Assembly: GCA_037379345.1 (NCBI GenBank)
Contig: CM074512.1
Coordinates: forward strand, 59,045,597 to 59,109,596
Source of the DNA: Perna viridis
Taxonomy: Eukaryota
DNA length: 64,000 nucleotides
Direction of reading: 5' to 3'
The stretch's first letter is position 1. Each line of letters opens with the position of its first letter. The position numbers were made by a program, and so were the translations under genes. Shown in pieces: positions 1 to 64,000 of the stretch. Under the pieces are notes generated by a model. That model worked only from the letters and a program-made list of their open reading frames with translations. It had not been told where the DNA came from and did no database searches.

Positions 1-417
<417 letters not shown>

Positions 418-1918
418 TTAGTACCATGACGATACAGTGTACAAAATAGTTGTATTTTTAAGCATTAATCAACATGCAAAACTAATGCAACATTTATTAA
501 AAAAAATTATAAACTAGTGCACACCTGATACACATACATTGTATTATTATTAAGCAATTCATGAAAAAATAGGAAAGCCTACTAAAACAGTTAAAAATGC
601 TAAAATCAACCCTATTACAGTGCTCCAGCTATGGCAGCTAGCCTTTTCTGCTCTTCACATGAATTTGAAAAAAAGAAATATGTGTACATGAACATGTCAC
701 TGTCTTTTTTTCATGTACATTTAAATACATTACATGTATGTTGTACATTATACAAATGTAACATACATGTACAAAACTGCACATGGCAGTCTATATAGTT
801 TATTTTCAGCTATACATGTGAATGTACAAGTATTTTGTCAAGTCACAAATGAGTGCCAAAAAATGCACAAATTATGCCCTTAATTTTTTTTGTATATAAG
901 TACATGTATTGTAATGCATTCTATTTTCTAGTCTCGTTAAGTACACTGTTTATACATTGTACATGTACAAATGTAATTACTTCAGCATGATTGTGTTTGC
1001 ACTCCAGCTGATATAATATTTTAAACCTTGTTGTTTCTTATTAATTGTTTGTTAAAATTTCTTACTTCAATTTTTCAACTTATACATTTGTAGGTGTAAA
1101 AAAAAATAGAGATTCCCCAAGGAAAATGATATTATCCAATGAAACTTTAGTTACATGAATTAATACTTATGTGTATGGAATAAATTACAGACTTTTTCAA
1201 ACCTTAATTTTAGGTCAAACTTGGGCCACATTCCCAAAGAGAAATATGCTTCTAATTTCCCAGATTTGTACATGATTAAAATGGAGATTTGTGAGAAGTA
1301 CAAGATCTACTCTCCACTCTATTGTATCAAATCTGTCATCCAGAGTTCACTTCATTGACTTAAATACTATGGAAACAGTACTGATTCTCATGTGGATTTT
1401 AATTAGCAATTATTTATAAAACACTATAAAAATTCTTGCCTTCACAAAAGATTATTTCCCAAAACTGCAAATTTCACTAATTTTCCCAATGGGCCCAGTC
1501 CCCTTCCCAAATACAGAAGGAAAATTGCTTACATTTTAGTAAGACATTGATACCTGACATAGCAGCTTAGCCTACATAGTATGCAAACAGCTACTACATG
1601 TACATACAGCTCTATACCCTTATACTCAGTGAACATTGATTTTTGCCAATTTAAGAAACTGATATTAATTTAAGTAGACATGATTTTTCAAGGAACAAAA
1701 GGGGAAATTGAGAAAATCATAAATAAAAAAGATACAGTTGTAGTATTACTAATGTTACTGTAACAAAATAACTAATACTATTACCGGTAAATTACATGAA
1801 GTAAAATCTAGGCACATACAAATGTACATTTGTAATTACAATGTATATGCAACACTTTCCCTTTTATATTCTAACAGTCTAACTGTTTGATCAAGTTACC
1901 CTTCTTTCTTCAGAGAAG

Positions 1919-2434
1919 GCCCCATGCAGGTCCGGGTGTCAAAAGAATAGGCCTGCAGCAGCCCTAAGCCTGTCGTAAAAGGCGACTAAATAGTGCTCAG
2001 AACCTTAGCCGGGGGCTAGGGCACTCTGCCCACACAGAAACAGGGTTGTGTGCCCCAGGTGGTGGAATGGGGTACCCCTGGTATGTTACATGCTGGGGTT
2101 GTCGGGCTATAATACGGAAAACCTGACCGCAAACCATAGTGATGCACCGTGTTGGGAAAGATGCCACGTTTCTCGCACGTTAAAGAACCCTACTGTGGTA
2201 TTCTCCCGGAGTAGGAACCATAGGGCTCCGCCACAGGAGGCTAAATTGCCCGACCCTACCCACCTCTCCCTATTTCCAGTGGCAATCAAAATTTCTCAAC
2301 CCCGTTGTCCTTGTGTCCCATCCCATTTTTCATTTGATCATCATTTCATGTTCATATTATCATCCACTTCATGTTCATCGCCTGAATATAGCTGAAATAT
2401 TGCTGCTCGGGCGTTAAACCCAAACAAACAAACA
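1919..2434 (+). mobile_element. SINE-like non-autonomous retroelement, copy 1
   Basis: 12-bp TSD TCTTCAGAGAAG (1907-1918, 2435-2446); (CAAA)n tail; central GCACGTTAAAGAACCC...GAGTAGG...GGCTAAATT resembles the Deu/Nin SINE domain; second copy at 23.4-24.0 kb. Confidence 0.9.
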
Positions 2435-2549
2435 TCTTCAGAGAAGTACTTACTATTCCTGCTAAAAAATTATTTTAAATGTGTACATTTGTATATGCAC
2501 TGTGAAGAATGCAGAAACATCAAAAGTGTTGACAGTAGTGTACTTGTAC

Positions 2550-3671
2550 CAGGGCTCACGCTACTGGGCGTTTTGGGAAAAATAGTCACCCTGGAGTTGC
2601 TCATTTCGCCCTCAGACAACACCAAAAGCGAAGTGAATTCACCCTGTCATTTTCAGAATCGCCCATGATTGGGATTATACTCTGTCTAGATCTTTTAGCG
2701 TTATTTTGACCAGAGTTATCTCTCTTCCGATAACAATTCAAACAAAAATGGTGTCTGTTCGAGAAAATAAATTGTAAAAAAATTTTGAAATCTATTGAAT
2801 TAAAGGTCACAAGCAAGTATTTTAATCAGCTCTTTGTTTCAAACGGTTAAGACAGGATACGGAACAAACATTCTTCACTTCAGCTTATGATAATTCATGT
2901 TTAATTGTTTACATTTCGTTACCAAACGTGCAAATTTGTCGTGCGGGTTCAATTGATAATTCGGTAGGAAACCCGAAGAGTTTCTTTTAATCTTCATATT
3001 TCATAACAGAACAATAAATTCTCCATTTCGACAGAACATTTCCTAAGCTTGTACTGACCGCTACAATACACTGTATGTGTCAATAAAGTTTCAGTCTTGA
3101 TTTGTCAGTATTAAATTTTTAACATGATTATTGATACTCTTAATCAACTTATATCAAGAGACTGGATATTTTGAACATGAAATTATTATGGATCAAGTGG
3201 GATCAGAAAAAAAACAACAAAATGAAAATTCCAACAGAACGCTACTGCCAGAAATTTTCTACTCCAGTGCTGCTAAAAGACAAAATCAATAGAACAATGC
3301 TTTGGAAAAAGCTTTGCTTTGCTCAATCATTTATTACTTTTGCTGTCATAAATTTGGTAAGGGGTTGAGGTACAGATTAGAAATTCAATTTCATAAACAA
3401 ATGATATAGTCAATCATTCTGTCAGCAGGCTGATTTCAATTTGCCCAAAATGTTTAATTACTTGCATATGTAGCTTAAAGAAAAATCAACATTTATATAA
3501 AAAAAAAAAATGAATGTATGGAAATGCTTGCTTATATTGTGTGCATGTAAGTATTATAAAACACATAATTTCAAAAACCATTGGTAAATGATGCATTTAC
3601 ACATTCACTGCTCCCTAGTGTCTTTCTGAAAGAGTGGCTCTCCCTAATTTTCTCAAGTAGCTTGAGACCTG
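2550..3671. mobile_element. Non-autonomous hAT-like DNA transposon with 6-bp TSD
   Basis: TIR CAGGGCTCACGCTACT / AGTAGCTTGAGACCTG; flanked by TTGTAC direct repeat. Confidence 0.75.
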
Positions 3672-3716
3672 TTGTACACACGCAAGTTTCTCTTGCAATT
3701 TTTGTTTAGGTGAATG

Positions 3717-4347
3717 GGTATGGTCTACAATATGTAACCCGTACCCACACCAACTTTTCCCCATACCCAAATAATGTTTTGCTAAAATATTCATTCTTAC
3801 AGTATGTTAAGAACTGAAAATCACATGACATGTGGAAAAGTCAGCTTCAATACATTTTTAATCAAGAAAATGATGTATATTTTTTTCTAATATTTCTTGT
3901 TTGATCGGTTTTCTGAAGTCAAAAGGTCTAAAATGTGTAACTGGAAGTTACCATACCAAACTAATTATTGACTATTTCTCACTTTCCTATACAAATTTTG
4001 AAGTTTTATAAAATCATAGAGGTTAAAACTTCACTTTAAGACTTCGGGTAAAGTTTTGAAAGATTTGATATTATTTTAAAAAAGAAGTGGTTGAGTTTGA
4101 ATTCCGTAGTGTACCTAGCATCAATCCCCATGCCAGCAAAGAATGGATACGATCTTATCCAGAATGAAACGTCTCATAAACAGAGTCTGATGCGATTTTA
4201 ATTTTAAATATGATTAAATCTAGCCTAACCATCATATCATTTTGTAAATATGTACCAACTTTCAGATGGAAATATCATGTATTAATGAAGAAATTGACAA
4301 AATAGTATTTGGGTACAGGTATGGGGTTACACAATTTAGACCATACC
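3717..4347. mobile_element. MITE (possibly MULE-like)
   Basis: TIR GGTATGGTCTACAATATGTAACCC / GGGTTACACAATTTAGACCATACC; imperfect ~9-bp flanking repeat (..TGAATG). Confidence 0.7.
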
Positions 4348-4524
4348 AAATGAATGGTCTCTTCTTACGACATGATGCATTTTCCTACAATTCTCATTCT
4401 TACATACTGTGGGTTAACTAAATGCTTCGAGGGCATTTAAGTAAATGTACATCTCAGATTATTTTTTATTATCTTTTAATTAGTCCATAGTATACCAAAA
4501 ATGTATGTCCTTGCCAACATATTA

Positions 4525-4758
<234 letters not shown>

Positions 4759-4869
4759 CTAGAAAAAAGGGACTGATCCAAAGGGACACTTTTTCAGCTC
4801 GCGGCTGAAATTTATAATCGCAGAGAGTATGTATTTAGTGTAAAATTAAATGCATACAAGTGTGTTTAC

Positions 4870-5480
4870 CAGATACCAAACAAATATTCTCGCACTGAAT
4901 AGTCAAATATGAATATACGATTTATAGCAACACAAATCCCTATGAGCAGAAGTTAGAAAGCCTATCCGTTGAAGCTCTTCCAGCCATTCTAATATACACT
5001 AGGTTACAATGTCGTTGTCATTTTCTTCTAGTCATTTTTTCATCGTATTCTTTATCCATTATGAAATGTAGAAACGTCGCCATGTTGGTTCTTTTTTTTT
5101 GGGGCCACTGTAATAAATTCATGCGCTGGTTAGTAAAATCTATTTTTTTGTCGTTATATGTGATAGATTTTCGATCAAATCATTTTTATGAATTTTTTTT
5201 CCTTTTACAATGCATATTAGAATATGTTTGATTCAAAGGAATAGCTTTAAATAAATGGAAATGACGAACTACTTTTTATAAACGTTCTCTGTGAATCGGC
5301 ATTGTTTTGGAGCAGAGGTTATGACCATAGCAACCTATTCACGTGATCAAACATGTCAAAAGAGCACCTGCTACTATCTTGTTTTGAAGGAAACATGATT
5401 GATATGCAGGATATTTGCATACCAAACGTGTCCTTCCTTGATTTTATTGACAAAATTCTATTTCTCCTGTTGCCATGATC
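4870..5480 (-). promoter_or_regulatory. Putative CDKL promoter / 5'-UTR region with RFX X-box-like, E-box and YY1-like motifs
   Basis: CpG-richer stretch; GTTGCTATGGTCAT (minus, ~5321-5334), GTTGCCATG (~5469-5477), CACGTG (5340-5345), AACATGGCG (minus, ~5078-5086). Confidence 0.45.
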
Positions 5481-5959
5481 GAAAGGTTGATTTTAATAAA
5501 TTAAAGCTTTTTTTTTTTTGAACTATCGAGAATATTCATTGGAATTCTCAATTAAATTCAAAAAGTTTTAAATTATATATCTATTTGGATGACTTTTTTA
5601 AATTTGTAAATCAAGATCAAATTGGAAAAGTGCGCTTTTATTTGTGTCGCTTAGTTTTTTTACCTAAGGTAAAATAAGAAAAAAAAAGTAAAGATTCAAA
5701 AACAGCTAGATTTTTTTAAAATCTTAAATTATTAACATTTTAAGTGTATTTGAAAAAACTTTTTTTCAAGAACAGCCAATTTGGGTCAAATACGACAAGT
5801 ACAATATTTCATCCAAGCTCTCCGAAATGTGAACGTTTGTTGTTGCTCTTATTATATACAATACAGCACAAAAGTTTTATTTAATTAACGTTGATATTAT
5901 AAAACAGTACAACATAAGCTCCTAAGAGCTATTAAAATCGACATACATGCTCTATAATA

Positions 5960-6320
5960 AATAACATTTACATCACAAGTATAATACATGGCATCTCTCT
6001 AGTCCTTTTCATGCAACATACATACATGTAAATCATTAGTTAACATATATATAGGGCAAATAGTAGCAAACGCAAATAAGATTAAAATGGAAGAGCTGCA
6101 CAATAAATAGTCAACAATGTAAAAGCATATAAAGCAAAGCTGTTACGAATAGCAAGCACAACAATGACATGGCCTGCCCTTCCACGATTCTTAAATTGGG
6201 TAAAAGAGGATTCTCTGCGAAAATGATCTGACATGTCATTCCAAGTATTTAAAGGAATTTAACCCATACCTTAATGTTCTGACGTTGGGTACTTTTGCTG
6301 TGTTCTGATATCTGAAATAA
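5960..6320 (-). mobile_element. CR1/L2-group LINE 3' fragment
   Basis: Minus strand reads FRYQNTAKVPNVRTLRYGLNSFKY..WNDMSDHFRRESSFTQFKN, typical of a LINE ORF2 C-terminus, followed by a 3' UTR. Confidence 0.65.
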
Positions 6321-6983
6321 TATTTATTTTCTTTTATTTCAATTATGTCATGTACATGCAGATATACCGGGCTCTGTCTATTTATTATCTTGAAAGTTTC
6401 AGCTGCAATATATTTCTAATTCTTCTTACTTTCAGTGATGGCATTTTCGGTTTTAACAATCTTTAAAGCTCCTCATAAGTGCTAATATAGACGTTATAGA
6501 TGAATTTAAGAGCCCTTTCTTGTTTTTTTCACCTTTTTATTAGCATTAACCTCACTACAAAAGTTAAAAAGTGCCAGGACAATAATTAATGTTGGACAAA
6601 ATAAAATTTAACCTTCCTAATTCATTTAAGTGTTTCCCTATCCTTTTTAAAACATTTAACTGTTTAGAAGCCTTTTTGCAAATGTTGGCTGTTTGAGTAT
6701 CAAGTTTTGTTGTTGTTTTTTTGTTTTTTTGTTACATGGATTGTTTTATGCGTTTTTGTTTCAAATAAAATCAATCTATTGCAAATAATTTTCAGTCGAT
6801 TTACAAGTCAAGATCTCGAGGTCAAGCAGTCAAGATGTATGCACATGGTCAGTACCATCTCCTTGACCCCGACCGATTACATACTATACGTTTATACATG
6901 TTCGTTACTATTAAAAATCTGTCTGCTCTGGAATCTTTACAGGATATATTTTACTTACTTCTTTTGGTGTTATTTCAAGCATA

Positions 6984-7310
6984 TAAAACAGGAGATGTGG
7001 TACGATTGCCCAAGAGGCAGTCATCCACCAAATACCAAGCAACAAACAATTAAACTTCTACAGGTCAACTTACGGTCTTCAATGGTGGGTAACACCCATA
7101 CCATGAAGTAAACTGTAATAAGGTCCCAAACAAGTAAAGTGAACTATTAATAAAAGACGAAAATCTACCTAATTTATATAAAAATGCAAAACGAATAACA
7201 AAGAACATAAAAAAATCAACAATCCATGCACAGGATTACAGGCTCCTGGCTTGGGACTGACACATAAAGTAAGTGGCAGGGTTAAACATATCCCTCCCCT
7301 AACTTGGGAT
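6984..7310. repeat. Dispersed short repeat of bivalve type (AGATGTGGTA(C)GATTGCC...GGGTTAAACAT...CCCTCCCCTAAC)
   Basis: Motif recognised from recall as an abundant mussel interspersed repeat; only one clear copy here. Confidence 0.45.
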
Positions 7311-8110
7311 ATTGGTGGGAATCAGTCGAATTAGGATTAAAGTCAAGATTGTTATCTTAGATAGCAATATAATTTAGTTTCTACTTCATCAACTGTTTTT
7401 TTTTTTCACCGGAGAAGAGCTATTTTTTTACTGACCCGTACTCTACATTAAAACGCTTAATGACGTCCTCTTGTTTTATATGCTTTGTTGTTGTTTCATG
7501 GCCATCTTCCCTACATCTTTCTTTGCTATATTAACACATGGAGGTTATACTGTTAAACCAGGGGTATATAAACACTGTCATTTATAATTCTTATAAATTC
7601 TCTCAAGCATTTCAGAAACTTGATAAAATTGTAAAATTGGAATACTGCTCACGTGATTCTACATTAGTACACATTTTTTGTATAAATTATGAAATACAAG
7701 TATTTTCATTTCAATCATAGCATAACATTGAAAAGCCAATCTTCACAATATATATTTTTTTCAGAATGCCTGCAAAGTTTTTATGAGCTATGCCAGAGAT
7801 CTGTGTCCATTTCAGTGTGCATGCAGCCTATAGGAATCAACACTAATAAGTAAGAGGCTGTTACGGAGAGTCTTAGAGCATGGATATTAGATTATTATAT
7901 ACACTTTTACTTACATGTATGTACCTGTACTTTCTGCTTGGGAAGTGAAAGTTGTTTGATAATCTGCCAGAGTTATTAATTGGTATTGTGATTTGACAAG
8001 TAAATTTGTTGTATTCTTTAAATCAGTTTTAAATTTGTTGTATTTCTTTGTATCAGAAATCTTTTCATAAATGCCTGGATCTTTATGTCTGAGGCACTGG
8101 TGGTTCTCCA

Positions 8111-8197
8111 TGTATCAGCTGGTGGAATCTCGGCTTCTGTTACTGGAGATGGTCTATTAAGAAATTCTTCAAATTGTTCTCTCCATCTGTTTTTCAA
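8111..8197 (-). mobile_element. RTE-clade LINE ORF fragment
   Basis: Reads LKNRWREQFEEFLNRPSPVTEAEIPPADT, matching the RTE RWxEHFxxLLNRP motif between EN and RT. Confidence 0.6.
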
Positions 8198-11100
8198 GAC
8201 AGTAGTCTAGGTGATGTTACACAGTTCCTTAATGTTGTCATGTCCTGTCAGGGACACAATTTCCACTGGCTTAACTAGGTGTGGTACAAATTCACAGTGA
8301 TTGTTACACATATACTTTTAAAATATGTATCTTAATTTTAGCTTCTTGCCCCTTGTAACCCTTATTTCTAAGTAGTAAGGATTATAACCCCCTTACATCA
8401 ATCAACATCTTCCTTAGTGGTGTGGAAGCACATGGTACCATCTCATAGAGATACATACAATTTCACACCAGTGATAGCCTGAACATCAGGATTATGCTTG
8501 TTTTTTGTTGCCCTAATTCCTCAGTAGTTAGTCACAAACCTCAAAAACCCATTTCAAGTCTGTCTATCCTTGTGATACAATTTCATAAAGATCAATATGC
8601 ATTAATTTCATGAAATGATGGTTTCAGTGGTCCTTTTCACAAAAAATCATGTGTAAAATTAGTCGTAAGTTATGAGGTCATAATAGAGTTAATTATTGTG
8701 ACATCACAACTTACAACTAATTTTACTCTTACAATTTTTTGTGAAAAGGGCTGCTGGTTCCCTTTTTGCCTTTTGAATAAAAAAGTTTGGGGTAACAATC
8801 CCAAACCAATACCAACCTTCCTTTTGTGGTTTGGAGCCATGCACAATTATATCAAGATCCACCTACATATACTTAAGTTATCAAAGGTTAACTAAGTGCA
8901 TGTGGATGACAATATTTTCTCTAAACATATGAAAGAAACTTAGTTTGAGAACAACATGAACATTTGTACAGTGTGTGTACATTTGAGTACTGTTCTGTTA
9001 TGAGTGACCTGCAGTTTTTGTCTGCTGGCTTTTTAATACTTCAAGCTGCATTGCATACCACTCATTTGATCATTCTGTATTTCTTGATCACACAAGGGGT
9101 AAATTAACTAACTGTATTGTTTCAATGAGACCAATGTAGTATGAAATATACTATTAGTCACTATTGTCATATTAGCTTGTTATTCTGTAAATAAATTACT
9201 AAAGTCTGGTAAATGTTACTTTGAAAAGGCACTTGACCACTGCATGCCTGTGATGAAATTTTTGGGTAACTAAAAATCTATTTATATTTAATATTCATTT
9301 TCTGATTCTACTTGGTAACCTAAATAACAAAGAAACAAAAAAAATGTCATGTATATGGTTTAATGTTAAAACACATTTACGCATGTAAAATGTCTGGTAT
9401 TACAACTCATCAGAATCAATGACAGGCAAAATAATGGTTTTTTTAACAAGATGGATCAAACACTCATTCAACAGTCAAAAATACACTGTCTTCATGATGA
9501 ACACTGATTGCTGCAGGTCTTTTTTTTAAAGTGAACACACAGCATTTATTACGTTGCTGATGAAATAGTTTCTGTGCCACAACTTTTGTAACTCACCCCC
9601 CCCCCAACAGGATCAAGACTGATCATTTATAATGAAGAAATTTACAAAATTTCCATGTGTAATTTCCTAATGAAAGCAAATTCTGCTAATAAAGGCTAAG
9701 TTCAACATGCTCAAAATGTAAGAAAAGATTTGAAAAAATTTTCCATCATAGGACATGTAGGAGGTGCAAATCTTCAACATGTATTTTATTACTGTGATAA
9801 GTTTGGATAATATAACTTAAATACTTTTTGAGTTACAGATTACACAAAGTGAGTGATGACTACTGAGAAGGACAGACTGACGGACGGGTTGGAGCGGCTA
9901 CTATACCGTCTGTCACCATTGATGATACAGGTAAAAATCACTCTCATAACAGATTTAAACATTGAAAGTATCGATAACTTAAACCATCTTATGTCTTTAT
10001 CACAAATTGAAATGTATTTTATTACAACTTTATATATCAACCACATAAAAATAATAAATAAAATTAAAACATAGATCACAGGTTTGTTCAAGAGGAAGAA
10101 ACCATGTGTACTTGTGTAGCTTAAACCATATAACAGATGTGGAATTTTTTCCGGAATTTATTAAGGAACAATAGGAAAGAGGAAATTGGCAAAAGTGAAA
10201 AATCGTTATTATAAAATCCAGATTTGTAAAAAAAAAAAAGAGAAAATCAGCTAACAAGAGGAAGAAATCTTCTCTGTTCTTTCCATTCACTCAAAAGAGG
10301 TACATGAAAAATCCCCCCAAAAGAAGAAAATAACTTACATTTACATGTTTTTAAATTATTTTGTAGCATGAGCCTACATAAATCACCTGTTCAGTTAGAA
10401 TTAATTTCACCTAACTCAATAAGGTGTGTAACAAGGTTATTATAAAGTTTTGCATAAAATGTGCATCCTTCCCAAAGGACAGTGGAGAAGAGAGGTTCAA
10501 TCCAAGCTGTAGTGTACTAACATACTATGAACACAATTAAGATATTGTTTAACTTTACAACAAATTAATAAAAGATAGTAGTAGTTTTTTCATAAATAAA
10601 AAAAATTTTTTTTTACATATGACCATATTTACAATAACAAATTATAATTTCAATATACTGTTTTATAAATATGATAAACTTGGTAATGCAGGTTTATATC
10701 GGTAAAGGCATAAAAATATCTACCACCACGGAGAAAAGCAAGACCTTTAAACTTTTTTATGCAATTCAGAATAAAATACAGAATACTGAAAGTCAAAGAA
10801 TTTCTAAGAGAGAAATAATTCCTTAATTCTTCTTTGTATTAGTTGGAGAAAAAAAATTCAATCATGTTTATTTTTTGTTTACATGCATAACTAACTTGGT
10901 CAAATGATAGAAATTCATTGAAATGAAATGTTAAATTGATGATATTGAGCACATAATATGCATGAAACAGGGGCAGATCCAGACAGTTTAAAAAGGGGGG
11001 TGCTAGGACATCACTTGCCATTTTTTAGTCAATATTACACATAAAACGACAAATTTTCCAATAAAAAGGAGGGGGTGCCAACTACCTATACCCCCTGTGA

Positions 11101-12314
11101 AATTGGATCATTTGTAAAGTTTCAAAAGTCATTATGTAATATTTGACATTTTTCAGATTTAAAGAATTAAGAATCCATCATTACTAGCAATTCAATATTT
11201 CATTTCAAAAAGAAATTATATGTCCTCAAAAGTCAAAATGAAATTGACTTTAGAAACAACAATAAAATTCTTGAAAAGTAAGCTCTTATATTGAAATTCT
11301 ATAAAGACTTACAGTGTAAGACCTTAAATTCTACATTAGCTCTGATACTTAGTCTGTTTATACAATGATTCACTTCCTTATATAAAAATGCCCTTTCAAA
11401 ATTCACAAACGACACATTTCTCACATATCACAGAAAGGCAAAACAAGCATGCATTTATCACAAAAAAAATCTATCATTTTTATAAAAACATCCTGTTGTC
11501 CTATTTCCAAGGGTGTAAATGAAAAATTAGCAACTAATTTTGCAAGTCCTAGTGCCTAAAGTGACATCATGACTGGTGCATGGTTTTATACTTACACCTT
11601 TTGTTTAAGAGGACTGGTCATTAATTAGTTTATCAAGATGTTTCTTTGGTATTGTTCAGAAATGATGAAACTGTGACCATTTTCTTATTTTGTTTATTTT
11701 AAGTATGAAAATATAATGTTTTTAAAGACCTATTAGCCAGTCAGAAATGAATTGAAAACTGTCAAAAATATGTCAAGACAGTTTCAAAGCAAGATAAACT
11801 ATAGATGGTTCAACACACTTTTTTGGTAATGAAAAGAAAATGTAAGTATTGTTTTAGTAAGTAAATCTGTTTGGGAGTAAAGGCAAATATTATTAGTCCC
11901 ATTCACTCAATATAAATGTCCAACAGTGTGCAAATTCAAACCTACGAAAACTGACATACAGTTCGATGATATAATTTTTTTTTTACTGATACTGAAAATA
12001 TTATTATAACATTTCATACAATGATTCAAATATTGCACTAGTGTTAGATGAAAAAAAAAACCAAAAAAACACTCATATACATATAACTGAAATACGCATT
12101 TCATAACAATTAGAGATGATCAAGAAAACAGTACCTGCCATTATAAGTATTTGTACCAAATTATATGTAAATTGTGAATTTTTACTATGAAGGAAGAAAA
12201 TATTTTTTATATTAATATTCAAAGTTGGTGTGCAGAAAAAAATAAATTCCACCCATGCCTACAGTGTACTGATAAATCCTACACAAAACTTAAATTAAAT
12301 CTAGCATAAGTATA

Positions 12315-13035
12315 AATAAAATGCTCATCAAGGCACAGCTTGATACAACCACAGAGGTCAACCTCCCCCACCCCACCCCACCACCACCAAAAGGCAACAA
12401 AAGACATAACATTTAAGTTGCTACACATCTAAATTTGGATTGTGATTAAATGTTTAACACAGCATAAGTATCTTAACAGAATGAAATTCATCAAAAAAAA
12501 CTTGAGAGTTAGCAATCAGACAAATGGAATAAGTAATTTAGATAATGCTTATTTCTGACTCTTCCTAACTAGACTAAAACCTCTTAAATCATTCAAAACC
12601 TTCCTATTGAAGTATGGAAATTTGTACTAGAATTTCATATCAATTTATTAACTTTTACTCAAGTATTGTCCTGAAACCAAGAAAATGTTTTTTGCCGTAT
12701 GTGGCCGCTAGTTCCTTCTTTGTAATAATCAATCTCTAGCTGACCTTTGTGGTATGAAACCTTATGGTGCAATGAGATCCATTCACTATTACTCAAACTA
12801 TTCAGGAAACCAGAAAAAATGCTTGTTTTTGTCCATTTCTGATGAACAAATCACAAATGTTCTCAAGGTCCACAATTTCAAAATAATACTTAACTTCTTT
12901 TGTGGTATGAAACCTTGTCAATTTTGATCAAGATCCACTGTCATTCAAATAATTGCATAAAAACCAAGTCTCTACAAATGACATGGACGATAACAGCACT
13001 TTACCATGAAACAACCACAAAATTTCTGTGATCGT
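12315..13035. repeat. Helentron/HINE-like dispersed repeat (related copies ~15835-15945, ~30240-30970, ~60305-60640)
   Basis: Shared head AAATGCT..CAAGGCACAGCTTGATACAAC.GCAGAGGT plus degenerate internal tandem units. Confidence 0.6.
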
Positions 13036-14789
13036 ACAAAAAGGGTTACTAAAAATTCTAAAATTATTGTAATGTTTTTAAATATTGTAAAAAATGCAAT
13101 TAACTTTTAATTGTAATAACAAAAACTAACATAATGGATATGGGTTTTTGCAATAATTTCCAGATGTCTGAAAGTAATGATTGTCAACATCACATCAAAT
13201 TCCATAAAATTGATAATAAATTGTAGTTCATATAATAGATGCTTTTTGTATGAAGTAATGACAGCCTTAAATATAGTGTTATTGAACAAATTTAGCTTTG
13301 CATGACTTGAGAAACAAGCAGACTTTTAAAATTTGGATATAGTTACAGCTTTAATACTTCAAGAAACAAAATTTAAGAATAAATATTAATACTGTAATCA
13401 AAATCACTTCTTGGAGAGGGGAGGGGGTGTAACAGGTAAATACAGCAAGTTTTTTACACAATTCAAAAGGTATGTACAGAATTTATACAACAATAGTGAG
13501 AAGCCACATCTATATACAGACTGAAATTTACAGCATATGGCACCAGTAATTTATACAGATAAAATTTTATTCAGGCTTATTTACACTGTATCTAAAATGT
13601 ATGAAAGATAAAACAACACTTCATGCTTATCAAGGGCGAAACATGACATACATCTAACTTAAAATTCAAGGGACACAACTTTATTCATCATTAATTACCT
13701 GACAAATATACATATTGAGCACTAATGGCTTGTTGCTACAGTTTTGAATTTCAAAATTGTTATTTAGTCAATGGAATAAACATGAAAATAAGTGACAAAT
13801 AATTTTAAAAAAGAATCCATGGTAAATTATGTTTATGCAGCAAGCAAACAAGAATGATATAAGTTGACTAGCTCAGTATATAATTGACAATTATGAGCTG
13901 CTTATTCTATCTGCTTAATGAAGTGTCCCTTGCATGTAATTTTCTGTCATGATAAAATACCACTGACATTAAATTACTTTTAACAAGTATGTATATTTGC
14001 TCTTAGATCCAAGAAGCTATACATGTTTAAAAAGGAAAGAACAGAACTTGATATCTAATGAGCTGGAAAATGGTTTAGAAGAATGTAATTGAAGATATGA
14101 GCAATAACATTACATCATATGATTGGGTAGATAAATGTTTGAGGTTCTAGAGTGCAAATCATTCTGAACAAACAAAATTAAATAACTTAAAACTGAGCAT
14201 CAAAAGATTAACTACTGATTGTGAACTATTAAATGAAGGATGAGAAATCATGTTTATTTCCATTGTCTGGATACCCTGAAGCTTTAACTCAGTCCTCCTT
14301 ACAATGATGAGGCAAGACTAAACAGAAGATAAAATAAAACATATATGGACTAATACAGTCAGCACTTTATAGGTTGAAGCTTGTGAGCCATACCATGTAC
14401 TGAACCCTATCTTTCCTTCAGTAATCTTAGTGGTGATCAGGAATGAAGAAAAGCTTTTTTGAAATATGAATACCGATATTTGGATCACAGCAAATAATAA
14501 CTTTATATGACACTACTAGCCTTCCATACCATCTTACAGTTAGAACCAGTAAATGATGACAGGGTTATAATGGAGCTAAATAAAATATCAATGCATGAAG
14601 AACAGACAGAATAGATATGTTTAGAACAAGGAATAGAAGTACTGGCATCAGAATTGTGGACATGGTTGTTCTGTTAACTCAGGCTTCGCAAACAGTCACT
14701 TTACTAACTCCATTCATGGCTTTACTATGTATATATATCCACTAATTCACCATCTTGAGCAAACTTCTAGCAAAGTTAGAATCATTGCC

Positions 14790-14877
14790 TCAGAACATAT
14801 TTTCATGCCCAGCCAGCACATACAGGTTGGAATTGGCATTTGGATCATCTGTCGGTCGACTTTCTAATACTATTACT
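14790..14877 (-). CDS. MAP4K3/MAP4K5: MAP4K last coding exon: [29 protein letters not shown]
   Basis: cag acceptor, TGA stop, conserved C-terminus. Confidence 0.95.
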
Positions 14878-17800
14878 CTGAAAGAATAAATTTTTGTAAA
14901 AATAAACTACTAAATTATTCAAGTTAATCTTCTTACACAATTGAAGTTTAGCACTTGAATTCATACAATTTACCATTTATTATGACACGATGTGCAAAGT
15001 TTATTTTTTTATGATAAATTATAAATTACCAAATTTGCATTTCATAGTCTTCCCAGACTCAGAATAAACGAGGTCTATTAAATATTTTATAATGTGGACA
15101 GTTTATCCCCGGGACTGATGATCTTCTCTGAAAACTGAATCCTAAGTAACCAAGGTGACATGACAACAAATATATCAAATATCAAAAGATAATGGTTTGA
15201 TAACTATAGAAATCAATAAAAAAAGGACAAAATTCTATTCTTCATGACAACACAATGCCCCATAAAAACAAAGATATATTTAGTTATAGGAAAGAGTCAA
15301 GTTTCTATTTGACATAAGGAAAAGATAAGAGAGCTTGATTAATACATGTTTTATTTATAAATAAATAAACATTAATCACTGATAAAGGGGAGCTTGGGGA
15401 AAATCAGAAATAAAACAGACTAAAATACTATGCAAGGATCAGCTTGATGTGACTGCATAAATTGAATCTGAATAGAGGGAGTATGGACAAAACATTCAAG
15501 CTTAATGCATCTTTGAATTTATATAGTGATTAAATTTTTTGGCTAAGCATGGGTTAATGACATCAAGTGAATGTGGTAAAAAAAAAAATAAAAATTGAAC
15601 ATTAACATATTATGATGAAGGGACTGTATTAAGGAAAAAAAAAAGCATATTCATGATGACCAGGAATAAAATGACTACAGTGAATGGATCTGTTTTAAAT
15701 TATACAGCAAAGTCAATATAAATACTTGTGCTTGTATTTTAGTGCAATGTCTTTTGATTGTGAGTTGTTGTCTTGGCACCTAAACCCTTTAAATTCCAGG
15801 TCATTAAAACGTACAGAGAAAATGGATAAAAATGAAATATGCTCCATAAACCACACTGTGACAGCTTGATACAAATGTTGAGGTAGAACCTAGAATACTT
15901 TGGGCAATTTTATACACAGCATTTAAGCTTGATACAGCTCTAAATAAACAAATATAGCTTCAAAGAGTAATCAAGGCAACCAAGATTCTAGCTGAAATCA
16001 AAAGAATTTAATCCAGGGACAAAGACCAGACATGGAAAACAGACAAAAACAACAAAGAACATAAAGTAACCAAAATGATACACACAAAGTATCAAAATTA
16101 ATGAGCACTCATACTCAACTACAAACTAGGAGCATGGACCAGGTGCACCGGAAGGGTAAGCACCCTCTGCTTATCAAGAAACACCCACCGAGCTGCTCAT
16201 AAAAAGTTAAGTCCGGGGTAAGACGAAAGAGGAAAGGAAAACTATGACAAGTTGAATAAATCAGTGTTCATGGTGCAGATGGATACACCGTACTGATCCA
16301 TGAGTTCATGATGATGACCATAAAATTTCTGTATTGATGACTTAAATCTTGTAGCAACATAACCCTGTTCCAAAAGCCTAATTGTAAGAAGTCTAGCGCG
16401 ATACAAAAAGTCTGCGTAGTTACGGCAAGCTCTGGCATAACGTATGAGTTGTGATATGAAAACTCCATAAGCAGGTGTTGAAGGGATGTTGACAATTCTG
16501 AATGAAAAATCATCACATTTGTCTTAAAGTTTGGTCAACAGTTTTTCTTTACCATCGATCTCTAAGTGTGTAGGTCAAGATATGAGGGCGACTTCATGGT
16601 GTCTGTAGTATCCCCTACCTCAAGTTCTTAGGGATAGACGTGATGTATCAAATCACAGAAACTAGGATTGTTTTAAAAATAATACCTCATCTATATAGCG
16701 GAAATTGAGAAGAAAGGATCTAGCTAAAAGCTCCCGCTTCCATTATGGTTCTTTATATGGTATACTTCTACCCAAATGGGCAGCATACAATTGCCACCAG
16801 TCAAAACCATTTCTTTCAGATCAGATCGGCTAAAAAGTCAGCCTCACAAGAATGATGGAATAGGTCAGCAAGTAGAGGAGCACAATTTGTTCCCATTGGA
16901 ATGCTAATTGTTTGTTTAAAAAGAAAACCCAAAAAAACCTGTCCACCACACTGGACAAATATGTATGTGAAAACATCTTCCTCTGTATATCTGAAAGATG
17001 ATCTGGAAATATTTTTTACAAAGAATGAGGAATCTCTACCAAGAACTATATATTTGTATCCAGGTGTACCATCTTTTTTGGAGAAACAATTATGTATAAT
17101 GTTTTTAAGTCAGGATTTTAACAGAATATGGGGAATAGAAGTATAAAATGTTGAAAAAATCAAATATTTTAATGCTATTATATTCTGATAATAATCTTGA
17201 ATTGAGGGTCTCCAGAAGATCTTTCGAATTTTTCAGGATCCACATTGAATTAATACCACTACGGGAGTAACAAGTGTTGTGGTAGGACTGGAGACCCCCT
17301 TTGACAGCTGTGAGTATAGAAGTTAAAAGTTTTGAAAGAGGTTTGGTGGTAAATTTTGCAGATCCAGCTTTGTAATGTTGTTTGTATGGATTCTTGTGGA
17401 GTTTAGGAATCCAGTACATAGACGTTAAATCATTATCATCATCTTTGGCAGAGAGACCAAAAGAAGACAGCACAGATTTATGGTTATCCACTATCTCTTC
17501 TTTGGAGAGTGTAGTGGCAGTATAGGTCTTATCACTTTTATTATTATCTACATCTACCTTTGATAATAAACATTGAATGTAATACGTTTTGCAGACAAAA
17601 ACAATGTTGTTTTGGGCTTTGTCTACTGGTACGACAACAAAGTTGTCATGTATAGAAGACAATGTTTTTGCTACATCGGGGTCTTTGAAAACTGATGTAG
17701 CATTGACACTCATTGACCTACTTAAAATTTTCATTTGTTTCAAAACTAAAGACCTCCAAGACTTTACCAACTCTGACAGAGAATCAATGTCTTCTTGTTC

Positions 17801-20800
17801 TTGTTTTATCAGTTTTCTTGCATAGTCCTCCATGACATCCATAAGAACTTTAAAGTTATAATTCCAATTTATATAGCATGTTCACAGTACTTGGGACCTT
17901 TAGAAAGGACCTTACACAGAGATTCGTTTTGGATGATGCTTAAATCTCCTGTAACAACATGACCAGAAGGACCATATTTGAAAGGTAAGTTTTTGCAAGA
18001 ACAGTCAGGTGGTTTAGCCGCCTTGAAGTCCTCAATCTTGAGGTTCTGCATAACCTTTTATAATTGAAAATTTTGGATGCAATTGCTGAAGTATAGAAAT
18101 ATGAAATAATCGGTATTGATTTGTCCTAGAAATATGGGGGAATTTTGTTTGTTACGTTTTGTGATGGAGGATGTTAGCCAAATTAATTGCATCTATACCT
18201 ATATTTAAAGTAAGTCTAATACACAGAGTGTTGGTATTTTATGATGCCAACCTCCATTTAGTGATATGCAACTGCAAAAACAACGACACCATACTATTAA
18301 AAAAAAGGATTAAACTATTCACAAACATGACTTAAACCAGAAATATTTTCATAAATCTCCTATACTTAAGGACATTTAGAATAAATACCCATAAAATTTT
18401 AATTGTTGGATGTGTATAAAAGATTCATACAAAACAGTGGTAAAAATACATTATCATCATCAGAAATAACATTAAATCGTAGTTTTAATGTGATGAAACT
18501 GTAATATGATAGCAGAATTATTGTCACAACAAGATTGAAAGCAATATTATAGGATTTTGTTTACAATCTAACAATCTATCAATTCATATCATATTTCATT
18601 TTCCCTAAAAAAAAAAAACCCAAAAAAACAGTTGTTTACTAAGCTATTAATTCCAGGAACAGGGTGTGAGTGTTTAAAACAGTAAAAACACTGACAATTT
18701 TCATGCCAAAAAAAACTGACGAGATTTAAACTGTTCAGACTGATGTGCATTGATAACATTGTAGATGGATATCTTGGTACCGGATCATAAGGTCTTACTG
18801 AAATTAAATCCAAAAATACCATATACCAAATATAATACAATGGTAATGGTTATTAAATGGCACTTTTGTGTTGGTAATAGCATTTAATTAGTACTGTTTA
18901 TGGACTTGGTTTATAGAGTGGGTTTAAGTTAGTACATAAAAAATCATGCAGGGATGTTCTGGTGAAAAAATGAGCAATGCTCAATAGGACACAGAAACTT
19001 AACTGTGTCTACTTCAGGCAAAATGGAATGCCCTAATCTTTTGCCTGAAATAGACACTTGGTTCAGAGAATGCTTAAAACTATCGAAGTTCCAAAACTTC
19101 TAGAAAATTTGTTAAAGAAAAATAGTGGTGTAGTATGCACAACTACCCATCATTAAAACATTCTAAAAAAATATAAAAGTGAATCATCCAGCAGTTTCAA
19201 ATGTAATGCATTCTTAAGGCCCCCTATTTTTGAGAAGCCTTGAAAAAAGAAAGGAAAGAGAATAAGTCCCATAACTCTTTATATTTCCTAATACAAAATG
19301 AATGTATAGTATGCACACCTACACTTCACAAAAGTATACAGAAAGAATTGAGAGAGTGGTTTCAAAAGAGAGACACCTACAAGGTTTTCTATGATAAAGA
19401 ACTGTTACTTAAAAAAGTACCATCAATACTTTGTCAAATCATCAGTTTGTTATGCACATCTACAGTTACAATACATCCTACAAAATATGGAAGTAATGAA
19501 CAAAGCAGATTTCAGAGAAGACAGGTCCATAAGGTCTATAATGATAAATCTTAAAAATAATTTAAATTAATAAAGTAAGTAATACCAACAAAACTTGTCA
19601 GATCAAAATAGTGATATAATAAGCACATAATCAACATACACTTCATAATAATACATCCTACAAAGTATGGAAGGAATATAAAATGCAGTTTCAGAGAAGA
19701 TATGTACAAAAGGTCTTCAATGATTGAGAAATCTTGAGTCTAAGTAAAAAGAGTAAGTCCCACAGTTCCTCCACAACTTGTGGCATGATTTGCTCATCTA
19801 CACTTCATCATGAATTTGAAAAGGAACCCAGACTGATCTTAGTGGAGATTCACATTCACAAAGTTTTCCATGACTGAGAAATGTAGAAAAGCCCTAACCC
19901 TCCAATAAACTTGGCAGAATCTAATTGGGGTTATACTATGAACAGCTACACTTCATAACAATTAACCTAATACAGAAGGAATATGAAAAGCATTTTCAGA
20001 GGAGACACAGTCACAAGACCTTTTGGATAGACAGGATACCATTACAATGTCCATCTGTTGCTTAATGGCAAGGAGCTTTAACAAGGAAATCCACCAACAG
20101 TTCCTGAAATCTGACCACAAATAAGAGAGAGAGAGTGAAACAGACAGACAAAGACAATTACAAAATCCCAGTCACTTTGATGCAGGGGGTAAAATCACAT
20201 CAAATTTGAGAGGGGTTTATTTGGACTAAAACTTAAAAATTAAAATTTGACTAAATGTAATCTTGTCTTCAAATCAAATTAGGTGAGTAATGTTAACAGC
20301 TTCAAAATCAATTCCTGAGTTTACATTAATTTTCAACTGAGAAGAGAATTTTATGTTGTTTTTTTTTTGTTTTTCTAAATACATGTAACGTCATTTTCAA
20401 TTTGAATCAGAACAATTCTTAAAAGGAAACCCAAATAAATATTGAACTGACTAGTATTTATAGATCAACAATAGCCACCCAACCAAATATTTCATGGTAA
20501 ATTAAATGCAGGTGAAAAACTATATTATATACTGTATTATCCTCACTTGAGAGTTAAAATATTGGAAGTACAGATAATTAACTATTCTACATCAGACGAT
20601 ATGGCATGATTTTTCTGTCATGCGCTGGGAGTTTGTGCGACACACCCAACAAGCAGGTAGAAACAAGAATTTTAATTTGTACACAGAACAATTTCCTCTT
20701 AAAAAAAGGCAAAATCAATTACTGTAAACGTATGAATATTTTGCGGTTGCTAATTTACACATATTCTGTCAATTGAACATATTCGCAGGTATCAATTTTC

Positions 20801-23800
20801 ACAGTTTCAAAAAATGATAAGTGTTCTAGTGTTAAAACTAAATTTTGCTGGTACAATTTTTTGCACTTTTCTGACCACCTTGAAAATTAGTTTACCATGA
20901 AAATTAATACTTTTACAGTATATAAAAGATTCCATCAAGAGTTCTTGACAATCATGTTTTTAAAAATTGCTCTGTCTTCATCCTATTGAAAAAAAAAAAA
21001 CAACAAATAAATAAACTATATGAAAAGAGAGAATACAGTGTCATACATACCTATCAGAACCAAGTAACCTAAATTTTCTACTTTTATCACAGATCTCTTG
21101 AGTTACCTATAATAAAAAATAAATGATGCATGCATATTAGGGAAATAAGCAAAAATGACTCTAAGAAAGTTATCATCATAAAAATTCCATCTGTTGGTAA
21201 GACTAACACAAAAATTAGCTTAAGACATGTTGCTGAAACAAGAATCTTATTTTATCCTGTGATATTTTTCATGAAAATCTTGTTTACTCAATTGAATTTC
21301 TTTCATACATCTATATACAGATTGCATGGTTTGGATTTTTAGATGTTGTACTTTCATGCATCTTCAAATTAATCCTTAGCTTTCAGAGTTATGTGTTACA
21401 AGAAGAATAATCTAAAACACTTCTAAGTGAAAAGGACTCACCTCATTGGCTTTAAAACTTCTGCCTTGCATACCATGCTTATGGAAAGCTAAGACACTGT
21501 CTTGCAAACAAACTGAAAATACAGAAATCGTTGTTTAAGCTTCAGAAAGAACAAACAAAAAAATCAAAATAATCTTTTTATTATCAGGAAGTGTATTTTA
21601 TAATCATAGCCAACTGAGCTGGAGTAGGAAAAGGTTACAGGGGAAACCATATTTCTTATGTGATGAAAGCCAGCATAATTGACACAATACATATTGCTTT
21701 AATAAAACCTGATAGGGTTCTGTCATAATTCTCTGGAACTTGGTTCATTTGAAGGGCTTTCGTCAAGTTGTGCAATAGAGGAGGAGCAAAAACAGTTATA
21801 ACGCCAATGGATTTAAGAAATAGACAGGACAGACTGAATAGAATACCCACACAACTTAGTGCATGGAGTATAATTATGGACTAGAATTTATTGAAGGATT
21901 TTATCTCACAAAGAAGGATATCAAATACAGAAATAACTACTTTATTGAAGGATTTTATCTCACAAAGAAGGATATCAAATACAGAAATAACTACAAGTAA
22001 TACACCATGCACTAAAGTGTAAACTATCTAAAATTACATAAACTGAACAAAGAGAAACAAAGCTGCCTTTATTCTATAGTAGGATGTTGTGATGTATTAT
22101 ACAATTAAAAGTGGAAACTTGATATTTTATTTCTCAAATTGATGGGATTTAAAATTCTAATCATCCAATTTTTGGCATCAAGAATTTTGACCCATTTACA
22201 AAATACATTAAAATACTAACAGCTTCACTATTTACATCAAAAACTTTTGACAGAACAATGACCGCATCGGCCCTAAGTATTCTGACATACATACACTCAC
22301 AACAAAGACCACTAGAACATCAATCCCCCACCAACTGAAGCCATAGTGTACCAACCAAATAATAAAGATCTTAGTTATAGTAATATTAGGAGGGAATTTA
22401 GTCCAAACAATAATGATGCTAAACCTAATAGAGCATGAATAATTTTACAGCTTCCTTTAATGGAAAATCATCACTCCATAACCATTTATTAGGTGAAGCT
22501 TCTAGTTTCTATCAACCCTGAAAATAGCTGATGGATAGAGCTATCTTAAGTTGGTCTGCTGATGACCTCAGTGGTTTATTAAGTTTTATTGGATGATTTT
22601 ATTGATTTTCACCCAATCTACTTAATGACAATGATTCAGCATTTTCTCCTACAGCTAGAATCTAGGATGATTTGTTTATGTAAACATCATTTATTCCTAT
22701 GCAGTAACTATTACCTCTTTTTACTGAACACTTTGTATGTTAGCTGCTTCAGGACATAGGTTTTCTACTCCAGTGAACATGATGAAACAATTTATTCTGT
22801 TTGTAGGAACAAATAGAAAGTGTATCCATGCATTATAAATGCCAATTATTTGACCTCTAAGTTATTACAGCAAACTAGCTTTCACTTAGGGAAAAAATTA
22901 AATGAAGTATTTCCAATCCTGAATAGAGAATTAACTGAAATAGCCACACAATTTTCTCTTGAAAAAAAAAATATTATTCAAACCTGGAATTATTTTGAAA
23001 TTTAGAAAATGACCAAAAAAATAATTTGTAAACTATCCCTTAGACGGAAAGGAAAACTTACTAACCCCTTAGTCATTGATAGCATGACTAACCCCCCTTT
23101 GTAGGGGTAAGTTTTACAAATTAATTTTTTTAATTTTTCAAATTCAAATAATACCCTGTTTGAACAATTGTAAGCATAAATGATTGGTAAGAATTTAATA
23201 AATTCTGCTGAAATTTAAATAGGGATCACACAAGTGAGATGTTTTTTCCCCATGTTTTCAACATACAAACCATTTCCAATCAAGATTTGAACAGAAAAAG
23301 CCCAGTACCCCTTGCAGCAATTGTTTTCAATATGTGTTAAAATTTCTTAAAGATGCACTTTACAGGTCTTGACAATTGTGTCCCTCCAGTGATTAAAAAT
23401 AGAATGGGGTTAAAGCAGTATACATTTATTGGTTAGGAACAGTTTGTTTGTTTGTTGGGGTTTAACGTCCGAGCAGCAATATTTCAGCTATATTCAGACG
23501 ATGAACATGAAATTGATGATAAAATGAACATGAAATGATGATGAAATGAAAAAGGGATGGGACACAAGGACAATGGGGTCAACAAATTTTGATTGCCACT
23601 GGAAATAGGGAGAGATGGGTAGGGTCAGGCAATTTAGCCTCCTGTGGCAGAGCCGTATGGTTCCTGGTCCGGGAGAATACCACAGTAGGGTTCTTTAACG
23701 TGCAAGGAACGTGGCATCTTTCCCAACACGGTGCACCACTATGGTTTGCGGTCAGGTTTTCCGTACTATAGCCCGACAACCCCAGCATACAACACGCCAG

Positions 23801-26800
23801 GGGTACCCCATTCCACCACCTGGGGCACACATCCCAGTTGCTCTGTGGGCAGAGCGCGCTAGCCCCCGGCTAGGGTTCTGAGCACTATTTAGTCGCCTTT
23901 TACGACAAGCTTAGTGCTGCTGCAGGCCTGTTCTTTTAACACCCGGACCTGCACGGGGCATTTGTTAGGAACAAAGAATAACTATAATCCATTCTGCTCA
24001 ATACTGGACAATGAGTACAAATAGGGTAAACAAGGGAATCATTGAATCCTTGCATGTCCCTAACAGATTTGTATAGAAATTCTCATATCTAATTAATATC
24101 TGACATATAAGGAAAAAGCTTGGTTCACATGGCGTAGCACAGAAGACATAAAAAACTCCCATGATAAATGACAGACTTACATTTGATGTTTTGCATGTGA
24201 GTAATTACAAGTTTTGATTAAAGATTTTACCCATAGATCAATAATGCAACTGTATGCAGCATCATTCTCAATACAAAATGAAATAAATTATTGAACATTC
24301 TTTTTTTCAATTACGCTGATTCATGCCATTTATGACCCCATATAAAGAAAATTGATAATTTCTAATGCCTAAATATTATCAACCTTGGCTATTTATCTGT
24401 AAAGAAATGGTTTTATAATCTGATATTTTATTAATATAATTTACACCAATTGGAACAGCAATGTCAAACTTCATAAATTTCATTTGTGAAATAGTTTTTT
24501 TTAAACCCATTTCTTCCCATAAACAATCAATAATGTAAATTTGATCAGTTAAAAATCAAACATCATTAAATTTCAGTTATTATCCTTGAACTAATTGAAT
24601 ATGTTAATAGACCATTCATCTGATCAAACCACGACCCTGAAATACCACAGCACCATGTATCCGATATCAGGTAGTTTATATACATTCAATGAATATCTAC
24701 CCTACCAGGATGTGAGGGACCCAGACAATAAGACTAGTGTATGGAGACATTAAATATTGCACTGTAAATAATAACACCTCATTTTTATTCATGTACCTGA
24801 AGTAATAATTGTTTACTTCTATCCAAAAAATCCCAAATAACTCTCCTAACATCATAAAAAGGAATAACTATAAAAAATAAATTAATTTTGTAATGCAACT
24901 GCATCGTTTGCATTTTAATACTTTATGGAATAACAGATGAAATATTTATAGCTAACACAATTCTTACTTCTTTTCAACATGAAACAGTGTAATGGATAAA
25001 AACAATCCAAAAAAGAAAAAGAAAAAAAACCAAAAACCAAAAAAAAAAAAAAACAAAACAAAACAAAACAAGAGGCTCCCAGGAGCCTGAATCACTCACC
25101 TGGTTGAATTTTGCCTTTCAAGGGCAATAAATTAAACAAGTTAATTGACTTTAATAGGACTTATCATAAGGATTATTTCTGTAAATGAAAGTCTAAATCT
25201 ATCATAGTTTTCAAGACATTGGCTGAAAACTGTAAAAAAAAACAACAAAAAACCTGTCATTTTCCCCTGTCAAGGGCAATAACTCTTATAAGAAAGCATC
25301 TGACAAATTTCATGCCTGAAGACTTTTGTAGTCCTAAAAATAAGGACCATTTCAGCTACTGAAAGAATTTGGCTAAACCATATGCGAAAAACTACTGTCT
25401 GACCCCTATGTTCTATTTTTAGTAATGGCAGCCATGTTTTTTGACGGATCAAAAATCCCCACATCAGGTCTATACAGCATACCCCGAGGAACATTCATAC
25501 CAAGTTTGGTTTCAATTGGTCAAGTAGTTCAGAGGAGAAGAGTTTTGAAAAATTGTTAATGACAATGACGGACTCTAAGAGATGGCAATAGCTCACGTGG
25601 CCTTTGGCCAGGTGAGCCAAAAACTTATGTTAAAAAACTACTAACAGTAAACTATTTATGAGAAGGGTGGACATTGTTATAATTTCCAGTATTTTAAACT
25701 GGAAGGCCATCGACTCTATTATACTGTGATAGCATGACCTTTGACAGAGTCTTATTATACAGAACCAGCATGTAAATGTTCCTCCATTTCAGTCCACTTA
25801 ACTGTCACTAATTTCATGGTGGATACTAATTTAAATTCGATCACAATGTGAGCTGAGGCAAACATTAATTCTAAATTGAGTTCAAGCTTTATCATCCAGA
25901 TGTTAAGCATGTTTATTTTGTAGATACTGATTAAGAAAGATCATAAGTGGCTTAAAGTACTGGACTTGATACCACAATGACTTCCCAGACAGTATCCAGG
26001 AACAAACTGTTCCTCAGTACATTGTTCTATATACAATCTCTTAATTTAAAATTATAAAAAATATAATCAATCATAAATTACAATAAACCTAAAATATATA
26101 AAATAGCCACCAATTTTAAAGAAGATCCATCTACAAGCTGAAAATAATCTAAGTCCTGCTATAAAATTGGTCAAATCAGAACAGTGAAAAAGTATGAACA
26201 TCTAGATACACTTCATACGAACAAATTTCAAAGGAATCTGACTGTGGATTTCAGTAAAAATATGACCATTACGTAGATGTGACTACTAAGTTCCTATTCC
26301 TATGTCCTCATATCACTTTGTGGCAAGGGTACAAACAATATACATTTGTATATGAGGTTATTCATTCCCTTATTATACCACCTGTCTTGCTACCCAAACT
26401 ACACCCATACCTGCCAACTTAAACGATTTGTCAATAAATTTTTCTCCATAAACCCTATTTTGTCAAAATAACGTACATAATTCTGAATTCAAACCCCTAA
26501 ATTTGTGTTTTAAATCTCATTTCTTTGATTAGAAAAATTATAAATCTGACAAATGGTGTTAATTTCTGGTTACAATAGCACAATTATGTCTCCTCAGCCA
26601 GATCTTTACCCCAAAATGCAGCCCAGTGGAAAATACAGAAACATTCACGATTGATGGATAATAAAAAAGATATTTTCATGAAAAAAATTGTATGAATAGT
26701 AAGGAACCAAAAGTATCGAATCTGAAAAGTAGCAGCCCATATATGTGTATTTTATGGGGCACTTCAGGCTTAGGGTGGCTACTGAAAAATTGATGTTTGA

Positions 26801-29800
26801 AAAAGTATCCCCCTTTTTGAACCTTAATTTATGGACAGAAACGCTGCATGACATGGTAGTTTTTAATTTAAAATTTAAAAGCTATATAGGTGTATTTAAG
26901 CAACATTGCGTTAGATTAGAGAAATTTCACCCTGATCTATTTTTAGATTGTAGTGGAAGTGAGGACCCCCCTATACGGAAATAGCATTGTGAATAATTGC
27001 ACTCTTCTATCCTTCTGTAATCTCTAATGAACAATCAGCTGACCAGGGTTATGATGATGATTCCTCATATACTGAACCTCATGGTGTTCATTTAATGAAA
27101 AGAAAGAGTTCCTCAAATGTCCATAATATTATTTTGCATCTTTCTTTCACAAAGACTAAGATTGAGGTGTTTAGGCAAGAGAAATTGTTTGGACTAAATC
27201 CCCTTAATGTTCAAAACTGAACACGGACTCCACTTCAATTAACATTAATGGAAAGAACGAAAGATGTGTTCAATGCATTTTTAAGTAGTAGAGATATGTT
27301 TGATTGTAAATAAAAGTTTTCTCATTTTTTTTTTTTTTATTAAAATTTCAAAATTTCCACTGAAGCAATCAAAGTTAAAAGGTATGTACACCACACTTTC
27401 AACTATCATACAACAGGTCACCTCTGACACAGTATTAGTTCTGCACTGGGCAAAATACTTATACATGTAAATATTAACCTTGGCATTTAATTTTCTTTGT
27501 CATCTACAGTATACCTACATTAACAATCATCCTTTTAGTGATGCTATTTTTGAAATATAACAAATATAATTATGATGTGTTTTGATCACTTTAAACTGTT
27601 TCAATGGCATTGAACTCTTAGAAAATCATGTAAAAGAGTGGTATATGATATAAGACAATTTTAGCTGTTTCATGACCTCTTCAAAAATGTTTTCTCCCTA
27701 TTACATGTATCTCACTGAAACAAAGGTAAGGTGATACCCTATGCATTCTTATCTTCTTCAACAAGAACAAATTAACTGAAATACCTCCAGTGGGACCAAT
27801 AATTATTGTTTTGAATAATTACTTTATTAAAGAGAACTTATTAGTGAATTACATAGTATTATAAACAAGGTTTAGTATTTATTTATAGTTTTAATTGCCT
27901 TATGAATAGAACGGAAAAATTCCAAACAAAACAAGAGGTTACATGCAATGTCACACCAAATACACCATTTACTCTGAAAGTTATCAAAATCATCAAACAG
28001 GTTCTTGAAGTTCAGCATAACTGAATTAGAAAAAAAATCTTGTCAAGTTATTACAATGTAATAAATGAGAAATCATTCTGAGTAAATATGGCAAAAAATG
28101 ACGACAAGAAATCATTCTGTCTAAATATGGAAAAAAATGACGGTAAGAAATCATTCTGTCTAAATATGGAAAAAATGCTATTTTATATAGTTCAATTGAA
28201 CAGGTAATTTGGGACAAACAAAACTGAAAATAAAAAAAGTACCAAGAATCATGTCAAAGCTGTGTATCAGATATCTGTTTTTTTTCCTCAGATCAGAAAA
28301 TAAATGAAAAGAGAAAGAAACAGACAGACCATGTGAAGCTCTCATTCATATTATTAACAGCCAATAACTATCATTCTCATATTATAGACAGACAAAAACC
28401 ATCATTCCATTTTTTTAAATTACACAAGACCACTGACCATTCTAAAGACTGTCTACAACATCTTAACCATTAAGATTTAATAATCAATAAGATTGATCCT
28501 CCACATGATCGTTACATTGATCCAAACTTTCAGTCTCAGAAAATGAATTGAACAACAACACATCCATATTATAAACCTGCATGAGAAACAACCGATATGA
28601 TTTGACAACTGATAATATCAATATCAATGTCTATAATACAATGACATAGCAACTCCAAATATTTACACTGGTACTTCATAAAATATTCAATAAGCATCTC
28701 AATATAAAATAGAGCAACACAGACACTGACCAAAGCGACATCAGATTTACACAATATTTCTAATATTAAATTATAAAAGTATTTTGATTTTGCAGTTTTC
28801 ATTCAAAATAAAACACTAGGAAATAATATTTCCAATCCATATAAATACATTGTCAGTGGGCAGGAAATGATATGTTTCATAATAAGTAAAAATATCAACT
28901 TAAGTTATTTGATTTCAACATTATAACAAATGAACCTCAAAAAATTATGATGTTGAAATAAAATAAAGTGAGTTGGTATTTAGTAATTTTCACATTTCAC
29001 AAGTTGTTCAATCTTTTTTTAGAATAATTGACTGCTCTATATTCAGCATTTGTCGTGACCGAAATTATAGTGACTGTCCATCAATGACATCACCAATTGT
29101 TACGGGAGAACAGCATAAGAAATGTCACAACAATGTTTTCGTCCCATCAGATTTAATAGATAATGTGACACAATCACACAACAACCATATTATTATGGCA
29201 AATTATTTATATAACTTGTCTGTATCAAATCATCCCATAATGTGAATTTGCAAAATATCCACTAATCAAAGAAAAGGACAAAACAATCAATTCAAAGAGA
29301 AGAATTTTTCTTCAAATGGGTCATTTTCAGCTTCAATGAAACTATGGCCCTTGGAACCTGCCTTTTCCAATAAGTGCTTAGTGTGCTTTAACAGCTTTCG
29401 CCATTATGTTTTGTTATTAATTTTATGCAATTGTTGCCTGACCATCAGGTTTAGACAATGTCTGATAGCGTTGATATTTTGAAACATTTAACATACAATT
29501 ATACTAATGCTTTTCCTTTTTATTTCTTATAAATTAAGATTTGAAAAAGTATTTTATTGACCAGAATCTTATTCATATCAGTACATTAAAAAATATTCAT
29601 TATGACCAAAGATAGAAAAATAACTGCATTGACAATTCCCATTTGTGTTACCTTACCACTAAAACAGTTAAAAAATTAATAGAAAGACCTCCAACAAATT
29701 ATTAAAGAACAGAATTCTATTGAAAAGATTTTCAAATATTGGCTTAAAGGTCCATTAAATATTTAATAGTTTCTTCAGAAAATGAGTAAGTGGACATTGA

Positions 29801-32800
29801 CCAAAAGGGACTGGTCATTAAACTTTCACTTGGTCCACACGATTACTTATTGATTCAGTTATTAAATCTCTTATCAATTAAAGGATTAGCACTTTGATCA
29901 ACTGCCTTCCATAACAAACACTTCCTGTCAGAAAACCGGGACAAGGTCATCTAGCCACAATAATACACTTCTCATTTTACACTTCATTATTGTATGGTTA
30001 CAAAGCATCCCCTAATTAATGGATAGATTTCTAAATAATCAAAGCCTGTTTTTATGTGATGAAATTAGTAATTTCCGAATGGCCTCGATACAGAAAAGTA
30101 AAGATATTGATTTATGACATTACAGATGCAGACCTATTTACAGCAGATGGGTAATATAAGAATAAATACAACAGTAACTACAATTCCACCAGAAAGCCTA
30201 ATGAAAGCAGAAAAGGGACTACTATTCATATTCCACTCAAAAATAAAAATGCTTTGCAAGGCACAGCTTGATACAACTGCAGAGGTTGAACCTTGAACAT
30301 TGATACACCATTCAAACTTGACACACCTTTAAATTTTGATTACAATTTGATACAGCATAAAATTTGACTAGAACCAAAATGGTCACTTTTTGGCCCCTTT
30401 TCCTGAATGGTTCCAGTCAAAACCTGGATATGGCACATTGTGGTACTATTTCAAAGCAACCCAGTTCCTTTCATTCAAGTTATTGTCCAGAAATCAGCAA
30501 AAAAAAAAGAAGCAAACTTGCTGCTGGCCCCTTATGGCTCAAGACATTACCCCAAAAATCTGTCTGCGTCTTCCTTTTGTGGTAAGGCACCTTTTAAAAT
30601 TTATATGAGACCCATTCATTTTTACTCTATGATTGTATCTGGCCCCTTTTTGGCCCTTAATTCCTACAGGGATCAAGTCTTAACACCCAAAATCAATCCA
30701 AGTCTACCTTTGGTTCTTTGGTACATTGTAAAGCAATATCAGATAGATCCATTCACAAATAGTTAAGTTTAGATGGCCATCAGGAAAATGCTTGTTTCTA
30801 AACCCTAAAAATTACTACCAACTTTCCTTATTTGGTTTAGAACCTTTTCATACAAAACTTCATAAATTTCAACCAACTAATACTCAAATCATTGCACCAA
30901 AACCTAGTGTCTAGGGATGACAACGACAACAGCACCATACCAAAATACAATTTTTTTTGTGGTTGTATAAAAACCTAGCAATTACCACTTCATTTAACAC
31001 TGATGCTACACTAGCCACATTGCATAATGATAAACATTCATACTCTAAGAAGGGCTTATATTCTCAATATTCTGAATTCCCTTCAACTGTTTGTGCCTCT
31101 GCGAGCATGACTGAAGGTTTGACAATTTTTAAAACTACAGTATGGTTTTCCACTCTTATAAATGTTTTGGATCAAGCAACTTTAGTTAAGGTCATACTAA
31201 CTCAGAAAATATATAGACTAATGTAACATAATAATTTGTAGTGATGTAGAAAGGGAAGTAACCAATTACTCCTACAGCTTAAAATAAAAACCTTTTTATT
31301 CCAAACGTGTATTCATATTATAAAGACTAATAATATTTCAATTTATCAGTTCAGCCCACTATAAATGATTGGACAATTCTAGACAAGCAATGCCAATGAC
31401 TGCTAAGTCTGGATAATCAAATCAGGAACTACAAAAAAACCTGAGGCAAAGCTTGAAGCAAAAACCACTAGTCTACAACCCAAGAACTAATGAAAGCCTT
31501 TCACACATTTTAACATCCAAGGAATTACTAAAAATATGGAGTGCTGTTGACAAATAAATTATATATTTTGTTTTACCAAAACAGCTATACTTTTCTACAA
31601 CACTAAATTCTTAAAAAAGGTAGATAAATGCTATAGATATTAATCCGAACTACTCGGCCATTTCTGCTACACTAAAAAATTGCCTCAGATGCAGAAAGGA
31701 GAATTACTTCTAGAAAAATTTGCTGGAATTGTAGTCATACACAAATCAAAGTAGTTCTATCCACCAGGTGGCACTAAAAATTTCAGTTGGATAGCACTAG
31801 AAATAAAGAACAACAACTCTTCCAGGAATTTTGGCGCAAAGCAAGGAGCTAAGAAAAAAGTAATGGTAAAAAATTCAACAAGTTTAACTATAATTTTAGA
31901 ATTAGATCGGTCAAATTCCAACAGATCCATCTGCCTAGTGCCTCCAAGGTTTTTCTTTTGTGTAACTAGAAAGGCTGAGGTGTTCCGATTGAGAGAGAGA
32001 TAATTGACTTACCTAATGATTGTACAGTAGAGTCAAAATGAAGCTCTGCTGCTTGTCTTCTACTAGACTTTAATTTTCCTGTCATATTAACAACTTTAAC
32101 ATATTCTGGAAAAATAAATAAAACTTTCATAATAAAGCAACTCATTCAAACCTTTATGAAAACAAGATCTTGCACACTAGGTCATGCTTAGAATACCCCA
32201 CTTCAACTATTTTTGTCAAATCTGGAAAGGGGGGTTGTGGTTGGCAACATTTTTTTTATATTGCTGGGGGGGTCTTTTACAAGTTTTGTCCCCCCTCCCC
32301 ATGTAAATTTAAATGGAACAGCCATGAGAAAAAAGGAAAAAAATTTCAATATAATAACCTAAAAAGTACTAAGTTACATGGTAAGCAAGAAGTAAACAAG
32401 CATTCTGAGAGTATTGCAAAACAATACATTTATATCATTAACCCAAATACTACCTTGGGTCATCAAGTATAAATAACAAATTGAGGAAATGACCATGATT
32501 TTCAACAGAAAAAGGGATATGGACAGAGACAAGAAAGATGTTAAAATCCATTTAACAGACACAGATTTGCAAAGTTTTATGCATGTACAAATGGACAGAT
32601 TAGTTTTTAAATTCCATACCAATCTAAATGATAAATTGTGTGATCTCTTGTTATATTAACATATTGTCACAATGAGACAATGTTAACAGGTTTTCTTTAG
32701 AAAAAAATCATGTAAAACTGAAATTTTGGTATAGTGCGTAATATTGAAAGTTGGTAACTTTTAAAAAAAATCAGCAAAGCAGAATGAAACCTAAACTTGA

Positions 32801-35800
32801 TCTGTAACTCATCAAGGTTGACTCACATACCAAAATTCAGCTCAATATCTGCATGCATTTAGAAAAAAAGAGCAGAAAACTTGTTACTTGGACAAAAATC
32901 AGCAAAGCAAAACGAAACCTAAACTTGATCTGTAACTCATCAAGGTTGACTCACATACCAAAAATCAATTTTTCTCTGAACTGACGTCCTCTTCGGTTAA
33001 AGCCAGTAGGGGTCTAATAAGAGTACATCCTGAATAGGGGAGATACGGCACAAATCATCATGCAAAACTAATCAACCAAAATCTAAGCATTCCCTGTAAT
33101 AGAAGCTGTGAAATCTTGTTACAGAAAACTGTCATAGACAGATGGACAAAGTGATTGCAATATGAACTCCACTCATTAGATCTTTATTAAGAAAATTTTT
33201 CAATCATAGAAATGAAAAAAAGCATTGATTTTCTGCTGAAGAATTACATACTTACTATCATAACAGACTAGAATAGTATCTCTCTCTAACTGAGTAACAT
33301 TAACAACTGGTAATGATTCACCTGCAATTATCAAAATACATTGCTTAATTATTTAACTCAAAACTTAATTTTAAATTCATTATACAAGGTTGCAGCAAAA
33401 TGATAAATTCAGAAACTATCACACTATGAATTAACCTTAGTTTAAAGATATAAACAACATATCAAAATTGGAAGCATTATTCACTTGCAATGCAAACACA
33501 TTGTTGAATGTGTCAGCAAAGTCACACTGATATCTTCCCAAAATAACTTATTTTGCAGCTTAAAATTAAGATTGCACAACCAAACTTCATATCATTCCCA
33601 TTTAGAGTTCTCAAGCATTATCAACAATAATTAATGGAACCTAAGAATGTACTAACAGCATTAATATCCAAGTACCAGTAAATATAAAATTTCAGACACT
33701 GCCTATAGTAGAGGTGATTCATAGTGTAGATAAGCCACAAAACGAATATTTTTGTGGTCTACATATGGTTTATTTTTATATCATGATAGCCCTTCCTGTA
33801 TTCAGATCTGCATTTTGAGAAAACCACACATTCGTCTCCCACTGAAATCAACCAAATTATACCAAATCAAGAATGATAGCTCTTGCAAAGTACAAATTTT
33901 ATATTTGCAACAACCAAATGAAAGCCTGTATGTAGTCTGTACTTGTTTCTATTTTTGAAATATCCTGGTGAAAGTGAATTTGGTGGGTTTTAGACATGCA
34001 TAAATCACCTCCTCTCTTATTTTTTTTGAAGTCTGCTACTTAATATCACTAAGACAGGACAACACCTACCTTCGTTACATTCCATAAACCAATTGGCATT
34101 GGAATTCAGATTAATTATATCGAACTGAACATGGTTTCTATCATGCCTAAAACATAACAGACATTTAGTGTCAGATGCAAATTTATTATGAACTTCTTTC
34201 ATTATTCCATATATATACAGGGTTTTTTCCAGGATTTGAAAGGCTTTAGTCACTTTTGCGGTCGGGTATTTTTCAAATTTCAAGAATAATAAAAACAAAG
34301 TCAATCATATTTATTACATATATTTTATTTCTTTTTCAGCATCAAGTAACAATAAAAAGTATAAAGTACATTAATAATAAAATATATAGATAAAACTTTG
34401 TGTTGGTTAATTGTTAATACATACATGTATATCTATAGACATAAAAATAGCACTGTCTTCCAGCACTAAAGCAGAGACTGGAATGTCCCTGACTGACCAT
34501 AAAACACTCAGAACTAATAATGAAGAATCCTCCTATCCTTGACAAGAGCCCACAACTGAAAAGCTCTTCTATAATTGAAATCCCTGAAGCCCACTCGATG
34601 CAGAGACAACTTCATGAGAGTGTCAACTGATGAAACCTTCAACCTGTTCCTAAGGTAAGTCTTGATGAGATTGTATCTACTGAAGCCCCTCTCACAGTCA
34701 ACTGAAGAAATAGCAGAGAGCAGACATATAGAAAGAAGCTTGCCAACATTAGGGAAGTCCAACAAGAAAGAATCCTTGGCCAGAACAGAAGAAATCACAG
34801 AATCAATTCTAACATCCTTATAACCAGTCAAGACATGTTTAAACAACAGCCACTCCTCCCTGAACTGAACCTCATCGATCAAAGCCTTGTGACCATCCCT
34901 ATCCTGTCCAAAGTAACTACAAAGAAACTCAACATGCTCTTTCCCGTAAGACAACAACTCCTGACTACCACTAGAAGGCACTAACTTAGGATCAAAAATA
35001 GACAAACCCTCAAAAACCTTTTTTTGGTTGTGTGACCTGTGACTCAGGGTCACGTGTAGAAGTAAAGAAATTTGTAATCATGACGATGTACAAGAATGAC
35101 GAAAATAGATTCATCCTATCTATTTATGTCTCTTGAGAATTTGAGTATGAGCAGCTCAAAATGTCACACACAAGCCGTAATTTTAACTAATCATAATTCT
35201 TTTGTCGGCTCGTTATCATTCAATTACGCAGTTACACTTCAATAGGATTACCTGTGTAAACATCGACACCAATTTATTGGGATTAAGGTGAAATCATTTA
35301 ATTGACAGTTAATTGGCTTGGGTCGTAAACTTGTCGTTTAATTGTAGTAAGAATCGAATTTTAGTGGCGATAAAAATTATACGTTTTGATTTTTTAAGTG
35401 ACGAAAGTAACCAAATTTTTTTTCGGGAATATAAAAAGGCTTTCGCCAATGACGAAAGTGACGAGCGCTCGGAAAATCCCTGTATATATCTTATACTACA
35501 TGTACTATAAAATGATACCAAATCAAGAATAACTTTTCATTATCTATGAAAGCATGAACCTAAAAGTTATTTAAGGTAATATAAACAAAATAATCACACA
35601 TTTTTTTTTATTAATATTGATATTAAAGGAAAGTAGTAAAAGGCAGAAGGTATAAATAGTATGAAAGAGTATTTACCCTTTTCGAATACCCGTACATATC
35701 ATAGGATATTCAAGTTCAGGGGAGATAAACATCTCAAATACTGAAAGGTCCTGGGGCATGTCTTCAAAATCAAATGTCTGAAATAAAGATATATAAATAC

Positions 35801-38800
35801 AATTATTCAGTTTTTAAGCAGTTTCATGTGACTTGAGGATCTTAATTTTTTATCAAAAAAATCACTGTATCAATGTCTTTTCTAATTAAACTAAGATAAA
35901 GTTGATTAAAGTATCTAAAAAAAAGGTGTCTTAAGGATATGACTGTTATATTTTTTTGTCTATTTGAAAAAGCTAAATGCCTGCGATGCACACCAAATTA
36001 CCTTCTGACTATTATATTTTTCAGTCCATTAGGAAACAACCTCAATCATGTGGTTCCCACTTGAAAATAACCTGCTATGCAGATTACTTGGTATGCACCA
36101 TGGGCATTGAGACTATTTCAAATAGAACAAATAACTATAACAGTCATTCCTTATAATTTAATTTTAGTATCAACATTTAAGGAATAAATCACCAAAAAAG
36201 GTTGATGACATCACAGTAACATTACAAAATTTGGTTTATGAGATGAAGGACAAAATTTTTTATCCAATCAGAAAGTGTGTTACATCTGAAATTAAATAAC
36301 AGTGAAATAAACTTTAAAAAATCTACAACACCTGGGTAACATATTAAAATTCCAAAAGAAACAATTATATTTGATTTCCACTCCATTGTTTATTCTGATT
36401 TTAACTTGAGTTAACAGCATATTCTGGTTAGACTTTGGGCTAAAATCTGGCACTCACTACAGGTACAACATACGCAAGTACATAAATACCTTACTATTTA
36501 ATTCAATGACTACCAACCTTTAACAACATAAATTTATTGAGTGGCTCATACCACTGCATCAATATAATTCCTGTGGGCAGAGCACCACACAGATATTTAT
36601 ATCCATTGTATGGGTTTCTTCCAACACAGCATTTACTGCAGCCTTTAGTATCAGGGACTTTTGTTGTGGGCGTGAACCTCCTGAAACAGAAGAAAACAAT
36701 AATAAAAATTAAAATAAATAAGTTGCTGGCACAAAAATAAATCTTTCCAGGATATGTGTAATCTCGTACTGATATTCAATATAGTTACTGAAACTGCATT
36801 CATTGATGTCATAAAATACAAATAATCCTGCAAATTGAATTTTTCATTCCTTAATTTTTGAAGTGATCTATACCAAAAAAAAAAAAAAAGAAAGAAAAAT
36901 TGTCAATTTAAAAGACAATGTACTTTCCACTAAGACCTTCAAAATGGCATAAATTTCAGAAGTAGTTACATATATAATGACGTAAATCAAGTTTCTTTAA
37001 GATGACATGAGAATTGATCTCATACAATAGTTTACCTTGGTACAAGTTTCTCTGGTATTTTGTTCATTGGTAAGGAGAATCTGTTGGTCTGCTTAGAATG
37101 AATCATCATAAGGTCATGTCGCCACAAATTCGGGGTTTTACCTGAAAATATGTTGCTATATACAATTGGGGAAAAACAGTAAGTCAGAAGGACTAAAGCT
37201 TGAAAACAATACCATCTTCATTCTGTTCAGACTGAACTCAAGTTATCACACAAAAAGCAAGTGTCTTCATACCAAAAGGACATTGACAGCAGCTTTCTAT
37301 TCCAATCAAATGAAAAATAAAAAGATGGAAAGTATACATGTGATAAGCTTTTTGCTTTTTGAAAGAGATCAAAATTGACCAGACAAAATTGCAGTCTTCA
37401 AAATTTAACCAACCCGACATTATTTGAAACATTATCTTTTATATGCTTTCATAAATCGATAAACAGTTTAGTACATGTTAATACATTCAACAGACACCTT
37501 ACCTGATATTGTCATGAGAATGTCTTTTATTACATAAACCCACGTACATCTTCGGGCATGGAGCTGGAAAGACATAAAAATAAAAGTATTGTAATGCTTA
37601 TATCAAAGCTGCAGACATAAATAATAAGCATACAACTCGAACTGAGAGTAAAATCACTCACCACTCACAACTTTTAAAACACTCAAGTTTGATTATCTTT
37701 CTTAATAAATATCTGGCATTAATTTTCTAGCTTCAGTCATAACTAAGTAACATATCCGACCTTCATTTAAAGTTGCACTAAACAGTTGAGAATGAGTTGT
37801 AGTTACATGGACAAGATAGACGAGCAGATGGAGAAAAAGATTTCCACCAAAACTAAGCTTGTGGGGGCCACAATAAAACTTAATAGTCTAATCTTACATG
37901 ATAACATACTAAAGATTTCACATGACATAATTTTATAAAGACTATACTAACACTAGTTTCTCCACTACAGAATAATCAATCTGTTCTATAACAATTATTA
38001 AAATTAAGCTCTAGTTTTGACAAGATTTACACCATAACTGATAAGATTGCAACCAGAAAAGGTACGTGTATAAAATTAAATGCATATACATGTATAAGTG
38101 ATCTACAACAACATCTGAAAAGATTCGAGTTCAGAGTATGTTCAACATCAATATCTTATCTTCATATAATCATAACCTACCAATTCTAAAGATGATTCAT
38201 GTATCTCGTTCAAATTTAAGGTGTACAGGCCTTCATTAGCACCAATTAATATATACTGATCTGAAAAAATAGAAAAGACATTAAATAATTAGATCCCAAA
38301 ATACGCCAAGATATCACTGTCCCTCTGTGGCCAATATTAGTCATTAATTTCTTTGACTCAGCACTAGCTATGTTGTAACACCAAATCATCAAGCTCAAGT
38401 TCTCAAAAGGACACTTTTTGGGACACATTCATGTGAATATTTATACCAAGTATCAGGAAGTCACTCCTTAAAACTTGGAGCTACAGAGAAAATACAATTA
38501 TATGATTGGACACTGTTAAGGACAGTCGATTTTATACTTGGTGACCATCCCCACCACCAGGGGCTCTAGTGTCAACACTTTCAGCAATTTACTATGAATT
38601 TCTTATTTGCAACTTAAAAAAAAATAATATAGATTACCTAACACCCATTGCAATATTAAGTTGGTGACTTAACTTCTATTCTAAGAATTTTAATGAACTA
38701 GAATTTTAGCAGATTCAGCAAACTTCCATTTGGACTATACAATGATGTTAGATTATCTTCATATAAAAGCATCATCTTAATGACAAATATACATATATAC

Positions 38801-41800
38801 AATACCCAATCTTCATATAGAGTTTCATAAAAATTCCTTGAATGGAGAATAAATTCGTGCTTACAAGGTATATATACATGGGCATTTCTAAAGATATCCC
38901 AAAAACTTAGTGGGATAAAATTTGGTGGGGACTGAATGATGATCTAGGATATTACAGCAAAGAAAAGTAAGTTAATAGAGTTTTAATACCTAAATTCATC
39001 AGTATCCACCTCAGAAACAATATGCCAATAAATTACGTAACTTGCACCAAAGTTAAGAGAAAATGTACAAAACAAATTGTACCAAAATTTTGCTTCAAAA
39101 AATTCTTAATGAAAAACATTTTACCTCTAGTATCAGGATGAACCCAGCTTGCCGTACATAGTATAGTCAGGGGACATCCATTGAACACCTTGGAAAAACA
39201 TGCTCCCATCTGAAAAGTACATTACTAAATCATCTAGTCTTAATTTCAAAGATATGTATTGTTAATTCAGACTTGTACTCGCATTTTACTGAAACATTAA
39301 CCTATATTTTAACCCTCATGATCTGCATAAAAAAATTCCCCCTTAACTCTACTTGCATCATAATCAACTAAGTATTGCATATTTGCAATTGTGACATAAA
39401 AATTGAACTTGAATCGCCCTTTAAACACTTATTGGCAAACGTATCTTGTATTTGAAACAATTAAATTTTTTTTAAATCTTTGATAGCATTCAAATTCTTT
39501 TTTCTTTTTTGTTGCTTAATCTAAATTGGCATTTTAATCCAGTCATACTGACATGTGTCTCTTTAGAATCAAAGTAATAAGTATGATGTATGTGGTTATA
39601 AATATAATGAAAAGGACATGAAGAGAAAAATGTTAAAAGATGACTACTTGTATGGTTATTCAGCTATTACCATCAAAATTTTACAATGATTTATCAAATC
39701 TTTATCCTAACAAAAGTTAACATCATCCCTTACTATGAAAGTCTTAACAGATCAAACTGTAAATCAATTAATCTTTTTACTTTGTATTTATCTGATCTTT
39801 AGTTAAAATACTACAGTCAAACCTCAGTAGCTCGAACTCCAAGGAACCATAGAAATGTGTTCGAGTTATCGGGAGTTCGAGATATTGAAGTTCGTAGATT
39901 TCCGAATTTTTTCCCTTGCCAGTCCGAGTTCAACTTTATCATTAGAAATTGCTTTCTTCCTACAAAGTTTTGTTAGTTCTTGGATATTTTTAATTCACTT
40001 TCAGAAGATTACGTTGATTTGTTGACATTAAAAATGCTATGTTTTCTTTTAAAAACATTCAGAGTTTGAGTTCCTTGTTCAATTATTTATTTTCATCTGC
40101 TTATCTTTTATGCTTTCTTCAAGTCAACCTCAGAACATTCTCGCCCTTTAGTTAGATTTAATCATATGTTAGATAAAACTACCTAATTAGTGATGGCTTA
40201 AACATTACCTTTAATTAACTAAAATGGCACTTTGATTAATGATAGGGTTTCAGTTTTTCACACCTTTTATTACCCAAGCTGACAAAATGGCTGATGAGTC
40301 CGAGTTAGTGACGGTTATTCTCTAAGACTTATAACCGAACGGACCGACTAGGCACTTCGAGTGTTTGAGAAATCCAAGGTTATTTAAACTGATTATATAG
40401 GAGAAAAGTTTGGTACTTGAATTGTGTTAGAGAAATCCAGTGTTTGAGCCATCCAAGTTCGAGTGAGTGAAGTTCAACTGTAGATACATGCAAAAGTTAT
40501 TAATCAAAATTTGTTATAATTCTGCCAAGTTTTGTTATGTATTTATGGTTACTAATTTAAGATGGCATTTGAGAGATATCAGACAGGGTCATTCAAAGAA
40601 GTTAATAGGTTATAGGTTAATAGGTGTGTATACACTTTCTTCTTCTTAAAGTACAGTATGTTACATTTTATGTTTTCTTTATTTATTTCATAACTATGAT
40701 TCTACTTAAAAAGATTTAACAACATTAAAAAATTGCAGTACACAAACACCTCATTTCAACAATTAAATCGATTGAACTGACCATGAATAATTAAAGTTTA
40801 TTGAGTGAAAGTTTAATATCACAAAATATCAACTCAAGTTATTTAATTTCAAAATTAAATAAAGCCAATATTTTGCAATATTTAAATTTCAAGAATTATA
40901 AAACATTTCTCTCTATGATTCCATTGGAATGATTGGCCGATTGACATCTGTCATGGGGATTAATTTAAGTGATCATCCTTCTATGATGTCAGGAGAATAA
41001 CGCTAGAAACGCCACAATGTCACTTTTCGCCAATCAGGCGTTTACAGAAATGTATACACAATCATAGAACAACCAATCATAACTGCAAATTTTTCATATC
41101 ACTAATTTGTATATTGTCCATGGTGTGATATTGCAAATATTTAGCCGTCCATGAAGTAGATAGAACGAACAAATCAAAGAGAAGAGAAAACTTACATGAA
41201 CTTTTGGAGTTGGAGGGAGGCCATTGCTGACAGGTCGCCCTGAAGCTGTCTTATCCTAAAAAGTCAAGATTATCATTCTTAAGTGGCAGAATCAACATAA
41301 GGAGAAACAATTTGATATTTTACATATTTTCTTTAATATTGACTGAATAACTGTAGTTTTGAGGTAAGACAAAAATACCTCAGGATCACAAGGCACGTGA
41401 TAGGGTGAGATGATTGAGATATTCTCTATCCTGGCAAAAACAGTTACATTATTCAATTAAAGCAACTGAGTAGCATAATAAGTATCACATGGCACTGTCA
41501 TTAGCAATTGGCGAGTTATGAACCAATGCAGGGATGATTTTATGAGGTCAACAAAGTAGAAATTGGCAAAATCAGAAGTAAATATACAGTAAAAAAAAAA
41601 AGAAAAAAGAAAGAATCGTAACGGTCAAATCCAGATTTTTGGTAGAAGAAAAAAAATCATCCCTGTGAGTACCACAGCAGTAAGACCAATGGAAAAATTT
41701 CAAAGTGATAATGATGATATAATAATTCAAAAACCCACAAAAATTGCTTTTGAAGAGGATAACATGCATTGTAATGACTGGTACAATCCCTAAATCTGTT

Positions 41801-56800: not shown

Positions 56801-59800
56801 TGTTACTTAAAAGAAGTGCCACCAGAGAAACATTTGTGGTAGAGAAAATGATTGAAAAAAATGACTGAAAACATAACATTTAATATCATTCTAAATTAAT
56901 ACAAAAATACTATATTATCATTGAAAATTTCATTATGCTGTACACGTTTCAATGAGTAACCTCTCATCAGCAGCATGGAATCAAAAACATAGGAAGATCT
57001 AAATCCGAAAATTATACAAGAAGTACTCAAAACCAGAACTAACAAAATAGGAAGCCAAACCCATCACCAAGAGGTTCTATCATATGCAATACAAGGAGTG
57101 AATCCTGAGTGTTTTAGGATTTTGGAAATTTGAAATACTGCAAATTTTGATAAATGAAATATAATACAATTCAGGATCAGATAAGTCCCAGTAAAAGTTC
57201 AACATACCAAATCTTCACTATCCCATCTTTGTCTGGCCTGATCATACTGATCTGGACCTGGCTGTAAAATAAACACAAGTTCAGATTAGCTACTGGGACA
57301 TTTACAATTTACTGCATCTTGCAAATTGTAATCACAATTCAGCATTATTTATGACTACTGCAAACAAAAAACAGAACACAATTAAGATGTTTAACGGCAG
57401 TTCAGAACTTACTTTCTAAAATTAAGTTAATGTTGGTTGCTGAAAGCAGTCTGTAAATCATCCAGCTTAAACAGTTTAATGCACAAACTTGTATAAATAT
57501 AATCTCCAAGCACTCTTACATGTACTTGAATGTACAAATTTTTTTTTGTCTTTTCTAGGTATAATGTGACATCAATGTAGTTGAGTTTTCTTTCCAGCAA
57601 CCTTAATTTTTTTTTCTAATTATCTGAACAAGGTGATCAATACTTTTTCTAAATCGTCTTTGCTCAGAAATTTTTACCCTTTTTTCCAACTTTTTTTTAA
57701 ATATCATTAAAAAAACTAATTATAATTTACAAAATAAACTTACCACAACTGATGATGAAGGTGAATTATTTACTGAAAAGATAAAAGTGTTAAAAATTAG
57801 AGAACAACTAAAAAAAATTAGACAGAAAGAAATTCGAGTTAAATTGTTTTGATAGTTGAAAGTAATTAAAACTAAATAATTTTACCTTCACAGAAAGTTA
57901 CCAAAGGTATTGAATTTTATCAACGAAGAACCAAACAAAGGTTAAAAAGCTGTACGATTAGAACATTTCATAATATTTAGAGAGTTTGGCATTAACAATA
58001 TTTACCATTCCATTCCAAACTATTTCTGGCAGCATTGTTTGCAGCTGACTTCTTTGAGGATATTCTTTGAGGAGCATTTACTACCACCTACAAACATATA
58101 AACACTATACTTATGGAACTTAAATTACAAAACAATATACATTTATAAGCTTTCATAATAATGTGGTAGATTACCATTATTTTCAACACTTGAAAAATCT
58201 TCTTTTCATTCCCTTTCTTCTTCAATAAATCTTGAAATGGAGCACTACAACACAGATTCAAGAACTTCCCATTAAATTAAGTATGTTTTAAAAAAGAATT
58301 GCAAGTGGGAAAAAAAATAGGTACTAGAGTTCTTACATCTTTTCTCTTGTTTTTATTATTTCTCCAGAAAATTTAACCAAAGTTAACAAGGTTCACTGGT
58401 GAAATCAAAAAAATAATTCTTTTTATTTCTTATAAATACAAACCCCTTCATCATCTTCATGTATTTCAAATGTATTTGTTGGGTTCCGTGATTTATCTAA
58501 GATTTCTTTAGTTAATCTACGACTTAGCTCATGGGAAAAGAATGGATGCTACAACAGAAGAAAATTCAGTTTATAATTCATTAATTGTAATTTTGATTGC
58601 TTCCTCTTTTTTTGGCCAGAAAATGTTACCTCCACAGAGATCTGTTAATACGATATTTATGCAAAAAATCACAATTTGATTACTATTTACAACTGACATA
58701 CCTTTTCTGACCGTATATAATATCTGGCAATGAACTAAAATAGAGAAACAATCTGGAAATCCACTAATTATGTAAATGTTTCTCTAGACTAGCCTTTTAT
58801 AATTTTAGCATTTAAGTAGTAGTCTAATTAAGAATCATGCAAATTCTGCAATATGTAATACACCAAAAAAAAAGGCTACTATTTTTGTTAATAAGTTGCT
58901 TTACAGGTCTATATAATGAAATGTACAATTATTCATTCCAAACTGTCTGTTCTAAGAAGATAATCAACACTGAAATCTAACAGTTTCTATTGTATTTTAG
59001 TGTCATTTACAGAGTTATGCCCTTTAATTATGAATTCTATGGTACTTTCTATATAATTTATATATCTTATGAACAGGGTTTATATGAAAAGCCAAATGGC
59101 ACAGACTGTTTACTTAGGCATTTTAAACAAAATAACAAAAATAAAAATATATTGGCTTTCAAACCATGAATCACATTTTGCATGATTCTTAGACGGAGTG
59201 CTACTTAAAGCAACAAGTAGGTAAGAGTCATGTGCAAAGTGATTTGCTGGATTCTTCAATGTAAAATTAAAGTTTCAAAGAATAAAGAAAACAATTTTAG
59301 TAATACAATAACCCATTCCCATATTATTTGGTTGGCTAAGTTATCTTTGTCATTGAACAGTCTACACTAAACCCATGAAAATCTAAAGAGTATCCACATT
59401 AAAACAGCTTATTTCAAGTTTTAAGCACTTCCAAATGCCTGGTTGAATTTATCTCCTTTTTATAATATTTATATCTGCAGACAGATAACATCACCTTTAG
59501 TACAAATATATTCCAAATCCTACACACATCCATTTTCAAAACAAGCATGCATCAATAACATGGATAACATTAAGTATCATGCTTTTGAATAAGGACATTG
59601 GTGCATACCTCCAATAACTTGTCAGCTGTTGGTCTCTTCTTTGGATTTTTTGTTAAAGCTACTTTGATGAAATGATGAAAGACTGGGGTCCTGAAATAAA
59701 GGACAGGTGATATATAAAAGTTTCAGTTTCGGTTCCCTGTCCTGACCCATTTCCGTTATTTAAAGCGCCAACAACCTTGACTGTTTCATAGTAGAAAAGA

Positions 59801-62800
59801 GAAACAAAAGTTCTTCATGTCAAAACAACTCAAATAAACAGCAGGAGGAGCCACAGGGCACACATTTGTTTCCACTTACCATAAGGATGGCACCCAATAA
59901 CTTATAAATGAGCCGACTGACTGAAATCAAATGGATACTGCTGGTAAACCCTGAGAATTTCGAGAAAAATGGAAAACTTATTGTACATTGTCAAAGGTGG
60001 GATATGATCCTGATAAGAACAGAAAGATTTTGTTGAAACTGCAACACCAAATTAAATGACAATTTGAATCTACAGAATGCCATAATAGATCAACAACATC
60101 TACTAATATTTTTTTTATTCATTTGAGGTGTATATGAACTTGAGGTAAACTTATTTGTTGCTTGAATCTCTCCTATTATGTTAAATTGACCCCGTATCAT
60201 ACTACCATACTGGCCTCCTTTTGAAATTTTCTGGAATGAACACTGCAGTTTCCTTTTTTGGAACACATTGGGTAAGCTATTAAAATTTCCCACAAGCGAC
60301 AAAAAATGATTTTGCTGATCACTGCTTGATACGACCGCAGTGGTCGAATCATGAACAATTGGGACAAGTATGGACACACCATTCAAGCATCATACAGCTA
60401 TGATTTGTAGCACAATTGGCTGTGTGGGCCTCTTATTTCAAAATGGTTGGGTCCGTAACCCCAAAAATCAATACCAACTTTTTTTTTGAGGTTTGAAACC
60501 TTGTTATTCAATTTTCAGGATTTGCCAACAAACATTCAAGTTACTGAATAAAACTGTCTACAGATGATGATGATGACGACAATAACATAGATGACAGCAC
60601 CATACTATTATAAGACTTCAAATTTTTTAAGGTTATATAAATATGAAATTTTCACACACTTAAAAATTTTAATGCAATTAATGCCATTAACAAAATCTAC
60701 ATAATTAGTAAGAGCTACAAGCATGTTAATCAATCAATTTTAGTGCATTTATCTACAAATAGTTGTCCTCAAAAAGAAAACATTATACACCATTAATCAC
60801 CAAATTTTAGTTTCTTACATGTATATACTGTGCCATAGAAGAATCTTATAGTAATATAGAACCTGTATGATAACTAGTACCTACCATTTAGATTTATCCT
60901 TTAATGTAGGAGGCTTAAAACCACTTTTGGACATCAGAAATAGAGCCCTGAAACAAAACAAATCAGGTTTGATACAGGTGTTCCAATACATTAATACTGC
61001 ATCAATATAAATAAAATAGAGATAAGAATAATTGTTTTAACTACGACCAAATTTCAATGAGAACAAACCAATGCCAGCCTGGGATTTTAACAATCCAGAT
61101 GCAAAACATGTTGAATACAAATATTAAAATATTGAAAACCAAAATAGGAACAGAACTTATGCCGTTGTGCTGTGATCAAGGTTTTGTTGTTGCTAGGAGA
61201 CAAAAAGTCTTTGTATTAAAAGGACATTATCAAAAAAAGCTGATTTTGCATATGTATTAAAAGCATTGTTCATCTGTGTTATCTGACCCCATGGCAGTAA
61301 CATTTTCAGAGGGCAGATAACATTATAGCCCTCTCTTGAGCTTCACTGATGTCATTTCAAACATTATTCAGTTTATTGGATTTTATTTTTAGTCTCAAGC
61401 CAGTAGATAGATAAAAATATCAGGCAGTAAGAACAATGGAAAAAGGATTTGTTGCCAATAAACATAATGGAGAGCAGTACTGCTGTAAGCACTGACGAAA
61501 GTGAAGAATCAACAAAACAACCACACACATTATCCACTAGCCTTTTACAATTTTTGTTTCAAAAGAAAAATTGTTAAATAATTCAATACTGATATAGAAA
61601 TATGCGATAAACAGATTAACACATAGCCTTTTTAATTTTGCCCTTTTATCGGACCTCGATTGATATCTTTCCTCAGGGCCAATATCAAGATTTCAAGGGC
61701 AATATTTTAAAGGCCATTTATTAATCTATAATTAATCAAGCCACCAAAATTTGTTTTGTTATTTAGCCTTTCACTTATTTGCAAGTACTTCTTTGGAATA
61801 CTTGTGAAATGATTGCTAACCATAGAACCTACTCATACCTCATAGGATGAAGGTCAAACATAGGAGGTTGCAATTCTGCAAATTCTATTGCTGTAATGCC
61901 TACAGCCCATATATCACACTGTTGGTTATAACCTCCTTTCCGCTCTACAGCTGCTACCTCAGGTGCCATCCTAAAAAAAAATCAAAACAAAGTGTCCAAT
62001 CTTGTCCTATCATATGTTATTATGATATAACTAATACAAGGGTTTGAAGTGCAACTTATGTTTCATAATGACATTACACTGTATATGAAAATATTCCTAT
62101 TGCGACTATGAGAAAAAAAAAAACCAGAAATTAGAAAACTTTTAAAATAAAAAAGATTTGTTTTCTGTGGCAAACTTTTTCTCACTAATAGGAAGAGTAA
62201 AACCACAGAAGTTGTCATAGAAACTGATGACTCAACCCTTTCTAATTCCATGCTGAGCGAGATCTTAAGTTTCATATACAGTACAATTCATAACAATAAA
62301 GGGTTGCAGAGATGTTGCAAAAAATTATAACAACCAGTTGTTATAGGATGGAGTTGGAAATTTACAGACAGTACAAACCATCAAACTGAAGCTGAACACA
62401 CATTTTTAAATTGTTCACATGAAAGGTTGATGAGATTTTAAGGAACGTAGACTTACAAAGCCCCCAAAAGGCAACAAAATTTAGCAGCACAAAATTTCAA
62501 ATAATTTCAAGTATGAGTTGCCAAGATTTATGTAACAAAATGTTATCAGACAGATGTACACAAGTGTGTACAGGTAAGGTGATTAAAAAATTTAAGACCA
62601 CCATTCTTATGTCATCTCCATATCTTAAAATCTTTACAGTTATCATTGTGTAAAATTCCTAAAACTCTCGAGCAACATAACAAAGATCTTTAATTATTAT
62701 ATCAGTTATGAGCTAAACTCTTCCTCATACAACAGTGAAATGTGTACGTGAAGGATTTCCCTGATAAAAACAACATCAATAATAATAGCATATGAAAGAA

Positions 62801-63971
62801 GGAAAATTAATTCTTACCAATATGGTGTACCAATGAAAGACTTTCGTTTACACATTGTGACTGTAATCTGTGCAGAAACTCCAAAGTCAGCTGGAAAAGT
62901 GTATTGAAGTTATTATGAGTCAATGTTTAGAATTATTCTAATATCACAGGAGACTTTTCAGGCATTGTGTATATAACACAAATTAATTCAATATACCTGA
63001 CTTGCATAAACAAATTCTAAACTAGAGCAGTTCACATATATATCGAACACACAGACAGTCCAAAACATATAAACCACAAAAATTTTGTTGTGTGGTTATA
63101 AAAATCAAAGTTGTATTGCAATACTAGAGCAAATGTAGAATATTGATTTATTCAGCAAATTGTATCCAAAACCTCAAAAAAGTAAACATGTAAGAATTAA
63201 GTATTAAAATACCTACCTAATTTTACATCACCTTCATCTGTTAGTAGTATGTTTGCACCCTGAATAGAATATAGGTAATGTTTCATTATAATAACCTATA
63301 TATTGTGCTATCATAAATACTTCTGAAGTCCATAATGGGATTAAGACAATTATCTGAACTATCAACAATTCAGTTTGACTATAATCACATGTAGTTTGAA
63401 TGTGATAAATCAATGAGCTACATCTTAATAAATGAACATTTTTTGTATGACATAGAAATACATAAAACCTACATCATTAAAATACTGTTAAACACTCATG
63501 AAATGGTTTCAGCCGTGTTAATTTGTCAATATGTCAGCAAGGCTGGCAAATAAGGAAGAAATGTTCAATTTGGTACACCTGGTACTGTTGAAAAAAAATT
63601 ACCTGGAATGTGATGTAAAATATGAAAGGAAATCACTGAAACTCTTGTTGTTAGCTAAAAAAAAAATTCTGCCCATCATGTGACACTCTTATTGATCACA
63701 TGACTAAACATGTCTAATTAGCATATATATAAATCTTTCAGAACCTTTTTCACATTAATAAATAACATGGTATTTTAGTATTTCAAGAAATGATAATTAA
63801 ACCCACAACCCTTCAGATGAGGCAGTGTCTATATTTTGATTGCCACTGAAACTTGACCAAAACATACCTTAATGTCCCTGTGCATCTTGCCTTTACTATG
63901 AAGATACTGTAATCCTTGTAATGTTTCTCTACATATAAAAGCTATCTGAGGTTCACTTAAGGGACCAGTTA
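14790..63971 (-). CDS. MAP4K3/MAP4K5: MAP4K3/MAP4K5-like (GCK-I, happyhour-type) STE20 kinase with CNH domain; 28 coding exons in window, 5' end beyond window
   Basis: Hand-spliced exons with GT-AG ends and consistent phases give [27 protein letters not shown], PxxPxK/R linker motifs, the CNH entry [24 protein letters not shown], and C-terminus [11 protein letters not shown]. Confidence 0.97.
15961..18200 (-). mobile_element. Decayed Penelope-like retroelement (RT pseudogene plus 3' UTR)
   Basis: Motifs [43 protein letters not shown]-like and FRYIDEV across frameshifted ORFs (17869-18051, 17105-17842). Confidence 0.9.
19260..20050. repeat. Degenerate ~160-bp tandem units (CTACACTTCA...TTTCAGAG), Helentron-like internal array
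   Basis: About 5 recurring units with shared motifs. Confidence 0.55.
20722..20918. mobile_element. Short TA-flanked MITE
   Basis: TA|CTGTAAA ... TTTACAG|TA. Confidence 0.55.
21051..21106 (-). CDS. MAP4K3/MAP4K5: MAP4K CNH exon: [18 protein letters not shown]
   Basis: 56 bp, tag/gtatgt. Confidence 0.95.
21442..21512 (-). CDS. MAP4K3/MAP4K5: MAP4K CNH exon: [24 protein letters not shown]
   Basis: 71 bp, cag/gtgagt. Confidence 0.95.
21887..21994. repeat. Perfect 54-bp tandem duplication
   Basis: TTTATTGAAGG...AATAACTAC twice. Confidence 0.95.
22973..23167. repeat. Foldback inverted repeat / small MITE
   Basis: Imperfect ~65-bp arms (TTCAAAC..ATTATTTTGAAATTT..TAATTTGTAAA / TTTACAAATTAA..AAATTCAAATAAT..GTTTGAA). 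Confidence 0.55.
23442..23963 (-). mobile_element. SINE-like non-autonomous retroelement, copy 2
   Basis: Highly similar inverted copy of 1919-2434; 10-bp TSD GTTAGGAACA (23432-23441, 23964-23973); (CAAA)n tail. Confidence 0.9.
25067..25622 (-). mobile_element. Helentron-associated non-autonomous element (HINE/DINE-1-like)
   Basis: Subterminal IR CTCACCTGG/CCAGGTGAG, 5' hairpin 25591-25617, 3' palindrome AGGCTCC-CA-GGAGCCT, A/T-rich insertion site. Confidence 0.75.
28068..28176. repeat. ~39-bp tandem repeat x3
   Basis: AGAAATCATTCTG(TC)TAAATATGG(A)AAAAATG three times. Confidence 0.9.
28885..29305. repeat. Dispersed repeat, second diverged copy at ~40820-41185
   Basis: Shared AAAATATCAACT.AAGTTATTT.ATTTCAA start and TCAAAGAGAAGA end with colinear internal motifs. 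Confidence 0.6.
31642..31990. mobile_element. MITE next to a MAP4K donor site
   Basis: TIR AATCCGAACTACTCGGCC / GGCTGAGGTGTTCCGATT. Confidence 0.55.
32013..32105 (-). CDS. MAP4K3/MAP4K5: MAP4K CNH exon: [30 protein letters not shown]
   Basis: 93 bp, cag/gtaagt. Confidence 0.94.
32765..32966. repeat. ~128-bp period duplication (Helentron-like internal unit)
   Basis: AAAAATCAGCAAAGC...ACTCACATACCAAAA twice. Confidence 0.85.
33256..33321 (-). CDS. MAP4K3/MAP4K5: MAP4K CNH exon: [21 protein letters not shown]
   Basis: 66 bp, cag/gtaagt. Confidence 0.94.
34070..34146 (-). CDS. MAP4K3/MAP4K5: MAP4K CNH exon: [25 protein letters not shown]
   Basis: 77 bp, tag/gtaggt. Confidence 0.93.
34218..35482 (-). 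mobile_element. Internally deleted hAT transposon retaining the transposase C-terminal dimerisation domain (ORF 34514..35053)
   Basis: TIR CAGGGTTTTTTCC / GGAAAATCCCTG; 8-bp TSD TATATATA/TATATATC; motif [23 protein letters not shown]. Confidence 0.9.
35677..35777 (-). CDS. MAP4K3/MAP4K5: MAP4K CNH exon: [33 protein letters not shown]
   Basis: 101 bp, cag/gtaaat. Confidence 0.93.
35935..36150. mobile_element. TTAA-flanked MITE (Kolobok-like)
   Basis: TTAA|GGATATGACTGTTATA ... TATAACAGTCATTCC|TTAT. Confidence 0.6.
36518..36680 (-). CDS. MAP4K3/MAP4K5: MAP4K CNH exon: [54 protein letters not shown]
   Basis: 163 bp, cag/gttggt. Confidence 0.94.
37036..37141 (-). CDS. MAP4K3/MAP4K5: MAP4K CNH exon: [35 protein letters not shown]
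   Basis: 106 bp, cag/gtaaac. Confidence 0.93.
37503..37563 (-). CDS. MAP4K3/MAP4K5: MAP4K CNH exon: [20 protein letters not shown]
   Basis: 61 bp, cag/gtaagg. Confidence 0.94.
38181..38260 (-). CDS. MAP4K3/MAP4K5: MAP4K CNH exon: [27 protein letters not shown]
   Basis: 80 bp, cag/gtaggt. Confidence 0.95.
39125..39209 (-). CDS. MAP4K3/MAP4K5: MAP4K CNH exon: [28 protein letters not shown]
   Basis: 85 bp, cag/gtaaaa. Confidence 0.95.
39814..40480. mobile_element. Tc1/mariner-pogo (Tigger-like) MITE
   Basis: TA|CAGTCAAACCTC..GCTCGAACT ... AGTTCGAG..GAAGTTCAACTG|TA. Confidence 0.8.
41196..41255 (-). CDS. MAP4K3/MAP4K5: MAP4K exon: [20 protein letters not shown]
   Basis: 60 bp, tag/gtaagt, conserved [10 protein letters not shown]. 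Confidence 0.95.
43902..44465 (+). pseudogene. DIRS reverse transcriptase domain (premature stop)
   Basis: YLDD and LPFGL motifs; stop after FLGEH. Confidence 0.9.
46341..46973. mobile_element. MITE with ~130-bp TIRs inserted into the DIRS tyrosine recombinase ORF
   Basis: TA|TAGTCAGCGTCACATAAATAAC... / ...GTTATTTATGTGACGCCGAGTA|TA; removal rejoins [21 protein letters not shown] in frame. Confidence 0.92.
47395..47780 (-). mobile_element. Penelope-like element 3' fragment
   Basis: Colinear with 15961-16345; reads [27 protein letters not shown]. Confidence 0.85.
48374..48631 (-). CDS. MAP4K3/MAP4K5: MAP4K proline-rich linker exon (PTPGYPEDD...PPDLPPK...[11 protein letters not shown])
   Basis: 258 bp, tag/gtaact; overlaps ORF 48257..48571. 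Confidence 0.9.
49507..49546 (-). CDS. MAP4K3/MAP4K5: MAP4K exon: [13 protein letters not shown]
   Basis: 40 bp, cag/gtaagt, PPPLPPK SH3-ligand motif. Confidence 0.9.
50146..51129. mobile_element. Non-autonomous hAT-like DNA transposon with 6-bp TSD
   Basis: TIR CAGGGATTGAAAATT / AATTTTCAACCCCTG; ATTGAT direct repeat on both sides. Confidence 0.8.
53000..53050 (-). CDS. MAP4K3/MAP4K5: MAP4K exon: [16 protein letters not shown]
   Basis: 51 bp, cag/gtaagc, phase 2 to 2. Confidence 0.75.
54953..54991 (-). CDS. MAP4K3/MAP4K5: MAP4K exon: [13 protein letters not shown]
   Basis: 39 bp, cag/gtataa; resembles the MAP4K3 linker motif SLLKSVEEEL. Confidence 0.85.
56371..56429 (-). CDS. MAP4K3/MAP4K5: MAP4K exon: [19 protein letters not shown]
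   Basis: 59 bp, tag/gtaagt, phase 0 to 2. Confidence 0.8.
56935..56976 (-). ncRNA. Degenerate minimal type I hammerhead ribozyme (retrozyme/Penelope-like relic)
   Basis: Minus strand AUGCUG-CUGAUGA-GAGGUUACUCAUU-GAAAC-GU-GUA-CAGCAU: perfect 6-bp stem I, both core boxes, GUA cleavage triplet, imperfect stem II. Confidence 0.6.
57208..57261 (-). CDS. MAP4K3/MAP4K5: MAP4K exon: [18 protein letters not shown]
   Basis: 54 bp, cag/gtatgt, open in phase 0. Confidence 0.75.
57744..57772 (-). CDS. MAP4K3/MAP4K5: MAP4K small exon: (V)NNSPSSSVV
   Basis: 29 bp, ttttcag/gtaagt; needed to restore phase 1 to 0. Confidence 0.75.
58006..58087 (-). CDS. MAP4K3/MAP4K5: MAP4K exon: [27 protein letters not shown]
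   Basis: 82 bp, tag/gtaaat, PxRIxS motif of the family. Confidence 0.85.
58444..58548 (-). CDS. MAP4K3/MAP4K5: MAP4K exon: [35 protein letters not shown]
   Basis: 105 bp, tag/gtttgt, HPF end of kinase domain. Confidence 0.92.
59609..59690 (-). CDS. MAP4K3/MAP4K5: MAP4K exon: [27 protein letters not shown]
   Basis: 82 bp, cag/gtatgc, kinase subdomain XI. Confidence 0.95.
60885..60947 (-). CDS. MAP4K3/MAP4K5: MAP4K exon: [21 protein letters not shown]
   Basis: 63 bp, cag/gtaggt. Confidence 0.95.
61839..61970 (-). CDS. MAP4K3/MAP4K5: MAP4K exon: [44 protein letters not shown]
   Basis: 132 bp, tag/gtatga, GCK-I signature. Confidence 0.96.
62818..62890 (-). CDS. MAP4K3/MAP4K5: MAP4K exon: [25 protein letters not shown] (activation loop)
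   Basis: 73 bp, cag/gtaaga, DFG motif. Confidence 0.96.
63217..63259 (-). CDS. MAP4K3/MAP4K5: MAP4K exon: [14 protein letters not shown]
   Basis: 43 bp, cag/gtaggt, phase 0 to 1. Confidence 0.95.
63868..63971 (-). CDS. MAP4K3/MAP4K5: MAP4K exon: [34 protein letters not shown]
   Basis: tag acceptor, gtatgt donor, catalytic HRD motif. Confidence 0.95.
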
Positions 63972-64000
63972 CTATAACATAAAAATACACCTCATAGGAC

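Follow-up and report, generated by a model that had tools for sequence, protein, structure and literature searches.

A pseudoknot-and-hairpin RNA module predicted in the 5' head of a Perna viridis SINE recurs in Nimb-type LINEs and RNA viruses

A head of approximately 70 bp, termed the 'LINE promoter' (LP), is common to Nimb-17_LMi, I-3_DR, RTE-9_CPB and mollusc SINEs (Matetovici 2016, PMC4758252). In the passages of that paper drawn upon here, the head is taken to be a promoter without a test, the dual promoter/ribozyme role of Pr77 is cited as an analogy, and the means by which LP-SINEs without a promoter obtain a precise 5' end is posed as an open question. A second precedent comes from the HDV-like ribozymes found at the 5' ends of R2, RTE and L1Tc/ingi (Pr77) elements (PMC8256844, PMC5786205). 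A third is provided by the exonuclease-resistant RNAs (xrRNAs) of viruses, which are generally located in 3' UTRs (PMC10321173). Each of these papers is cited, here and below, for particular passages. Our searches of the open-access literature recovered PMC4758252 as the only work on LP-SINEs, and no account of the fold described below among writings on retrotransposon and RNA-virus ribozymes, Nimb ribozymes or xrRNAs in connection with retrotransposons. The literal hairpin motif of that fold is absent from the open-access main texts searched and present in the supplement of PMC4758252.

The window analyzed here, a 64,000-nt stretch of the Perna viridis genome, holds two copies of one SINE of about 516 bp, which are 92% identical to each other. 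The features, in window coordinates, are:

1907..1918, + strand: 5' target-site duplication (TSD) of SINE copy 1, 12 nt, exact
1919..2434, + strand: SINE copy 1, with LP head, body and I/Nimb-type tail with (CAAA)n, from homology, TSD and tail comparison
1919..1997, + strand: conserved LP head RNA module (pseudoknot plus hairpin domain), predicted from cross-family comparison and the rows of PMC4758252 suppl. Fig S2
1921..1936, + strand: P1, pairing 1921-1924 with 1933-1936
1925..1957, + strand: P2, pairing 1925-1932 with 1950-1957 and crossing P1 (H-type pseudoknot), with strong covariation between families
1944..1949, + strand: conserved AGAAUA linker, immediately 5' of the 3' strand of P2, present in 7 of 9 viral hairpin-pattern matches
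1960..1997, + strand: P3, pairing 1960-1966 with 1991-1997 and closing an internal loop and P4
within 1960..1997, + strand: P4, a near-invariant hairpin at 1972-1986, then UAAA at 1987-1990
2004..2019, + strand: family-specific hairpin CUAGCC/GGCUAG, outside the common module
2380..2434, + strand: 3' tail of copy 1, similar to the 3' ends of I/Nimb LINEs and finishing in CAAA repeats
2435..2446, + strand: 3' TSD of copy 1
about 23442..23959, - strand: SINE copy 2, with the same start G and its own 14-nt TSD (one mismatch)

The two insertions thus start at the same G with different TSDs, as the first-pass annotation of the window had read them. A DNA search with the first 186 bases as the query gives 3,143 candidate copies in the Perna viridis genome (best 40 scored). 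In a sample of 250 distinct genomic copies, 130 of them full length, an exact TSD of at least 8 nt flanks 82 of the full-length copies and none was found for the other 48. Of these 82 TSDs, 49 end directly before G1, 10 at +1, one at +2 and 22 at -1 to -6. The 5' end of the family is sharp at G1919, and ragged ends, which would have spoken against the earlier reading, are not what the full-length copies display. The sample was drawn by head queries, which under-count 5'-truncated copies, so it informs on the sharpness of the full-length end and not on the frequency of truncation. Contigs from four presumed RNA runs have loose ends at 1919 and at 2431-2434, from which a start is not inferable. 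At the other end, the last ~55 nt are similar to the 3' termini of two I/Nimb-type LINEs and two further repeats that carry the head.

A tRNA- or 5S-derived SINE was considered and rejected: the head contains no Pol III B box and has no Rfam tRNA or 5S match at E≤10, and ARAGORN finds no tRNA. The earlier statement that tRNA boxes are absent therefore holds, the lone exception being a weak A-box-like match at 2060.

Elsewhere in the genome the SINE occurs in arrays and tandem units (C1:9.835-9.838 Mb, loci L064-L067; C15:5.527-5.573 Mb; L131), both as head-to-tail arrays with a period of 504 bp and as 2-3.5-kb tandem units with SINE heads inside. Within the window, an exon at 25-417 on the minus strand encodes the beginning of a protein kinase domain (Pfam Pkinase) that is CDKL-like by motif; SINE copy 1 is on the other strand, some 1.5 kb to the 5' side of this exon. 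The window further contains another dispersed repeat pair (15962-16344 and 47398-47778, 85%) and a 140-bp inverted repeat (46332-46469 and 46845-46984) with arms about 375 bp apart.

Comparison across 12 families supports a model of the head that combines an H-type pseudoknot with the conserved linker AGAAUA and a domain made up of an internal loop and a hairpin. In the common architecture, P1 has 3-7 bp and the crossing P2 has 7-8 bp, at times with one bulge; a variable spacer ends in AGAAUA, and a variable P3 encloses the internal loop and the near-invariant hairpin. The first-pass annotation had already recognized P2, P3 and P4, all of which are kept in the comparative structure, and the stems UGCAGGUC/GGCCUGCA and AGC(G/A)CUA/UAGUGCU and the hairpin GUCGU-AAAAG-GCGAC that it listed are all present. 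Its proposed pairing of the loop GGGUG with a downstream GCCC is rejected; the partner is instead the upstream CCCG (1921-1924), which gives the H-type pseudoknot. Position 1924 within P1 is A in copy 1 and G in 168 of 191 SINE copies. The CUAGCC/GGCUAG hairpin of that annotation is likewise present, but it is confined to this SINE family, without a counterpart in the other families compared.

The nested fold of the head is not stabler than its shuffles (z = -0.23), so the case for the structure rests on covariation, which is furnished by P2. In a MAFFT alignment of 12 non-viral heads, three of the five P2 columns vary on both sides, and the P2 covariation score exceeds those of 500 of 500 shuffles and of every slid control. 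When P2 strands are swapped among 12 families, the mean is 7.1 with the own partner and 0.68 with a foreign one, a difference equaled in none of 100,000 permutations, and the own partner is the best in its row for 10 of the 12; the registers were picked on the own partner, which favors the diagonal. Within the SINE family itself, 165 of 191 copies have A-U at one pair of P2 and six have G-C, the latter probably being one older subfamily. The five P4 pairs are invariant across the alignment and, since they never vary, the pairing of P4 is without covariation support.

Searching viral contigs for nothing but the hairpin motif gave nine matches, seven of which (six independent) also have the AGAAUA linker and an upstream H-type pseudoknot, neither being part of the query. 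A model built from the 12 non-viral heads scores these seven loci (six independent) at 34-66 bits and the best module-free control at 23 bits, with 89 loci searched. The pseudoknot score is 9.0-11.5 in the six viral records. Scores of at least 9 are reached by 86 of 125 Perna viridis matches and 45 of the 123 metagenome matches listed, and by none of 117 matches of a loose viral pattern, which we discarded as chance matches and retained as controls, nor by any of 24 prokaryote-genome matches without UAAA. A score of 0 is seen in 44 of the 123 metagenome matches listed, many of them truncated or decayed copies and some from families without P1. Rfam returned no match on the module in the window or at eight viral and eight other loci; the last set gave only miRNA matches outside the module.

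In the five RNA-virus records, the stop of the last long ORF is followed by the start of P1 after 6-101 nt; a further 88-184 nt separate P1 from the end of the record, which may be incomplete. Four of the five encode an RdRp or capsid by Pfam, and one has a second, tandem copy of the module that is cut off. In a 212-kb DNA-virus record the module lies between two same-strand ORFs and fails our HDV descriptor. An HDV-like ribozyme is known from an iridovirus.

The metagenome scan (at least 123 loci) and the prokaryote-genome scan (29 loci) revealed several further head families resembling animal repeats. The full module is present in five of the 29 prokaryote-genome matches, in a context of repeats, contig ends and a LINE; bacterial elements were rejected as their source, as the matches look like animal DNA inside assemblies. 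The prokaryote records L439, L445, L447, L458 and L460/L472 hold retroelement DNA of animal type, likely as contamination; in one symbiont scaffold this is an entire, intact LINE. The repeat at L447 has a 12-nt TSD and begins at the equivalent G, and the pseudoknot score is only 5 at L439 and L460. Among the metagenome repeats, L149, L180, L199, L203, L204, L212 and similar ones retain AGAAUA and the hairpin domain, but where P1/P2a would lie they have a run rich in pyrimidines or in AT; they may be derived families, or the module may have been reused internally.

The LINE of the symbiont assembly, L472, is an intact Nimb-type element whose first ~75 nt are the LP head module. It codes for an ORF1 with a weak zinc knuckle and an ORF2 with endonuclease, RT and RNase H; no TSD was found for it, and it is most likely host DNA. 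A related LINE in Perna viridis is L473 (801-945; C8:23537700-23537844), a Nimb/I-type LINE with a precise 5' end and a predicted HDV-like ribozyme fold at its start. This family is young (207 candidates, the best 40 scored at 99-100% identity), and its head fits an HDV-like fold with a P1 of 7 bp, a P2 of 8 bp, a P3 of 3 bp, L3 and J4/2. The descriptor was drawn up from general HDV features; shuffles of the L473 head give 2 strict fits in 2000 and 18 loose fits in 200. The ORF2s of L472 and the L473 family are 51% identical, and their UTR homology begins at L472 position 78, right behind the head (0/300 shuffles), whereas the heads are not homologous (17/300 shuffles). Homologous UTRs with unrelated heads mean that two sister LINEs bear different 5'-terminal modules in one slot; the LP head and the HDV-like fold are thus swapped modules. 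Two short stretches of the hairpin domain (window 1970-1990) are identical to the segments of L473 (818-940) that supply L3 and J4/2 in its HDV-like fold, by chance or by common ancestry.

Five search patterns turned up no autonomous LINE with an LP head in the Perna viridis genome (places examined: 30 of 146, 30 of 310, 43 of 80, all 5 and all 7); the matches examined were this SINE family alone. The Nimb-type LINE of that genome bears the HDV-like head (20 loci), and the likeness of the tails suggests that the L473 family mobilizes the SINE. The first-pass annotation had linked the motif to retroelements, possibly of the RTE clade. The link to retroelements stands, with the Nimb/I clade as its main seat and a single RTE in print.

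The LP head fits neither the HDV nor the hammerhead descriptor; the first-pass annotation had likewise been unable to fit it to HDV-like, hammerhead or twister folds. An HDV mapping was rejected because none of 17 LP heads fits the descriptor; none of the 17 has a hammerhead core, and Rfam has no match on the module for hammerhead, twister, pistol, hatchet, twister-sister or other families. Rfam also gave no match for the HDV-like head of L473, so its silence is weak evidence with respect to divergent members.

Taken together, the covariation and the occurrence in RNA viruses indicate that the head acts at the RNA level: a DNA promoter cannot act in RNA viruses, and the presence of the module there supports an RNA-level structure. 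Both grounds support the earlier claim that a conserved RNA structure stands exactly at the 5' end; that the structure fixes this end is an interpretation, strengthened by the HDV-like fold in the same slot of the sister LINE.

Our leading but still tentative proposal is that the head is an xrRNA-like exonuclease roadblock that sets the 5' end of the SINE. Under this proposal, the portable module would fold as a 5'-terminal H-type pseudoknot with a conserved hairpin domain, and the two domains would dock. Elements would be transcribed by read-through from host promoters; 5'-to-3' exonucleases would trim the read-through transcripts back to the first G, where the head would stop them, and the RNA thus protected would be copied by a Nimb/I-type LINE. 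We infer the folding in vivo, domain docking, read-through transcription, nuclease resistance and mobilization by a Nimb-type LINE. In the absence of a Pol III B box, a processing step that defines the 5' end is plausible. The 3'-UTR site behind the stop codon in the RNA viruses, the tandem copy in one of their records and the cost of cutting a linear viral genome at that site also speak for the roadblock. Insertions begin 1-2 nt ahead of P1, and plant-virus xrRNAs stop Xrn1 at the base of P1 (PMC12397905). The coremin xrRNA likewise has the outline of a pseudoknot with a downstream hairpin (PMC10321173). Ordinary H-type frameshift pseudoknots, even with an extra hairpin, failed to stall Xrn1 (PMC10321173); as plain H-type pseudoknots do not stop this enzyme, the invariant hairpin domain would need to add contacts. 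Further observations count against the roadblock: the HDV-like fold in the sister-LINE slot favors self-cleavage just as well; the abundance of unpaired bases that never vary is reminiscent of a catalytic core; and, of the 123 metagenome matches listed, 44 score 0 and only 45 reach 9, with L439 and L460 also low.

The catalytic reading holds that the head is a self-cleaving ribozyme of a new fold, which would cut just 5' of P1 and free the element from read-through transcripts, on the model of the HDV-like ribozymes of R2, RTE and L1Tc. It draws strength from the near single-base precision of the 5' ends and the invariant unpaired bases, from the sister LINEs with their related ORF2s and UTRs and unrelated heads, one of them fitting the strict HDV descriptor, and from the two short motifs shared with L3 and J4/2 of that fold. 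The failure of the HDV descriptor and hammerhead core on every LP head and the want of an Rfam ribozyme match weigh on the other side. Ribozymes do exist in linear RNA viruses, mostly in 5' UTRs and rarely in 3' UTRs (PMC13725137). The module lies in the 3' UTRs of RNA viruses, the typical place of xrRNAs, and for this reason we rank self-cleavage second; a cut 5' of P1 would leave the coding part of those genomes detached from their 3' end, and efficient cleavage there would be costly in all five RNA-virus records. We regard self-cleavage, the nearest rival of the roadblock, as possible but doubtful. With similar reserve, one might see in the head an undescribed class of self-cleaving ribozyme (or exonuclease-resistant RNA), in which an H-type pseudoknot is joined to an invariant hairpin domain and which moves among animal LINEs and SINEs as well as RNA viruses and a DNA virus, able to take the place of an HDV-like ribozyme as the module that defines the 5' ends of Nimb-type LINEs.

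It is improbable, in our estimate, that the head is instead an RNA-level protein-binding, translation or replication element, such as a cap-independent enhancer or an RNP or RT-stop signal, with the 5' end of insertions positioned by template jumping or RT stalling and not by RNA processing. P4 and AGAAUA show sequence invariance and no covariation, as protein contact would give, viral enhancers would fit the 3'-UTR position, and HDV-like heads are also thought to help translation (PMC8256844); yet non-coding SINEs of many families keep the module, and the boundary 1-2 nt before P1 would be left unexplained. Least probable is the published hypothesis of a DNA-level internal Pol II promoter, alone or combined with a function as RNA in the manner of L1Tc Pr77 (the double role cited in PMC4758252), which suits the 5'-end position and the lack of a tRNA head but cannot account for the compensatory changes in P2 or the presence in RNA viruses, so that promoter activity as the sole function is unlikely.

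A cellular xrRNA that sets the 5' end of a retrotransposon was not found in the open-access literature searched. To our knowledge, only a few classes of self-cleaving ribozyme, and of xrRNA, exist. If either the roadblock or the ribozyme reading is true, it would explain the precise 5' end of promoter-less LP-SINEs, the question left open in PMC4758252, and a sequence now classed as a promoter would be reinterpreted. The 80-nt module, with natural variants in retroelements and viruses and a natural HDV-like swap partner, is a cheap subject for in vitro work.

Among the known systems, the bipartite non-autonomous LINE derivatives (Kojima 2018, PMC5786205) resemble the SINE in that both the 5' part and the 3' tail are LINE-like. 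They are known for RTE, Ingi, Vingi and R2, whereas here head and tail indicate I/Nimb, and the Perna viridis search gave no LP-headed autonomous LINE as a parent. Like the HDV-like ribozymes (PMC8256844, PMC5786205), the modeled head is compact and pseudoknotted, starts at the very first base of a non-LTR element and can be exchanged from one lineage to another; it differs in lacking the nested double pseudoknot, with no P3/L3 inside P1, no P1.1 and no P2 after J4/2. Viral xrRNAs, namely coremin and its Watson-Crick variant (PMC10321173) and ST9a/class 3 and flavivirus class 1 (PMC12397905), have a small pseudoknot at the 5' edge, a downstream hairpin, a 3'-UTR position after the stop codon and a tandem copy (PMC10321173, PMC12397905). 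The modeled LP head agrees with them in its 5'-edge pseudoknot, its downstream hairpin, its UTR position after the ORF and, in one viral record, its tandem copy, and departs from them in sequence and stem sizes, with a P2 of 7-8 bp, the AGAAUA linker and the invariant hairpin, and without an Rfam xrRNA match.

The closest system is that of the LP-SINEs (PMC4758252). The passages of that paper drawn upon give a promoter, and no structure, viral occurrence or HDV-like swap; the head is thus not uncharacterized, as the first-pass annotation had it, in its sequence, which is already in print, but it is so in its fold, which, like its viral distribution and swap partner, was not found in print. The SINE body was unmatched to MESC, in motif look-ups only, and in look-ups of the PMC4758252 supplement the central domains of the HCD superfamilies (Meta/MESC, V, Core, Deu) gave a short motif in common with Tgr_1 only. 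The scallop (MESC SINE) rows of suppl. Fig S2 have the same hairpin motif and are able to form the same P1/P2, as are the 'Nimb-17 homology' rows, and the same head stands on the L472 LINE. Like the published elements, with their ~70-nt 5' head common to Nimb-type LINEs and TSD-flanked SINEs and their short tandem repeat ends, this SINE has variable TSDs and (CAAA)n 3' repeats, and it is a new LP-SINE member.
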